DNA of 64,000 nt, from assembly GCA_022703585.1 (NCBI GenBank), contig JAKLDJ010000001.1:54891-118890 (forward strand), in the 5' to 3' direction. Below are positions 1 to 64,000 of the stretch, piece after piece; the first letter of the stretch is position 1; the number at the start of each line of letters is the position of its first letter. Source of the stretch: Candidatus Omnitrophota bacterium (lineage in GTDB: Bacteria; Omnitrophota; Gorgyraeia; Zapsychrales; JAKLDJ01). The notes beneath the pieces are model-generated. The model did no database searches. It was not told where the DNA came from and worked only from the letters and a program-made list of their open reading frames with translations. The position numbers were made by a program, and so were the translations under genes.

Positions 1-996
1 TAACATGTCTTCGGGCTTGATATGTTTGTTCATAGCTTCTAATTCTTCGGCAATCGGAGATTCAAAACCAATACAAACCATGTTAATGCCCGCCTGGCGC
101 ATTGCTAAAAGAAGCTCCGGATCCTTGGCTTTATCCAGTCTTATTTGAGCAGTAAAATCGAGCCTTTTACCGATACGCGCTTGATAATCTTTAAGCATCC
201 GGCAAAATTGAACCGTGTCCTCGCGCTGTTGCCCGAAAAGATCATCAACAATAAAAAAGTGCCTCGCATCCCTAGTCTCGACTAAGAGCCTGATTTGCTC
301 TAGCAATCGGTCAGGGCATGCCGCGCGTGCTTGCCCCTTGACGGTGCAAAACTCACAATCCATACCGCATCCCCGGATACGCTCGACCGGATAAACTTTT
401 ATCTTGGCATACCGCACCAAAGAAAAATCCGGCAGCGGCAGTGTATCGAAATCCAACAACTGGTCCCTCGCGGAAGTGCGAATGAGTTTTCCGTCTTTTA
501 AATAGGCAATGCCTTTTATCTGAGAAATATCCCGCTTGCCTTCGATCCCCTCTAAGAGTTCTCGAATGGCCTCCTCGCCTTCTCCGATAACAACATAGTC
601 TATTCCCTGAGACAAAGCATCCATGATATTATCATCAACAAAATGCTGCCCTCCGGCGACCGTAATCACTCCTTTATCTTTATAAAGACGGGCAATCTCA
701 TAGAGCCGCGGGATCGTGCTGGTTAACCCGCCATAAATCCCAACGACATCCGCCGGCCGCTGTTGCTGCAAAAATTCATGGTCAGCACCCCTGGCTTTAC
801 TCCTCGGCCCATGCAAGCGAAGATTATTTTCATCGATAACCTCGGCATCCCAGTTGGACATTTTGTTGACATTCGTAGCCACATAAACCGGCCCCAAAGA
901 TGTCGTCATGCTTGCAATATTGGAATAGATGTTAAATGCCGGATAGGCAGGCACGATCATTCTGAATCGATATCTTTTTTTGGTAGCATTCAACAT
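1..996 (-). CDS. B12-binding radical SAM protein (class B rSAM), 5' part only; gene runs off the window start
   Basis: Minus-strand translation from ATG at 996: MLNATKKRYRFRMIVPAYPAFNIYSNIASMT... Contains CGMDCEFC (CxxxCxxC radical SAM motif) after an N-terminal B12-binding-like domain. AAGGGG RBS 6 nt upstream. Absent from the ORF track because there is no stop inside the window. Confidence 0.7.
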   Translation of the reverse strand, partial: MLNATKKRYRFRMIVPAYPAFNIYSNIASMTTSLGPVYVATNVNKMSNWDAEVIDENNLRLHGPRSKARGADHEFLQQQRPADVVGIYGGLTSTIPRLYEIARLYKDKGVITVAGGQHFVDDNIMDALSQGIDYVVIGEGEEAIRELLEGIEGKRDISQIKGIAYLKDGKLIRTSARDQLLDFDTLPLPDFSLVRYAKIKVYPVERIRGCGMDCEFCTVKGQARAACPDRLLEQIRLLVETRDARHFFIVDDLFGQQREDTVQFCRMLKDYQARIGKRLDFTAQIRLDKAKDPELLLAMRQAGINMVCIGFESPIAEELEAMNKHIKPEDML

Positions 997-1013
997 GCAC
1001 AACCCCTTGTTTC

Positions 1014-1271
1014 TTAAGTTTCCTTAAATACAAAAATAACTTTTGCAGAAGGCACACTCGTACAAACCCCTTCGCAAAAAGAATCTTTCTCCCCTTTCAG
1101 CATTGCAACACCTTTGCTGATGTCAAATACATTCGGAGCCACTTTTTTGCAGAAAACAATGCAAAGATTCTGCTCGTTCCGGCGATCTTCAGGGTTCTCG
1201 ATGACATTTCGGGGAGCAAAATATCGATAAAACTCTCCAACAGCATAATCCGGGATGATTTCCTTTTCCAT
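1014..1271 (-). CDS. Hypothetical 85-aa protein with four Cys (CIVFC...CEGVC)
   Basis: ORF with strong GGGAGGA RBS. Sits 15 bp after the receiver gene and 17 bp before the rSAM gene, so likely co-transcribed. No recognisable family. Confidence 0.5.
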   Translation of the reverse strand: MEKEIIPDYAVGEFYRYFAPRNVIENPEDRRNEQNLCIVFCKKVAPNVFDISKGVAMLKGEKDSFCEGVCTSVPSAKVIFVFKET

Positions 1272-1286
1272 ATCCTAATCCTCCCA

Positions 1287-1652
1287 TTAAAAAACTTGAT
1301 TAATTAAATCAATCAACATTTTGCCGTTAAACGGTTTTTGCAAAAATCCCACGGCCCCTGCTTTTAAAGCCCGTTCCTTAAACCCGCTATTTTTATCTCC
1401 CGAAATAAGAATAACCGGGCGCTTGGATCCTGATGCAACAATACGTTTGTGTGCTTCCCACCCGTCCATTCCCGACATATGAACATCCATAATCAAACAT
1501 CCCAAAGCGCTATACGGCACGGCACTAAAGAATTTCTCTGCCGAGGTGAATGTTTCTACTACAAAATCGTAAGTAACCAGCAGGGCTTTAAGCGCGCGGC
1601 ATACGGATTCATCGTCATCCACAATATAAACTTGTTTTTTGTCTGGCATCAT
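1287..1652 (-). CDS. Stand-alone response regulator receiver domain (CheY-like)
   Basis: VYIVDDDESVCRAL... has the D-D-K receiver signature. 121 aa with no output domain. Confidence 0.8.
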   Translation of the reverse strand: MMPDKKQVYIVDDDESVCRALKALLVTYDFVVETFTSAEKFFSAVPYSALGCLIMDVHMSGMDGWEAHKRIVASGSKRPVILISGDKNSGFKERALKAGAVGFLQKPFNGKMLIDLINQVF

Positions 1653-1761
1653 TCAGCCACATTCCTCAAACCGTATTGTTCTTTGTCTGTAGTTATAGTG
1701 TAGAAGAATGTGAAATTAAATCAATTGTACCGAGGTATAATGGCACAATTCGGAAGAATGG

Positions 1762-2388
1762 TTACGCCTTAGGGGAGATAAGTTCGGCTTTTTGGGCGAA
1801 GTGGATGAGTTCGGTGACGGTTTTAGCCTGCATCTTGTACATGACCCGGCTGCGGTGGACTTTAATCACCTGGAGAGAAGTTCCGCGCTTAAAGGCAATC
1901 TGCTTGCTTAACATCCCGTTAGCCACTAAACGGAAAACTTCAAGCTCGCGAGGCGAGAGAGTTTTGATACGCCGCCAGATTTTTGCTACCTCAGCCTGTT
2001 CTTTAATCAGGGCTTTGCTTTTTACAATAGCTTCCTCAATCGCGTTAATTAGTTTTTTTACGGTGAACGGTTTGGGAAGAAAATCTACGGCTCCTCCCTT
2101 CATCGCTTTCACGCTCTTGGGGATATTCCCATGCCCTGAAATAAAAATAATCGGGATAGCCAGCCCTTGCGTCGTCATTGTCTCCTGCAAGACAAGCCCA
2201 CTCATATTAGGGAGGCGTAAATCCGAAACGAGGCACGAGATAGTTTTGGGGTGTTTAAAAGCCAGGAAATCTTTAGCGCGCGTAAATGCCTCAACTCTAA
2301 ACCCGTGTGCTTTTAACAGTAACGCTAACGCCCTGCAGACAGAAGTATCATCGTCAACAATATAAACGATCGGACTGCCGCTGGTCAT
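1762..2388 (-). CDS. Two-component response regulator, FixJ/NarL (LuxR HTH) family
   Basis: N-terminal receiver (IVYIVDDDTSVCRAL) plus C-terminal LuxR-type HTH (LSPRELEVFRLVANGMLSKQIA). 4-bp overlap with the upstream kinase gene. Confidence 0.85.
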   Translation of the reverse strand: MTSGSPIVYIVDDDTSVCRALALLLKAHGFRVEAFTRAKDFLAFKHPKTISCLVSDLRLPNMSGLVLQETMTTQGLAIPIIFISGHGNIPKSVKAMKGGAVDFLPKPFTVKKLINAIEEAIVKSKALIKEQAEVAKIWRRIKTLSPRELEVFRLVANGMLSKQIAFKRGTSLQVIKVHRSRVMYKMQAKTVTELIHFAQKAELISPKA

Positions 2389-3758
2389 GAGACATCCTTC
2401 TTGTCGACAGAAATGGTGAAATAAAAAGTTGCCCCTCTGTCAGGATTATTCTTAGCTTCCAAACGGCCACCATGTTCTTCCACAATAGACCGGCTGATAG
2501 ACAATCCCATGCCCAAACCATCGGGCTTGCTGGTAAAAAAGTGACTGAAGAGTTTTTTCATGTTCTCCGCCGGAATACCGCAGCCCGAATCCTTCACCTC
2601 CACCAGGATCATGTTCGGACCTTTGCGAGAGGTAGAAATCACCAGTTCACGGGAATCATCGCGGCCCTCCATCGCGTCTAAACTGTTGCTGATAAGATTT
2701 AGAAGAACCTGTTGCAATTGTATTCGATCGCCGCGAATAGCCGGGAGATTCGTATCCAATTCGGTCTTAAGCACCTTGTTCCTTACGGTAACATCGGTTG
2801 CCATGAGCATGGCCGTTTCATTAATGAGAACGTTAATATCAAAAGACTCCAATGTCGGCTTACTCTTTTTCAACAACGATCTTAAGCGCCGGATAACCTC
2901 GCTGGCACGCTGGTCGTCATTAATGATATACTGCAAAATTTCTTGAAGTTGCGGCTCTCGCCCTGCCAGTATGCGCTGGGCAGCCTGAGCATAAGAGAGA
3001 ATAGCGGTTAAAGGTTGGCTGATTTCGTGGGCCAGGGAAGAGACAAACTCCGCAAGTTTCCCCACCCGCGTAACATGCAAAAGCTCCTCACGCTGCTCTT
3101 TAATCTCCAAATCCCTTTCCCGTATTAACGTAACATCAGCCTGAATCCCGACATAATGAGTAACCGTGCCGCTTGGATCACGCACCGGAGCAATGCGCAG
3201 TAAATCCCAGTATTTTTTGCCGTTCTTTTGAAAGCTGAGCATTTCTCCGTGAAAAGATTTCCCTTGAAGCATCGTATGTTTTATTTCCCGAACGATACGG
3301 GGATCAGCATCAGTTCCGTAAAGATCAAAATAATCCCGACCAAGGATCTCCCTTTTTGTATAGCCGGTCATTTTCTGAAAAGACTGATTGGTATAGATAA
3401 CGGGAAAGTTGGGCTTTTGGGCGTCGATAATAAAAATACCATCGGCGGTCGAATCCATCGCCTTGGTACGAATATGGACCTGCTCTTCCGCCAATCTGTC
3501 TTTATCTTCCCAACTCCTTATCTGGCCATTCTTAAATTTTAACTCATCCGCTTGTTGGCGAATCACCTCTCCTAAATGATTACGAGTTTTATCTTGATCA
3601 GAAGCCCGTCTCTTAAGCTGCCGGCGCTTCTGGTTACGGATACTGTTTTTCGGTAACGACTTTTTCTTTTGTCCGCTTAACTTTAAACTTATTCCGCTTT
3701 TCTTAGAAATCAGCGGTTTTTGCTTAAGCTTAGGACTTTTTTTCTTTATTGTTTTCAT
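2385..3758 (-). CDS. PAS-domain sensor histidine kinase
   Basis: Lys-rich N-terminus, PAS region, HisKA H-box (HEISQPLTAI) and HATPase_c (DSGCGIP...GLGMGLSISRSIVEEHGG). Confidence 0.85.
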   Translation of the reverse strand: MKTIKKKSPKLKQKPLISKKSGISLKLSGQKKKSLPKNSIRNQKRRQLKRRASDQDKTRNHLGEVIRQQADELKFKNGQIRSWEDKDRLAEEQVHIRTKAMDSTADGIFIIDAQKPNFPVIYTNQSFQKMTGYTKREILGRDYFDLYGTDADPRIVREIKHTMLQGKSFHGEMLSFQKNGKKYWDLLRIAPVRDPSGTVTHYVGIQADVTLIRERDLEIKEQREELLHVTRVGKLAEFVSSLAHEISQPLTAILSYAQAAQRILAGREPQLQEILQYIINDDQRASEVIRRLRSLLKKSKPTLESFDINVLINETAMLMATDVTVRNKVLKTELDTNLPAIRGDRIQLQQVLLNLISNSLDAMEGRDDSRELVISTSRKGPNMILVEVKDSGCGIPAENMKKLFSHFFTSKPDGLGMGLSISRSIVEEHGGRLEAKNNPDRGATFYFTISVDKKDVS

Positions 3759-3814
3759 TTGTAGTTATTTCCTGAATTCAAGAAAGCCACACCAGTTCCG
3801 GAATATATTTTATT

Positions 3815-3858
3815 CCAAACAAAAACCCTCTGCAATTTATTTTATGCAGAGGGTTGGA
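3815..3858 (-). terminator. Rho-independent terminator downstream of the 178-aa membrane protein gene
   Basis: aaccctctgca/tgcagagggtt stem, followed by a T-tract on the minus strand. Confidence 0.5.
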
Positions 3859-3940
3859 TATCCAAAACCATTTCCTCGCCGGAGAAAACTCATCTATCCC
3901 GCACCGTCAATCTCCTGTAATAAGTGCCGATTACAAAAAA

Positions 3941-4477
3941 TTAAAATAAAAGCGGTTTTAAAAACAAACCATATCCCAAAAGCACTATCGCGCCAAACCC
4001 AAAGATAAGGCCAACGCCCCACATGTATTTCTTTTTGACCAGTGCGCTCACCGAAGAAAGCATGATGGCAATCTGAAAGAAAACCACCGAGATCGAAAAG
4101 AAGTTTCCTTTTTGGGTCAGGAGCTTATTGAGCGCTCCCGTATCTTCGGCTTCTTTTCTTATCTGGCTTTTCTCGGCATCATAACGGCCGATTTCTTGCG
4201 TGGCAATTTTAAGCTTGCTGTCATAAGCCGCTTTCTGGATGTTGTTAGCGGCGCCGAGGATTTCGACTTCAAAAGCGTTCTTTTGACTTTCCGCCAAGTT
4301 TTGTTTGATACTTTTGGCTTGATAATACGCCCATTTGCTTGATTCAATGGCCGTCAAAAGCTGTGTCTTGGCACCGCATGCCGCTCCGCGGGCAGCGGCA
4401 ATAGCGGTCATGACCGCCAGGCAGGTTGTGGTAACGGCAACTCCCTTCATCCATTTTTCCGGTAATAGATCTGCCAT
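3941..4477 (-). CDS. Membrane protein, DUF4337-like (N-terminal TM, coiled coil, C-terminal TM pair)
   Basis: Hydrophobic N- and C-terminal segments and a central Lys/Glu-rich helical region. Confidence 0.45.
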   Translation of the reverse strand: MADLLPEKWMKGVAVTTTCLAVMTAIAAARGAACGAKTQLLTAIESSKWAYYQAKSIKQNLAESQKNAFEVEILGAANNIQKAAYDSKLKIATQEIGRYDAEKSQIRKEAEDTGALNKLLTQKGNFFSISVVFFQIAIMLSSVSALVKKKYMWGVGLIFGFGAIVLLGYGLFLKPLLF

Positions 4478-4603
4478 GCCTCGCCTCCTTTATTAAGCTA
4501 TGTTTTTGGCCAATAACGCCGGCCTTCGCACAACAAACATAATGCTAAAGCCCTCATTTCTATGGGCTGGGAAAAACTTACAGCGTCAAGATAATGACTT
4601 CTT

Positions 4604-4762
4604 TTAGCGGCCGCTATCTTTTCTTTTTGAATAACAGTCTCTGCAGTAAATGGGACGATCGCCTTTGGGCTTAAAAGGAACTTCGCATTCTTTCTTGCAA
4701 TCTGAACAAACCGCTTTATGCATCTCTCGCGGGCCTCTATCGTATCCACCTTGAAAAGCCAT
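4604..4762 (-). CDS. Small zinc-ribbon protein (CxxC-x17-CxxC), 52 aa, paralog A
   Basis: MAFQGGYDRGPREMHKAVCSDCKKECEVPFKPKGDRPIYCRDCYSKRKDSGR. AAAGGAG RBS. A near-identical paralog lies at 7930-8088 with conserved upstream DNA. The overlapping 97-aa track ORF (4498-4791) is not conserved in the paralog. Confidence 0.55.
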   Translation of the reverse strand: MAFQGGYDRGPREMHKAVCSDCKKECEVPFKPKGDRPIYCRDCYSKRKDSGR

Positions 4763-4867
4763 TGTTTCTCCTTTTTTTCTGGCGCTTTCATTCGAAAGCT
4801 CCGGGTTAATTAATTATACTGCCAGATAAAACAAATCTCACCTGAAGAAATAGGGTCCCTCTTTAGC

Positions 4868-5062
4868 CTAGCGGCCGTACGGGTTATCGGCGGTCGCGTC
4901 CTTGCCTTTATACCCTTCGGCAGCGCCTTCGGTCACGCCACCGATGGTGTCAGCCCCCTGGCCCACGACAGTACCGGCGGCTGTTGTTCCCTTCTTTACA
5001 GTTTCGCAACCGGCAACACAAATGATTCCTGCTAATATAATCATCACAAAAGAAAGTCTCAT
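4868..5062 (-). CDS. Small Gly/Ala-rich lipoprotein (signal peptide plus lipobox VAGC)
   Basis: MRLSFVMIILAGIICVAGC... 64 aa, low-complexity mature region. Confidence 0.5.
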   Translation of the reverse strand: MRLSFVMIILAGIICVAGCETVKKGTTAAGTVVGQGADTIGGVTEGAAEGYKGKDATADNPYGR

Positions 5063-5086
5063 TTTTTCCCCTTTGATTGATTCCGA

Positions 5087-5992
5087 TTATTCCTGAACAA
5101 TATCCCCTTTGGAAATCTCCTCGGCCTTGCCGCTCGTAATCTGTGCCTTGGAGAATTTCTCCTGGACTTCGCTGATCTTGATATCCGCTATTTTTGTTCT
5201 CTCGCTACCAAGATTCATCCCCGTGTCGGGATCGGTCAAGGCCTCGCCTTCTTTATAAACGGCGAACGTATTTCCTGTCTGGACACCCGCCGTCGTACCG
5301 GAATTCACGTAGACCAATCCGTCTTTAACCGTCACCACTTTCCCTTCCCAGGGGAGCGAAGACAATTTTCTGGAAAGATAGTCCACCGCCTGATCGATCG
5401 TGATCTGGATAACCTTGCCTAAAGGGGTTTTCTTAAAGTTGGAAGAATTAATGTCAATCGCCCCGCTATAACCAAGGCTGACTCCGCCCCCGGTCGATTC
5501 GCCTTCGACCCGTTTTGATTCGATAATTTCACCGGTGGTAGAATCGATCAGCTGGATAATCACCGCCATGTGCGTGGCTGATTTTTTCATCCCCAAAGAG
5601 ACCCCGTGAATCGAAAGCCCCTGCCCGCCACCAGAGGTGTCTTCTTCAAATTCGGTAATCTGACCCTTAATCAAAATCTGGGCCGGGACAATCTTTCCAA
5701 TCTTGGCCGTATTGGATTTGGCCATGCGGTCGCTCGCCGCGAGATCCTGTTCTGCCATCACCACGTCTAAGTCCTTGCGGGTCAAAACAATAAATTTTCC
5801 ACTTTGCACCAGGGCATCGGATAACTGGGTTGAAAAATCCTGCCCCAGGGTCGCGATGCTCGAATAACCCGAATCGTTTTGAAATTCAAAAACCGCCACC
5901 GTTTTCTTAAGCGCACCGGAACAAAAACCAGCCGTCGTCCATCCCAGGCTTAAAGCCACAACGGTTAAGAATATTAATACTTTGCTCTTCAT
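5087..5992 (-). CDS. CsgG/LpoB-like family lipoprotein
   Basis: Likely start MKSKVLIF...AGFC (lipobox) with AAGGAGAGGG RBS. TVAVFEFQN matches the CsgG-family 'AV..F.N' motif near the N-terminus. Family assignment is from motif memory. Confidence 0.5.
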   Translation of the reverse strand: MKSKVLIFLTVVALSLGWTTAGFCSGALKKTVAVFEFQNDSGYSSIATLGQDFSTQLSDALVQSGKFIVLTRKDLDVVMAEQDLAASDRMAKSNTAKIGKIVPAQILIKGQITEFEEDTSGGGQGLSIHGVSLGMKKSATHMAVIIQLIDSTTGEIIESKRVEGESTGGGVSLGYSGAIDINSSNFKKTPLGKVIQITIDQAVDYLSRKLSSLPWEGKVVTVKDGLVYVNSGTTAGVQTGNTFAVYKEGEALTDPDTGMNLGSERTKIADIKISEVQEKFSKAQITSGKAEEISKGDIVQE

Positions 5993-6015
5993 TGCTCCCT
6001 CTCCTTTTCTGGATG

Positions 6016-6657
6016 TTAATGACATAAGCTTTTCTCAATATCAACCGGATCCTGGATATTCGTTATGGTTTTCGCCTTTTTCCCGTTCACGGTATAAATG
6101 TTGTACACCGAACGCTGCTGGCCTTGTTGGAGGACAATATAATTATTTTTATCGGGACACCGGACCATGTTAAAATCTTCTGCCGTACCCAAAGAAAATT
6201 TATCCTCGTTCGAGAGATTGACCCCGTAGACAATATTCTCTCCCGCGGGAGTGAGCCCGAGATAATACATAAAATCCTCATCCTGTGAAAACATAACTTT
6301 ATCGTTCGCGCCGCGGGGCGTGTATTCAACAATCATGCGTCTTTTGCCGTTCTTTTTATCGGTGATCCAGACGCGTTTAACATATTTCGATTCCGATTTC
6401 TTCTTGTAGACTTCCAGGGCATGCTGGACCGGGTCGGTACTTTCTTCAACCTTCCAGCGCTTGAGGTCATAAACCGCAGGTTTCGTGGATTCTCCGGAGT
6501 CGGGTGTATGGACGACAACATAATCCTTTGAGTTAGCCCTATTCCGGGGAAGAATGTTCTCGGCAAACAGCATTTCCCTCTCCAGCACAAGGCCGCAGAT
6601 GAGAAGAATAAAAACGCCGACTTTTCTTAAATAGTGAGAATTCTTTCGCATATCCAT
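6016..6657 (-). CDS. Hypothetical secreted protein (signal peptide), probably co-operonic with the CsgG-like gene
   Basis: N-terminal hydrophobic signal. 23-bp gap to the downstream gene on the same strand. Confidence 0.45.
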   Translation of the reverse strand: MDMRKNSHYLRKVGVFILLICGLVLEREMLFAENILPRNRANSKDYVVVHTPDSGESTKPAVYDLKRWKVEESTDPVQHALEVYKKKSESKYVKRVWITDKKNGKRRMIVEYTPRGANDKVMFSQDEDFMYYLGLTPAGENIVYGVNLSNEDKFSLGTAEDFNMVRCPDKNNYIVLQQGQQRSVYNIYTVNGKKAKTITNIQDPVDIEKSLCH

Positions 6658-6804
6658 GTCATTGATCCTTATGTCTTATAGATTGAGCCGCTGAGGCACG
6701 GGATCAGACCCGCCTGACAACACCAGCAATCTGACACAAAAAGAATTATACATCAAAAATAACGGTAAATCCTAAAAAACTGTGAAAGTCCGCGGGTTTG
6801 TACC

Positions 6805-7800
6805 CTATACTGCGTGAAGCAAGACAGTTTTAAGCAAGACCGCGGACAAGAAACTTTCCTTCATTAAACCGCTCCCGCGAAATTCAATATCCTGGCCCAT
6901 GCGGCTGGACTCGATGATTTTGCGCCCGGTCTTCTTGGCCGCGATGTGCGCCCACTCTTCCAATTGCGGGCGGGAAATAGAGCTTAAGTTCGTGGAAACA
7001 AAAAGCATGCCCTCGCCGGTCAACGCGCGCAAGGCTTTTTCAATCAGCAGGGGCATATCTTTCTTAACGCTAAAAACTGTTCCCTCAAACCGCGAGAACG
7101 ACGGCGGGTCGAGAATGATGATATCAAAAAGATTATTGCGCTTCGCGGCCCGTTCCAAGTAGCGAACGGCGTGATCGCGGACAAACTCACTGCGGCCCTC
7201 ATGCAGATGGTTCAGGCGGTAATTTTCTTTTCCTTTATTTAAGAATTTCGCGCTAATATCCACATTGGTCACTCGAGTTGCGCCGAATTTCCGGCAATAC
7301 ACCCCGAACGAGCACGTATAAGCAAAACAATTTAAGACCGCGCGGCCCGGGGCATGAAAAGCCACCAACTTGCGGTTCTTGCGCATGTCCAGAAATAATC
7401 CCTGGTTAAGATGGTCATTTAAGTCCACGTGAAAACGTAAACCATTTTCTTCGACGATTGTTTGGGAGTTTCCTTGGCCGATCAAGACATCGACCGCGAT
7501 ACGGGAGGCGCTGCGGGTGCCGGACACGGTGCGGTCCTTACATACCAGGTAGGCAACTTCAAAATGTTCACACAGGGCATCGGCAATCGTTTTTTGATGC
7601 GGATGCCAACGGGCATCGAGGATATAGACCACAAAATGCTGGTTGAAACGGTCAATGATCAGCCCCTCAAGGCCGTCGCCTCGGCTATTGACCAAACGCA
7701 GTGCATTGGTAGCGAGCCCTAAGGATTCACGATAACTGAACGCGTTTTTCAACCGAAGAGTGATTTCTGCGGGGGAATAGGACGTTAAAGACATAAACAT
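6805..7800 (-). CDS. Class I SAM-dependent rRNA methyltransferase, RlmI-like (PUA plus MTase)
   Basis: VLNCFAYTCSFG (SAM-binding motif I analogue), DIIILDPPSFS (motif IV DPP), overall RlmI/YccW architecture. Confidence 0.65.
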   Translation of the reverse strand: MFMSLTSYSPAEITLRLKNAFSYRESLGLATNALRLVNSRGDGLEGLIIDRFNQHFVVYILDARWHPHQKTIADALCEHFEVAYLVCKDRTVSGTRSASRIAVDVLIGQGNSQTIVEENGLRFHVDLNDHLNQGLFLDMRKNRKLVAFHAPGRAVLNCFAYTCSFGVYCRKFGATRVTNVDISAKFLNKGKENYRLNHLHEGRSEFVRDHAVRYLERAAKRNNLFDIIILDPPSFSRFEGTVFSVKKDMPLLIEKALRALTGEGMLFVSTNLSSISRPQLEEWAHIAAKKTGRKIIESSRMGQDIEFRGSGLMKESFLSAVLLKTVLLHAV

Positions 7801-7929
7801 TCTGTTTCCGTCACTGCAACCTGCTCGGAAAAATTACCAAGCGTGAAACTATAAACAATAAACCTCTTACAACACATCCGATGTAAAAGGTTTATTGCTC
7901 ATTCGCTATTTTGGAAAAACAGCGCCCTT

Positions 7930-8088
7930 TTAGCGGCCGCTATCCCTATGCTTCGAAAAACAATCCCGGCAATAAACCGGACGGTCTTCACGCGGTTTGA
8001 AAGGGACTTCGCATTCTTTTTTGCAATCGGCACAAATCGCTTTGTGCATCTCTCTTGGGCCTTTGTTGTACCCGTCTTGAAAAGCCAT
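7930..8088 (-). CDS. Small zinc-ribbon protein (CxxC-x17-CxxC), 52 aa, paralog B
   Basis: MAFQDGYNKGPREMHKAICADCKKECEVPFKPREDRPVYCRDCFSKHRDSGR. About 80% identical to paralog A. The -10 region, UTR hairpin and RBS are conserved. Confidence 0.55.
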   Translation of the reverse strand: MAFQDGYNKGPREMHKAICADCKKECEVPFKPREDRPVYCRDCFSKHRDSGR

Positions 8089-8435
8089 CTTGGCTCCTTT
8101 GTCTGGCGCTTAAAATGAAAGCGCCGGGTTAATAGGCTATAACTTCCGGATAAATAATGTTTAACTCAAAACTGGGACATCTCTCCGGCTACATGAGAAA
8201 AGCCCCTTCCTAGTTTAATAGCGGTATTATATGGGCAATATTACTTTATGGCAAGAAATTTCGGATTTCAGAGAAGTGCCCCCTCGGATTCTTCCGCGCT
8301 ACAAAGCCCAAACGCGAAATCCTCAGGAGAAGAAGCATCCTATTTGTCTGGTATTTTTTAGGAAGGACTGCCAGGACGGCCACCGGGGTAGAAAAATATC
8401 CCCTTACGTCTGCTCCTGCAGGATGAACGCTGAAT

Positions 8436-9647
8436 CTATTTGCCTCCTCTTTGACCTTCTCCCAGCCCGGGAGGCGACTTTCTCCAGGGATATCCCTGCG
8501 AGGCCTCTTTAAAGCCTAAATCAAAGAGTGCCTGCATTTCAATGGGATCAAAAAGTTCTTTCGCTTTAGACACATGAGTTGCCGGGATATAGGCAAGATT
8601 AAAATCACCCTTACCACCTTGAGCAAAAAAGTATAATTGATAAAGGTCGCCTATGCCCTGGGCATTGGCCATCGTGTCAACCGTACGCTCGGCGATCGCG
8701 GAAAGTTTATCGGAAACTTCTCGATAAATCGGTTCAACATAACCATTCCTTATGATATAAATTGCATACTTATTCACGGCGACATCAATACCTTTTTCTT
8801 TAAGGGCCTTGTCAAACCCCTGTAAGACATCATAAAGAAAAAATACTTGTTTGCTTATCCCGCCGTCAACATGCATTTCGTCATACATCTTATCATCAAC
8901 CTCCACGCTTAAATAGACCGGCGGAAAGGCAATGGGAATAGATGCTGATGCCAAAATAACTTTTCGAAACAACTTTAAGGCCTTGTCATCGCCGACAGAT
9001 GCTATTTTCCCCATATCCCAGATTACAAGCCGCTGAGCATCCAGATTAGTCGTCCCTACATAAAGCCGGCGACCCTTGTTGTATTCGAGGGCAATCTCTT
9101 TTAGCAATTTTGCGTCAAAATAGCGCTCGATAAGCCGCTCTAATGGCCGGGTGCTGGCAAATGAATTAATAACCGGGACACGTATTCGAACGATATCTTT
9201 TGTGGAATACCTTGTGTAGAATTCTTTTAAGCGATCGTCATATTTACTGCCCAAAAAGGCGAACGGCGCGATGATCGCTCCGGTGCTTATGCCGGTAACA
9301 ACCTTAAAAACCGGGCGTGTCCCTGATTGCGACCATCCGCTTAATAAACCCGCGCCATACGCACCATTCGCGGCTCCTCCTGAAATAGCCAGCATGGAAT
9401 AGGCCCGGCTGGTTTTGAAATTAAAAAAAGAAGGACTTTCTTTTTCTTCTTGTTCCAATAATCTAATAAAATCTTTCTTGAAGGGATCGCTCGGGCTGCC
9501 GCTGAACGCCCGGATATCCTGCATACCGAAAATCCGAACATTGTTTAATAAATCCGGGGGAGCCGCATGCCGCGTGCTGGCACAGCCGGAAATAAAAAAA
9601 ACGAATATACAAAAAAGATATACTCGTTTTTTTATCTCAAAAGACAT
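8436..9647 (-). CDS. Patatin-like phospholipase, lipoprotein
   Basis: Likely start MSFEIKKRVYLFCIFVFFISGCAS (lipobox), GxSxG (GISTG) nucleophile elbow, DGG catalytic Asp motif. The track ORF extends further 5' (to 9773). Confidence 0.75.
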   Translation of the reverse strand: MSFEIKKRVYLFCIFVFFISGCASTRHAAPPDLLNNVRIFGMQDIRAFSGSPSDPFKKDFIRLLEQEEKESPSFFNFKTSRAYSMLAISGGAANGAYGAGLLSGWSQSGTRPVFKVVTGISTGAIIAPFAFLGSKYDDRLKEFYTRYSTKDIVRIRVPVINSFASTRPLERLIERYFDAKLLKEIALEYNKGRRLYVGTTNLDAQRLVIWDMGKIASVGDDKALKLFRKVILASASIPIAFPPVYLSVEVDDKMYDEMHVDGGISKQVFFLYDVLQGFDKALKEKGIDVAVNKYAIYIIRNGYVEPIYREVSDKLSAIAERTVDTMANAQGIGDLYQLYFFAQGGKGDFNLAYIPATHVSKAKELFDPIEMQALFDLGFKEASQGYPWRKSPPGLGEGQRGGK

Positions 9648-9741
9648 GGGTATTAAATTCTTTTCAAGGATTTCTGGATCCTGGAGCAAGCCGCTATTTT
9701 GCTTAAATTCCTTCAGAGCTTTCCTGGGGATACCCCTCATC

Positions 9742-11151
9742 CTACAGCTCCCCATCTCCTCCGAGAACAGCAAAAAGCCTCACCTGATGGACCAGCCTGC
9801 TTAAATGCAAATACGTAAGGCTTTGTTGCGCGGCATAGAGAGACCGTTGTGCATCCCACACACTCAAATAGCCGTCAATCCCTTGATTGTAACGTTGCTG
9901 GGATAATTCATAGACTTTCTTCGCGGAATCAACAACCGCTTCTTGTGCCGCCAGTTGATCATCCACCGTGCCCAGAACAGCAAGCACATCCGCCACCTCC
10001 TTAAACGCTACCTGGATGGTCTTTTCGTACTGGGTCAGAGCAATTTCACGCGCGGCTTTACTGACCCTATACGCAGCCCAGGTGCGGGCATCAAAGATCG
10101 GCATGCTGGTCTGCGGAGAAAAGTTCCATGTGCTTGAACCGGCTTTGAATAAACCCGAAAGCTCACTGCTGGCAGTTCCAATCGCCGTGGTCAAGGAGAT
10201 CTGAGGGAAAAATGCTGCCCGAGCTGCTCCGATAAAGGCGTAAGCTGCCTTCAGGTCATGTTCTGCGGCTAAAATATCCGGCCGACGTAAAAGCACATCC
10301 GATGATAATCCCGGGGAAATATCTTTGGGCGGCGTCACACCTGTTAAGTCGGACGGCAGTAACTCTTCCGGAACAGGAGATCCTGCAAGGAGATTCAAGG
10401 CATTCTCGTCTTGAGCCACCCATTGTGTGTAACGGGCAATATCTCCTTTAGCCTTATCCACTTGAGATTTGGAACGGCGAAGATCAATTTCGGTAGCGAC
10501 GCCGTGGTCGTAGCGTAAACGAATCACATCATGAACACCCTGCTGTGCCTCGAGCGTGGATTGAGCGAGTTTGAGATTCTCGCGATCCGCAGCCAGCGTT
10601 AGATACACACGCCCCACTTCGCTGATCAATGCGTTCTGTGCGTTACGCTGCGCTTGTTCGGTGCTCAAGTATTCCTGCAGGGCCTGCTCCTTTAGGCTCC
10701 GGATGCGGCCAAAAAAATCAACCTCCCAGGCCGTGATTCCAAGGTCAACGCTGTATTGCTCCACCACCATCGTTTTTCCCGTTGTAGCAACATAGGCGCG
10801 CTGTTTGCTTCGAGCGCCGGTTGCGGATACGGAAGGAAACAGTTCCGCCCGTTGAACACCGTAAAGGGCGCGCGCTTGTTCCACATTCAACGCAGCAAGC
10901 CTCAAGTCCCGGTTGCACAGCAATGAGATTTCGATAACCTTCTGCAGTTTTTCATCCGGAAAAACATTTTGCCACTTAAGGCCTTCCGCAGAAAGGACTC
11001 CTTCGTGCGCAGACCGATCGTCTTTGTATGCCTCACCCGTCGGCAAGGTAGCCGGGACCGGCGACTGCGGGCGCGTATATTTCGGTATCATCGTGCAACC
11101 GCTCAGGAAAAGAATTGTTCCGGCAATCAAAATTATTTGTTTTCTGTTCAT
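9742..11151 (-). CDS. RND efflux outer membrane factor lipoprotein (NodT/OprM family)
   Basis: Signal plus lipobox LSGC, two-repeat OMF architecture, 4-bp overlap with the RND permease gene. Confidence 0.85.
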   Translation of the reverse strand: MNRKQIILIAGTILFLSGCTMIPKYTRPQSPVPATLPTGEAYKDDRSAHEGVLSAEGLKWQNVFPDEKLQKVIEISLLCNRDLRLAALNVEQARALYGVQRAELFPSVSATGARSKQRAYVATTGKTMVVEQYSVDLGITAWEVDFFGRIRSLKEQALQEYLSTEQAQRNAQNALISEVGRVYLTLAADRENLKLAQSTLEAQQGVHDVIRLRYDHGVATEIDLRRSKSQVDKAKGDIARYTQWVAQDENALNLLAGSPVPEELLPSDLTGVTPPKDISPGLSSDVLLRRPDILAAEHDLKAAYAFIGAARAAFFPQISLTTAIGTASSELSGLFKAGSSTWNFSPQTSMPIFDARTWAAYRVSKAAREIALTQYEKTIQVAFKEVADVLAVLGTVDDQLAAQEAVVDSAKKVYELSQQRYNQGIDGYLSVWDAQRSLYAAQQSLTYLHLSRLVHQVRLFAVLGGDGEL

Positions 11152-14100
11152 CGCGTTGAGATTCCTTCTGACGCGCTTGTTTTTGCATTCTTCTCTGCTC
11201 GAAGCGTCTTGCGCCTCGCAAAAGTCTTTTCGATCAAAACATAAAAAAGTGGCGCAAATAAAACCACAAACAGGGTTCCGGTAATCATGCCTCCTAAGAC
11301 CGACGTACCGATGGCTCTCATGGCTCCGGCTCCCGCACCCGTGCTGAGCGCCAGCGGCAAAACGCCGAATCCGAAAGCCAGCGAAGTCATGATGATGGGA
11401 CGAAACCGCAGCTTTGTTCCTTCCAGCGCAGACTCGACGAGCCCCGCCCCTCCCTCCACCTTGGCCTTGGCGAACTGAACAATCAGAATGGCATTCTTAG
11501 TGGTCAAACCCAGAGTTGTCAACAAGCCAATCTGGAAATAAACGTCATTAGGCAGGCCCCGTAATGTAGATGCAATAACACCACCTATAACACCCAAAGG
11601 CAAAACCAACAAAATGGCAATGGGAATAGGCCAGCTCTCGTAAAGAGCTGCGAGGCATAAGAAAATCACGAACACGGAGAATGCGTACAACAAAGGCGCC
11701 TGCGAACTTGACATCCGCTCCTGGTAAGAAAGTCCGGTCCAATCGAAACCCATGCCCTTAGGTAATTTTTCTACCGCCTCTTCCATAGCCTGCATCGCCT
11801 CACCTGAGCTTCTGCCCCGGGCAGCCTCACCCCAAATTTTGATTGTCGGAAATCCGTTGTAACGCGACAGCTGGGGAGGGCCGGAAATCCAACGGCCGGA
11901 GGCAAAGGAAGAAAATGGCACCATCATGCCCTGTGCATTGCGGACATAAAGATTTTCAAGATCTTTAGGCAACATGCGATAGGGGGCGTCCGCTTGAACG
12001 TACACCCGCTTGATCCTTCCGCCCTGCATAAAATCATTGACATAGGCGCTGCCAAAAGAAGCCGAGATGGTTCTGTGGATCGAGGTGATGGGAACCCCTA
12101 AAGCTCCGGCCTTGTCCCAGTCCACGTCGATACGATATTCGGGTACGTCTTCCATGCTGTTAGGCCGGACAGAAGTCACCCTCTTATCCTGAGCCGCTAT
12201 GCCGAGCAACTGATACTGGGCCTCCATCAGGGCTTGGTGGCCAAGACCACCCCGGTCCAACAACTGAAAATCAAAACCCTTGGCCATACCCAACTCTGTG
12301 ACAGCAGGCGGAGAAAAGACAAACACCATGGCATTACGAATTCCGGAAAGAGCTCCCATGGCCCGCATCGCAACAGCCTTAGCCTCCAAATCTTCCCTTT
12401 GGCGCAAGTCCCAGTCCTTGAGTTTGATAAACACCATGCCGTTATTTTGTCCTCTTCCGGAAAAACCGACGCCAGTAATAGCCATCACAGTTTCCGTCGC
12501 CTCTTTTTCATGTTCTTGAAAATAATCTGCGATCTGCTTCGAGACCTCGCCAGTCTGTTCTAATGTGGAACCCGTCGGCATAATGATCTGGGCAAGAAGA
12601 ACTCCCTGGTCTTCATCAGGGAGATAGGCGGTGGGCATGCGCAGATACAAAATCCCCAGGCAACCTATGATTACCAAGAAAACAGCCAGATAACGTTTTT
12701 TTCGAGAAAGAGAATGGCCGACCAGCCTCACGCACCCTTCGCGAAACCGGAAAAAGCTGCGGTCAAACCACAAGAAAAACGGACGTAAGAGTTTGTTCGC
12801 CCCTTCGGCGGCCTCATGGCCCTTGACCACGGGTTTAAGCATGTTCGCGCACAAGACCGGAGTCAGGATCAAAGCCACAACAACAGACAGCAACATGGAA
12901 GCAATGATGGTCACGGAGAACTGACGATAGATAACGCCGGTCGAGCCCGGAAAAAATGCCATGGGGCCAAACACCGCCGAGAGGACCAACCCGATCCCGA
13001 TCAGGGCGGGGGTGATCTGTTCCATGGATTTGGCTGTCGCTTCCGACGGAGAAAGGCCTTCCTCGCTCATGATACGCTCTACGTTCTCAACGACAACAAT
13101 AGCATCGTCAACCAGTAAGCCTATGGCCAGAACCATGGCAAACATGGTCAACATGTTAATGGAGTACCCAAAGAGCCCCAGCATGGCGAAGGTTCCCAAC
13201 AGAACAACCGGTACCGCGATCGTGGGGATAAGAGTGGCCCTCATGTTTCCCATAAAGATCCACATGACCAGAAAGACGAGAAAAATGGCTTCAAATAAAG
13301 TCTTGACCACTTCATCAATGGCTACCTTAATAAAAAGGGTGGAATCCATGGGGTAAACGACCTTCAATCCTTCGGGAAAGAACCGGCTCATTTCTGCCAT
13401 CTTGGCCTTGACAGCATCGGCCGTGTCCAAGGCGTTTGCGCCCGCGGCCTGACGAATAGCAAGGCCGCCGATAGGCTTGCCGTTGTAAGAAGTTATGATA
13501 TCGTATAACTCGGTTCCCAACTCGGTCCGACCGACATCGCGGATTCGCACAACAGAACCGTCCTGGTTAATACGGATTGGGATAGCGCCAAACTCTTCGG
13601 GGGATTGGAGCATGTTTTGAATAACAATCGAGGAGTTCAAGCGCTGACCTTTGACCGCAGGCCCGCCGCCGAACTGGCCAGCAGAAATTTCAACGTTATA
13701 GACCTTTAGTGCCTGGATCACATCTTCCACGGTCAGATTGTAATCCGTGAGCCTGTCAGGATTAAGCCAGACGCGCATGGCATAGCCCGAGCCGAAAATT
13801 TCCACCTCGCCGACACCCGGCACCCGCGAGATAACGCTCTCCAAATTGGTTTTGGTAAAGTCTATTAAATCTTTCATGTCCATACGGCCGCTTTCGGAAG
13901 TCAGGCCGACAATCAGCAAGTAGTTGTGAGTGGATTTTGTTACCTGGACCCCTCGGCTCTGGACCGTATCGGGAAGGCTCGACATGGCAAATTGGAGCTT
14001 GTTCTGCACTTGAGACCAGGCGAGATCGGGGTTGGTCCCCGGGTCAAATGTCAACTCGACGCGCGAACTACCTGACGAATCACTGGTGGCGGACATATAA

Positions 14101-14330
14101 AGCAGGTTATCAAAACCCGTCATCTTCTCTTCAATGACCTGCGTCACGCTGTTTTCCACGGTCTCGGCCGAAGCCCCGGGATAAAATGCAGAAATAGAGA
14201 TGGTCGGCGGAGCTATCGGCGGATACTGGGAAATAGGTAAGTTGTAAATTGCGAGCAAACCGGCCGCCATGATTATAATGGCGATAACCCAGGCGAAGAC
14301 CGGACGCTTCAAGAAAAATTTCGACAACAT
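11148..14330 (-). CDS. RND multidrug efflux permease (AcrB/MexB family)
   Basis: True start MLSKFFLKRPVFAWV, the canonical AcrB N-terminus. 12 TM segments and the large periplasmic loops typical of AcrB. The track ORF has a spurious 78-aa N-terminal extension. Confidence 0.9.
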   Translation of the reverse strand: MLSKFFLKRPVFAWVIAIIIMAAGLLAIYNLPISQYPPIAPPTISISAFYPGASAETVENSVTQVIEEKMTGFDNLLYMSATSDSSGSSRVELTFDPGTNPDLAWSQVQNKLQFAMSSLPDTVQSRGVQVTKSTHNYLLIVGLTSESGRMDMKDLIDFTKTNLESVISRVPGVGEVEIFGSGYAMRVWLNPDRLTDYNLTVEDVIQALKVYNVEISAGQFGGGPAVKGQRLNSSIVIQNMLQSPEEFGAIPIRINQDGSVVRIRDVGRTELGTELYDIITSYNGKPIGGLAIRQAAGANALDTADAVKAKMAEMSRFFPEGLKVVYPMDSTLFIKVAIDEVVKTLFEAIFLVFLVMWIFMGNMRATLIPTIAVPVVLLGTFAMLGLFGYSINMLTMFAMVLAIGLLVDDAIVVVENVERIMSEEGLSPSEATAKSMEQITPALIGIGLVLSAVFGPMAFFPGSTGVIYRQFSVTIIASMLLSVVVALILTPVLCANMLKPVVKGHEAAEGANKLLRPFFLWFDRSFFRFREGCVRLVGHSLSRKKRYLAVFLVIIGCLGILYLRMPTAYLPDEDQGVLLAQIIMPTGSTLEQTGEVSKQIADYFQEHEKEATETVMAITGVGFSGRGQNNGMVFIKLKDWDLRQREDLEAKAVAMRAMGALSGIRNAMVFVFSPPAVTELGMAKGFDFQLLDRGGLGHQALMEAQYQLLGIAAQDKRVTSVRPNSMEDVPEYRIDVDWDKAGALGVPITSIHRTISASFGSAYVNDFMQGGRIKRVYVQADAPYRMLPKDLENLYVRNAQGMMVPFSSFASGRWISGPPQLSRYNGFPTIKIWGEAARGRSSGEAMQAMEEAVEKLPKGMGFDWTGLSYQERMSSSQAPLLYAFSVFVIFLCLAALYESWPIPIAILLVLPLGVIGGVIASTLRGLPNDVYFQIGLLTTLGLTTKNAILIVQFAKAKVEGGAGLVESALEGTKLRFRPIIMTSLAFGFGVLPLALSTGAGAGAMRAIGTSVLGGMITGTLFVVLFAPLFYVLIEKTFARRKTLRAEKNAKTSASEGISTR

Positions 14331-14343
14331 ACTGCGCCTTTCG

Positions 14344-15540
14344 TTATTTCGTTTTTTGCTTTGGCTGATTTGGGTTAACGGCCTGATCCTTGTCCTTCGA
14401 ACCGGAATTGACTGGAGCAATAGCCACAGGAACACCGGGCCGCACACGCTGCAGCCCCTCGGTAATGACCCGGTCCCCGGCGGCAAGGCCCGACGAAACG
14501 AGCCACTTATTCCCGATAGCACGGTCGATGGCAAGCATCCGCATCGCTGCCTTTCCGGATTCATCCACTACCAAGGCAAAAGGCTCTCCCTTTTGATTTC
14601 GACCGACACATGACTGGATAACAAGGATACCGTCTTCAATAATACCTTCTTCTATCACGGCGCGAACGAACATGCCCGGCAAAAGCGCGCTGTCGGGATT
14701 AGGAACCACGACCCGAAGAATCACGGAACCGGTAGTCGGGTTTACCGTGACATCACGAAATTCCAACGTCCCTTGCTGTGGATACGGAGTCCCGTCTTCC
14801 CGAATAATGGCAACCTTGTTCTGGCTCTTGTTGTCAGAGCTGAATTTTCCGCCCTCCATCCGGCGTTGAAGTTTTAGCATTTCCGACGTCGACTGCGGGA
14901 CATCCACATAAATCGGATCCAGCTGCTGCACAGTAGCAAGCGGAACAGGCTGATAGGCTGTAACAATTGCTCCTTCGGTTACACTGGAACGGCCGATGCG
15001 CCCAGAAATCGGCGACTTGATTGGCGTGTAAGACAAATTAACCGCTGCTATTTCCAAAGCTGCTTTGCTGTATTCCAATTGGGCTTCTGCCTGGCGTAAT
15101 GCCGCCAGCGCATCATCATACTCCTGCTCTCCTATCGCACGGCTGGCGACAAGTTCTTTATAGCGCTCCTCCCTTGAGCGGGCAGCCGGTAAACTTGCTT
15201 CACTTAAAGCAACGGCTGCCTTAGCATGGTCGTAGGATGCCTGGTATTGGGTGGGGTCAACCTGGTACAACAAATCCCCTTCCTTGACTAAAGATCCTTC
15301 CTCGAAAGCCCGTTTCACAATAAGCCCGCTCACCTGGGGCCGGATATCCGCCACCCGATAGGCTGCTGTCCGGCCAGGAAGTTCTGTAGCCAGCACGACA
15401 CGTTCTGTCTGCACCGTAACAACACCCACTTCCGCTATTCCCCTCTGCGGCGCCCCCTGGGCACCGCGAGGAGAGCACCCAGCCAGCAAAAGACCAGCGA
15501 CAAGGGCCAGTATCCATTCTCTTTTCGGTAAATTTTTCAT
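14344..15540 (-). CDS. RND efflux periplasmic adaptor (membrane fusion protein, AcrA/MexA family)
   Basis: Lipoprotein signal LLAGCS, biotinyl/lipoyl-like and beta-barrel MFP regions. GGAAAGGA RBS before ATG at 15540. Confidence 0.85.
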   Translation of the reverse strand: MKNLPKREWILALVAGLLLAGCSPRGAQGAPQRGIAEVGVVTVQTERVVLATELPGRTAAYRVADIRPQVSGLIVKRAFEEGSLVKEGDLLYQVDPTQYQASYDHAKAAVALSEASLPAARSREERYKELVASRAIGEQEYDDALAALRQAEAQLEYSKAALEIAAVNLSYTPIKSPISGRIGRSSVTEGAIVTAYQPVPLATVQQLDPIYVDVPQSTSEMLKLQRRMEGGKFSSDNKSQNKVAIIREDGTPYPQQGTLEFRDVTVNPTTGSVILRVVVPNPDSALLPGMFVRAVIEEGIIEDGILVIQSCVGRNQKGEPFALVVDESGKAAMRMLAIDRAIGNKWLVSSGLAAGDRVITEGLQRVRPGVPVAIAPVNSGSKDKDQAVNPNQPKQKTK

Positions 15541-15651
15541 AACACAATATCCTTTCCACAATGCGCTTGTTCTAAAATGACCGATAAATTTTTATGCAAT
15601 CTGGAGCAAAGGCTGTTTGAGAAATCGCCCCCAGCTATTTTCTTGGCCAAC

Positions 15652-16344
15652 TTACTCATTTGCCCTGCCTCCTACTCCCAATCCTCTCCATAAAGCCTTT
15701 AGCTGACGCATATAGTGATATTCGCGGCTGTTACTCTTGCCAAATTTGATTGCCAACAATGTCCCGGTGATAATTGTCATTAGAGAAACAACGACATCAT
15801 CCGCTTTAGTTTTCGGAGGCAGTTCGCCGTTTTTTAGAGCTAAGGCGACACATTCTTTTAACCATTCGTCCAGAATGACCGACGGTGTTTCTTCGATGCC
15901 CTCGCAATTCGGAAAAGCCATCTTTTTTTCGAGAGCAGAGATATCTATTTTTTTGGGCCTCTCGCTGCGGACCAGTAGCACAGAAAAAATCTGATAAATC
16001 ACATTATTATTGTTTAATTCCAGCGACATCTGGCTTAGCACAGAATCAATCAAGGAAAGATATTTTCCCGCCGGAGCCTCTTTCTTGGCTTTCCAAATGA
16101 TCTTTAAAGTAGCCAAATGGAGGTAATAACCAACCACGTCAATCTTTTCGGGAAAATAATTAAAGAACGTTCCTTCGGCAACCTCAACCTCTTGGCATAC
16201 TTCTCTAATGGAGATATCGTCAAACCGATTATACTTTAGCCGCTCCATAAAGGCGTTCATCAAGCCGACCTTTGTCCGGGCGTACTTCTTTTCCCTCAGG
16301 GAATAGTCTTCATTCTGTATAACAATCTGATTTATAGTGTTCAC
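15652..16344 (-). CDS. TetR/AcrR family transcriptional regulator (likely efflux operon repressor)
   Basis: N-terminal HTH ISIREVCQEVEVAEGTFFNYFPEK, located immediately upstream of the RND operon. Confidence 0.8.
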   Translation of the reverse strand: MNTINQIVIQNEDYSLREKKYARTKVGLMNAFMERLKYNRFDDISIREVCQEVEVAEGTFFNYFPEKIDVVGYYLHLATLKIIWKAKKEAPAGKYLSLIDSVLSQMSLELNNNNVIYQIFSVLLVRSERPKKIDISALEKKMAFPNCEGIEETPSVILDEWLKECVALALKNGELPPKTKADDVVVSLMTIITGTLLAIKFGKSNSREYHYMRQLKALWRGLGVGGRANE

Positions 16345-16422
16345 AGTAAAAATGTAGCATGCTATAATTTTGATGTCAAGTTCATTATCGTTTATTTACG
16401 CTGACCTGCCCCCTTCTGGGGC

Positions 16423-16460
16423 ATAAAAATAGCGCTGATCCTCATTTAGAATCAGCGCTA
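16423..16460 (-). terminator. Terminator hairpin downstream of tRNA-His
   Basis: agcgctgat/atcagcgct stem plus T-tract on the minus strand. Confidence 0.45.
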
Positions 16461-16496
16461 TCCTTCCTTAGCCTCTCGCCAAGAGGGGCATATTAC

Positions 16497-16575
16497 TGGG
16501 GTGGGTGAGGGGATTTGAACCCCCGACCCCAAGATCCACAATCTTGTGCTCTAACCGAGCTGAGCTACACCCACC
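16497..16575 (-). tRNA. tRNA-His (GTG) with G-1 and encoded CCA
   Basis: Cloverleaf fits: acceptor gtgggtg/cacccac with extra 5' G, anticodon loop ttGTGga, T-loop ttcaaat, 3' CCA encoded. Confidence 0.85.
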
Positions 16576-16579
16576 ATTA

Positions 16580-16830
16580 GCCTTAAAGCTTTTGTTTAGA
16601 AGAAATGGTGAGGAGTCCCGGCATCCTTGATGCTGATTCCAGAAAAAAGCCGGGGCACCCACCAAATTACCTTAATGTACATCCAGAAAATTTGGTGGAG
16701 CCCCGACAACCTTAATGTTTATTCCAGAGAACGTCGGGGCACCCACCATCATCCTTAAATCTTTTATTCAGAAAAAATGGTGAGGAGTCCCGAGTGTTTT
16801 TTGCGAGGGACACCCACCACCTTTTATTTA
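16580..16830 (-). repeat. Three tandem ~85-bp hairpin repeat units that look like internally deleted tRNA-His copies
   Basis: Plus-strand units begin tggtgaggagtcccg(g) / tggtggagccccgac and end c(c)ggggcacccacca. The ends match the tRNA-His acceptor 5' and 3' ends (ggtgggtg... / ...cctcacc) and pair as long stems. Unit 2's loop is shared with a hairpin beside tRNA-Arg. Confidence 0.6.
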
Positions 16831-16843
16831 ATTCTATCAAAAT

Positions 16844-17935
16844 CTATTTTACCAAAGAACCTTGCACCTTTGTAGAATCTTTGTTCTCATTCGTCGGCGC
16901 CTGATTGAACACATTGCCCGAGAAAGAAATAGATTCGATCTTAAAATCATCCATTTTTGTCTTAAATTTAAAATCAATCACAATCTCTTTAGCGGCCGAT
17001 TGCAAACCTCCCAGAATAAGGTTTTCAACCGAAAAAGAAGAAAGCTCCTTATCTTTCTGCGCATTTAAAATAAAGTCTTTGGTAACAAGTTTTCCGCGAA
17101 CCGCCATGTCGTTACGGCGCGATTCCAAGTCGACCGAAAGATCAACAACAATATGTTGAAGGTCTGAGTTAAGAGACTCGCCGTAATACGGCGAGAACAC
17201 CTTCCCGTCTAAATCGCTGACCGTTAGCTTCGCCTGCATATCTTTCCTGGCAAAATCAACCCAACCGCGGCCCTCGATTTTCCCAGCTAATGAAGACGCA
17301 TCGGCCAGCACCAGAAAAGCCCTGCAATCAAACCGGGTTTTTCCGGGGCCTAAAGGAAAACCGGCATCCCGCAATCTAAAATCAATATTACGCAGCGTAA
17401 TCCGAAAGGGCGTGTTACCGATTGAATAATCGACAAAATCTACGGTACCGTTTCTTACAATAAGCCTTTCTGCCGAGAATCTTAAGGGAACTCTTGTGCC
17501 CTCTGTTTCTTGCCCCGGGCGGGAAACAGCATCGACGGGAGTTTGAGATGCCGGCCCGGAAGCGGATTGATTTTCAGCCCCGGGAAGACTGCCAAAAATA
17601 ACCCTGGAATCCTTGGTCCTTTGAATCGTCACTCTGGGCCGAGTCAAAACCAGATCGCCAAAGGCCAGGTGATTGCTTAAAAGATAAAACACCCCCAGAT
17701 TAGCGTAGACTTCATCCGCCTGCCCGTAACCGTCGACATTAAAATTCCTGAAACGAAGCCCTAAAGGAAACAAAACCTGTATCTGGCCGATATCAACTTT
17801 TTTCCCCAGAAGAGAAGAAAGCCTCGCAGTTATCGCCTGCTTGCCCTTGAACGCGACAAAAATAAAGGCACCGGAAAATATCAGCGTTGTCAGAATCAAC
17901 GCCGCGAGTAAAATTCTTAAAATAATTTTCTTCAT
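16844..17935 (-). CDS. AsmA/DUF748-like membrane-anchored protein
   Basis: Likely start MKKIILRILLAALIL (N-terminal TM) followed by a long beta-rich region. The track ORF extends 5' toward tRNA-Arg. Confidence 0.45.
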   Translation of the reverse strand: MKKIILRILLAALILTTLIFSGAFIFVAFKGKQAITARLSSLLGKKVDIGQIQVLFPLGLRFRNFNVDGYGQADEVYANLGVFYLLSNHLAFGDLVLTRPRVTIQRTKDSRVIFGSLPGAENQSASGPASQTPVDAVSRPGQETEGTRVPLRFSAERLIVRNGTVDFVDYSIGNTPFRITLRNIDFRLRDAGFPLGPGKTRFDCRAFLVLADASSLAGKIEGRGWVDFARKDMQAKLTVSDLDGKVFSPYYGESLNSDLQHIVVDLSVDLESRRNDMAVRGKLVTKDFILNAQKDKELSSFSVENLILGGLQSAAKEIVIDFKFKTKMDDFKIESISFSGNVFNQAPTNENKDSTKVQGSLVK

Positions 17936-18011
17936 GTTTAGGGGATGATTTTTATGAGGCATCCTGCGCCCCCGCCATTGTTTCAATGGCGGGGGCGCAG
18001 AAGAATTCACG

Positions 18012-18085
18012 CGTCCCTGGGCCGATTCGAACGGCCGACCCTTTGCTTAGAAGGCAAATGCTCTATCCACCTGAGCTACAGGGAC
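18012..18085 (-). tRNA. tRNA-Arg (TCT)
   Basis: Acceptor gtccctg/cagggac, D-arm gctcaggtggatagagc, anticodon loop ctTCTaa, T-loop ttcgaat. No encoded CCA. Confidence 0.85.
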
Positions 18086-18124
18086 GGACATCATTTACGC
18101 CTTTATTTAGCTAAGTCCGTCCCA

Positions 18125-18164
18125 GCCCCGACAACCTTTTTTGTCGTTCCAGAAAGGTCGGGGC
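18125..18164 (-). repeat. Palindromic element gccccgac...ttccagaaagg...gtcggggc, related to the tRNA-His-associated repeats
   Basis: Shares ccccgacaacctt...ttccaga...gtcggggca with repeat unit 2 at 16700-16745. Confidence 0.4.
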
Positions 18165-18342
18165 AGGGGCAGAAATTCTCAGCACAACATCCAGATAAAT
18201 CCGTTCCAGTCTCAGCATCCTCCTTAAACATTTTAGAAAAGCCGAGACAGGGACATGACAATCAAATTCTTAGAGATTTATTTTCCCGCAATTGACGAAG
18301 ATATTATATCAGGCAAGGTAAAATTGGCAAGAAGGTTATCAG

Positions 18343-18388
18343 GCAAAAAAGAGGGCGGCTCCCCCTTCCCAGGGGGAGCCGCCCTCTT
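18343..18388 (-). terminator. Strong rho-independent terminator after the 914-aa secreted protein gene
   Basis: 16-bp GC-rich stem agagggcggctccccc/gggggagccgccctct with T-tract on the minus strand. Confidence 0.65.
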
Positions 18389-18452
18389 TCCTGCACAGGC
18401 TGACAATCGAAAACAATTACTCCTCGTTGTTGCGCACAACCCTTCGTTCCCT

Positions 18453-21197
18453 CTAATAAGACGGTACCCTCCTCATGGGCTTCTTATCCTTTTTCTTCAT
18501 CTCCACACCTAGCCCAAGGGGCTTCTCAAAGATCCACTCGTCCACATCTTCCTGAATCGGCCTGTAAACATTTTTCAGTACCTTGGAATTAACCGCAGCT
18601 GACTTTTCCTGTGAAGCAGCCACCACGGGTATATTCGTTCCGTTAATAGCACCGACGATGAATTGGGCAAATATCGGACCTATCGTCCGGTTCGCAAGGC
18701 TGTTCGGATGCCCGTCCGCCGTTGTATGGGAAAGTTCGTATTCATACTTAATGTAATTAAAGTTTTGAGAGCCGGCATTGCTATCCGTGATATATCCCCT
18801 GAAATCAAAAACGGAGATATTGGCATGCGGCCCGTTTTCGGTTAAGAAATCCGTCTTCAGCCATTCTGAAAACTCCGTCGCTCTTGCGGCCTGGTCTGGA
18901 TAGCCTGTTAACCGATGCCGTGGCGGCAAGGTCCAGATGATAAATTTCTTAGCAGGGTATTGATCCATTAAATTCCTTAAGCCGCGGTACTGCGTCTTAT
19001 AATTCTCAAGAGACTGGACGCTGGAATTTATATTGGGGTTGCCCGTATCCGCGACGACGCCGGACGCCGGAAAACAATGCTTGAAGATGATGACGTCATA
19101 GTTTTGCGTCAAATCATCCAGACAAGGAGCCCCGTATCTGGAATCCCTGCATTTTTGATTACCCCATAAATCCCAATAGTGAAAAGGATAATTGACTCCG
19201 CCGTAAATACTGCCGCTGGCGGGGAACCATAAATCGGAAACCTGGTAGCCGGTACCGTTGGTCGAATTATAATTGCTAATCCACCCGGCAACTCCTCCTC
19301 CGCTATAATTGTAGAGATTCCCTCCTGTAGAATGATGCAAAAAGATTATTTTTTGATTACCAGCTGGTACAGGAGGCAAAACAAGGCCGTAATTTGCAAA
19401 GCAGGCTGCCCGGTCATTTTGATCCTTGCGCTGAGCCATTATGACAATATCCGTTAAATTGATACGTCCGTCATGGTTCAAGTCAAAGATGCCCGGAAAA
19501 TTAGTCTGCCCGTTCGCCGCTGAACTGTAGTAGTCCTGGATGCCTTTAAAAAGACCATTGCACCAGTCGACATTCAAATAGTTAGACTGGTCATAGGCAT
19601 TGGTAAACTGCGCCTGGCAAGTCGTGTCATCCCCTGCATTGTACATGGTCATCAGCAGAGAATTGTCTTGCGCATCCGCAATGTTATCGTTATTAATATC
19701 CGCGACGGCATTGTACTGCCCGGCGCTTAAAGCCGAATCAACAATTCCCGAGAGGGCGCTGCACCAAGGATTGAAGGACGCGGGAAGAGAGACTTCTTGC
19801 GGCGTTACAGCCTGGGCCTCGCTCGAATGAGCTGAAACGTTACCGGCGGCATCGTACGCCACCACGGTATAATAATAGGCCGTGTTCGCTGTAAGCTCCG
19901 TATTCTGATAAGTATTCGTATTGACATTAGCAATTTGGGCATACGGCCCTCCTGCCGTTACGCTCCGTAAAACATTATAGCCAACAACGCCCACATTATC
20001 CGTCGACGGGCTCCAGAAAAGATTGATTTGCGATGACGATACGGGGCTGGCGATAAGATTGGCCGGTGCCAAGGGAGCTATCGTATCCGCGGGAGGCGGA
20101 TTACCAGAACCTCCAAAGGTGACCGGAAAGCCCTGTTGGTTGGCCTGCTCATTCTCGTTAACAACGTAGAGATACTTCGGGGTGCCACTTGCCAGGGCCC
20201 CCTGCTTGACCATAATCTGAAGAGAATTATTATTCCATGCGCTGGGAATTTGCATCTCGCAATTGCCTCGCGCGTTCCACGCGGAACCCTCGCACACTTC
20301 CACCCGTGCCGCCGTGGTGTCGATATAAACATCGCTAACCCAGAAATTAGCCGGGCAACCGCTCGTCGTGCAGTTGTCCCGCGCATAATATCCGTTCAAA
20401 AAAACATTGGTCCACAGAGGTGCTGACGCCGTTCGGTTTTGGACCAAATCATTCATCTGGCTTGCCTTAAGCTCGCCGTCCAGCCAGCGATAATAATAGG
20501 CATTCGCAACACCTATCTCATCATTGGCCTTAAAGAAGTATTGGTAATGATGCCAAGCGCCCGGCATAAGAGCATAACCATTGGTATAGTTATTATGAAT
20601 GCTGCGATTGTCGTAATCTGCAAAATAACTATGCCCGCTACCGTTGATGGGATACATGTCATGCCGGAATTCTGCATAGTTACCAGGAACGCCCCAGTCT
20701 CCGGCCCCGCCCTGCCTGAGCGACATGAGCTTGAAATTCCGGCTTTTATCCTGGGCGGTCGGGTCAATCTCGGCATACATATGAAACGACACAAAATACT
20801 TTGTGCTGCCCGAAGGGTTATACAGCCCGAAATTACAATTGTACTGATTAGGGGTCGTATAATCCTGCTTGACAGAAACTAAACTTAGGCCTCTCGGCTT
20901 TTCATCAGAATAGAGCGGATAATCGCCCGCGCGCCTCTCGGTGTACCAGCCGTTACCGACTCTTTGACCGATAACGCCGCTCTCGAAACCATCCCACTTT
21001 AACGGTTCGGCCGGATTCTTTACCCCAAAACCGGAACCAGTGATGACAACGGAAGCATTCTGGACAAAAGATCCTGCCGCACTAGTGATTTGAGGAGCAG
21101 CAGTTTGGGCGTAGACACCCTGCTGAGGGAGAATGAATACCAAGGAAAGAATACTAAAAATAATAGCGGTATTAAACCATCGCTCCGTGGCTTTCAT
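18453..21197 (-). CDS. Large secreted protein (914 aa) with a fibronectin type III domain and dockerin-like Ca-binding repeats
   Basis: Signal peptide. FN3-like segment (PLAPANLIASPVSSSQINLFWSPS...YYYTVVAYDAAGNVS). Two D-x-N/D-x-D repeat pairs (DINNDNIADAQD, DLNHDGRINLTD). Large uncharacterised N- and C-terminal domains. Confidence 0.65.
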   Translation of the reverse strand: MKATERWFNTAIIFSILSLVFILPQQGVYAQTAAPQITSAAGSFVQNASVVITGSGFGVKNPAEPLKWDGFESGVIGQRVGNGWYTERRAGDYPLYSDEKPRGLSLVSVKQDYTTPNQYNCNFGLYNPSGSTKYFVSFHMYAEIDPTAQDKSRNFKLMSLRQGGAGDWGVPGNYAEFRHDMYPINGSGHSYFADYDNRSIHNNYTNGYALMPGAWHHYQYFFKANDEIGVANAYYYRWLDGELKASQMNDLVQNRTASAPLWTNVFLNGYYARDNCTTSGCPANFWVSDVYIDTTAARVEVCEGSAWNARGNCEMQIPSAWNNNSLQIMVKQGALASGTPKYLYVVNENEQANQQGFPVTFGGSGNPPPADTIAPLAPANLIASPVSSSQINLFWSPSTDNVGVVGYNVLRSVTAGGPYAQIANVNTNTYQNTELTANTAYYYTVVAYDAAGNVSAHSSEAQAVTPQEVSLPASFNPWCSALSGIVDSALSAGQYNAVADINNDNIADAQDNSLLMTMYNAGDDTTCQAQFTNAYDQSNYLNVDWCNGLFKGIQDYYSSAANGQTNFPGIFDLNHDGRINLTDIVIMAQRKDQNDRAACFANYGLVLPPVPAGNQKIIFLHHSTGGNLYNYSGGGVAGWISNYNSTNGTGYQVSDLWFPASGSIYGGVNYPFHYWDLWGNQKCRDSRYGAPCLDDLTQNYDVIIFKHCFPASGVVADTGNPNINSSVQSLENYKTQYRGLRNLMDQYPAKKFIIWTLPPRHRLTGYPDQAARATEFSEWLKTDFLTENGPHANISVFDFRGYITDSNAGSQNFNYIKYEYELSHTTADGHPNSLANRTIGPIFAQFIVGAINGTNIPVVAASQEKSAAVNSKVLKNVYRPIQEDVDEWIFEKPLGLGVEMKKKDKKPMRRVPSY

Positions 21198-21273
21198 AGT
21201 TATCTCCTTTCAATGCAATTACATGATGCCCATACAAATTTGCTTAACACCCGTCGCTCTCTTAGACGGTTGC

Positions 21274-24213
21274 TTAGCGTGACGGCAATGGATCATTATT
21301 TACCGTTGTTAACAATACCCGCGCATCCACAGCGGGCAAGATCAAATTCTGAATTGTTGCCCCGGAATTCGCCACATGATCCTGGACGCCATTGATCAAT
21401 CTAAATTCCTGGCCCAAATCAATGGTAGCCGGCGGCGTGCCGTAATAATTGTTATTCAAAATAACGATCCCGTGCTGAAAATCCCGCCGCCAGATATTCG
21501 GCTGCACCTGATAGGGCTCGCCTACCGGATCGCCGAGATAGCCCCTGCCGATACTGCCATTCGTGGTCGGAACCCCGGCCTGCCAGTCAACCCAGAACTC
21601 ATCATACCAGAGCATGTGCCTGTACCCGATAGCCCCGTCGGTAGGAGTAGGCATATGATAGACACCCCCTAGCAGGCTGGCAACCAAACCGTAGCGAGAA
21701 TAACGATAATTAGCCTGATTTGTGAGAAATATATTCCAGTTCATGTGTGGCGTTTTACTATGCATTTGCCAGTACAAAAAACTATTATCGTTGCTTGGAT
21801 TTAAGAACGTGTCTAAATTCCAAACACCATTACGATGAAGCATAGACTCCCACATCTTTCCGTTATAGAGACCGTGGTGCATATCTGCATTATTACCGAC
21901 GACTAAAACATCCTGCCCCAATTTAGCCCTCGTTAATTCCATTAATCTTTGCAGGCCGTTGCCCCACAGAGACCTGACCTCGGCAAAAACGCCAGAGTCA
22001 TTGAGATCTTCATCGACCCCGTCTAAATCATAATCCATAGGCTGGGTAAATGTATGATGGGCATAATCATATAAGAACCAGAAGGTGGTGTCCGGCCCAT
22101 CATAGCCAATACCATCCCAATCCCCTTTGGCAATCGCATTTTTTTCCAAGTGATCCGTCAATGCTTCCGAAAAGGGTACGGCGGGATTAAGGTTATAATT
22201 CAACTGATTCGGGTAATACAGGTTAATGGCGTATTCCCCCGCGACATTGTGCAAACGCCAGCTGTCTTGCAACTGTTCCGCCAAATCCGCACTCGCGATG
22301 TCGCTGACACCATAAAGCGTATTGGATAACGCATACTGGTACATCACCAATAAGATATTGGGATTGGCCTCCCTAATCTGACGCAAGACCAAAGACCGGT
22401 TAAGATTATTATTGCTCGGCAATACGTAGTCATACCGGGCAATATCGCTGGCTTCCGTCGGAGCTATGACGTTACCCGTGAAATATAAAGCAAGTTTCGG
22501 ATAATTATTATTGACCGGGGGCAAAACACGTAAACGACGATACCAAGCATAATCATCGCCATTGTCACTGGCTCGGCATTTGATATAAAAATCATAGGAA
22601 GGAATCGTACTCCCGACCGGCTGTTGGATCGTGTGCGTAAAGCCATCGCTCGTCCGGACCTTTCGGGGTAAATGCGCGTAGACATCGGCCTCGCTGCCAT
22701 AGGCACAATGCATCGAGGATTCCGTGGTAAAACTAAGCTCGATACTATCTGTGTTCGCAATCACATAGCCATCGGGTCTCGTGACATTTATCTTGGGCCT
22801 CTGGACCAAAGCCCCATCCTCAAAAACCCTCGCATTCCTAGTAACCGCCACCTCAAGAACATCCCCCGCACTCTTTGGGCCGGCATAATAGAGATCATTC
22901 GGAGAAAACGGAACCCCTCGGATATAGTTCTCCCTGATCTCCTCACTGCTGAGTGCCTTGTTCAGGATCCTGAATTCATCCACCACGGCATTCGCATTAC
23001 CGATGACCAGATTGCCGTTCGCCGGGGCAAAATTAAAATCGTTAAAATGATTCTGGGAGATCTTAAAACCGTTTAGATAAAGACTGGACTTGTTCTCAGT
23101 CTTGGAATACGTCATGGACAGCAGCATAGGTTTATTGATCGGCACATTGTTATGCATCGTATTGATCTGGACAGCACCCCCCCAGGTCGGATCCACAAAA
23201 CCTTTGTGAACCGTAAATAAAAGGATCCCTTCGGCCGTTTTGATATTCATCATAAACAATTCGCCGGTTACCGGGTTTCGATACCGAAATATGTAAGGAT
23301 CACCCGTATTGGCATCATAAACACTGCTGGTGAGAGGCTGTCTGAGAGTTAGCCAAAGTTCAACCGTCCCTTCATCAAAATCTAAATTATCGTTAACGGC
23401 ATACTGGGCCTTGCCGCTCATGCCCGTTCCAAATTTTCCCGGCTCAAAATTAATATTCTCCGCTGCCACCTCGCACTCGCCGTCAGCCGTGTTCAAATTG
23501 CCGTCAAAATGAGCCAAAAATGTGGTAGAGGTTGTACCCGATTCGACCGGAACGCCGTTTAACCTCCATTCATAAGGAACTCCTGCGGGCAGAAAAGTCT
23601 GCGCGAGCACGATTTTATCTTCATAGGGTTTCTGAAGCGCTAAGATGAGAGTAGACATGATACCGCCTGGAATCACGACAGGTTCTACCGTTGGTTCTAG
23701 GGGTAAATCGTCAACGGATCCAAGATTGAGAGACGTAAGATCGGGTGTTTCTTCGAATATGGGGTCGCCGGAGGGTATTGGTTCGGCATTAACAGTTATC
23801 GGTTCTGCATCGATAGGCGCTGGTTGGACATCAACAGGTATTGGGTCTATGTCGAGAAGAGGAGCAACGTACGGCTGGCTTATGCCGTCAGAATAATCTT
23901 TTGCATCACCCGTATAAATTTTTTCTTCCGCAGAAGAAACCAGATCATGGCTTTGGGAATTCGGCGATCCGGACGCAAAATTGCCTGCAAAAGAACCGTC
24001 CCGGCGAGCGCCGTTGACAAACCCATAGTTATAACTCCTGCGGAGAAACGATTCCGAAGACGATGATTTGTGTGACTTTAAATGACGCGACTTGACTAAT
24101 TCGGAGCCCCCATTCTGAGCAAAAGTATTATCTTGCAATACAGTCAAAATAAAGACGGCGGTGAGACCCAAACCGAAACGCAGAAAATGATGGAATGTAT
24201 AATATCTTTTCAT
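21274..24213 (-). CDS. Large secreted protein (979 aa) with a LamG/concanavalin-like domain and a C-terminal glycoside-hydrolase-like domain (family uncertain)
   Basis: Signal peptide. LamG-like block (GTVELWL...VDEFRILNKALSSEEI). Trp/Tyr/Asp-rich C-terminal region typical of carbohydrate-active TIM-barrel folds. RBS AGGAGGG. Confidence 0.65.
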   Translation of the reverse strand: MKRYYTFHHFLRFGLGLTAVFILTVLQDNTFAQNGGSELVKSRHLKSHKSSSSESFLRRSYNYGFVNGARRDGSFAGNFASGSPNSQSHDLVSSAEEKIYTGDAKDYSDGISQPYVAPLLDIDPIPVDVQPAPIDAEPITVNAEPIPSGDPIFEETPDLTSLNLGSVDDLPLEPTVEPVVIPGGIMSTLILALQKPYEDKIVLAQTFLPAGVPYEWRLNGVPVESGTTSTTFLAHFDGNLNTADGECEVAAENINFEPGKFGTGMSGKAQYAVNDNLDFDEGTVELWLTLRQPLTSSVYDANTGDPYIFRYRNPVTGELFMMNIKTAEGILLFTVHKGFVDPTWGGAVQINTMHNNVPINKPMLLSMTYSKTENKSSLYLNGFKISQNHFNDFNFAPANGNLVIGNANAVVDEFRILNKALSSEEIRENYIRGVPFSPNDLYYAGPKSAGDVLEVAVTRNARVFEDGALVQRPKINVTRPDGYVIANTDSIELSFTTESSMHCAYGSEADVYAHLPRKVRTSDGFTHTIQQPVGSTIPSYDFYIKCRASDNGDDYAWYRRLRVLPPVNNNYPKLALYFTGNVIAPTEASDIARYDYVLPSNNNLNRSLVLRQIREANPNILLVMYQYALSNTLYGVSDIASADLAEQLQDSWRLHNVAGEYAINLYYPNQLNYNLNPAVPFSEALTDHLEKNAIAKGDWDGIGYDGPDTTFWFLYDYAHHTFTQPMDYDLDGVDEDLNDSGVFAEVRSLWGNGLQRLMELTRAKLGQDVLVVGNNADMHHGLYNGKMWESMLHRNGVWNLDTFLNPSNDNSFLYWQMHSKTPHMNWNIFLTNQANYRYSRYGLVASLLGGVYHMPTPTDGAIGYRHMLWYDEFWVDWQAGVPTTNGSIGRGYLGDPVGEPYQVQPNIWRRDFQHGIVILNNNYYGTPPATIDLGQEFRLINGVQDHVANSGATIQNLILPAVDARVLLTTVNNDPLPSR

Positions 24214-24263
24214 GTCTTTACCCTCCTAAGAAATTGGGGAGGGCCTTTATTAAGAAAGGCCTA

Positions 24264-24390
24264 TTCCCGGTTACCAAATAAAAAGAGGAATAAGCCGTGA
24301 GCCATTTGTTATTTTGATTCGGCAGTCAGGCTATCCTCTTTTTTAAGGACCCTCTAACTTTGCGCACCGCCCTTACGGACAGATTGCCTT
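24264..24390 (-). promoter_or_regulatory. Candidate c-di-GMP-I (GEMM)-like riboswitch with intrinsic terminator, in the leader of the 979-aa gene
   Basis: Sense strand: aaggcaatctgtccGTAAgggcggtGCGCAAAGttag...ctgactgccgaatc, then terminator hairpin agaggatagcc...ggcttattcctct plus ttttatttgg. Closely parallels the 49342-49492 element (ggcaaactattcGTAAggataGGACGCAAAGC...ctggctgccgaatc). Confidence 0.5.
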
Positions 24391-24765
24391 TATCGTCAAA
24401 ACATGATTTCTTTAATTATCTATTTAAAAGTATAGCACTGATTTAGGGGGAAACAAGGCAGGGAGACATGCTACCGGGAAGCGTTTTCCTGGAGAGATCA
24501 TCTTTGAATATTTAACCTTCGATGACAAGCGTCAAGAGTCAAGATTACACCTGAAAACACAGAGCAATAAATTGAATTATTTTAAGTTACTGCTGGATAG
24601 ATAGCAAAGACCTCGCAATCGGGCTGAAAAAACAATCCGATCAATTCGGAACATCTGACCCCTATTACTGATAAAGATTCTCCGCTAACAACAAGGGAAC
24701 AGCCGGGAAGGTTACGGCAGGAAATTATTTTGTTCCTAAGGCTGACGCGAATGAATTCTGCGCCG

Positions 24766-25269
24766 TTACGGCTTAGGCGCGGGATCCCCTGGGGCAGTCT
24801 GCATTAATTTCTGCAAAATCGCCAACGAGGTCTTAAACCCGGTTTCATCTCTTTGTTTCTCAAAGACCTCAACGCTCTTTTTAACGGCATCAATGGCTTC
24901 CGGCCTTTTGCCCTGGAGATCATAACAACCGCCCAGCATCAGATAGGCCTGGCCGTTATTGGGATCAATGCTTGCAACGGATTTGAAATTCTCTATAGCC
25001 TTGTCATAATTAGCCATTTGCATATACATTTGCCCCAAGACAAAATAGGCCCTGACATCATTAGGATTAATGACAACCGCCTGGTTAAAAGCCCCCATGG
25101 CATTAACCACATCCCCTTTAGCTAAATATTTTGCCCCGATTTCAACAAGATCGGTTTTTACCGCCGGCGCCTGGGGAGCAGACGCGGTATCTGTCTTTTC
25201 GGCGGGCTGACGAGAACCGCAACCTGCGAGCCACACAACAGCCATCAATACATAAATCATTCTTTTCAT
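24766..25269 (-). CDS. TPR-repeat lipoprotein
   Basis: Lipobox LAGCG. Three TPR-like repeats (AYFVLGQMYMQMANYDKAIENF, AYLMLGGCYDLQGKRPEAI). Confidence 0.7.
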   Translation of the reverse strand: MKRMIYVLMAVVWLAGCGSRQPAEKTDTASAPQAPAVKTDLVEIGAKYLAKGDVVNAMGAFNQAVVINPNDVRAYFVLGQMYMQMANYDKAIENFKSVASIDPNNGQAYLMLGGCYDLQGKRPEAIDAVKKSVEVFEKQRDETGFKTSLAILQKLMQTAPGDPAPKP

Positions 25270-25445
25270 TTTGTTTTCCTTTGTAGGTAGGTTTAGGAAA
25301 GCATTTTATCCCTAAGAGGCGCAATTTTCAATATAAAAATAAACGCGCCCGTTATTGCCGTTTCGGCCTAAATTCGATACCGGTTTAATGTTAATTGAAA
25401 TTCTTATTGTTTAAGAAACCTTGACTCGATACAATATAGATTGAG

Positions 25446-26006
25446 ATGAAGAAAACACTATTAATACTCTTTTGTTTTGTCTTTTTTGGCACTGCCTGCG
25501 AAAAAAACTCTCCCATAACAACAATCGACAGTGAAATGGAAACCATGCGCGAAGGCGGATTTGAGTTTGAACATCCCAGCGACTGGAAAATTTCCGGGAT
25601 CGAAGATGCCACAGCCACCGAGAAAAAGAAAGCCTCCTATCATTTTACCCATCCTAAAAATAAAATCTGCCGCGTCAGCATCGAAATATACAACCTCAAG
25701 GATTTAAGCCCGGAGCAACTCAATAAAATGATCGCGATGAAAGCCCGGGAATTAAAAGAGAATTTTGCCAAGGCCGGTTATGCAAACTTCTCTTTTGAGA
25801 CTTCCTCAACAGGAATGATCAGCAGAAAACCGGCCACGCGACTGACCGCCAGCGGCGTTAAAGACGGGGTCACCCGAAAAATCGTGATGGACATGATGAT
25901 TTACAAGAATTCTTTTTATGCCATTTCCTACCAGTGGCTTGATAGCTGGAGCAAGAGAATCGAATCCAGGCTTGCCGAAATAGCCGCTACGTTTCACATC
26001 CTCTAA
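25446..26006 (+). CDS. Lipoprotein of unknown function (DcrB/PsbP-like fold suspected)
   Basis: Signal plus lipobox FGTAC. 186 aa. One of only two plus-strand genes. Confidence 0.5.
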   Translation: MKKTLLILFCFVFFGTACEKNSPITTIDSEMETMREGGFEFEHPSDWKISGIEDATATEKKKASYHFTHPKNKICRVSIEIYNLKDLSPEQLNKMIAMKARELKENFAKAGYANFSFETSSTGMISRKPATRLTASGVKDGVTRKIVMDMMIYKNSFYAISYQWLDSWSKRIESRLAEIAATFHIL

Positions 26007-26034
26007 TAAATAACTGAAGTCAAGAAAACAGGGT

Positions 26035-26976
26035 TTACGACGGGGATTCTTTGTTTTCCGGCCCGGCCGGTTTAGGCAAAATCAAGGAAGCAATAATTGA
26101 AACGGAAAGAGTAGCAACCACCACCATGAGAGCCACTGCGACGGGTATGTGATAAAAATCACCTATGAGCATCTTCACGCCCACAAAAACAAGAATAGCG
26201 CAAAGCCCGTAATTAAGATAATGAAAAAGCTGCATGATCCGCGCCAAGACAAAATAGAGCGCGCGTAACCCCAAGATCGCAAAGACGTTCGAGGTGTAAA
26301 CGATAAAAGGATCCCGGGTAATCGCCAGAATGGCGGGAATCGAGTCAACGGCAAAAATAAGATCCGTCGTTTCAATCGTCAAGAGAACGATAAAAAGCGG
26401 CGTAGCAAACCACACCCCTTCTTTTTTGGCAAAGAAACTACTTCCTTCATAATCCCGGGTGACGGGGAAAAACCGTCTAAAGATTTTAAGAACAGGATTT
26501 CTTTCGGGGTGGATTTCTTTGTCTTTTTGCGACAGCATTTTAAAACCGGCCATGATCAGCAGGGCCCCAAAAAGATAAATGATCCAGTGGAATTTATCAA
26601 TCAGGGCTACGCCGGCAAATATAAAAATACCTCTCATGACCTGGGCGCCGAGTATGCCCCAGAATAAAATCTTATGCTGGTACTGTGAAGGAACCTTAAA
26701 GTAGGAAAAAATAAGAATAAAAACAAAAAGATTATCAACGCTTAAAGATTGTTCGATGATATAACCGGTCAGAAATTCCAGGGCCGGCTTGGGGCCTTTA
26801 TAGAAATAAATCCCTAAGTTAAAAAGAAGCGCCAGGGCAATCCAGGCAAAGCTCCAGGCAAGGGCCTCTTTCATCGAAACCACATGGGCCCGGCGATGAA
26901 AGACAGCCTGGTCTAAAATAAGCATAGCCACAACAAAAAGATTAAACCAGATCAACCAGGAAATTTGACCGGACAT
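26035..26976 (-). CDS. TerC/Alx family integral membrane protein
   Basis: Multi-TM protein with TerC-family conserved blocks (LSVDNLFVF..., FAVDSIPA...). Confidence 0.8.
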   Translation of the reverse strand: MSGQISWLIWFNLFVVAMLILDQAVFHRRAHVVSMKEALAWSFAWIALALLFNLGIYFYKGPKPALEFLTGYIIEQSLSVDNLFVFILIFSYFKVPSQYQHKILFWGILGAQVMRGIFIFAGVALIDKFHWIIYLFGALLIMAGFKMLSQKDKEIHPERNPVLKIFRRFFPVTRDYEGSSFFAKKEGVWFATPLFIVLLTIETTDLIFAVDSIPAILAITRDPFIVYTSNVFAILGLRALYFVLARIMQLFHYLNYGLCAILVFVGVKMLIGDFYHIPVAVALMVVVATLSVSIIASLILPKPAGPENKESPS

Positions 26977-27062
26977 AAAAACCTTTCTTTTTTAGTAGCC
27001 GGCGATTCGCCTTTTCGGCGAATCGCCGATATAAATCGGGTCAGAGAGTAATTTTCAACCCG

Positions 27063-27095
27063 TAATTAATCGGGGAGGAGAGATTTGCCCGCCTC
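27063..27095 (-). pseudogene. Short tRNA 3'-end fragment (T-arm/acceptor remnant ...aaatctctcctccccga)
   Basis: Sequence attaatcggggagg repeats the 3' acceptor end of the partial tRNA-Pro at 27179. Confidence 0.35.
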
Positions 27096-27178
27096 GTCCG
27101 CCAAATTGTGAAACAATTTGGCGCACGGGCGAGGTCTCGCCCCGCTTTGCGGGGCGGAAACTCTCAACCCTAAATTAA

Positions 27179-27243
27179 TCGGGGAGCCGGGATTTGAACC
27201 CGGGACCTCTTGCTCCCAAAGCAAGCACGCTAGCCAACTGCAC
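27179..27243 (-). pseudogene. Partial tRNA-Pro(TGG) copy (D-arm through 3' end) lacking a matching 5' acceptor strand
   Basis: The 3' ~65 nt fold well: anticodon loop ttTGGga, T-loop ttcaaat, acceptor 3' ctccccg. The required 5' cggggag is absent, replaced by a 50-nt hairpin (gcacctgactt...aagtcaggtgc). Confidence 0.5.
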
Positions 27244-27446
27244 CTGACTTCCTCTAAACTTAAAGAACTTCTATTGAGAAAAGTCAGGTGCTGCCCCAAC
27301 TTTCCACTAATCCTGTTTAGAAGAAGTTGGGACTGCACCGGCTTCTTCTAAAATAGAATCTTAAGGATGGCCGGGCTGCACTTGTTTCTTCTGAACGTAG
27401 ATCTTTTTATTCTAAGGAAAACAAGTGCTGCACCATCCTAAAAAAG

Positions 27447-27521
27447 TCGGGGCGGACAGATTTGAACTGTCGACCTTCTGCTCCCAAAGCAGACGCGCTA
27501 GCCAAGCTGCGCTACGCCCCG
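27447..27521 (-). tRNA. tRNA-Pro (TGG)
   Basis: Acceptor cggggcg/cgccccg, D-arm gcgcagcttggctagcgc, anticodon loop ttTGGga, T-arm gacagttcaaatctgtc. No encoded CCA. Confidence 0.85.
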
Positions 27522-27654
27522 AAAACGTAAATTCTTTTCAGGAATTGGGCTTAGTATAGCATGGGGCATATCGTTGCGCAATACCTGACGGCAAGGATCC
27601 CCTCAAAAGACATTCTATTGATGATTTAAAACGCATACGCTATAATACCTCTCC

Positions 27655-30516
27655 ATGAAACGCGCTATACAGATAACTGCCAGTATCCTCCTCGTTCTCC
27701 TTTTAGCCGGGGCCGGCACCCTTTTCTATATCAACAAGGCAGTTGTGCCGGTTACGATTAAGAAAGTTTTTGCAGAGAAAACCAAAGAAATGCTCGGCCG
27801 CAACCTTAGCATTTCTTCGGCCAAATTTTCCATCTTGAAAGGCTTCATCCTAAAAGATATCGTCATTTTCGAACAAGACTCGAAAACGCCTTTTATCCAC
27901 ATTGACAGTATTCGCTTTAACATTCTCTATTTTCCTATTTTTAAAGAAAAAAAAGTCATCATCCCCTCCATCACAATCGAAAAGCCGATTGTAACCATAA
28001 CCCGACGGCTGGATAATACCTGGAATTTTGACGATGCCATCATAAAGCTCACGGCTCCGCGAAACGAAAAAAATCCCTTCGCTGTCTTCATCGGCAACAT
28101 TCTTGTCAACAGAGGAAAGATCCATTTTGCCGACCAGCTCAGCAACCCCGGGATCTCCCAAACCATTGAAGACATCAGCCTTAAGGCAGGGTTATCCCTG
28201 CCGAAAAGCGCTAAGTTTTCGGCAGATGCCAAGATCGCCGATTCCCCCAAGCCTTCGGCCATACACACCGAGGGCAACTATGATTTTGTCTCAAAGACTT
28301 TAATCGCCCGCATTAATCTCGGTGAAGCAGTATTGACTAAATATGCCCAAGCCTACTATCAATCTCCCGATATCTATATTGAAAATGTCGCCTTGAAATC
28401 GGCCGATATTGTGCTGACCGTAACCGGCGATAAAATCGAAGCTCAAAACAATATCGACTTTAACCGCCTGGATATCCGAGTCGGCCCCGACAAAAAGATC
28501 TCAGGAAATCCTTTGCTTGATGTTGCCGTCCGCTACGACCCTTCCGCACAAACAAAGTTATCCTACGAAGGGTTTGTTGATGCGCGCTCCGTTGCCGTAA
28601 CCGGCATCCCCTATGCCGGGCAGGTAAAAGACGTCGCCGGCAAGATTTATTTTAAACCCGATGAAATTAAAAGCGAATCACTTACTCTTACCGTCGGCAC
28701 GGCCAAAATCCAAGCATCGGGGATGATAACCGATTTTAAGAATCCTGCCGCCGATATCCGCGCTGCTTCCCGCATTGATCTGGCAACCTTGCAAACACTT
28801 TTTCCCTCACTATTCGAGAACACAAAAATAAAACAATTAAGCGGACAAGCGTCTGTGGCCGTTGACTACAAAGGGCCGCTTGTCCCCTTTCAAATAGCAC
28901 AGTTGAATGCATCGGCAGACATCAGCAATGCAGCACTGACAACCGAGCAGATACCGGCCCCTCTCACAAAGATCTCCGGAAAAATCCAACACGCCTCGGA
29001 TTCAATTACCTTTAGAGATTTTGTCTTTTCCTTAAGCGATACCGCGATACAATTATCGGGAACGCTCACCGGCCTTAACCAGCCCGTGGCTGACATCCGT
29101 GCTTCCTCCGACGTTGATCTCCAGGCCATAAGCCTTATTTTCCCGGATATCTTTAACAAAGCGCCGATTGAAAATTTAAGCGGCCGCAGCAAAGTGGACC
29201 TTCAATACAAAGGCCCTTTAGCTACTCCCCAACAGGCCAAATTCGCTCTAACCGCCTTACTGAACAGCGTTAATCTTGATTTAAAAAACCCCGCCGCCAA
29301 ATTATCCGGCATCTCCGGAAAAGTTGAATACACGCCCAACAACGTCTCCTGGGAAAAGTTGGAACTGAATTTTAATAACACCGTTTACACGACCAACGGA
29401 ACTTTAGCCAACTTTTCTTCACCTATCGTCATGACAACGATCGAGGCAGTCGTCATGTCCCCTGATGCCAATTTGAAAACCAAGCTTAATATCTCACAAA
29501 ATTACAAAAAGTTTGAAGTCGCTTATTTAAAAGGACGCTATCTCGGTTCTGACTTCGATTTAAGCGGCGATGTTGATTTACCGGAAAATAGCGACCCCCT
29601 CTTTAGCCTGGCCGGTAAACTGTCGTTTGATCTAAAGAATTTGGGGTTAATCCCCGCCATTCCGGCTGAAACTATTAAAAACCTCAAACCCGCCGGCATC
29701 ATTACCGCCGAGGGTTCGGTAAAAAGCATCGGATCGTTAAAAGATTGGCCAAAATGGCAGATTTTGCTTAACGCCACGAGCCCTGAGATTATTTTAAACG
29801 GCTACCGCCTAAAAGAGAATTCTCTAAACTACACTCAGGACTTAGAGCAGGGCGGCTGGCTGGAAATGGCATCCCTTTTTTACAACGGGCCGCTAAAAAT
29901 CACAGCGCGCACAACCCCCTCCCAAAACAGCATACCTTATACGTTAACAGCCAATCTGGAAAAAACCGATTTAAGCCAATTAAAGGCTGACACCGTCTTT
30001 AAAGATAAAGATATTAGCGGGTATCTGGCGGCAACCCTATCAGCCCGGGGGTTATTGGATAATATACGCGGCATTGAAGGCGAAGGCGCCATTTTGATTA
30101 AAGAAGGAAGGCTTTGGCAGCTGGACCTTTTTAAAGGCCTGGCTAAATTTTTGGTTATCCCGGAATTTGACAGTATTATCGTCAAAAGTGCCGCGGGGGA
30201 TTTCACGATTGCCGACGAACGCGTTTCAACAAGCAATTTTGAGCTGGGAAGCGATTCTGTTATCCTGATGTGCGCCGGCTATGTCGATTTTGACACCAAT
30301 CTTAATTTTGATATTGCGGCCCAATTTAGCGAAGAGACCATTGCCCAGTCTCCGTCGTTAAAAAAGACTGTCACCGCATTTCTAACCCAAACCGGCGACT
30401 ATATCACCGTTAAATTAACCGGCACACTTTCAAATCCGAAGTATTCGGTCGTTCCCCTCTCCGTCAATCTCTTTAAAAAAGCCACAGGCATCCTGCAGGG
30501 AATTTTCAGTAAATAA
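27655..30516 (+). CDS. AsmA family protein (953 aa, N-terminal TM anchor)
   Basis: N-terminal signal-anchor, long repetitive beta-rich periplasmic region typical of AsmA/TamB-like proteins. Plus-strand gene divergent from the tRNA-Pro cluster. Confidence 0.55.
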   Translation: MKRAIQITASILLVLLLAGAGTLFYINKAVVPVTIKKVFAEKTKEMLGRNLSISSAKFSILKGFILKDIVIFEQDSKTPFIHIDSIRFNILYFPIFKEKKVIIPSITIEKPIVTITRRLDNTWNFDDAIIKLTAPRNEKNPFAVFIGNILVNRGKIHFADQLSNPGISQTIEDISLKAGLSLPKSAKFSADAKIADSPKPSAIHTEGNYDFVSKTLIARINLGEAVLTKYAQAYYQSPDIYIENVALKSADIVLTVTGDKIEAQNNIDFNRLDIRVGPDKKISGNPLLDVAVRYDPSAQTKLSYEGFVDARSVAVTGIPYAGQVKDVAGKIYFKPDEIKSESLTLTVGTAKIQASGMITDFKNPAADIRAASRIDLATLQTLFPSLFENTKIKQLSGQASVAVDYKGPLVPFQIAQLNASADISNAALTTEQIPAPLTKISGKIQHASDSITFRDFVFSLSDTAIQLSGTLTGLNQPVADIRASSDVDLQAISLIFPDIFNKAPIENLSGRSKVDLQYKGPLATPQQAKFALTALLNSVNLDLKNPAAKLSGISGKVEYTPNNVSWEKLELNFNNTVYTTNGTLANFSSPIVMTTIEAVVMSPDANLKTKLNISQNYKKFEVAYLKGRYLGSDFDLSGDVDLPENSDPLFSLAGKLSFDLKNLGLIPAIPAETIKNLKPAGIITAEGSVKSIGSLKDWPKWQILLNATSPEIILNGYRLKENSLNYTQDLEQGGWLEMASLFYNGPLKITARTTPSQNSIPYTLTANLEKTDLSQLKADTVFKDKDISGYLAATLSARGLLDNIRGIEGEGAILIKEGRLWQLDLFKGLAKFLVIPEFDSIIVKSAAGDFTIADERVSTSNFELGSDSVILMCAGYVDFDTNLNFDIAAQFSEETIAQSPSLKKTVTAFLTQTGDYITVKLTGTLSNPKYSVVPLSVNLFKKATGILQGIFSK

Positions 30517-30551
30517 TTTGAATCTAAATAGAGGATATTCTTTAGAAGGAA

Positions 30552-31157
30552 TTACTTTTTGCCGGCGAGATATTTCTTAAGGACTTTCTTAAATTTGGCA
30601 AGTGCCTTGGCACGGTGGCTGATTTTGGCTTTAATAACCGGGTCAAGCTCTCCAAAAGTCTTTTTATAGCGAGGAATTAAAAAAAGCGGGTCATACCCAA
30701 AACCGTTGCTGCCTTTTAATTTCAAGTCAATAACTCCAGAGCAACTCCCTTCCACCACATCAATGATTCCTTGGGCGTCCACCAGAGCGACACTGCAGCG
30801 GTAACGCGCCTGGCGCTTCTTTAAAGGCACGCCGCGCAATAGCCGCAATAATTTCTGATTATTTTTTGGGTCCGTCGCGTCAGGGCCGGAAAACCGAGCC
30901 GAATAAATGCCGGGTTCGTTTCTTAGGGCTTTGACTTGCAATCCCGAATCTTCGCCCAGAGTAAGCTTTTTTGTGTAGAGCGCGATCGTCGCCGCTTTTT
31001 TAAGGGCGTTTTCTTTAAAGGTCTTGCCGTCTTCATCGATTGTCGGCATACCGGAATAATCAGCCAGAGAAGTGACCTTTATGTCAAAATCCTTTAAAAG
31101 ATCTTTGATTTCTTCTAACTTCTTTTTATTGCGTGTGGCGACGAGAAGTTCTGTCAT
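30552..31157 (-). CDS. rdgB: Non-canonical purine NTP pyrophosphatase (RdgB/HAM1 family)
   Basis: LVATRNKKKLEEI...GFGYDPLF, the ITPase family signature. Confidence 0.85.
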   Translation of the reverse strand: MTELLVATRNKKKLEEIKDLLKDFDIKVTSLADYSGMPTIDEDGKTFKENALKKAATIALYTKKLTLGEDSGLQVKALRNEPGIYSARFSGPDATDPKNNQKLLRLLRGVPLKKRQARYRCSVALVDAQGIIDVVEGSCSGVIDLKLKGSNGFGYDPLFLIPRYKKTFGELDPVIKAKISHRAKALAKFKKVLKKYLAGKK

Positions 31158-31206
31158 TATCTAATTTCCAGTCATTATTTTAAGGGGAGCGCTTCATAAT
31201 CCCGTT

Positions 31207-31884
31207 TTACTGGGGACATTGCGCGAACTTGCAATCAGGCGGAACCCTGCCCACAGAACTGCCATCGGGACACAATTTAGCCTCTGCCGTGCACAAGACC
31301 TGTTTTTCCGCTTCTTTCCACCAGCCTCGTTTCTTCTCCATCGCCTCTTGGTGGAGTTTCTGGAACAATGCCGCATATTTTATATTTGCACCGCTAGTCA
31401 TGGGCTCAGCGTAGCCCGCTTTGATCATTGTAGAATTAACAAAAATGTAGGCATCTTCTCCAAATTTATAATCATACATTATGTTGGGCAGCACGTCACA
31501 GTGCGAGCATACCAACACATCTACATATGCCAACAATCTCCCGTTGGCATCTCTTTTTTCAACATCAAACTCCAGCCTTACCTTTTTATTCTCGACGAGA
31601 CTCTTAAGAAAGCTCATCGCCTCCTGCCCCTGCGGTAGCCGCATATATATTTCGGGATAATCAATGCCGATTAATTGCACTTTCTCGCCGTTTTCAAGTT
31701 CGAGCGTTTCCAGCCCCAAAACTCTCTTTACCGTAACATTGGAATAGATATCCGCTGATAACGGCGTTGCCCGGGTGACCGCATCCTGGGCAAAGAGCGG
31801 CGCGGCGAAAGTCAAAAAAAAGGCAAGCGCCAAAAGATTGACGCCGCCGGTGATATGCCCCATCTCATTCTTGTGAAAAAACAT
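31207..31884 (-). CDS. Secreted thermonuclease (SNase-like) with Cys-rich C-terminal tail
   Basis: Signal peptide. GEKVQLIGIDYPE matches the SNase core motif. C-terminal CxxxxxxC...CxxxxC segment. Confidence 0.7.
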   Translation of the reverse strand: MFFHKNEMGHITGGVNLLALAFFLTFAAPLFAQDAVTRATPLSADIYSNVTVKRVLGLETLELENGEKVQLIGIDYPEIYMRLPQGQEAMSFLKSLVENKKVRLEFDVEKRDANGRLLAYVDVLVCSHCDVLPNIMYDYKFGEDAYIFVNSTMIKAGYAEPMTSGANIKYAALFQKLHQEAMEKKRGWWKEAEKQVLCTAEAKLCPDGSSVGRVPPDCKFAQCPQ

Positions 31885-31892
31885 ATGCTTCT

Positions 31893-33398
31893 TTATTTTA
31901 TACTCCGCGCGCCCGGAAGAACCGCCTGGGTCACCTTGGGCAAATGGCCGTACATCTTCTTATAAAGCTCATTGTATTTATCTTTGCCGCCAACCAGCGA
32001 GCAGGTCAAAGGCATAACACGCTTGGCCTCTTTGCTCATAGCGCGAGCAACATTCTGGATATCCCATTGCGCGTGCGCGTCTTCTCTAAGACGCGACACA
32101 TGGCAAAGCTCGCGCGCGTTTAACCGCAAAAGGACACGGCGCCGATGGGCATTGGTCAAAACGTACGGCGCAGCTAGCGGAATTTCTTTTTGGATGGCCT
32201 TATAAACTTTATTTGTCTCGTCGATAATCTCCTTAAAATGTGCCTCCATGCCGATTTCTTTGATGGAATCCGGAATAGTAACGCCTAAATTGATATCATA
32301 GGGTTGCGTGGTTAAGGTCATAAGCCGGTGGCGTTTAAGCTGCCCAAAACAGGCAGCGGACAATACAACATTAAAGGTAAGATTAGCGTACTCAAATTCT
32401 CTAAGCATCGAATCATAAAATTGCATATTTTGGAGAGCAGTTTCAAATAATTTCTTCTTTTTGGTTAAAGAAAGTTTCTTGGCAATCGACCGGCACTCTT
32501 TATAGCTCCGATTGGTTGAAGCATGGAGCAGCGACGCAGCAACAATTGTATCAGCGTCTTGTGTATATTCGACCAGCTCGACTTCTTTGCCTTTTCTCTT
32601 GCCGGCAGATTTACCCGTAATACTGCCGGCAAGTTCCCGTAATTGCGGATAGGTCTTGGCGTCGCGGTCATTGGCTTCGTGGAATATAACAATGGACGGC
32701 GCGACTTCAGAAATCTGTTCGAAGAGCATTCTCCCTAAGGCCTGGACTTCAGCCAATGGGTGCGACGCGAACCGCCTTAGCAGTAATTCGAAATTGCGGG
32801 CGTTAACGGTCATTCCGACCTGTGATTCGGTTGCCAGCGCCGTGATATAGCGCGCGTCTTCCTTGGCCCAACCTTCCAGAAGATTATGATTCTTGGGATC
32901 TTGGGCAAGGTCAGCATGTTTTTTAAAGACATGCTCTTTGAGCTGCGCAAAAAACTTATGGTAGGCCCCATTTTGTTGCCGGATAACATCAATAAAAGCA
33001 TTTTCCAGGCGGGTCCCTTTGATTTCTTGGGGGATGACAAAATCTTTATCCAGTGTGATATAGCGTTGGGACTTTTCCGTATAGGAACACAAACGGAATT
33101 TTTCCACCTCTTCCATGCACAAACGCGAGACACCTAAGATGTCCAGGTTAAACACCGCGTGCTCGGCCACAGAATGATGCCCCATCTGGAAGATAATGGT
33201 TTTATTCGATTTGCGGGCACGCTCCACTTCGCCGCGGGAATCTTTACGTAATTCATTGATGGGCCGCGGGTCGCGGCTGATACGGGCATAGGCCGCCGAG
33301 AGGACTTCGGGTGTTACATCCACGCGCTTTTCTCCGCGTTCCTGCAATTCCTTAAGAACCGATGTGTCAACATTGTATCCGGCTAAATAAACTTTCAT
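31893..33398 (-). CDS. thyX: Flavin-dependent thymidylate synthase ThyX, tandem-domain (pseudo-dimeric) form
   Basis: Two ThyX-like halves. First has FRLCSYTEKSQRY (degenerate RHR...S...SxRY). Second has QLKRHRLMTLTTQ (intact RHR). Confidence 0.6.
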   Translation of the reverse strand: MKVYLAGYNVDTSVLKELQERGEKRVDVTPEVLSAAYARISRDPRPINELRKDSRGEVERARKSNKTIIFQMGHHSVAEHAVFNLDILGVSRLCMEEVEKFRLCSYTEKSQRYITLDKDFVIPQEIKGTRLENAFIDVIRQQNGAYHKFFAQLKEHVFKKHADLAQDPKNHNLLEGWAKEDARYITALATESQVGMTVNARNFELLLRRFASHPLAEVQALGRMLFEQISEVAPSIVIFHEANDRDAKTYPQLRELAGSITGKSAGKRKGKEVELVEYTQDADTIVAASLLHASTNRSYKECRSIAKKLSLTKKKKLFETALQNMQFYDSMLREFEYANLTFNVVLSAACFGQLKRHRLMTLTTQPYDINLGVTIPDSIKEIGMEAHFKEIIDETNKVYKAIQKEIPLAAPYVLTNAHRRRVLLRLNARELCHVSRLREDAHAQWDIQNVARAMSKEAKRVMPLTCSLVGGKDKYNELYKKMYGHLPKVTQAVLPGARSIK

Positions 33399-33440
33399 GC
33401 GTATCCTTTTTTAGGCGACTATCCTTTTTTCTAATTTAAT

Positions 33441-34157
33441 CTAGATCTTTAACCCCTCCAGAGACTTCTTTTGTATCTCAATCAATTCTCCTATGCCGTC
33501 TTTGGCTAAGGAAATCAAACTGTCCATCTGCTTTTTAGAAAAAGTTCTTCCCTCAGCAGTGCCTTGGATCTCGACAAACTCACTGTTGCCCAGCATCACC
33601 ACATTCATATCCACGTCAGCCTTGGAATCTTCTTCATAGGTCAAATCCAAAAGGAATTCTTTGTCCTTGATCCCGACACTCACCGCCGCCACAAAATCCG
33701 TGATCGGCATTTGGGTTATCAGGCTTTCCTTTTTTATCTTAAGAATCGCATCTGCCAAGGCAATAAACCCGCCGGTAATCGAGGCTGTCCTGGTGCCGCC
33801 GTCCGCCTGCAAGACATCACAATCGATTTTAACAGTGCGCTCGCCGAGTTTATTCATATCAACGACACTGCGCAGCGCCCGGCCGATGAGCCGCTGAATC
33901 TCAAAAGTGCGGCCGGAATTTTTGTCGCGCTGCACCCGGGTCTTGCAACTTCGCGGCAGCATGCCGTATTCCGCCGTGACCCAGCCGGTGCCGGTATTTT
34001 TTAAAAAGGGCGGGACATTTTCCTCAACAGTAGCCGTGCACATAACCCTGGTATCACCGAATTCAATCAGGCAAGAGCCTTCGGCGTATTTGGAACAGTT
34101 TTTTGTCACCTTGATTTTTCGTAACTTATCCGGCGAACGGCCGTCTTGTCGCGTCAT
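33441..34157 (-). CDS. rph: Ribonuclease PH
   Basis: GRALRSVVD..., [19 protein letters not shown] conserved RNase PH blocks. 238 aa. Confidence 0.9.
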
Positions 34158-34205
34158 AAAATATTCCTTTCCGGGAAAATCGTTAGCAAACTTTTAACAC
34201 CAATT

Positions 34206-34607
34206 TCAAGCCTTAGCCTGCGGGTACTCGGCCGACACTGTCGTTTGTATCCCGCCGCGGGGATTCATAACTGCCTCCACCTTCATCCAGCGCGGATTGC
34301 AGGCTTCAAGCAAGTCATCGAGTATTTTATTAACCAGATGCTCGTGAAATATCCCGACATCACGGTAGAAAATAAGGTAGAGCTTAAACGATTTTAATTC
34401 AATGCAGACTTTTGAGGGCCGGTAGCAGACCTTAATCGTCGCAAAATCCGGCAGACCTGTCTTGGGGCACACACAGGTAAATTCATTTGTCTCTATATCC
34501 ACGACATAGTCCCGGTCAGGGTATTTATTTTCCCAAACCTCTATTATAGGAGTTTTAAGATTGCGGATATTGCCCTGTAGGTTTTCGTATGTCTTTTTAT
34601 TTTTCAT
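34206..34607 (-). CDS. queF: NADPH-dependent 7-cyano-7-deazaguanine reductase (unimodular QueF)
   Basis: Catalytic Cys in FTCVCPKTGLPDF and the QueF motif ELKSFKLYL. Confidence 0.8.
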   Translation of the reverse strand: MKNKKTYENLQGNIRNLKTPIIEVWENKYPDRDYVVDIETNEFTCVCPKTGLPDFATIKVCYRPSKVCIELKSFKLYLIFYRDVGIFHEHLVNKILDDLLEACNPRWMKVEAVMNPRGGIQTTVSAEYPQAKA

Positions 34608-34610
34608 CGC

Positions 34611-35303
34611 TCACCTTAAGTTCATTAGCTTGTGCATCTGGGGTAGAATTCTAACATTATTAAGGTATTTAAGACAATCTTTTTGAAAGGCAATGCATTT
34701 TTCGAGCATACGGCCATTCATCTGAAAATAATTGGGCTGCAGGATAAATTCCAGCTTGCGGTCTTCCCGGGATACCAGCCGTGCGGCTTGGATCATGTCC
34801 TTCTTAGCCGTATCGCGGGCAATAACCGCCTTGATAAAAACATCGCGCCTGGATGCAACTCTTAGAAATTGCGCATGCTCCCTCCAAAACGGCCGGCACT
34901 TAGCCGAAGTGGGAAGTTTAATATCCATCGCGACAATATCAATGCTTTTAATGATACTTTTAAGCTCTCTATAAAAAAAACCGTTTGTATCCAGATAAAC
35001 CTTGATGCCCGCCTTCTTAAGAAGCGGCAAGAATTCCTTTAAGAATTCTGTCTGCACCAGCGGTTCGCCGCCGGTTAAGCTGACCGAATGGCAATTTTTA
35101 TAAAGCCGTTTGACCCGGAGAAAAAGTTCCCGCGCAGAATATTCGCTGAAGCGGCCTTTTTTGTCGCCCCTTGACTGCAATGTGTCACACCAGTCACAGG
35201 CCAAATTACAACCGTAAAAACGGACAAAGACCTGACGGACACCCGCGTATTTCCCCTCACCCTGGACAGATTGAAAAATCTCGGAAATCTTCGCTTTCAT
35301 CAC
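34611..35303 (-). CDS. queE: 7-carboxy-7-deazaguanine synthase (radical SAM)
   Basis: IFQSVQGEGKYAGVRQVFVRFYGCNLACDWCDT, the QueE N-terminus with CxxxCxxC-type cluster motif. Confidence 0.85.
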   Translation of the reverse strand: MMKAKISEIFQSVQGEGKYAGVRQVFVRFYGCNLACDWCDTLQSRGDKKGRFSEYSARELFLRVKRLYKNCHSVSLTGGEPLVQTEFLKEFLPLLKKAGIKVYLDTNGFFYRELKSIIKSIDIVAMDIKLPTSAKCRPFWREHAQFLRVASRRDVFIKAVIARDTAKKDMIQAARLVSREDRKLEFILQPNYFQMNGRMLEKCIAFQKDCLKYLNNVRILPQMHKLMNLR

Positions 35304-35986
35304 TGAATCACCGCGAGCAACGGATCTTTTATCCCAAGCTGGTCAAAACCTTTTTTACGCAAAATACAGCTGTCGCACCGGCCACAAGGGGTTTCCCCGC
35401 CCCGGTAACAAGACCAGGTCATCTGATAGGGAACTTTGAGGCTTAAGCCAAGTTTAATAATCTGGGATTTGTCCTTACGGATAAGCGGCGTTTTTATTTC
35501 AATGGTTTTGCCTTCCACGCCCGCCTTGATACCTTTGGCAAGAACCTGTCGAAAGGCCTTAAAAAATTCCGGGCGGCAATCGGGATAACCCGAATAATCT
35601 CTGATATTGGCGCCGATAAAAATCGCTTGGGCACCCACCGCCTCGGCGTAGGAAGCCGCGAAACTTAAGAAAATAATATTGCGGGCCGGAACGTAGGTCG
35701 CGGGAATCTTATTTTTAAGTATTTTGACAAGGTTCCGGTTTTGGGGCAGGGATATATTCTTGTCCAATAAAGCCGACCCTTTCCAGGGGAGATTGATTTT
35801 CAGCACCGTATAAACACAACCAATCTCGCGTGCTATTTTTTGAGCCACCTTTATTTCTTTTCGGTGGCGCTGACCGTAATCAAAAATAAGCGCGAAAACC
35901 TTATAGCCCTGCGCCCGGGCAAAAAAAAGCGCCGTCGTCGAATCTAACCCGCCGGATAATAAAACAACCGCCCGCTTATTATTCAT
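35300..35986 (-). CDS. queC: 7-cyano-7-deazaguanine synthase
   Basis: VVLLSGGLDSTT PP-loop, C-terminal Zn motif CGRCDSC. 4-bp overlap with queE. Confidence 0.9.
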   Translation of the reverse strand: MNNKRAVVLLSGGLDSTTALFFARAQGYKVFALIFDYGQRHRKEIKVAQKIAREIGCVYTVLKINLPWKGSALLDKNISLPQNRNLVKILKNKIPATYVPARNIIFLSFAASYAEAVGAQAIFIGANIRDYSGYPDCRPEFFKAFRQVLAKGIKAGVEGKTIEIKTPLIRKDKSQIIKLGLSLKVPYQMTWSCYRGGETPCGRCDSCILRKKGFDQLGIKDPLLAVIQ

Positions 35987-36371
35987 AGTAAGTGATGCTG
36001 GACGTGTCCGATTCCCAAACCGTGACCCTTTTCATTTTCAAAGGACGGCATTTTTTGGAGAATTCGTTAAAGATATATTTGGCCAAATGTTCCGTGGTGG
36101 GATTAACCTTCTTAAAATAAGGCAAATGATTTAAATGCACATGGTCCAGCTTCTCGAGAAAAGCCTTGAACTGTTTTTTGATAACGGCAAAATCAACCAC
36201 CATCCCAATCTTGTTTAAACGCTCGCCGGTAAATACCGCTTCCACCTTCCAGGTATGGCCGTGGAGTTTCTTGCATTTGCCTTTGTAATCAGGCAAATAG
36301 TGCGAGGCGGCAAAATCGCTTTTTATAGAAAGTTCATACATCGCTGGACCTTTTGACATTACGGATATCAT
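35979..36371 (-). CDS. queD: 6-carboxy-5,6,7,8-tetrahydropterin synthase
   Basis: PTPS-family motif CKKLHGHTWKVEAVF. Confidence 0.85.
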   Translation of the reverse strand: MISVMSKGPAMYELSIKSDFAASHYLPDYKGKCKKLHGHTWKVEAVFTGERLNKIGMVVDFAVIKKQFKAFLEKLDHVHLNHLPYFKKVNPTTEHLAKYIFNEFSKKCRPLKMKRVTVWESDTSSITYYE

Positions 36372-37143
36372 ATCCTAAAAACCGTTTGGCTAATTTACGA
36401 AAATGTTTTGGCTGGTCGCTGACCCAGAACAGGTGTTTTGGAGAATGTCTTCTGTTGTTTTCTAAGCCGGTTTCTTTTAAAAGCTTCTTAACCTCGCTGG
36501 CGACTTCTTTGGCCGAATCAACCAAGGTAACCTTGTTTCCTAAAACCTTTTGGATAACGGATCGTAAAAGCGGGTAATGGGTGCAGCCTAAGATGACCGT
36601 ATCCGCCCTCGAGGCAACAATGGGTTTCAAATATTCCCGTGCCACAGAGAAGGTCACATCATTATTAAACCATCCCTCTTCAGCCAAAGGAACAAACAAG
36701 GGGCAAGCCTGAGATGCCACCCGAATGGAGTGATTTAATTTCTTTATCCCCTTGGCATAGGCCTCGCTATTGATCGTCGCGGAAGTGGCGATAACGCCGA
36801 TTTTTTTATTTTTTGTCACTCGAACCGCTTTTTTGACACCGGGCTCGATAACACCGATAATGGGAATCCGAAACGATTGTTTTAAAAGCGGCAAGGCCAG
36901 GCTGGAAGAAGTATTGCAGGCAATAACCACCATCTTGACTTTGTTCTTAATCAGAAATAAAACATTTTCCATTGAAAACCGGACAATGGCTTCTTTGGAC
37001 TTCGTCCCGTACGGGACGCGGGCGGTATCGCCGAAATAAACAATTTTCTCATACGGCAGCTGCCGCATCAGTTCTTTAACAGCCGTTAATCCGCCTAAAC
37101 CGGAATCAAATACACCGATAGCATTTTCTTTATTGTCGAGCAC
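36334..37143 (-). CDS. murI: Glutamate racemase
   Basis: IGVFDSGLGGLTAV and CNTSSS catalytic Cys block. Confidence 0.85.
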   Translation of the reverse strand: MLDNKENAIGVFDSGLGGLTAVKELMRQLPYEKIVYFGDTARVPYGTKSKEAIVRFSMENVLFLIKNKVKMVVIACNTSSSLALPLLKQSFRIPIIGVIEPGVKKAVRVTKNKKIGVIATSATINSEAYAKGIKKLNHSIRVASQACPLFVPLAEEGWFNNDVTFSVAREYLKPIVASRADTVILGCTHYPLLRSVIQKVLGNKVTLVDSAKEVASEVKKLLKETGLENNRRHSPKHLFWVSDQPKHFRKLAKRFLGYDIRNVKRSSDV

Positions 37144-37197
37144 AAGCGTCTCCGTTAAAAAATATTTTAGAAGATCGTCAATCGTTGGATTTGTTTT

Positions 37198-38238
37198 CTA
37201 TCGGCTGGCATAACCGACAAAACCTTCCGCTAAACTGTCGGCTATCTTTTGTCGGTAGGAACTTGACTTTAACAGATCTCCTTCTTGCCTATTGGAAAGA
37301 AAACCAACCTCAACCAAGACCGCGGGGATAACGGTATTACGCAGCACCACATAACGCGCGGATTTGCTGCCGCGGTTTTTTGAATTAATCGCATCCGCCG
37401 TATTGCGGGTAATATATTCCGCCAGCCGGCTGCTCTCGGCCTGCTTGTAAGCAGCCATCATCGACGACACAATACCCTCAAGAGCCGAATCATTTTTCTG
37501 CATAGAAAAATGGTTAAAGGCCATTTTGTAATTTTTGTTCATCTCCACGTCATACGGGGAAACCTCATCAGCCCCTTTAAGATAATAGACCTCGAATCCG
37601 CTGGCACTCCTGGCCCGGCTGGCATTGGCGTGAATACTGATAAACAGATCCGCCCCCGACCGGGCAGCTATCCGGGGACGCTCTTCCAGAGAAAGAAAAG
37701 TATCGCCGTCCCGGGTCATAATAACTTTAATGCCTTTCCCTTCAAGTTCCTGCTTTAAGCGTTTAGCAATATCCAAAACAACTTCTTTTTCTTTTAATCC
37801 GTCCCGTCCGATAGCCCCGGGGTCCTGGCCGCCGTGGCCCGGGTCGATAACAACCGCACGGAATTTCTTGAGCGTGTAATCAAATTTTTGCGTCAAGCGG
37901 TCAATCACCTTGTGCTTAAAATCCGGCGGGACAAGAATCGTGCCCCGGTCCATCTTTAATGGAGCGCTTAATTTTATTTTTTCATCCCCCATGACAATAA
38001 GGTCGCTGCCGGCCATCGCCTTGGCCTTAAGACCCTGACGGGTCAACGTAACCACTTGACTCACGCTGTCCCATTCCCATTGAACGTCGTAGCGCTGGCA
38101 TAAGTCCTTAAGGACGGCTTCTTCGGGCGAGACAGAAATCGGGGCAGTGGCGCAGCCGTAAACCGATAGCGCTAAGATAATCAACAGCGCTATTTTTATT
38201 CTACCTTTCGGAAAATTTGATGGATTATAATTTCTCAT
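37198..38238 (-). CDS. N-acetylmuramoyl-L-alanine amidase (AmiC-like, N-terminal AMIN-type domain)
   Basis: Lipoprotein signal. VIDPGHGGQDPGAIG Amidase_3 motif. Confidence 0.8.
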   Translation of the reverse strand: MRNYNPSNFPKGRIKIALLIILALSVYGCATAPISVSPEEAVLKDLCQRYDVQWEWDSVSQVVTLTRQGLKAKAMAGSDLIVMGDEKIKLSAPLKMDRGTILVPPDFKHKVIDRLTQKFDYTLKKFRAVVIDPGHGGQDPGAIGRDGLKEKEVVLDIAKRLKQELEGKGIKVIMTRDGDTFLSLEERPRIAARSGADLFISIHANASRARSASGFEVYYLKGADEVSPYDVEMNKNYKMAFNHFSMQKNDSALEGIVSSMMAAYKQAESSRLAEYITRNTADAINSKNRGSKSARYVVLRNTVIPAVLVEVGFLSNRQEGDLLKSSSYRQKIADSLAEGFVGYASR

Positions 38239-40067
38239 TTTGCTGTAGAAGAACACCCCGACGCGCCGCCTACTTTCCCCTGGGAAAGACAGTTGACTAC
38301 CGACGTGTCCGCCTGGACATCTCCGGTCATAATTTCAGGGGTTAAAAAGATAACCAATTCCGTTTTCTTCACTTGCCTGTCTTTGTTGCGGAAGGCAAAA
38401 CCCAAAAGCGGCAAATCGCCCAAGAGCGGAACCTTGTTAATCGTTTCAACTTTTTCGTCTTTGATTAATCCGCCGATGACAATCGTAACGCCGTTTTTGA
38501 CCATCACCACCGTCTCGGCTTGCGAAGTTTCCACGATAGGAATCTTATTATTCTGACTGGTCGGGAGATAGCTGGTTACGGAACTGACCTCGGGCTTTAT
38601 CTTCATCGTGATAAAGTTGTCCTTGTGGATCGTCGGGGTAACGTATAGTTTTACCCCTACGTCGATAAAATTCACGCTTTCGGCAGTGGTCGCCGGCCCC
38701 GTCGCCGGTGTCGTGGTCGTGCTCGTAACATACGGCTCGGTGGAACCGACGAGAATTTTTGCCTCCTGATTGTTGATAGCGGTAATATGCGGACTGGCGA
38801 GAATATTGGTGACCCCGACAATATCCAACGCCTCCAACAAAACAGTATAGTCGTCCTGAGAGAGAGTGCCGATACTCAGCTTCCCTCTTTTGTCGCTGGT
38901 TCCCAGGATATTAAAATCACCGGTCAAATCCAGTTTGTGAAAATTATTAACAATAGCCTCCCAGTTAACCCCCATTTTATATTGGTCTTTTAAAACAATC
39001 TGTGCAATTTTTGCCTTGATCAAAACCTCTTCATGCCTGGTATCAAAAGCCTTAACGATATTTTCAATCTGCTCGAGCTTTTGGGGAGTATCGGTAACAA
39101 CGATTCTGTTGGAACGCACATCAAACTTGATGCTGCCGACATTCTTTGTCAACACCTCGGTTATTTTCTTGGAAAGGTCCTCGGCCTGAGAATAACTAAG
39201 CTCAAACATCTTGGTCTTTATCGGCACATCGATTTCTTTAACCAGCATTTCCATGGCCTCTATCTTCTCGGGAGTCTCCATCAAGACAACAGTATTTGAT
39301 TTATCATCGGCAATAACCTTACCGATAATACTTTTCATCTGGGTCAAAAGAAGCAAAACATCCGCCGCATTGGCGTTTTTAAGCTGGATGATTTTTATCT
39401 GGGTCTTTTCTCCGAATTTACGCCCATAGGTCAGCTCATAGTCCTTCCCTGTCATCACTTTTAGAATCCCACCTTCTTCTACATAGGCCATATTGTTTGA
39501 TTCCAGAATAATGCGCAGTGCGTCGCGGACATCCACATCTTTCAGGTAGATTGTAATTTTTCCCCGGATATCCTGCCCGGCTACGATATTAAGGCCGCTT
39601 TTCTTGGAGATTAATTTTAAAACATCCGCGATCTCCATATCCTTTAATTCCAGAACATCAATAATCGATTGAGGTTTTGACGGCCCCACCTGCGCCTGAT
39701 CAGAAGGCAGCAGGACATCCTGCGCCTGAGGCTGAGGTGCCGGGGCTTGGGTTTCCCCAACTTCTGCTGCGGCCTGCGGATACGGCACCGCCAGCATTTC
39801 TTCCTTTGCCGTTTCTACGACAACAGGGGCGGGAAGCATGGGTGCACCCGCATTCCGGTTAATGATTTTTCCTTCGGCAGGGCGCGGCATTTCTTCCGGA
39901 ATAGAATTTTGGCCTTCGGAAACAACACCCGGCTCCTGTTCCAGCGTATCCAGAGCTTGGTCAACGGTAGAACGGTATTCGTTGCCCTGCTGCGCACAGG
40001 ATTCATAACAAAAAGCCGTAACCGCCGCCAAAAAAATTCCCGCAAAAACAACTGTTCTTTTATTCAT
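38235..40067 (-). CDS. Type IV pilus / type II secretion secretin (PilQ/GspD family)
   Basis: N-terminal signal, secretin C-domain with VPLLGDLPLLGFAFR. TATAAT at 40104-40109 (minus sense) upstream. Confidence 0.8.
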   Translation of the reverse strand: MNKRTVVFAGIFLAAVTAFCYESCAQQGNEYRSTVDQALDTLEQEPGVVSEGQNSIPEEMPRPAEGKIINRNAGAPMLPAPVVVETAKEEMLAVPYPQAAAEVGETQAPAPQPQAQDVLLPSDQAQVGPSKPQSIIDVLELKDMEIADVLKLISKKSGLNIVAGQDIRGKITIYLKDVDVRDALRIILESNNMAYVEEGGILKVMTGKDYELTYGRKFGEKTQIKIIQLKNANAADVLLLLTQMKSIIGKVIADDKSNTVVLMETPEKIEAMEMLVKEIDVPIKTKMFELSYSQAEDLSKKITEVLTKNVGSIKFDVRSNRIVVTDTPQKLEQIENIVKAFDTRHEEVLIKAKIAQIVLKDQYKMGVNWEAIVNNFHKLDLTGDFNILGTSDKRGKLSIGTLSQDDYTVLLEALDIVGVTNILASPHITAINNQEAKILVGSTEPYVTSTTTTPATGPATTAESVNFIDVGVKLYVTPTIHKDNFITMKIKPEVSSVTSYLPTSQNNKIPIVETSQAETVVMVKNGVTIVIGGLIKDEKVETINKVPLLGDLPLLGFAFRNKDRQVKKTELVIFLTPEIMTGDVQADTSVVNCLSQGKVGGASGCSSTAK

Positions 40068-40236
40068 AACGCTTCCTCATAATTTTGAAAACCGTGAAAA
40101 CTATTATACCAGTTTTAAGGATGGATGACATCTTTTTGAACGCGCAAAAAAATCAGGATATCAAATCATTTATACAAACAAAAGGATGCCCCTGCCCTCT
40201 TTTACCCCGATAGAGAATGAAGTTCTCTAACGGGGT

Positions 40237-40854
40237 TTACTGCGTCAACTCGATCCTTTGCTCAGAAAAGTTAAGAATAACCTTGCTTTCCTGGATATCC
40301 TCGACAACAGCCTCACGGATACGATCCCCCTTATGCAGGAAAAATGTCCGCTGGGCATTGGCATCCTCGATAATAGCCTGGGAATTACTATCCAAGACAA
40401 TCCCCACCAGCCGTAAATTCTTCGTCAATTCAGAACCCGCCTCTGGGGCCTTGGCATCACCCATAGTCCTTTTATACACCGGAGACTGAAAGATGTCCCG
40501 TTTCGCAATCTGTTCGGAATAATAACTGTATGGTTTTGGATTTACCGATTCAGCTGACGGAATCGCAACCTCTTCCGTCGTCCCGGCCGGCTCCTTAAAA
40601 GATTTTAAACGATCGTCCGTAATAAATAAAAATTCATAGGCAACAAATCCCAGCAAAACAAAAACAGCGACTAAAAGCAACCGGTCGGCAATCTTAAATA
40701 AAATCCCCGATTCCTTCCCAGAATCCTGTCTCTGCGCCAAACCTTTCTGTTCCGGCGCACTTTGTTTCTTCCCGGCGAGGATTTTTCCCTGGGATTGGTC
40801 TTTCTTACGGATAAGACCCAGTAATTTTTCTTCCGGAGAGACCGGTTCAACCAT
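40237..40854 (-). CDS. PilP/GspC-like pilus assembly protein (membrane-anchored)
   Basis: N-terminal TM (LLLVAVFVLLGFVAYEFLF) plus C-terminal beta-domain LRLVGIVLD...ILNFSEQ. Assignment tentative. Confidence 0.4.
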   Translation of the reverse strand: MVEPVSPEEKLLGLIRKKDQSQGKILAGKKQSAPEQKGLAQRQDSGKESGILFKIADRLLLVAVFVLLGFVAYEFLFITDDRLKSFKEPAGTTEEVAIPSAESVNPKPYSYYSEQIAKRDIFQSPVYKRTMGDAKAPEAGSELTKNLRLVGIVLDSNSQAIIEDANAQRTFFLHKGDRIREAVVEDIQESKVILNFSEQRIELTQ

Positions 40855-40951
40855 CGATTAACACCCCGTAAAACTAGTTTTTGTAGTTACTTCTATCAAA
40901 ATCAGCGGGTGCTGCGCCCGACGAACTATTAATAATTTATGTGACAAGGCG

Positions 40952-41776
40952 CTAGCTCCATTTACCTTCTTCTTGAATAAGCGAACTGACTAAATCTCCG
41001 CTGACCATTTCCCGGTTTTCCATCACCAGCCGTTCCAGGCAATTATGGCAGATCAAAGCGATCTTGCGCGGATAGCCTTGGCTAAATTCATAGATCCTTT
41101 GCACCGCCTCCTGACTGAACAGGCTGCGGTCCCCGCCAAACCCGGCCTGTCGCAGACGAAAATCAATCATCTCTTTTGTCTCTTTTTCATCGAGAGGATT
41201 GATCATGTATTTCAAGCTCACCCGGTCCATAAAATTGCGGATTTTCTTGACCCTGGGCAAGAGTTCCATCTGCGACATAATAATCAGTTGCAGTAATTTA
41301 TATTCGTTGGTTTCATAGTTAAGCAAAGTCCTTAGCACCTCAAGAAGAGGCTGGCTGAGCTTTTGACCCTCATCAACAAGGAGTACAACCGTCTTTTTTT
41401 CTTCAACGCCTTTCTGGAAAAGATATTTTTCAATGGCCTCCCGATGATCCATCGCCGAGCGAAAGAACGGGCTGACACCGAAGATTTTTGTCAGAGAGGA
41501 TAAGAATTGGTACTCGGATTTAAAATCAGGATCCAGGACCATGTGGAATATAAAATTGTCCTCTTCCCCGCTAAAGGATTGAAGAAGAGCTCTGGACAAG
41601 GTAGTCTTGCCGGTCCCGACATCGCCCAAGACAAGGCACAAGCCTCGTCTTAAGCGTATAGAAATTTCCAGACGGCGTAAAACCGTCGTATGCTCGGGGG
41701 AATGATAAAAGAAAGTCGGGTCAGGGCTGGTAGAAAAAGGCTCTTTTTGAATATTGAGGACAGTGTAATAACTCAT
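40952..41776 (-). CDS. ExeA/GspA-like AAA+ ATPase
   Basis: Walker A GDVGTGKTTLSRALLQ, Walker B LLVDEGQ. ExeA-type architecture. Confidence 0.7.
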   Translation of the reverse strand: MSYYTVLNIQKEPFSTSPDPTFFYHSPEHTTVLRRLEISIRLRRGLCLVLGDVGTGKTTLSRALLQSFSGEEDNFIFHMVLDPDFKSEYQFLSSLTKIFGVSPFFRSAMDHREAIEKYLFQKGVEEKKTVVLLVDEGQKLSQPLLEVLRTLLNYETNEYKLLQLIIMSQMELLPRVKKIRNFMDRVSLKYMINPLDEKETKEMIDFRLRQAGFGGDRSLFSQEAVQRIYEFSQGYPRKIALICHNCLERLVMENREMVSGDLVSSLIQEEGKWS

Positions 41777-41813
41777 CGGCTTTACCGTCTCGTTAAAAAC
41801 CTTGTTGCTGAAG

Positions 41814-42044
41814 TCAACCTTGTCCGCCTAGCTGCCCAGCGACTTTTTTAAGCGAAAACCCTTGCAAGCGCATTTCCTTGATTCGATTGAGCGTCTGTAT
41901 AGTTGAATCATCAAAGTAACGGAAATTGGTCTCCGGTCCCCGGCCTATTTCTTTAAATAAGCCGAGCTTGAGGTAATATTTGAGCGTGTGTGTTGAGTAG
42001 CCGCTTACCCTGGATAGATCTTTCAGAAGGTATATATTTGTCAT
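41814..42044 (-). CDS. Small MerR-family HTH transcriptional regulator (76 aa)
   Basis: IYLLKDLSRVSGYSTHTLKYYLKLGL, the MerR-type HTH. Confidence 0.6.
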   Translation of the reverse strand: MTNIYLLKDLSRVSGYSTHTLKYYLKLGLFKEIGRGPETNFRYFDDSTIQTLNRIKEMRLQGFSLKKVAGQLGGQG

Positions 42045-42053
42045 AGGTTTATG

Positions 42054-42078
42054 GTTAACTCTCTACTTGGAGAGTTAA
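42054..42078 (-). promoter_or_regulatory. Perfect 9-bp inverted repeat (ttaactctc-N6-gagagttaa) immediately upstream of the MerR-like gene
   Basis: Located 11-34 bp before the ATG. Candidate autoregulatory operator. Confidence 0.3.
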
Positions 42079-42175
42079 TTAGATTCTCATACGCGTAAAC
42101 ATCATTGTCAAGGAAATTTTGGCAAAAAAATCCTAGGCTGCGTTGTAATTCTTTTTTTATAACAGGGAACGGCCT

Positions 42176-42712
42176 TTAGGAAGGAATGAGTATCTTGCTT
42201 AGGGTCAGGCGGCACTTAATTTGGGCCGTGCGTATAGAGCTTTTTTCGAAATAGACTTCGTCTATGCTAAAGAAATGGGGAGAATTTTGCAGGATATACA
42301 GAAAATGGACAATCGAAACCAGCTCGCCATCCATGGTCAGGCTCACCGAGAAATTATTATAGAAATCTACTCTTTTAACCTTTTTGGGTTTCATGTCGGC
42401 CACGCCCAGCTTGATTTCATTGGCAACCGACTGTATCTCGGAAAGGATCGATGCCATCTCCTGCTCATCAGAAAGTTTTTGCCGCAAAGAAAAAATCTGC
42501 TGTTCATATGCCTTGCTGACACTGTCCTTCCTCTTATTAATCTTCAAAATCTTCTTTAGCTGAGTCTCCTTGGCTTCGATTTTCTCTTCTAGGGCAGCCA
42601 AGTCTTCCTTAAGCGGCTTAAAAATAAACCGATAGCTGACAAAAACAAAGATAACAAACAGGCAAACAATAAAAATGCGCGTTTCTCTTTTGGAAAGGCG
42701 TCGTGGAATCAT
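42176..42712 (-). CDS. PilO/GspM-like pilus assembly protein
   Basis: N-terminal TM, coiled coil (LAALEEKIEAKETQLKKIL), C-terminal ferredoxin-like region. 4-bp overlap with upstream gene. Confidence 0.5.
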   Translation of the reverse strand: MIPRRLSKRETRIFIVCLFVIFVFVSYRFIFKPLKEDLAALEEKIEAKETQLKKILKINKRKDSVSKAYEQQIFSLRQKLSDEQEMASILSEIQSVANEIKLGVADMKPKKVKRVDFYNNFSVSLTMDGELVSIVHFLYILQNSPHFFSIDEVYFEKSSIRTAQIKCRLTLSKILIPS

Positions 42713-44223
42713 GGCGTTTCTTCCTTTGCCTTGACAAGATGACAGGTGATCTTAAAATCTGTCAGCTCGCCTTTAAAAATCTTCCTTTTAGTGGCATATT
42801 GCAAAGTTACGTTTCCAAACAGAGAAGAATTAACCAGCCGCCTCTGCAGGGCATTAACACCACTACCGGTTTCGGAGGTACCCTGAAGGTCAAGCGTTCC
42901 GTCTTCTCCCAGGTGCACCATGCTGAAAGAAATCTCCGCCGGTGCCAGATTATATAATTCATAAATAATATCAATACCGGTCGCAACGGGATTAAATCGT
43001 TCTTTGATAAAATTAAGACGCCTTACCTTTTCCTTTACCTCGCGGACAGCCGGCTCTGCCTCGCTGATTTTTCCCTGGAGTTGCTGAAGATACATGGAAT
43101 TCTTATAAATTTTAACCGCGATCGTACCCATGAACAGAAGAACGACTCCGACCAGAAGAATAATGAGCCTGGACCATTCCTGCCTTCTTTTCCTGTTTTC
43201 CCTGGTGCTGCTGACTTCTGAGGGAATCAGATTAACGAGGCCTTCGGGTTTTTCTAAGACCAGCCCCAGCCCCACCGCCAGCGACACACCGGCCTGCTCC
43301 AAGGCAATCGGTTTTTTAAAACTCTTTTTTTGCGGAATATTTGTTAGCGGGTTAAGTGTTTCGGGATTAACCGCATACAGACGCCGCCCTCTTTCGGCCT
43401 CGGTATTATCCCCGGACTCAGCGCCGGAAGCCAAAGCCTTATTCTCCGCTTCCATCCTTTCGCGTAAAATTGCGATCTGTGAGAGCGAAGAGACCAGAAG
43501 CCCCCGGGAAATATTTTCTCCGATATTTTCCTTAACGTAAGTAGCCACAGTGAGGTTGATCTCTTCGATGAGGTTGGCAATGCCTGCCTCGTTTAAATCC
43601 CTAGCCCCGAAATTAATACTCCGGGAAAATAATAGTTTTCGATTATGACAAAAACAAATTTCCGTATTCAGCGTATCAACATTGATAACCACGGCGGGAG
43701 AGGTATCTTTCTGCCTTAACCGCGACTGCTGAAAGACAAACCAACGCATCAACCCCACCGAACTTAAAGTCAGCCGTTGGATCGGCAGGCCGGCATCATT
43801 AAAGATCTTTAAATACCTGCCGACTACTTCCTTGTGGATCGCGAAGACCAGGACCTTGGAATAACCCGTCGATTCTTTGGCTAAAACGGCATGGTCGAGG
43901 ATAACGTCCTCCCGGGGATACGGCACCTGCTTGATAATCTGCAGGTTGATCATCTTTCTTATTTCTTCATCCGCATGAGAAGGAAGCGTCAGATGCCGGA
44001 GAATGGCAAAACGCCTGGGGATAATACCGATAAGATTTGAGGCGCGGACCTTGCCATTAGCAGCCATCACAGCGATCGTCCTAGAAACTTCAGCGTCGGA
44101 ATACTGCACAATTTCCCTAACGTCACAATAGGTCAAAACCGCGCCGCCGTGAGACACCATTGCCTGCACAAGCTTGATATGGGTATCCGTAATTTCAACG
44201 CTGGTTAAAAGATTTTTTCCCAT
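42709..44223 (-). CDS. Fused PilM (actin-like ATPase) - PilN pilus assembly protein
   Basis: N-terminal PilM-like ~350 aa, internal TM (LIILLVGVVLLFMGTIAV), C-terminal PilN-like segment. Confidence 0.7.
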   Translation of the reverse strand: MGKNLLTSVEITDTHIKLVQAMVSHGGAVLTYCDVREIVQYSDAEVSRTIAVMAANGKVRASNLIGIIPRRFAILRHLTLPSHADEEIRKMINLQIIKQVPYPREDVILDHAVLAKESTGYSKVLVFAIHKEVVGRYLKIFNDAGLPIQRLTLSSVGLMRWFVFQQSRLRQKDTSPAVVINVDTLNTEICFCHNRKLLFSRSINFGARDLNEAGIANLIEEINLTVATYVKENIGENISRGLLVSSLSQIAILRERMEAENKALASGAESGDNTEAERGRRLYAVNPETLNPLTNIPQKKSFKKPIALEQAGVSLAVGLGLVLEKPEGLVNLIPSEVSSTRENRKRRQEWSRLIILLVGVVLLFMGTIAVKIYKNSMYLQQLQGKISEAEPAVREVKEKVRRLNFIKERFNPVATGIDIIYELYNLAPAEISFSMVHLGEDGTLDLQGTSETGSGVNALQRRLVNSSLFGNVTLQYATKRKIFKGELTDFKITCHLVKAKEETP

Positions 44224-44227
44224 CAGT

Positions 44228-45304
44228 CTATTCTTTCTGCCAGAAAACTATTGATAAATCATTCCTGTCAATAACAGCTTCCAAGACAGAATCAATCCCC
44301 AGGCCCTCATCTTTACCTACCGCACGGACACGCAAATAATTGGAGACATCGGTTACACTACCTGACAATGAAAGGAATATCGCCATTTCTTTTTGATTAA
44401 GGCCTAATTCATTCGCGATAATCTTCCGGTCATCCGAGGTGTATTCTTGGCCGTCTTCTCCTCGCCGGTAAGAAATAATCTTAGCTGCCATGCTGTCGGC
44501 ATCGGACAACTCCGTGTTGGTCTGAAACCCTGCCTTACTGCGCGCCAATGCCCGGATAACAATTTCGGGAGCCGTATTCATATTAATCATCAATCGCGAA
44601 TCATCCTGAGGAAAAACCGTCACGTAATTCTTAACTTTTGAATATATCTCCGGAGTCATCCCCTTAAGCAAGAGAAGTTCCTCCGGACTTTCAAAAAAGA
44701 AATTCTTGCATCGATAAGAATACTCGGATTCTTCGGTCGCGGACGGCGCATTAGTCGCGGCGGCATCGCTATCCCGCCAGTCGACGGCGGCCATGGCGAT
44801 TGTTTCAGCCAGGACATCCTCAAACCCCAGAACAGAAATCAAAGAGCTCAAAACATTATAATTCTGCCGCGACAGGGCATTGATATTAATTCTGCCTTCT
44901 TCATCCCGCAGGCCGTAATGGGTTTTTTTTAGACCCGTCAGCGGGTCTTGAGTAACAAAGCTGACGTCAAAACGGCCATCGCCCAACCGGACTTCCTTAA
45001 AGATATCTTCCGGCACCTGCCCTTCCTCTAATGTGATACCACAAAGATACGCGGTGTCGAGGCCGGCCGCGGCACTATCCTCGCTGTCCTTTTTAATCTG
45101 GTCAATCGCGTACATCAAACCCGCCCAGGCAAGGTTTGAGGCCCTGGATTGGCCGACGGCAAATTTTGTCAAAGCCAAGTCAATACTGGTCCGCCGTCCC
45201 AGGCCGACCGCCAGAAAAGACAGAATAACCATCATCCATAATACAACCAGAAGTATTATACCAGAATCATTCCTCGTTCTAAATCTCGGTAAACAATATT
45301 TCAT
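44228..45304 (-). CDS. Minor pseudopilin GspK-like
   Basis: N-terminal SGIILLVVLWMMVILSFLAV hydrophobic segment typical of GspK. 358 aa. Confidence 0.6.
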   Translation of the reverse strand: MKYCLPRFRTRNDSGIILLVVLWMMVILSFLAVGLGRRTSIDLALTKFAVGQSRASNLAWAGLMYAIDQIKKDSEDSAAAGLDTAYLCGITLEEGQVPEDIFKEVRLGDGRFDVSFVTQDPLTGLKKTHYGLRDEEGRININALSRQNYNVLSSLISVLGFEDVLAETIAMAAVDWRDSDAAATNAPSATEESEYSYRCKNFFFESPEELLLLKGMTPEIYSKVKNYVTVFPQDDSRLMINMNTAPEIVIRALARSKAGFQTNTELSDADSMAAKIISYRRGEDGQEYTSDDRKIIANELGLNQKEMAIFLSLSGSVTDVSNYLRVRAVGKDEGLGIDSVLEAVIDRNDLSIVFWQKE

Positions 45305-45307
45305 ATC

Positions 45308-46030
45308 TTAAAGATTTTCTTCCGTTAGGTATCCTGACGGAATATAAACATCTTTAGTAAAAACGATAGGCTGCTTTACCTTGCCCGGTTTTATGAAGGT
45401 CGCTTTGATCCGCACCCCCGAAGGAGTGTACGGCTTTTCCCACGAATCCTTCCAGGTAATCTTCTCGTCTTCCTCCTGCCCTTCGAGGTAAGCAAAAGAA
45501 AAACTTAAACTCCCCTCTTGAATATGAGGGCTTAAAATATCCTTTTCGACTTTTGCCTGCGCATTATCGGTTAAGTAATCGGTAAACAGTTTTTCTTCGC
45601 GGACCAGTGAATACAAAACAAATTTTTCCTCGTAGCGAACGGTCAAGGAACGGTTTTTGTTCGTGTGGCCGCCGATAACAACTTTGTGCACCGTCGTCTG
45701 GTCGGGTAATTCAAGATAATAGCTGATAACCTTAAGGCCCGTATCCGTTGCGGATACGAAGGAAATTTTATCCGAATTTCCGGAGAATGCGGTTAGCTTA
45801 GGGTAAGAATTGGCAAAATTAAAAGCGCGCATGCGCTCTAAATCTCCCGCTATCTGATCCAGGGCCCAGCGAGCCTCGCGGTAAATGCCGTTGACATCAT
45901 CCGACCGGCGGCTTAATCGTAGCGCGCTATCCAACGTCCCATACAGGCTTACGGCAATGATAGAAAAAATGCTCAAACCCAGAAGCACTTCGATCAGCGT
46001 GAAGCCTTTAAAAGAATATTTTGATCGCAT
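45308..46030 (-). CDS. Minor pseudopilin GspJ-like (prepilin-type N-terminus)
   Basis: Likely start MRSKYSFKG|FTLIEVLLGLSIF, a class III signal with Gly-1 and Glu+5. Confidence 0.6.
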   Translation of the reverse strand: MRSKYSFKGFTLIEVLLGLSIFSIIAVSLYGTLDSALRLSRRSDDVNGIYREARWALDQIAGDLERMRAFNFANSYPKLTAFSGNSDKISFVSATDTGLKVISYYLELPDQTTVHKVVIGGHTNKNRSLTVRYEEKFVLYSLVREEKLFTDYLTDNAQAKVEKDILSPHIQEGSLSFSFAYLEGQEEDEKITWKDSWEKPYTPSGVRIKATFIKPGKVKQPIVFTKDVYIPSGYLTEENL

Positions 46031-46074
46031 ACGTATTTCTTTCCAGGACGGTTTGCCGTTTTTCGACCACATTT

Positions 46075-46485
46075 CTATGCCGGCGGCTGAAGAAGATAGG
46101 TCACCGCAGAAATAGACCGCTCCTTGGGGCCCGAACGCCAAAAGACAGTCAATTTAACCTCATTCAACAATCCTGACGTCGATTCGCTAACGACTTTCTT
46201 TGTTTCCAATCGATAGAAAAACTTTTCATACGGCTCGGGAAAAATATCCTCTATATCAATAGAATCTTTGATAAAACCTTTTTGTCTTAAATCGGACATT
46301 TCATTTCCTAATAAAATCACGGCCATGGAGTAATCGGCGCTATACGCCGTCGCCTTCAGGCTGGACACCAGGGAGCGGATAACAACCGTCAACCCGATCG
46401 AAAGGATAGAAATCGTCAGCAAGGCCTCGACTAAAAGCGAGCCTTTTTTACTCAATTTTGCCTTCAAATATTTGAACATAGCCAA
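46075..46485 (-). CDS. Minor pseudopilin GspI-like
   Basis: KKGSLLVEALLTISILSIGL prepilin-type N-terminus. Confidence 0.6.
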   Translation of the reverse strand: MAMFKYLKAKLSKKGSLLVEALLTISILSIGLTVVIRSLVSSLKATAYSADYSMAVILLGNEMSDLRQKGFIKDSIDIEDIFPEPYEKFFYRLETKKVVSESTSGLLNEVKLTVFWRSGPKERSISAVTYLLQPPA

Positions 46486-47080
46486 ATTGGTCCTGGGTTG
46501 AAACGGTAAAATAGCTATCGCGATTATCGCGCAGGTAGAGCCGAACCTTTTCTATCTTCCCGTCGGGATAAAATAGGATAGCCGGCTTATCTGCTTCCAT
46601 CTTAATCCCTTCAGGGATAGAGAGCGGCTGCCCCATCTTCCCTGAGATCGGCTGAAAGCTAACCTCCTCATCCCCTTGGTCCGAGCCAAGATCTACTTCC
46701 TGCGTCAGCCGGCATTGATTGTGCACAGCGTCAAGCTCAAGGCGATGCAGATTTTTTTTGACAATGGCCCTTCCTTGGGCATACCGCATCAAGAAGGCAA
46801 CGTTCTTTGTCGCCTCCGATAGCTGAAGATTAGAATAAAGCTGACTGAAATTGGGAACGGCGAGACCGGCAACGACGCCTAAGAGTAAAACCACCAGCAG
46901 GATTTCGACAAGAGTAAACCCGGTTAGAAAACTTCGTTCTTCTACCCTGTTAGAAAACGAATCTTTTCTAATGAGGCTAAAATCGGCGGCTTTCTCCAAC
47001 GGGGTAAATGATTTGTGATGAGCAAGGCAATGGAAAGCTCCGGGAGAGATTCGTCTTTGGATATTTCCTTCTTTTTTCAT
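46448..47080 (-). CDS. Minor pseudopilin GspH-like with unusually long N-terminal leader
   Basis: ATG at 47080 forms an ATGA overlap with the gspG stop. Prepilin motif G|FTLVEILLVVLLLG follows a ~58-aa leader. No in-frame ATG closer to the motif. Confidence 0.5.
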   Translation of the reverse strand: MKKEGNIQRRISPGAFHCLAHHKSFTPLEKAADFSLIRKDSFSNRVEERSFLTGFTLVEILLVVLLLGVVAGLAVPNFSQLYSNLQLSEATKNVAFLMRYAQGRAIVKKNLHRLELDAVHNQCRLTQEVDLGSDQGDEEVSFQPISGKMGQPLSIPEGIKMEADKPAILFYPDGKIEKVRLYLRDNRDSYFTVSTQDQFGYVQIFEGKIE

Positions 47081-47529
47081 TGCCCATCCGGCGTTTTGGC
47101 CTCTTCCCAATTTGTGACATCGTCTCCTGCGCCCTCTGCACCATCCCGGCCGTAAGAAGACAGGTCATACGATTCGACATTATGGCTGCCCGGGGAGATA
47201 TACGCATAATCCTTACCCCACGGATCCTTGGGAATTCTTTTTTTCTTTAAATACGGGCCACTCCAGTTTTCCGGAACAGGCGAGGCGGTAGGTGCCTCAA
47301 CTAAGGCTGCCAGCCCCTGCTCCGTGGTCGGATAGCGGCCGTTGTCCAATTCGTATAAATCCAGCGCCGTCCCTAAATTGGTTTCAATATCGGCCTTAGC
47401 GGCCATGCGCCTGGCTTGTTCCCCCCGGCCGGCTAAGTTCGGGACAACCATCGCCACCAAAACACCGATAATAATAACGACAAGCATGATTTCAACCAGC
47501 GTAAAACCTTTTATTTGCTTGGTCTTCAT
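47077..47529 (-). CDS. gspG: Type II secretion major pseudopilin GspG
   Basis: MKTKQIKG|FTLVEIMLVVIIIGVLVAMVVPNL, the GspG signature. 150 aa. Confidence 0.85.
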   Translation of the reverse strand: MKTKQIKGFTLVEIMLVVIIIGVLVAMVVPNLAGRGEQARRMAAKADIETNLGTALDLYELDNGRYPTTEQGLAALVEAPTASPVPENWSGPYLKKKRIPKDPWGKDYAYISPGSHNVESYDLSSYGRDGAEGAGDDVTNWEEAKTPDGQ

Positions 47530-47566
47530 TGACTGACCTCCTTAAAAGTTATTAGAATTCCCAATC

Positions 47567-48826
47567 CTATCGTATCATGAGATTCATCTTAAAGATCGGC
47601 AGCAGCATGGCAACCACGATAAAGGCCACAACCGAGCCGACCACGATAATCATCACCGGCTCCAGAAGAGAAGTCACCGTCTTAACCATCCGGTCGGATT
47701 CCCTTTCATAAGCATCGGCGATCTTGTATAAGGCCTGCTCCAGGTGCCCGGATTCCTCCCCTACCATCACCATATTAACGGCTGTTTCGGGAAAATATTT
47801 ACATTTCTTAAGCGCCGCTGTCAGGCTGTCGCCGCCGGCAACGTCTGCCGACAGCTTCTTGACTTCTCCTTTTAAGGCCTCGTTATCCAGAACCGCCCAG
47901 ACCGAATCCAAAGCCGAGACAATGACCACCCCGCCGTCTAAAAGGGTCCCCAGGCTTCTGGCTAAACGTCCCATTTCCGAATCCCTTATAAAACTTCCCA
48001 CCAAGGGAATCTTTAATTTAAGAGTATCCCATTTTAATTTGCCTGAAGGTGAACTGCAAAATCTTTTAAAATAAAAAAACAGCAGGTAGGCAAGGCCAAA
48101 GACCAGCCACCAAAAACGGCTTAGGAAATTACTGACCGCCATCAAAATAAGAGTCAGTAACGGCAGCGTCTCGGATAGGTCTTCAAACATCACCGTGATG
48201 CGAGGAATGACAAAGGTCAGTAAAACAAAAATCGTAATAACACCCACAATAAAAATAAGAGCCGGGTAAGCTAAGCTGGAACGTATTTTGCTTCGTGTCT
48301 CGAGGTCTTTCTCGGAAAAATCCGCCAGGCGATTCAAGACGGTATCCAGGTTGCCGCTGATTTCCCCGGCACGAACCATGTTCACGTACAACGGCGAAAA
48401 AACCTGCGGATGCCGGCTTAGGGCCTGAGAAAATGTACCGCCGTCCTGCACGAAGGTTTCTATCTGATGAATCATTTCCTTAAAATGAGGATTTTTCCCT
48501 TGATTCGATATGATGCGTAGTGCCCTCAGCAGAGGCACGCCCGCCCCCACCAGATCGGCGACCTGCCGGGTAAACAATCCGACCTCCGCAGGGTTAACAA
48601 AACTGTGAAAACTCAAGAAGGCGAAAGAAGGCAGTTTGGGCTTAGGGGGAAGTTTTACTTCTTTGGCAGTCGCAAGCGAAATATCAATCGGAACGTATCC
48701 GAGTTTTGTTATTTTATCGAGGGCGCTGTCCAGATTTTCTGCCTCGATAGTACCGTCGAGAATATCGACGGGGCCTTTCTTGGCCTTATAAATAAAAAGG
48801 GGCATATTTGATGGTGATTTTAACAC
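47567..48826 (-). CDS. gspF: Type II secretion / type IV pilus platform protein (GspF/PilC family)
   Basis: Two T2SSF repeats and three TM segments. 419 aa. Confidence 0.9.
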   Translation of the reverse strand: MLKSPSNMPLFIYKAKKGPVDILDGTIEAENLDSALDKITKLGYVPIDISLATAKEVKLPPKPKLPSFAFLSFHSFVNPAEVGLFTRQVADLVGAGVPLLRALRIISNQGKNPHFKEMIHQIETFVQDGGTFSQALSRHPQVFSPLYVNMVRAGEISGNLDTVLNRLADFSEKDLETRSKIRSSLAYPALIFIVGVITIFVLLTFVIPRITVMFEDLSETLPLLTLILMAVSNFLSRFWWLVFGLAYLLFFYFKRFCSSPSGKLKWDTLKLKIPLVGSFIRDSEMGRLARSLGTLLDGGVVIVSALDSVWAVLDNEALKGEVKKLSADVAGGDSLTAALKKCKYFPETAVNMVMVGEESGHLEQALYKIADAYERESDRMVKTVTSLLEPVMIIVVGSVVAFIVVAMLLPIFKMNLMIR

Positions 48827-48970
48827 ACCCCCGAACCTATTTCAAGGCAAAGCTACGGATGATGCATGAGAATAGAGTTAAAACAATGATTTGCGTAAGA
48901 ATAACTTTGGGTGATTTTAAGAAGAGGCCTCGAGGGACATTCAAATCATACCACTGGAGGGAAATTGTTT

Positions 48971-49324
48971 TTATTTGTAGGCGATTGTCTTTTTGACATA
49001 CTGCGAAGACTGGAGCACAAAAACTTTATCGCCCAGAACAACATACTGGCTGCCAACAACCTTGTAGAGAACTTTGTCTTTGCGCTGGCGGGTGTTTCGG
49101 TTACGGATAATAAAAGTCTGGGGAGGGGCGCCTTCCTTTTTCTTCTGATTAAGGAAAAGCTCCAGGTCAAAGGGATCAGTAAACTCCAGGATTTCTTTAA
49201 CCGCATAGACGGTCTTTTTCTCGAGCTCCTGGACCGCACCCGTATTCTCCATAAGCTCTGAAGAAAAAAGCTCTGTCCTTTTTTTGTCCTTAGAAACACT
49301 GTTGCGGAATAACAATTCGTGCAT
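48971..49324 (-). CDS. Hypothetical 117-aa protein, first gene downstream of the riboswitch
   Basis: GGAGGA RBS 5 nt before ATG. No recognised domain. Confidence 0.5.
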   Translation of the reverse strand: MHELLFRNSVSKDKKRTELFSSELMENTGAVQELEKKTVYAVKEILEFTDPFDLELFLNQKKKEGAPPQTFIIRNRNTRQRKDKVLYKVVGSQYVVLGDKVFVLQSSQYVKKTIAYK

Positions 49325-49341
49325 ATCTTCCTCCGCTCAAT

Positions 49342-49492
49342 AAAAAAACCTATCCGCAAAAATACTTAAGGATAGGTTTTAAAAACCCTGCGCCTAGATT
49401 CGGCAGCCAGACTGTCCCACACCCGGCTGGTGAGGTGTGGGATTCTTAGCTTTGCGTCCTATCCTTACGAATAGTTTGCCTTTTCGTCTAAC
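49342..49492 (-). promoter_or_regulatory. c-di-GMP-I (GEMM) type riboswitch aptamer plus intrinsic terminator
   Basis: Sense strand: ...gacgaaaaGGCAAACtattcGTAAggataGGACGCAAAGCtaag...cccacacc/ggtgtggg hairpin...ctggctgccgaatc. Matches the GEMM consensus (GCAAAC, GNRA loop, GGACGCAAAGC). Followed by cctatcc...ggatagg hairpin plus T7 and then the RBS. Confidence 0.65.
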
Positions 49493-49650
49493 TAAAATCG
49501 TACGAAAGAGCTTCTGTCTTAGCTACACTCTAAATATAACACTTATATAGTCATAAACAAGGGGTTGGAGGCGGTTTTGGGAAAGCGGTTTCTTTGAAGG
49601 GCAATTTTTGTACATTTTGGCTCAAGCGAAGGAGTGTTTTTGGAAAGAAA

Positions 49651-49694
49651 GAAAATCAAAGGGCGGCCCCCGCACGCCGCGCGGGGGCCGCCCC
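49651..49694 (-). terminator. Rho-independent terminator after gspE
   Basis: 13-bp GC stem gggcggcccccgc/gcgggggccgccc with T-rich tail on the minus strand. Confidence 0.65.
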
Positions 49695-49723
49695 TATTTA
49701 GCTTTATTGAAAAATCCCCTAAC

Positions 49724-51424
49724 CTATACCGCCTCTTCCTGAGTTACCCGCATAACCTCGCCGGGTGTGGTAATTCCATTCTTTATTTTTTCCCAGCCGT
49801 CCTGGCGTAATGTCCTCATTCCTGCCTGGATGGCCTTATTCTTGATTTGCTGGGCCGTGGCACGATTTAGAATCATATCTCGGATCTCTTCATTTAAGAC
49901 CAGAAATTCATAAATCCCCTCACGGCCCCGATACCCTGTAAATTTACAAGCCTCACACCCTTTGCCTTCATAAAATACAATTTGAGAAACTTCTTGTTCG
50001 TTAAGCCCAAAGTCTTTGGCCATATCAACCGCTGCCTTGACAGGCTGTTTGCATCGCGGGCATATAATACGCACTAGTCTCTGAGCGATAAAACATTCCA
50101 CCGAACTCGAGACAAGATACGGCTCCACCCCCATATCGATAAGCCTCACCACACCGCTGGCGGCATCGTTGGTATGCAGTGTCGAAAAAACCAGATGCCC
50201 GGTCAGGGCAACTTGAATAGCGATCTCTGCCGTTTCAAAATCCCTGACCTCTCCCACCATCATGATGTCGGGATCGTGCCGCAGCATGGAGCGCAATCCG
50301 GCTGCAAAAGTAAGGCCGATACGCGGGTTAATTTGAATTTGCGTTACCCCGCCTAACTGATATTCAATGGGGTCTTCAATGGTAATGATCTTCCGGTCGA
50401 CTTTATTTACCCGTGAAAGACAGGCATACAGTGTCGTCGTCTTACCGCTGCCGGTAGGGCCGGTAACAAAAACGACTCCGTGTGGTTTCTTAATAAGCAT
50501 ATCAAGAATATTCAAATCACGCCTGGACAATCCCAGCTCTTCAAAGCTGTAAAGCTTTGCGGCGCTTAGAATCCTGATTACCACGCTCTCGCCGTAAACC
50601 GTAGGAAGAAAGGAGATCCTTAAATCAAGATCAATATCCCCGACTCTAACCTTAAAACGTCCGTCCTGGGGAAGGCGTTTCTCAGCGATGTTTAAGTTCG
50701 CCATAATTTTAATGCGCGAATTAATTGAATCCTTAAAATGCTTAATCGTGGGCGGGACTTTAGCATCATATAAAATACCGTCAATCCGGTAGCGGATTTT
50801 TAATTCGTCCTCAAAAGGCTCAATATGAATATCCGTTGCCCTGTCTTTGTAAGCCTCTAGGAGGATCTGGTTGACAAATTTACCGATGGAAGCCTCGGAA
50901 TCTATTTCCTCAATATCCTCGACGCGCATCTCCTCTTTTGTGCGCACCCCCACCGTATCCATCATCTTCTCAATTGTTTCGGCTCCAACCCCATAGTATT
51001 TGCGCACGGCCTCCATGATATCTTTTTCGCTGGCCAAAACGGACTTGAGTCTTGATTTAACCACCAAACCGATATCATCCAGGACATGGATATCCAGCGG
51101 CCTGGTTAAAGCGACGGTCAAGGTTTCATTTTTGTAGTCAATGGGCATAATGCGATAATGATAGGCAAATTTGGCAGGGATTTTATTGATAGCCTCGGGG
51201 GGCACACGGACTTCCTTAAGATTGACAAACTCAACACCCAGCTGCTCCGCCAGGATCGGCAGATAGACCGTCTCTTCGTTTACAAGCCCCAGACGCAACA
51301 GCGTAATCCCCAGCATCTCTCCGGTCTTCTGCTGTTCTTTAAGGGCGGTTTGCAATTGCTGCTCGGTAATAACTTTCTTATCAACCAACAATTGGCCTAA
51401 GAAACTTTTGGATTTCGTTTTCAT
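49724..51424 (-). CDS. gspE: Type II secretion / type IV pilus assembly ATPase (GspE/PilB family)
   Basis: N-terminal T2SSE_N domain, Walker A GPTGSGKTTT, Asp/His boxes, C-terminal tetracysteine CPRC...CEAC. Confidence 0.9.
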   Translation of the reverse strand: MKTKSKSFLGQLLVDKKVITEQQLQTALKEQQKTGEMLGITLLRLGLVNEETVYLPILAEQLGVEFVNLKEVRVPPEAINKIPAKFAYHYRIMPIDYKNETLTVALTRPLDIHVLDDIGLVVKSRLKSVLASEKDIMEAVRKYYGVGAETIEKMMDTVGVRTKEEMRVEDIEEIDSEASIGKFVNQILLEAYKDRATDIHIEPFEDELKIRYRIDGILYDAKVPPTIKHFKDSINSRIKIMANLNIAEKRLPQDGRFKVRVGDIDLDLRISFLPTVYGESVVIRILSAAKLYSFEELGLSRRDLNILDMLIKKPHGVVFVTGPTGSGKTTTLYACLSRVNKVDRKIITIEDPIEYQLGGVTQIQINPRIGLTFAAGLRSMLRHDPDIMMVGEVRDFETAEIAIQVALTGHLVFSTLHTNDAASGVVRLIDMGVEPYLVSSSVECFIAQRLVRIICPRCKQPVKAAVDMAKDFGLNEQEVSQIVFYEGKGCEACKFTGYRGREGIYEFLVLNEEIRDMILNRATAQQIKNKAIQAGMRTLRQDGWEKIKNGITTPGEVMRVTQEEAV

Positions 51425-51448
51425 TTTAATTTTAAAAAGGAGTTCTGG

Positions 51449-51997
51449 CTACTTATTGATGACAACGCGGTAATAATTGTTCTTAAAGTCATCAAGTTTC
51501 TTTTCGACAGGATTAACGTAGGAAATAAGGTCAAGGGTGCTGACGACGGTGACATCGGCAATCTTAGATTCCCCTTCATAGACACCTAAAGCGCTCCCGG
51601 GCCGCAGGCCGTTGACGGCGCCGAGATTAACCATCATCGAGGAGCTTTTGCGGTCAACCCAGAAAACACCTTCTTTGCGGTTCATCTCCTGCTTACCGTA
51701 GATACTCTCTGCCCTGGCAAGAAAATCCTCAAGCTTAACGGGCGTCCTTTTGACCCGCATAGCATCTTCTTCGTTTAAATTAGCGTCCGCTTTCTCGGCG
51801 ATCGAATTCGCCAGACGCACTTCCAGGGCAGCAGCCTTCTCCTGATTCTCCTGGTTAACTCCTCCTAAGAAAAAAAGAATGGCCGCCACGCATATAAACG
51901 CAACCGCCACCAAGGAAAACCCGATAATCAATTTTATTTTTATCTTGTCAGCCATCGAATGATATCCGGTTAAAATACCTAGTATCATTTTTAACAC
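51449..51997 (-). CDS. Membrane-anchored protein with C-terminal beta-domain, possible pilus/T2SS accessory (CpaB/PilP/GspC-like)
   Basis: N-terminal TM (LIIGFSLVAVAFICVAAILFFLGG). 24-bp gap to gspE on the same strand. Confidence 0.4.
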   Translation of the reverse strand: MLKMILGILTGYHSMADKIKIKLIIGFSLVAVAFICVAAILFFLGGVNQENQEKAAALEVRLANSIAEKADANLNEEDAMRVKRTPVKLEDFLARAESIYGKQEMNRKEGVFWVDRKSSSMMVNLGAVNGLRPGSALGVYEGESKIADVTVVSTLDLISYVNPVEKKLDDFKNNYYRVVINK

Positions 51998-52119
51998 GTT
52001 CGACGGGTCTTGTCAATCGCACGTAAGAAATTGTTCCCCAATACACCGCAGAGAAGAACCCGGAAGATAAACGATCCTCGCCCCCTAATAGAGTTCCAAT
52101 CGTAAAATTAAAACCGGGG

Positions 52120-52281
52120 TTATTGTTTCGGGGTTTTGGACGAGGATTTTTTATCTTTTAATGCCGCCTGGCAGCAACAGCCTTCGCAAGAAACTCCCTT
52201 GTTGCGCAACTTAAGATAAATCACAATCAGCAGAGTCACGACAACAACAGCTATAGCAATAATGGATTGAATATCGTGCAT
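52120..52281 (-). CDS. FeoB-associated Cys-rich membrane peptide (53 aa)
   Basis: MHDIQSIIAIAVVVVTLLIVIYLKLRNKGVSCEGCCCQAAL: single TM plus Cys cluster, immediately after feoB. Confidence 0.6.
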   Translation of the reverse strand: MHDIQSIIAIAVVVVTLLIVIYLKLRNKGVSCEGCCCQAALKDKKSSSKTPKQ

Positions 52282-52318
52282 ACCTTCTCCTGTCTTAAGG
52301 TCTGATACCGGCCCGGAA

Positions 52319-54433
52319 TTACTGAAACCCGAGCAATTTCCCTCCCTGAAAAATACACAGGGCAATAACGTACGCTAATCCCGTCAGGTACGCCACCTGA
52401 AATAAGGGCCAGCGCCAACTGTTAGTCTCTCGTTTGACAACAGCAATCGTGCTAATGCACTGCATGGCAAAAACATAAAACACCATCAGGCTAATGCAGG
52501 TTAGCGGCGTAAAAACCATAGCTCCGTCAGGCCAGGTAGCATTTCTAAAGGCATCGCGCAACGGTTCCGTCTGCGACGTATGCCCCTGGATATTAAAGAC
52601 GATATTCATCGTGCTGACAAACACCTCCCGGGCCGCAAACGAACCGACGAGCCCGATACCGATACGCCAATCAAAACCCAGCGGTTTAATAAGCGGCTCC
52701 AGGACTGAGCCGATCATCCCGGCAAAACTTCCTCTTAGGCTTTCAGCCGGCGACACGTCCAAGACTTTAGGATATGACATTAACGCCCACATGAGAATCG
52801 AAAAACAAAAAATGACCGTGCCCGCCCGTCTTAAGAAAATCAGGCTCCGTTCCCATATCTGCAGCACAATTGTTTTAAAAGAAGGTAGCCTGTACGGCGG
52901 CAGTTCCATGATAAAAACCGGCGTCTGGCTTTTAAGCAATGTCTTTTTGAAAAACCATGCCATGACAAACGCTCCCACCATTCCCAGTAAATACATCGCC
53001 AGCATAATGGATGCCTTTTGCCATGCGGACGCCCCAGGGATAAGCGCAGCAATCATAATCGTATAAATCGGCAGCCGCGCCGAACAGCTGAATAACGGTG
53101 CCACCAGAATCGTCACCAGCCGGTCCTTGGGGCTTTCAATAGTGCGGGCTGCCATAATCCCCGGCACCGCGCAGGCAAAAGAACTTAAGAGAGGTATAAA
53201 CGATTTCCCATGCAACCCCACCCGGCTCATCAATTTATCCATGATGAAAGCCGCACGTGCCATATATCCTGTATCCTGTAGTAAACCGATAAAGAAAAAT
53301 AAAATTAAAATCTGAGGCAAAAAGACCACCACCGCCCCCACGCCCGCAATCATTCCGTTGGCTATCAGGTCACGCAAATCCCCCGGCGGCATAGAGTTTT
53401 TGACAACATCACCCAGCCGGGCAAAAAAATGATCAATCATTTCCATCGGAAAGCTTGCTACCGAAAAGATAGTAAAAAACATAATCGCCATGAGCCCCAC
53501 AAAAATAAACCATCCCCAGATGCGGTGTGTCAGGATCGCATCCAGCCGGTCGGTCAAGGCTATCTTCTTGCTGCCCGTCTGGCGGACAATATCTTTTAAG
53601 ATTTTTTGAATCCAATCATACCGGGCCTCCACAACAGCCGAACGCCAGTTAATCCCCCATTCGGTCAAACGCCCGCGGATTTCCTTGACACATTCCTCTA
53701 TTCGTTTTTTACCGATTAACCAACCCGACTTCTTTTCATCTTCTTTCGAAATCAAAATTAATGCCTCGGCAAATGCCGTTGTTTTATCCAAATGCATACA
53801 TTCACTGATAACCCCGGCAAGACGCTCTATTTCTATTTCCATTGCTTCCGGCAGCCGCCACTGTCTCTCGGGCATAGAGTGCGACCCAGAAAGGATCGCC
53901 GTTTTTAACGCCTCGATTCCTTTGCCTTCGGTTGCAACACAAGCAATAACAGGGACTCCAAGCCCCTGCGCAAGACGCGTCGCATCGATCTCCTTACCCT
54001 GTTGCGCTGCCGTATCCATCATATTGAGCACAACTACCATCGGCAGCCGCAAGTCCTGAATCTGATTAACAAGATAAAGATTGCGCTCAAGATTGCTCGC
54101 ATCCACGATGCAAACAACCATATCCGGCTGCGGCGTATCTTTCATGCGCCCCAAAAGGATATCACGGGCCACCCTCTCGTCAGGAGAACGCACCGCGAGG
54201 CTGTAAGTCCCGGGCAAATCCAAGACGTAAACTTCCCTTTCCCCAGAAACAATCATCCTCCCTATCTTCTTCTCAACCGTAACACCAGGGTAATTACCCA
54301 CCTTTTGGCGTAAATTCGTCAAGGCGTTAAAGACAGTCGTTTTTCCTGAGTTGGGATTTCCCGCCAGGGCGATCATCTTGAGTTCCTTCGTATCCTCGGC
54401 AGAAGATTTAAATATCATAGTTTCTTCAGGCAT
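52319..54433 (-). CDS. feoB: Ferrous iron transporter FeoB
   Basis: N-terminal G-domain (GNPNSGKTTVFNALT, DLPG), C-terminal polytopic membrane domain. 704 aa. Confidence 0.9.
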   Translation of the reverse strand: MPEETMIFKSSAEDTKELKMIALAGNPNSGKTTVFNALTNLRQKVGNYPGVTVEKKIGRMIVSGEREVYVLDLPGTYSLAVRSPDERVARDILLGRMKDTPQPDMVVCIVDASNLERNLYLVNQIQDLRLPMVVVLNMMDTAAQQGKEIDATRLAQGLGVPVIACVATEGKGIEALKTAILSGSHSMPERQWRLPEAMEIEIERLAGVISECMHLDKTTAFAEALILISKEDEKKSGWLIGKKRIEECVKEIRGRLTEWGINWRSAVVEARYDWIQKILKDIVRQTGSKKIALTDRLDAILTHRIWGWFIFVGLMAIMFFTIFSVASFPMEMIDHFFARLGDVVKNSMPPGDLRDLIANGMIAGVGAVVVFLPQILILFFFIGLLQDTGYMARAAFIMDKLMSRVGLHGKSFIPLLSSFACAVPGIMAARTIESPKDRLVTILVAPLFSCSARLPIYTIMIAALIPGASAWQKASIMLAMYLLGMVGAFVMAWFFKKTLLKSQTPVFIMELPPYRLPSFKTIVLQIWERSLIFLRRAGTVIFCFSILMWALMSYPKVLDVSPAESLRGSFAGMIGSVLEPLIKPLGFDWRIGIGLVGSFAAREVFVSTMNIVFNIQGHTSQTEPLRDAFRNATWPDGAMVFTPLTCISLMVFYVFAMQCISTIAVVKRETNSWRWPLFQVAYLTGLAYVIALCIFQGGKLLGFQ

Positions 54434-54462
54434 AAATTATTTTCTCTATATTTCGCTTAAGA

Positions 54463-54702
54463 TCATTTTGTTTTCAATGATACTTCCACGCTCGCGGCTT
54501 CCCGGCGCCGCAAAGACAAGTGATACCCTCTCACCTTGATGTCAATAGGGTCTCCCATGGGCGCAAAACGTATGACCTCAACCGTCGCTCCGGGCGTAAG
54601 GCCCATTTCAAGTAAACGCTGTGATACGTGGGCATTCCCGCTGATTCGCCGTACTTCACCGCATTGCCCTACCGCTAATTTATCCAAAGGAATATCGTTC
54701 AT
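54463..54702 (-). CDS. feoA: FeoA family protein
   Basis: SH3-like FeoA domain (MNDIPLDKLAVGQCGEVRRI...). The track ORF starts at a TTG further upstream. Confidence 0.8.
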   Translation of the reverse strand: MNDIPLDKLAVGQCGEVRRISGNAHVSQRLLEMGLTPGATVEVIRFAPMGDPIDIKVRGYHLSLRRREAASVEVSLKTK

Positions 54703-54751
54703 TTCTAAATAACCTTTCTCCCAGCTGCTGTCGTCAAACAAAATTGAGAAA

Positions 54752-55219
54752 TTAACCTGCCGTGTCTTTGCACAAACGGCAATACCCGTTAACCGTATTT
54801 ATCCTTCGCACCGCCAAAAATTGTTCCTTCCGGCAGATCCTAGTTTGTATCCCGATTAAATCGGGTGAATAAAATTCAACGATCTTCCCGCATCGCAAGC
54901 AACGCAAGTGATCATGATCCCTGTGGCCCAAGGTGTGCTCGTAAACAATCGATCCCACTCCCGCGATAGATTCACGCAAAAGACCGGCATCCATAAGAAA
55001 CGGCAGCGCCCGATAAACGGAAGTCTTGGCAATCCTTGCCTTCGGGTTATGCCGGCGGATATTTCGAAGCAAATCATCGACCGCAAAATGCCCCTCGAGA
55101 CGATACAGGGCCTTAATCATAGTCTCACGCTCAAGCGTGTAGCGCATCTGCTTTTTCTTGCAATAGTCTTTAAATATCGTAAGCGCCTGGTCGGTTTCTT
55201 TTAAATAGTTTCCGGGCAT
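54752..55219 (-). CDS. fur: Fur family transcriptional regulator
   Basis: HTH region plus metal-site motifs HHDHLxC...C. Confidence 0.85.
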   Translation of the reverse strand: MPGNYLKETDQALTIFKDYCKKKQMRYTLERETMIKALYRLEGHFAVDDLLRNIRRHNPKARIAKTSVYRALPFLMDAGLLRESIAGVGSIVYEHTLGHRDHDHLRCLRCGKIVEFYSPDLIGIQTRICRKEQFLAVRRINTVNGYCRLCKDTAG

Positions 55220-55233
55220 AAACAGCCTCTTTT

Positions 55234-55258
55234 CTTATTGCATCTTAGTTGCAATAAG
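55234..55258 (-). promoter_or_regulatory. AT-rich perfect inverted repeat (cttattgca-N7-tgcaataag), candidate Fur box upstream of fur-feoAB
   Basis: Palindrome directly 5' of the fur RBS. Resembles AT-rich Fur-box hexamer arrays. Confidence 0.35.
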
Positions 55259-55330
55259 AATACACCGTAAACAACCCTGTGTCAATGACTTTTAAGAGAG
55301 GTAAACAGAAGAGATAACGGGAAGGAGAAT

Positions 55331-56605
55331 CTATTTTCTTCCGAGCAATTCAAACATCTTTTTCTTATACGCCTCGACCCCGGGTTGGTCAAAAGGATTA
55401 ACGCCCAGAAGATAACCGGAAATCGCAACAGCCTTTTCAAAAAAATAATACAGCTGGCCCAAAGTCGTAGCGCTAATATCGCTAACCGTAATCGTCATAT
55501 TCGACACCCCGCCCTCATAATGGGCCATGGCTGTTGCCCGATAGGCTTGCTTATTGACAAAATCCAGATCCTTCGCGGCGACACAATTAAAGTTATCCAG
55601 GTTATCCTTATCCGAAGGAATAGTAAGCTTATATTTCGGTTTATCGACGATAAGAAAGGTCTCGAAAACATTCCTCACCCCGTCCTGCATCAATTGCCCC
55701 ATGGAATGAAGGTCAGCCGTGAGATTTAAAGAAGCCGGGAAAATGCCTTGGCCGTTTTTACCTTCGCTTTCTCCAAAGAGCTGCTTCCACCACTCGGCAA
55801 CATAAAACATATTCGGATAAAAAGACGACAAAACCTCAATAGCCTTTCCCTTTTTGTAAAGCAGATATCGCGCGGCCGCGTACTGGTAAGCAATATTCTT
55901 TTCCAAATCCATCTTGGAGAATTCCGATTGCGCTAAGCGAGCGCCGGCAATCAGCGCTTTTACATCAACCCCGGCAATACTTAACGGCACCAGCCCCACG
56001 GGTGTTAAAACCGAAAATCTTCCGCCCACATCGTCGGGAATAATAAAAGTTTGGTAGCCTTCTTTTTCGGCTATCTTACGCAGCGCCCCCTTTTTCTCAT
56101 CGGTGACGCAGATAATGCGCTTCTTTAATTCCTTGGCGGAATATTTCTTGTGCATGAATTTCTTAATGATGCGAAATGCTACAGCCGGCTCCGTGGTTGT
56201 TCCGGATTTAGAAATCACGACCACGGTTACTTTTTTGCTTTTTAAATCATCCAGCAAATCATGCAAACCGTCACTGCTTAAGTTTTGTCCGGCGTAATAA
56301 ACGGGAAACTTTCTGTCCGTTCCCAAGAATTCAATGGTAGCCCGGATCCCTAAATAAGAACCACCGATGCCGATACTCACCAGGCAATCCGAATTCTTCC
56401 TTACCTCCCGCCCTAATTTCGTGACGTCGGCCAAGAAAGAATCTTTAATTCTTCCGGGCAAATCCACCCATCCGGTAAATTCGGCTCCCGGACCATTTCG
56501 CTTTTCAATGGCCTCATGGGCTTTTTGAATTTCAAGAATAAGTGCTTTGAACTCCGCCTCATCGACAAAACCCTTTAAATTATCTCTATTAAACGTGATA
56601 TTCAT
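55331..56605 (-). CDS. pgi: Glucose-6-phosphate isomerase
   Basis: GGRFSVLTPVGL (PGI signature 1) and the C-terminal sugar-isomerase domain. Confidence 0.85.
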   Translation of the reverse strand: MNITFNRDNLKGFVDEAEFKALILEIQKAHEAIEKRNGPGAEFTGWVDLPGRIKDSFLADVTKLGREVRKNSDCLVSIGIGGSYLGIRATIEFLGTDRKFPVYYAGQNLSSDGLHDLLDDLKSKKVTVVVISKSGTTTEPAVAFRIIKKFMHKKYSAKELKKRIICVTDEKKGALRKIAEKEGYQTFIIPDDVGGRFSVLTPVGLVPLSIAGVDVKALIAGARLAQSEFSKMDLEKNIAYQYAAARYLLYKKGKAIEVLSSFYPNMFYVAEWWKQLFGESEGKNGQGIFPASLNLTADLHSMGQLMQDGVRNVFETFLIVDKPKYKLTIPSDKDNLDNFNCVAAKDLDFVNKQAYRATAMAHYEGGVSNMTITVSDISATTLGQLYYFFEKAVAISGYLLGVNPFDQPGVEAYKKKMFELLGRK

Positions 56606-56635
56606 TTAAATTTAAGCCCCTTTTACAAAAAGAAT

Positions 56636-57115
56636 TTAACGGTTGATCTCTTCAATACTTTCGCGCACCGCCGCATAAAAATACATAATAACATCTCTTC
56701 GTCCTAAAACACCAATCAGCGCCCCCTCTTTAACAACCGGCAGCGTATGGATTTTCTTAGTGCACATCATATTGACCGCATCCAAAAGAGTGGCTTCTTC
56801 GGCAATCGTGCTGACGTTCTTAGTCATAACCGCCTTAACGGATAAATCCTTACGAAGAGACTGATTGTCATGCACAAACGACCCGTCTTTAATTTTTCCC
56901 ATCAGGTTTAACAAATCGGTTATGGTAACAATGCCCGTCATTTCTCCGACACCATTTAAAACCGGCGCTCCGCTGATCTTTGTGCGGATCAACAAATCCG
57001 CCAGGCTGGAAAGCGTTTCATCTTCACGCATGGTGATAACCGAACGGGTCATGATATTTTTGACTTTAATTCTCTTGAGTTTCTCGGATATTCTTTCTTC
57101 AACTGTAGGAGTCAT
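56636..57115 (-). CDS. CBS domain pair protein
   Basis: Two CBS motifs (IMTRSVITM..., VMTKNVSTI...). Confidence 0.75.
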   Translation of the reverse strand: MTPTVEERISEKLKRIKVKNIMTRSVITMREDETLSSLADLLIRTKISGAPVLNGVGEMTGIVTITDLLNLMGKIKDGSFVHDNQSLRKDLSVKAVMTKNVSTIAEEATLLDAVNMMCTKKIHTLPVVKEGALIGVLGRRDVIMYFYAAVRESIEEINR

Positions 57116-57144
57116 GGCAAAGCCTCGTTTTAAGAATAATTTGG

Positions 57145-58245
57145 CTAAATCTTCGCCGCTTCTTTAATAACCCCGCCGCCTAAAACCACATCATCTTGAT
57201 AAAACACAACCGACTGGCCCGGGGTAATCGATTTTTGCGGCTCCTTAAACTCGACTAACGCGTGCCCGTCTTCATGTAAAGTCAGACGGGCTTTTACCTC
57301 AGGATGATTATAGCGGATTTTTGCTTTTATAGAAATGGTATTTCTGGGTAAATTATCCGTTAAGAAATTAAGCTGCCCCGCGATAAGAGAACGGGCATAG
57401 AGATTGGAAACGTCCCCCACATAAACAGTGTTGGCCGCTTTGTCGATTCTATAGACATAGACCGGCCGGCCCAAGGCAATCCCCAACTTATCTCTCTGGC
57501 CGATCGTGTACCGGGCAATACCTTTATGCTGGCCGACAATGTTGCCGCCGCTATCCTTAAATGGGCCCGGCACGATCATTTTTTGTTCAATCCTATCTTC
57601 GATAAATTTTTGATACCCTCCGTCGGGAACAAAACATATATCCTGACTGGCCGGCTTTTCGGCATTAGGTAATTTGTATTTGCGGGCCAATATCCGCACC
57701 TGCTGCTTGGTTAGATTGCCCAACGGAAACAGGACAAAAGGCAAAATCTTTTTCTTCACACTATAGAGAAAATAGGTCTGATCCTTAAGCGTGTCCTTGC
57801 CTTTTTTTAACTCAAATCGTTGTGACGCTTTATCATACTCTATCCTGGCATAGTGTCCGGTGGCCAAATAATCCCCGCCGATTTCTCGGATCCGGTCAAA
57901 AAGCGCCCCGAATTTAAGATACCGGTTGCATTGGACGCAAGGATTGGGTGTCCTGCCGCTTAAATATTCGCTGGTAAAATTCGCGATAACATGTTGATCG
58001 ATTTCTTTGGCAAAATTAAAGACATAGTGCGCAATGCCGAGGGTATACGCCGCGCGCTTGGCATCCTGAATTCCGTCTGCGCCGCAACAAGAAGGTTTTT
58101 TACTCTTGGGATGGCTGATATTAAAGCACATCGTGACTCCGACGACATCGTAACCAGCCTCCTTCATCATCCCGGCCACGACCGAAGAGTCCACCCCTCC
58201 GCTCATCCCTACGTAAACTTTTTTCTTTTTATTGTGGACGTTCAT
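57145..58245 (-). CDS. mnmA: tRNA-specific 2-thiouridylase
   Basis: PP-loop VYVGMSGGVDSSV. Conserved Cys residues. Confidence 0.9.
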   Translation of the reverse strand: MNVHNKKKKVYVGMSGGVDSSVVAGMMKEAGYDVVGVTMCFNISHPKSKKPSCCGADGIQDAKRAAYTLGIAHYVFNFAKEIDQHVIANFTSEYLSGRTPNPCVQCNRYLKFGALFDRIREIGGDYLATGHYARIEYDKASQRFELKKGKDTLKDQTYFLYSVKKKILPFVLFPLGNLTKQQVRILARKYKLPNAEKPASQDICFVPDGGYQKFIEDRIEQKMIVPGPFKDSGGNIVGQHKGIARYTIGQRDKLGIALGRPVYVYRIDKAANTVYVGDVSNLYARSLIAGQLNFLTDNLPRNTISIKAKIRYNHPEVKARLTLHEDGHALVEFKEPQKSITPGQSVVFYQDDVVLGGGVIKEAAKI

Positions 58246-60263
58246 AGCGCTTCCGTTACAGCTTTAATGGCGCAATAAGTACCTGTAAGCAATGTTTTTA
58301 ATTCAGCCGTTGAAATCGCCAAAGGCGGCATCAAAACAATCACATTGCCCAAGGGGCGTAAAATAATGCCGTGTTCCCTGGCTTCCCGGCAAACCTTCAC
58401 GCCTGTCTTTTCCTGCCAAGGATAGGGCTCATTGGTTTTTCTGTCACGGACAAGTTCTATGCCGATCATAAAACCCTTTTGTCGGACTTCGCCGACATGA
58501 TTTAGATTATAAAACTTTCTTAATTCCCGGCTCAAGAATTTTATTTTAGGCTGAAGTTTTTTAAGCGTATGCTCTTTTTTAAAGATATCCAAATTCGCCA
58601 GTGCCGCCGCACAGGCTAAGGGATTTGCAGTATAGGTATGACCGTGAAAAAAAGTCTTCTGCTCCTTGTAATCGAATAGAAATCCTTTAAACACGCGTTC
58701 GGTAACCAGCGTTGCCGCCAAAGGAATATAGCCGGCGGTCAGCCCTTTGGCCAGACACATAAAATCTGGCGTGACGCCCTCGTGTTCACAGGCAAACATC
58801 TTTCCCGTCCGCCCGAAACCGGCAGCCACCTCGTCGGCAATCAGGAAGACATCATATCGGTCGCATAGCCGTCGGATTTCTTTAAGCATGCCCTCGGGCC
58901 AAAGAAGCATCCCGGCCGCTCCCTGAATAAGCGGTTCGATAACAACGGAACAAACAGAATCGTGATTCTTTATCAAAAATGATTTAAGATTCTTTAAATG
59001 CGGCGCCTTGATTTTGACCGCATCAAAAATAAGGCCTTTGTAAACTTTGTGGAATAGCTCAATCCCTCCGACACTGACGCTGCCGAGCGTATCGCCGTGG
59101 TAGGAGTTTTCAAAATAGATTATTTTGTTCTTCTTTTTATTGCCGATATTCTGCCAGTACTGATAAGACATTTTTAAGGCGATCTCGACTGCCGTCGAAC
59201 CATTATCCGAGTAGAAAACTTTTGTCAAGCCCTTGGGGGCGATTTCAATTAAACGTTTAGCTAATTTAACCGCCGGCTCATTAGAAAGCCCTAAGAATGT
59301 CGAATGGCTGACCTTCCGCATTTGCGCTTCAATGGCTGCGTCCATTTTCGGATGCCGATGCCCATGAACATTCACCCAAAGGCTGGAAACTCCGTCTAAA
59401 AACAAACGGCCTTGCGTATCTTTTAAATAACAACCTCTTCCCTCTTCAATAATCAACGGCTCTTCCTTAAGCCAATCTTGCATTTGGGTAAATGGATGCC
59501 AGACGTACTTTTTATCCCACCGGGCGAGCTGCCGGGTTGCTGGGTTTATTGGGTTTATTGGGTTTCTTGAGTTCTTTGAGTTTATTGCGTCGCTTAAGAA
59601 GGGGTCCAAATTTATCTTGGAAGAGCATTTACGGATGACAGTCGTCCTATCAATCGCTTCTAAATGCGGAATGATGCCTAAGACCGGCACGCCGGTTAAT
59701 TTCGCTATAATTTTCGGGTTAGTTTTTTCCGGGAGCCCCGATTTCGAAGAATCCGTCTGGCTCAGAATAATTCCGCGCACGTTAATCCCCCGACGCTGAG
59801 CTTCTTTGACTGTTAAAAGCGTATGATTAATCGCGCCTAAACCTAGCCGCGAAACGATAATGGCGCCTAATTCTAAATCGCGGATTAAATCGCAAACTAA
59901 ATAATTTTCTTTAATAGGCACCAGGAGGCCCCCGGCGCCTTCAACGATTAAAAAGTCATGCTTCAGTTGAAGGCGCCGGAACATCTCAATAATTCGACCG
60001 ACCTTAATCTTAATTTTCGCCCGCTTAAACGCCAAATGAGGCGACAACGGCTCAGGCGCACGGTAAGGATTAATTTCACTTAAAGAATCGCCTACTCCCA
60101 AGGACTTTCTTAGAAACTGCGCATCATTGCCCGCACACTGGACAGGTTTCATTATGCCGATGTCGATACCTTTTTCCTGCAAAAGTACGCCTAGGACAAA
60201 CGAGGCAATCGTTTTGCCGGCTCCGGTATCAGTTGCGGTTATAAAAATAGACTTGCTTTTCAT
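58242..60263 (-). CDS. bioDA: Bifunctional dethiobiotin synthetase / 7,8-diaminopelargonic acid aminotransferase (BioD-BioA fusion)
   Basis: N-terminal BioD P-loop ATDTGAGKT. Linker NPINPINP. C-terminal class-III aminotransferase (BioA) region. Confidence 0.8.
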   Translation of the reverse strand: MKSKSIFITATDTGAGKTIASFVLGVLLQEKGIDIGIMKPVQCAGNDAQFLRKSLGVGDSLSEINPYRAPEPLSPHLAFKRAKIKIKVGRIIEMFRRLQLKHDFLIVEGAGGLLVPIKENYLVCDLIRDLELGAIIVSRLGLGAINHTLLTVKEAQRRGINVRGIILSQTDSSKSGLPEKTNPKIIAKLTGVPVLGIIPHLEAIDRTTVIRKCSSKINLDPFLSDAINSKNSRNPINPINPATRQLARWDKKYVWHPFTQMQDWLKEEPLIIEEGRGCYLKDTQGRLFLDGVSSLWVNVHGHRHPKMDAAIEAQMRKVSHSTFLGLSNEPAVKLAKRLIEIAPKGLTKVFYSDNGSTAVEIALKMSYQYWQNIGNKKKNKIIYFENSYHGDTLGSVSVGGIELFHKVYKGLIFDAVKIKAPHLKNLKSFLIKNHDSVCSVVIEPLIQGAAGMLLWPEGMLKEIRRLCDRYDVFLIADEVAAGFGRTGKMFACEHEGVTPDFMCLAKGLTAGYIPLAATLVTERVFKGFLFDYKEQKTFFHGHTYTANPLACAAALANLDIFKKEHTLKKLQPKIKFLSRELRKFYNLNHVGEVRQKGFMIGIELVRDRKTNEPYPWQEKTGVKVCREAREHGIILRPLGNVIVLMPPLAISTAELKTLLTGTYCAIKAVTEAL

Positions 60264-60264
60264 A

Positions 60265-60328
60265 TGATCGAATTTCAGCTATCAGTCATCAGCTTTCAGC
60301 AGCTGATAGCTGACAGCTGAGAGCTGGA
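60265..60328 (-). other. Extended imperfect palindrome (tcagctatcagtcatcagc...gctgatagctgacagctga) between bioC and bioD/A
   Basis: Seen directly in sequence. Intercistronic stem-loop of unknown role. Confidence 0.3.
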
Positions 60329-61117
60329 CTACTTTCTTGCCCTTGCCCACACCACTTCAAACGTCGCATAAATCCTGCCCTTATCGTCGCTAAAATTCTT
60401 CGCATAAAAATCATTAATGCCGGTCAATTGCTTCTTGCCCACAAATAAATTCTTTCCCGCCGTATTGGCACCGATGGTTTTAAGCCATTTGAGCAGAACC
60501 GTCGCCGCCGGGAAATAAGCTTTCATAGTTTCGGTCTTTACCTGAAAATCACAAAATCCGCTGTGCATAACGGCATTAGCAATATCTTCTTTGCCGGACA
60601 TTTTTGCCGCAGAAAAAGACGATCTCTCCATTCCCTTCATCCCGCTGCCTTCAATCGAAGAAAATAACTCCCCCAGCGTTTGAGGCCCGAACGAGCTAAG
60701 ATAAAATGCCCCGCCATCTTTAAGAACATTAAAAACTCTTTCAAAAGCCCCGGACAGGTCATCCACCCATTGATATGCCAAATTAGAGACAACCATGTCG
60801 AAAGTATTTTCTTTAAAAGGAAGTTTTCTCGCATCAGCCTGGATAATCCGGAAGTAGGGATTTCTTTTACGCGCATATTCAATCATGCCGTCGGAGAAAT
60901 CCATTCCAAAAATTTCGGCATTCGGAAATTGGGCACAAAGATTTTCCGTCAGCGCCCCTGTCCCCATGCCGATATCAAGAATGCTTTGCGGTTTCTCGTG
61001 GGCAATCGTCTTAAGCAAACGAAATCCCACTGATTGCTGCAGAGTCGCCAGCTGGTCATAATGCACGGCGGCTTTAGAGAATGCCCGCTGGACTCTTTGA
61101 GTAATCGTTTGTGTCAT
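60329..61117 (-). CDS. bioC: Malonyl-ACP O-methyltransferase
   Basis: SAM-MTase motif I ILDIGMGTG, BioC-like size (262 aa), position in bio operon. Confidence 0.75.
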   Translation of the reverse strand: MTQTITQRVQRAFSKAAVHYDQLATLQQSVGFRLLKTIAHEKPQSILDIGMGTGALTENLCAQFPNAEIFGMDFSDGMIEYARKRNPYFRIIQADARKLPFKENTFDMVVSNLAYQWVDDLSGAFERVFNVLKDGGAFYLSSFGPQTLGELFSSIEGSGMKGMERSSFSAAKMSGKEDIANAVMHSGFCDFQVKTETMKAYFPAATVLLKWLKTIGANTAGKNLFVGKKQLTGINDFYAKNFSDDKGRIYATFEVVWARARK

Positions 61118-61920
61118 GCCGTCTTTAAGAAATCTTCCAGAACTGCATTAAACTCATGCGGCTTACTTAAAAAAGGGAAATGGCCGCAGCCCGCAAAATC
61201 ATCAAAGCGCGCCCGAGGCAACATTGCTCTTAAAAACCCTACTGTCTCACGGTTGCAAATCGTGTCCCCGGTACCGTTAATAAACTGCACCGGCACGGTA
61301 ACGCTCTTTAAAACATCCCTCAAATCCTCTTGCTCCAAAATATCCAGATACTCCAGCAGGGCCTCGCGCATCGGCGCCTGGTCGTTCTGCCGGAATCTTT
61401 GCAGCCATTTAAACCGGCGGCTGGCACGCTCCTCTTTCGTAAAAAGAGAACGGAAAAATATATTGATTACCGACGGGAAAGTCGTGCGGAGTTGTTGCCC
61501 GAGCTTGCGTATTTGCGCCACATCCAACCCAAACGGATAATCCCGGGATTTAGAAAATTTGGGCATGGAGCCGACGAAGATAATTTTCTTTATGTTCGAC
61601 GCGCAGGCCTGGTAAAGCCTTAAACTAAAAATACCGCCAATGGAACTGGCCACAATGGTGATTTCCCTAATCTGCAAACCATCTAAAATCGACTTTAAAT
61701 CCTGCGCCATCACGGATAAAGAAACCTTTTGCCAACTGCTTTCCCCGTGGCCGGGCAAATCAATAGTCAAAACTTTATATCCTTGCGAAAAATATTTAGA
61801 CTGCTGGCGCCAAATCCTTTTGTCCACTCCCCAGCCATGGAGAAACAAAAGAAATTCGCTGCCCTCACCTTCAAGGTCATAGTGCCAAATGATTCCGCTA
61901 GGTGTTTTTAAGGTAGGCAT
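61114..61920 (-). CDS. bioH: Pimeloyl-ACP methyl ester esterase (BioH-like alpha/beta hydrolase)
   Basis: Alpha/beta hydrolase with FLHGWG... and catalytic SxG region. Position between bioF and bioC. Confidence 0.6.
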   Translation of the reverse strand: MPTLKTPSGIIWHYDLEGEGSEFLLFLHGWGVDKRIWRQQSKYFSQGYKVLTIDLPGHGESSWQKVSLSVMAQDLKSILDGLQIREITIVASSIGGIFSLRLYQACASNIKKIIFVGSMPKFSKSRDYPFGLDVAQIRKLGQQLRTTFPSVINIFFRSLFTKEERASRRFKWLQRFRQNDQAPMREALLEYLDILEQEDLRDVLKSVTVPVQFINGTGDTICNRETVGFLRAMLPRARFDDFAGCGHFPFLSKPHEFNAVLEDFLKTA

Positions 61921-63119
61921 TAAATTAAACTCAACTCCTTTCCTGTTTTCATAAATTTCTCAACCGCTAAATCTAAATCGTTGCACGAATGTGTCGCCAT
62001 AACCGTCACCCGAAGCCGACTGGTATTGACCGGTACCGTCGGAGGACGAATGGCCTGGACAAAAATCCCTTCCGCAAGAAGTCTTCTAGAAAATTCAACT
62101 GCCAGTTTCGATTCTTTGGCTAAAACCGGGATAATCGGTGTTTGTGAGCCCAGTGTATCAAATCCGAGATCGTCTAATTTCTTTTTTAGATATTTCGTAT
62201 TCTCCCATAATTTTTCACGCCTTTGTGGTTCATTTTCAATAATTTCAATAGCCTTTAAAGACGCCGCGGCAATCGCCGGCGGCAAGGCGGTCGAGTAAAT
62301 AAAGCTGCGAGATTTATTTACCAGAAAATCAATCAGCTCTTGCGAGCCGCAAACATAGGCACCAAAACTTCCCACGGCCTTGCTCAACGTCCCCATCTGG
62401 ATATCTATCTTTCCGTCCAGGCCAAGATATTCGACCGCACCTTTGCCTTTTTCTCCCAGGACGCCAAAGGCATGGGCTTCATCAACCATCACCCAGGCAT
62501 CGTATTGTTCCGCAAGTCTGGAAATTTCGCTTAAAGGCGTGATGTCTCCGTCCATGCTGAAAACCGTGTCTGTAATAATAGCGCGTTTCTTAAAGCCTCC
62601 GGCGTTTTTAAGAAAGCCTTCCAGCGCCTGCACATCTTTATGCGGATAGCGCTTAAATTCCGCCCCGCTTAAAATAATTCCGTCAACAATCGAGGCGTGG
62701 TTAAGTTTATCCGAGAAAATAATATCCCCTCGGCCAAAGAGCCCCGAGATAATTCCTACATTGGCCGCGTAGCCGCTGTTAAAAACAAGACAACTTTCAA
62801 CCCCTTTAAATTGGGCTATCTTTCTCTCAAGCCGCCTATGGGCGCTCATATTACCACACACCAGCCTCGAAGCGCCGGATCCCAGGCCCTCTTTTTTAAT
62901 GCATTCAATCGCCGCTTGGCACAAACGCTCGTCATCTGCCAGGCCCAAATAATTATTAGAACAAAAATTCAAGACTTCTTTGCCGTTAAGCATAATCCTG
63001 GCATTTTGCGGCCCGTCGAGACTTTTAAGCTCACGCTTGAGGCCTTTTTGGGCAAGATCATCCAGGATGTTTTTAAGAAAATTGTCTTTTATCATTTGAG
63101 ACACCAGGCTAAAAATCAA
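61920..63119 (-). CDS. bioF: 8-amino-7-oxononanoate synthase
   Basis: PLP-dependent AONS/SPT family. PLP-lysine region GTLSKAVGSFGAY. Confidence 0.85.
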   Translation of the reverse strand: MIFSLVSQMIKDNFLKNILDDLAQKGLKRELKSLDGPQNARIMLNGKEVLNFCSNNYLGLADDERLCQAAIECIKKEGLGSGASRLVCGNMSAHRRLERKIAQFKGVESCLVFNSGYAANVGIISGLFGRGDIIFSDKLNHASIVDGIILSGAEFKRYPHKDVQALEGFLKNAGGFKKRAIITDTVFSMDGDITPLSEISRLAEQYDAWVMVDEAHAFGVLGEKGKGAVEYLGLDGKIDIQMGTLSKAVGSFGAYVCGSQELIDFLVNKSRSFIYSTALPPAIAAASLKAIEIIENEPQRREKLWENTKYLKKKLDDLGFDTLGSQTPIIPVLAKESKLAVEFSRRLLAEGIFVQAIRPPTVPVNTSRLRVTVMATHSCNDLDLAVEKFMKTGKELSLI

Positions 63120-63183
63120 TACTTTAGCTATTATCCTAACAAAAATCCCTTTATGGGAATAATCATAAAGGGACTTCTTTGTA

Positions 63184-63217
63184 TTGTCAACCGGATTATA
63201 AATATGAGTTTACATTG
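63184..63217 (-). promoter_or_regulatory. BirA operator (bioO) overlapping the bio promoter
   Basis: Minus-strand TGTAAAC-N15-GTTGACA, the classical TTGTAAACC/GGTTTACAA half-sites. Spacer contains TTTATAAT (-10). Lies 65-100 bp upstream of the bioF ATG. Confidence 0.55.
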
Positions 63218-63266
63218 AAGGAACGAGAGCTCTTGGTGGCAGGGATCGCCCCCTCTTTCTTAACAC

Positions 63267-63620
63267 CTAAAGATCCCGCGGCCCCCCGGAGAAATACCCG
63301 AGATTCTGACCTTCCTTTTTATATTCGAGCGGCGTCATTTTCTTAACAACTTCAGCAATATTGCCGGGAAGCGTGTAGTAAATACGCACCCGCTCGCCCG
63401 CCTGAAACTCTTTTATATCGCTACTGACATAAATAAAACTCCGCAACTCCCTCTCTTCTTCGTCGTATATCGTAATCGTGTTGCGCTTTATATCTTTAAT
63501 AACGCCCGTGGCCTTGCCCTGGCCCCTGATGGAGTTGATAATCCTTGAGTCATCCGCCGCAGCAACACCGACGAAGACAAAAGTCGAAAGAGTTAAAAGA
63601 AGCAAAATATTTTTAACCAT
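63267..63620 (-). CDS. Hypothetical secreted protein (117 aa)
   Basis: Start MVKNILLLLTLSTFVFVGVAAA (signal peptide). Confidence 0.45.
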   Translation of the reverse strand: MVKNILLLLTLSTFVFVGVAAADDSRIINSIRGQGKATGVIKDIKRNTITIYDEEERELRSFIYVSSDIKEFQAGERVRIYYTLPGNIAEVVKKMTPLEYKKEGQNLGYFSGGPRDL

Positions 63621-63705
63621 CAACGCCTCTCTTTCCCAGCGTCGGGCTCTGTGCATCATCGACTAATTTCAGGATCCGGAAAACAGGAGTCTGGCAGCCA
63701 AGAGA

Positions 63706-63957
63706 TTATTTTACTAATCTATTATAAACCCAGGCGAAGACCGCACCGCAAATGGCCCCGTCAACAAGGCCCCAGGCCAAACCGATGAGGCTTCCCATAG
63801 GAGTAACCGTGTAGCCAAAATAGAATTTTCCGATAATAGCGAGGTCATCGGACTTGCCGCCAAAAGCAATAAGCCACCACGTCATCAAAAAAAGATACGC
63901 TGCCCAGACAATGGCACAGGTCAAAGCAAAGGCCTTCACGCTTAGCTTCATATTCAA
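63706..63957 (-). CDS. Small hydrophobic membrane protein (83 aa)
   Basis: Two predicted TM helices (Trp/Gly-rich). Confidence 0.4.
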   Translation of the reverse strand: MNMKLSVKAFALTCAIVWAAYLFLMTWWLIAFGGKSDDLAIIGKFYFGYTVTPMGSLIGLAWGLVDGAICGAVFAWVYNRLVK

Positions 63958-64000
63958 TCCCCTTTTTAATAATACTTGGCCACCTAAGCTTAAAATCAGC

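Follow-up and report, generated by a model that had tools for sequence, protein, structure and literature searches.

A probable c-di-GMP-I riboswitch, with a predicted OFF design, ahead of the platform and pseudopilin genes of a type II secretion-like cluster in Candidatus Omnitrophota

In Clostridioides difficile, the class-I riboswitch Cd1 is said, from the work of Sudarsan et al. in 2008, to stand before the flgB operon and to turn it off by premature termination. A c-di-GMP-II riboswitch before pilA1 in C. difficile is an ON switch for type IV pili. [quoted passage not shown] The element described here, from a 64-kb stretch of DNA (the window, meaning the whole stretch that was analysed) of a Candidatus Omnitrophota MAG, is ordinary in kind. 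Its modest additions are the phylum of the host, the OFF logic predicted for the switch, the pattern of gain and loss, the promoter and palindrome shared with a second riboswitch, and a mislabelling by Rfam; our literature search returned no paper linking Omnitrophota with such a riboswitch.

Like Cd1, the window's element combines a class-I aptamer with a separate terminator, and its ligand is predicted to stop a large operon for a surface apparatus. Unlike Cd1, that apparatus is a T2SS-like platform with pseudopilins rather than flagella, the antiterminator would use P2 and its tetraloop, and the scheme as a whole is predicted. As with pilA1, a type IV filament cluster is placed under a c-di-GMP riboswitch, but the aptamer class is another and the predicted sign is opposite. 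The GEMM elements of Geobacter and other bacteria (PMC1950547 Table 2) likewise have pulF (gspF), pilM and pilO downstream; many of these have the ON design with its overlap and several in Geobacter sense cGAMP, whereas the window has G at position 20 and a terminator that does not overlap the aptamer.

The cluster lies on the minus strand. By Pfam and NCBIfam, the genes 5′ of the leader are, in order, FeoB, a 182-aa ORF and GspE (T2SSE + MshEN). Downstream of the leader, a 117-aa gene is followed by GspF, GspG, a GspH-like protein, a 136-aa ORF, a prepilin-type 277-aa ORF and GspK, then by a PilM-PilN fusion and PilO/GspM, and beyond these by a small MerR-like protein, an ExeA-like AAA ATPase, a GspC-like protein, a secretin and an amidase. 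An earlier note, made from the letters of this DNA, had described a T2SS / type IV pilus-like setting with gspE upstream and the 117-aa gene heading a gspF-gspGHIJK-pilMN-pilO block, and the domain matches bear this out. The gap of about 400 bp that it placed after gspE measures 399 bp from the gspE stop (49724) to the ATG at 49324, and the GGAGGA and 117-aa gene that it placed after a terminator are there. The features of this region are as follows.

49724-51424, minus strand: gspE-type secretion ATPase, 566 aa, with an N-terminal MshEN domain (Pfam T2SSE 440 bits, MshEN 67 bits; NCBIfam GspE 615 bits)
49659-49695, minus strand: strong intrinsic terminator closing the gspE unit (17 bp, 14 of them G-C, then a T-rich tail)
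49581-49592, no strand: palindrome GAAACCGCTTTC, candidate operator, 20 nt upstream of the -35
49533-49560, minus strand: predicted promoter TTGTTT-N16-TATATT with an extended -10 TG at 49541-49540 (pattern rarity and conservation)
49329-49334, minus strand: Shine-Dalgarno GGAGGA, 4 nt 5′ of the ATG at 49324
48971-49324, minus strand: 117-aa ORF, first gene of the presumptive regulated unit, from an uncharacterised stand-alone family that always adjoins gspF
42176-48826, minus strand: gspF, gspG, three prepilin-like ORFs, gspK, a pilM-pilN fusion and pilO/gspM (Pfam/NCBIfam)

The 117-aa protein has no Pfam or NCBIfam match, and its AF2 model has a pLDDT of 90. Its family comprises 96 clusters among 1.8 billion representatives, with merely 12 close homologues among 5.8 billion proteins. 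A hypothetical protein from a "Candidatus Omnitrophota bacterium" MAG matches the product at 100% identity, and it is encoded on Mb-scale contigs from several samples. Those contigs carrying homologues of this family that were long enough and had DNA available served for all comparisons with relatives below (loci designated by L numbers).

The gspE gene is a separate transcription unit upstream of the riboswitch leader. The riboswitch transcript has its own predicted promoter, with transcription predicted to start near 49526. The window, L005, L013 and L008 share, 5′ of the leader, the pattern TTGTTT-N16-TATAnT with a preceding TG; in the 64 kb this pattern occurs twice, both times at riboswitch leaders, against an expectation of 0.21. 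A palindrome, GAAAnCGnTT(T/C)C, which can also be written GAAAnCGnTTTC, stands 20 nt 5′ of each -35; it is present in the orthologous loci, where that of L013 is perfect (GAAAACGTTTTC), and at the second riboswitch promoter of the window. At no more than one mismatch, its two matches in the window are at the two riboswitch promoters only. This promoter region probably binds a regulator. The T2SS-like cluster comprises at least two transcription units, and the riboswitch heads the one for the platform and pseudopilins.

The aptamer was assessed with Rfam cmscan over the whole 64-kb window at gathering thresholds, and by a helix-by-helix check.

49394-49491, minus strand: c-di-GMP-I aptamer, on our near-certain reading (Rfam match at 49489-49398 and helix-by-helix check)

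The match at 49489-49398 (minus strand) belongs to the c-di-GMP-I clan, with RF03167 as the best model, and reaches 60.5 bits (E 8.3e-12) over the full model (1-80); with such a score over the full model, the resemblance to a c-di-GMP-I aptamer is not due to chance. The earlier note had proposed a c-di-GMP-I (GEMM)-type element on this strand, and the clan match agrees with it. Every motif that it quoted is in its place when the minus strand is read: GGCAAAC-TATTC-GTAA-GGATA-GGACGCAAAGC at 49480-49449, within the core AAAAGGCAAAC-UAUUC-GUAA-GGAUA-GGACGCAAAGC at 49484-49449, the hairpin CCCACACC/GGTGTGGG at 49440-49416 and CTGGCTGCCGAATC at 49410-49397. The core is followed by the 10-bp hairpin UCCCACACCU/GGGUGUGGGA and then by the tail CUGGCUGCCGAAUC.

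These conserved blocks thread onto the GEMM P1/P2 architecture, as the helix-by-helix check and covariation show. P1 is formed by UUAGA/UCUAG plus CG/CG, P2 by GC + CUAUUC-GUAA-GGAUAG + GC with a GAC bulge, and P3 by AGCU-A-AGA-[10-bp hairpin]-AG-UCU-GGCU. The parts by which GEMM is defined are all found, namely a P2 of 2 bp + 6 bp with a 3-nt internal loop, a GNRA loop (here GUAA) and an AAA linker. The second hairpin (P3, of variable length) and the closing P1 are canonical, with covariation, in all four aptamers compared. The aptamer folds more stably than its shuffled sequences (z -2.8), and for the whole leader the difference is significant (z -3.8). The element shares with RF01051/Vc2 the two-hairpin form closed by P1, the core AAAGGCAAAC ... 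GACGCAAAGC ... GCUGCCGAA, the equivalents of G20/A47/C92 and of C44-G83, the GNRA loop on the first hairpin and the place in a 5′ leader. It departs from RF01051/Vc2 in its GUAA (GYRA-type) tetraloop, the lack of the 11-nt tetraloop receptor, the long distal hairpin of P3 (10 bp) and its host, a Candidatus Omnitrophota MAG. GEMM elements whose loop is GYRA mostly lack the tetraloop receptor and are a described subtype (PMC1950547). The element is almost certainly a c-di-GMP-I-type aptamer.

Relatives give an independent view of the same fold. The aptamer comparison comprised four sequences, three of them independent homologous aptamers beyond the window's. Two other Omnitrophota species carry an aptamer at the orthologous site: L005, which scores 63.1 bits and to which L006 and L007 are identical, and L013. 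In L013 an insertion of about 52 nt, made up of two hairpins, separates the GAC-type bulge from the 3′ strand of P2's 2-bp stem; its Rfam score is 28.7 bits because the insertion misled the alignment, and its core is intact on hand reading. Across the four aptamers at least 8 base pairs in P1, P2 and P3 have changed on both sides, and P2 reads CUAUUC/GGAUAG, CCCGUC/GGCGGG, CUCGUC/GACGAG and CUGUCC/GGGCGG. Non-standard pairs number four in all, one each in the window, L005 and L013, and an A-C at the base of the window's distal hairpin. The terminator is kept, with compensatory changes, in four species, the fourth being represented by L015, whose sequence starts right at the homologous terminator CCUAUUUCUGCUC...GCAGGAAUAGG + U6. 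A scan of genome and metagenome contigs for ACGAAAAGGCAAAC-N5-CGTAAG gave two matches that we discarded as chance, since they lie inside an 852-aa ORF and have no Rfam match.

Other relatives lack the element. L008-L012 and L014 have the same promoter and a short leader with no riboswitch, and the upstream regions of L018 and L022 are unrelated. Since close relatives can keep the promoter alone, the riboswitch is dispensable in this lineage, and we regard it, from this sequence comparison, as a conserved but dispensable module. This loss in several close loci that keep promoter and palindrome could also mean that the window's element is a decaying or ligand-insensitive relic, acting as a constitutive attenuator or leaving regulation to the promoter and palindrome. 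Such a relic would fit the 52-nt insertion inside P2 of L013, and a characterised c-di-GMP-I riboswitch, Bc1, was unresponsive in vivo (PMC11218506). Yet all nucleotides for ligand and tertiary contacts are intact, the helices have been kept by compensatory changes among species with first-gene proteins 55-56% identical, and the complementarity between aptamer and terminator exceeds chance in shuffled tails. We hold a relic to be quite improbable, and prefer a functional riboswitch.

The identity of the ligand turns on a few nucleotides of the binding pocket.

49480, minus strand: G, equivalent of Vc2 G20 (alignment to the Rfam consensus)
49453, minus strand: A, equivalent of Vc2 A47, where the RF03167 "GGC" consensus has G (Rfam consensus lines)
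49403, minus strand: C, equivalent of Vc2 C92 (alignment to the Rfam consensus)

The c-di-GMP-I-GGC variant was reportedly defined by Weinberg et al. in PNAS in 2017, and we deduced the meaning of "GGC" from the consensus lines of RF01051 and RF03167. In these lines the pocket differs at one position, GACGC-A-AAgCc in RF01051 and GACGC-G-AAgCc in RF03167. In Vc2, G20, A47 and C92 are the three residues that touch the ligand, G20 contacting G-alpha (PMC4744006, PMC5888326) and C92 forming a Watson-Crick pair with G-beta (PMC5888326). The universally conserved interhelical pair C44-G83 (PMC4744006, PMC5888326) has both its equivalents here, C49456 in the GAC bulge and G49412 in the AG bulge.

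RF03167 is the top Rfam model in the window and in L005. In the window it exceeds its gathering score of 59 bits by 1.5 bits, and a lower-scoring match of the same clan is suppressed at this site, where clan competition hides any score on RF01051 (gathering score 35 bits). The element also resembles RF03167 in P1, in the flanks ACGAAAAGGCAAAC ... GCUGCCGAA, which are close to that model's consensus, and in having no receptor stem. A specificity variant, either of the "GGC" class with a different ligand or a GEMM-Ib sensor of cGAMP, might be read from this. The window's signature is, in contrast to RF03167, the canonical "GAC": the window, L005 and L013 all carry A at position 47 and not the G that defines RF03167. 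RF03167 plausibly scores higher because that model includes P1 and is without the receptor stem that this GUAA-loop aptamer also lacks; in a search trimmed to 49403-49483, with P1 removed, RF03167 is still best at 48.4 bits. According to PMC9943018, the different models of the c-di-GMP-I clan pick out one and the same set of sequences. As to cGAMP, which the earlier note had allowed for, its sensors typically have A instead of G at position 20 (PMC9481103), and G49480 speaks against it. A specificity variant is accordingly very improbable in our view. Given G, A and C at positions 20, 47 and 92, the aptamer is canonical and its ligand, to judge by these positions, very probably c-di-GMP rather than cGAMP. 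Clan competition may attach a variant's name to a canonical aptamer, so the binding-site nucleotides should be read before a ligand is assigned.

How binding would be turned into control depends on the region between aptamer and gene.

49342-49380, minus strand: intrinsic terminator AAAACCUAUCC-loop-GGAUAGGUUUU running into a U7 tract (RNA folding, 11-bp stem)
49458-49467, minus strand: UAAGGAUAGG, three nucleotides of the GUAA loop and the 3′ arm of P2, predicted 5′ strand of an antiterminator (pairing probability)
49367-49376, minus strand: CCUAUCCUUA, 5′ arm of the terminator and predicted 3′ strand of the antiterminator (pairing probability and shuffles)

The terminator, with CCTATCC (49376-49370), GGATAGG (49355-49349) and T7 (49348-49342), sits directly after the aptamer, as the earlier note had it; a simple terminator scan missed it because its loop exceeds the 8 nt that the scan allows. 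It starts 14 nt past the end of the aptamer (P1 ends at 49394), with no overlap, and it coexists with an enforced aptamer fold in all three instances (window, L005 and L013). The order of aptamer, terminator and ribosome-binding site makes control by transcription termination likely.

When the transcript ends before the 3′ arm of the terminator, 49458-49467 pairs with 49376-49368 at a probability of 0.96-0.99, CCUAUCC(UU) with (AA)GGAUAGG. With the 3′ arm omitted, the 5′ arm pairs with a segment of the aptamer at P 0.8-1.0 in all four instances, and the partner segment differs by lineage, among the window, L005/L013 and the second riboswitch of the window. In L005 and L013 GCC-UA-UUUUCG pairs with CGAAAAGGC, which spans the inner P1 pairs, the A-rich joiner, G20 and the 2-bp stem; for the second riboswitch, GGCUUAUUCCUCUUUUU has the loop and 3′ strand of P3 as its partner. 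Shuffled tails reach the observed pairing of the 5′ arm in 0.3%, 4% and 1.7% of cases, the window's value being 0.3%. In silico, a terminator compatible with the aptamer is thus joined to an antiterminator that excludes both the aptamer and the terminator.

Equilibrium MFE folding does not tell the two states apart, and shortened transcripts, shuffles and findpath barriers were used instead. Up to the point where the 3′ arm appears, folding energies favour the antiterminator over the enforced aptamer by 7.7-8.8 kcal/mol (window, L005). The binding energy of c-di-GMP, at Vc2-type affinity, can plausibly cover this gap. At full length the antiterminator state of the window lies 4.0 kcal/mol above the terminator state, its P2 and terminator stems being near-copies that can exchange partners, and findpath puts the barrier that the free aptamer must cross to reach the antiterminator at an estimated 6.3 kcal/mol. 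The numbers for L005 are less favourable: its antiterminator lies about 9.2 kcal/mol higher than the terminator state, and its barrier is about 11.6 kcal/mol. Because equilibrium folding yields the terminator whether or not the aptamer is constrained, the OFF model is a kinetic one. In it, once the polymerase had passed the 5′ arm of the terminator and before the 3′ arm was made, CCUAUCCUUA would pair with UAAGGAUAGG, the exposed GUAA loop serving as a toehold for its invasion of P2. An antiterminator formed in this way on the free aptamer would let RNA polymerase read through. Bound c-di-GMP would lock P1, P2, P3 and the docked tetraloop and leave the 5′ arm free, so that the terminator would form and transcription would halt before the ribosome-binding site. 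What speaks against this reading is the stability of the GNRA hairpin that the antiterminator has to invade.

The same aptamer and ligand could also make an ON switch, in which c-di-GMP blocks the terminator and induces the secretion genes. That is the commonest terminator design for GEMM-I, and is given as frequent by Weinberg 2007 (PMC1950547). The upstream GspE, moreover, has an MshEN/c-di-GMP motif match, which agrees with the activation of MshE-type ATPases by c-di-GMP. In L005 and L013 a hairpin, CGAAUCU/GGAUUCG, competes with the 3′ strand of P1, which makes a three-hairpin relay conceivable; we rejected the relay, as the terminator persists with the aptamer enforced. The ON design needs the overlap that is missing here, and the compatibility of terminator and aptamer in the window, L005 and L013 counts against it too. 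There is no ligand-released segment complementary to either arm of the terminator, and the sole strong alternative partner of its 5′ arm is the aptamer itself. An ON switch therefore appears unlikely. A terminator that does not overlap, together with an antiterminator that excludes the aptamer, favours an OFF switch, and we lean, with some reserve, towards the prediction that high c-di-GMP shuts the operon.

The earlier note had the platform and pseudopilin genes switched transcriptionally by c-di-GMP. The layout of aptamer, terminator and ribosome-binding site stands, while direct control is supported only for the 117-aa gene. From gspF onward, co-transcription with the 117-aa gene is inferred from conserved same-strand synteny and from the lack of a terminator in between: none was found on the minus strand between 48971 and 48826, the pairing of the 117-aa gene with gspF is kept in every relative recovered, and the gene order of L005 is the same as that of the window's gspF-to-pilO block. 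A promoter-like site at 48845-48817 could leave gspF onward partly independent of the riboswitch. All in all, it is likely that a canonical c-di-GMP-I riboswitch leads an independent transcript running from the 117-aa gene to gspF, gspG, the minor pseudopilins, gspK, pilMN and pilO.

The window holds a second element of the same class.

24398-24318: second c-di-GMP-I riboswitch (RF01051, 55.4 bits)

The gene that it precedes codes for a glycosidase-like protein of 979 aa, in which a hydrophobic segment at the N-terminus is combined with GHL15 and ConA-lectin-like domains; the next gene codes for a 914-aa fn3 protein. From their domains, both proteins are plausible secreted cargo. The promoter type and the predicted OFF logic are the same as in the first riboswitch. 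A crude regex search of the window ORFs for GGDEF, EAL, HD-GYP and PilZ motifs gave none that was credible. The two riboswitches, with their shared TTGTTT-N16-TGnTATAnT promoter, GAAAnCGnTTyC palindrome and OFF design, might form one regulon in which a transcription factor and low c-di-GMP together turn on a secretion machine and its likely cargo, the riboswitch having been recently gained or lost. We offer this single regulon as a speculative reading that we would not yet expect to hold.

The signal may also act on the machine itself. In known systems with an MshEN-type motif, c-di-GMP activates. The GspE of the window scores 56.9 bits against NCBIfam NF053729 c-di-GMP_motif (cut-off 38). Both RLG arginines of the published c-di-GMP-binding motif of MshEN (PMC5013675) are replaced in it, giving FLG and MLG. 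On this motif match, GspE may itself bind c-di-GMP, in which case the messenger would act on the ATPase and the operon with opposite signs.

If the OFF model is true, low c-di-GMP would permit synthesis of the platform, the pseudopilins and the assembly proteins. Omnitrophota are an uncultivated phylum, and the riboswitch gives a concrete point from which their c-di-GMP signalling can be tested; it suggests that the secretion or pseudopilus apparatus may be part of a lifestyle switch controlled by a second messenger.

A second c-di-GMP-I riboswitch is found in the window, ahead of genes for two large proteins:

24318-24398, minus strand: second c-di-GMP-I riboswitch (RF01051, 55.4 bits), its leader running to the ATG at 24213
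24213-21274, minus strand: downstream gene, whose 979-aa product has a hydrophobic segment at its N-terminus plus GHL15 and Laminin_G_3 domains
21197-18453, minus strand: gene for a 914-aa fn3 protein, following the 979-aa gene

In truncated folds, the P3 loop and 3' strand of this aptamer pair with the terminator 5' arm (GGCUUAUUCCUCUUUUU), and the second riboswitch, as modelled, is of the same OFF-type design as the main riboswitch, in which the ligand-bound aptamer would let the terminator form. Its RBS may in addition be sequestered by a CCCUCC...GGAGGG hairpin.

The two riboswitch leaders also have a promoter and a palindrome in common, at these positions:

49533-49592, minus strand: promoter and palindrome, main riboswitch leader
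24429-24488, minus strand: promoter and palindrome, second riboswitch leader
L005 4918-4976, L013 1011-1083 and L008 1961-2022: promoter and palindrome in orthologous loci on contigs of relatives

The promoter, TTGTTT-N16-TGnTATAnT, has only these two matches in 64 kb (0.21 expected), and the palindrome, GAAAnCGnTT(T/C)C, lies exactly 20 nt 5' of the -35 element in both leaders. This layout is kept in the orthologous loci, including those free of a riboswitch, and the palindrome is a candidate operator for a transcription factor common to both leaders. A possible local regulator, a MerR-type HTH protein, is encoded within the T2SS-like cluster:

41814-42044, minus strand: 76-aa MerR-type HTH protein, between pilO/gspM and the ExeA-like ATPase gene

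Elsewhere in the window, two tRNA-Pro(TGG) genes lie ~200 nt apart (27180-27253 and 27446-27521, minus strand); for the first, the match to the Rfam tRNA model is partial (37.1 bits, model positions 9-63), whereas ARAGORN reports this gene as full length.

On either side of the main riboswitch are the following features:

49724-51424, minus strand: GspE gene, with N-terminal matches at residues 8-61
48971-49324, minus strand: 117-aa first gene, of an unannotated family
48817-48845, minus strand: promoter-like site just 5' of gspF, TTGAAA-17-TAAAAT with TG (10/12 matches)

Residues 8-61 of GspE match two family models, MshEN of Pfam and NF053729 of NCBIfam ("c-di-GMP_motif, MshE-related"), the latter at 56.9 bits against a cut-off of 38. 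Compared with the RLG...Q motifs as published (PMC5013675), both arginines are substituted (FLGQLLVDKKVI..., MLGITLLRLGLV...), and the final Q of the second is one residue out of register; judged from sequence, c-di-GMP binding by GspE is uncertain. Clustered at 50% identity, the 117-aa family forms about 96 groups; its members are all small proteins that stand alone, and they always adjoin gspF wherever the context is known. Its predicted model is confident, all-beta plus one helix, and has no convincing structural relative. The promoter-like site falls within the gap between this gene and gspF, which is 144-165 nt here and shorter in relatives (48-101 nt); the gspF start is ambiguous (GTG 48826 or ATG 48805).

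Among orthologous leaders, the L013 aptamer carries a ~52-nt insertion (1186-1239) that forms one hairpin of 11 bp and one of 10 bp. It sits after the GAC-type bulge and before the 3' strand of the 2-bp stem in P2, a position unusual for a GEMM aptamer. The insertion lowers the aptamer's Rfam score to 28.7 bits; the binding-site nucleotides are intact. The leader of orthologue P0008 (L022 1-131) has no GEMM aptamer and may be a different regulatory leader; two strong hairpins precede its start codon (GGAUUUUGC...GCAAAAUCC and AUUCGUCUUGGCA...UGCCAAGACGAAU). In the close relatives L008 (1857-2087), L009-L012 and L014 (1-42), the gspE terminator is still present, as are the palindrome and the TTGTTT/TATATT promoter, and the leaders before the orthologous small gene are only a few tens of nt long, with neither aptamer nor terminator. 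This pattern indicates that the riboswitch module as a whole was gained or lost recently.
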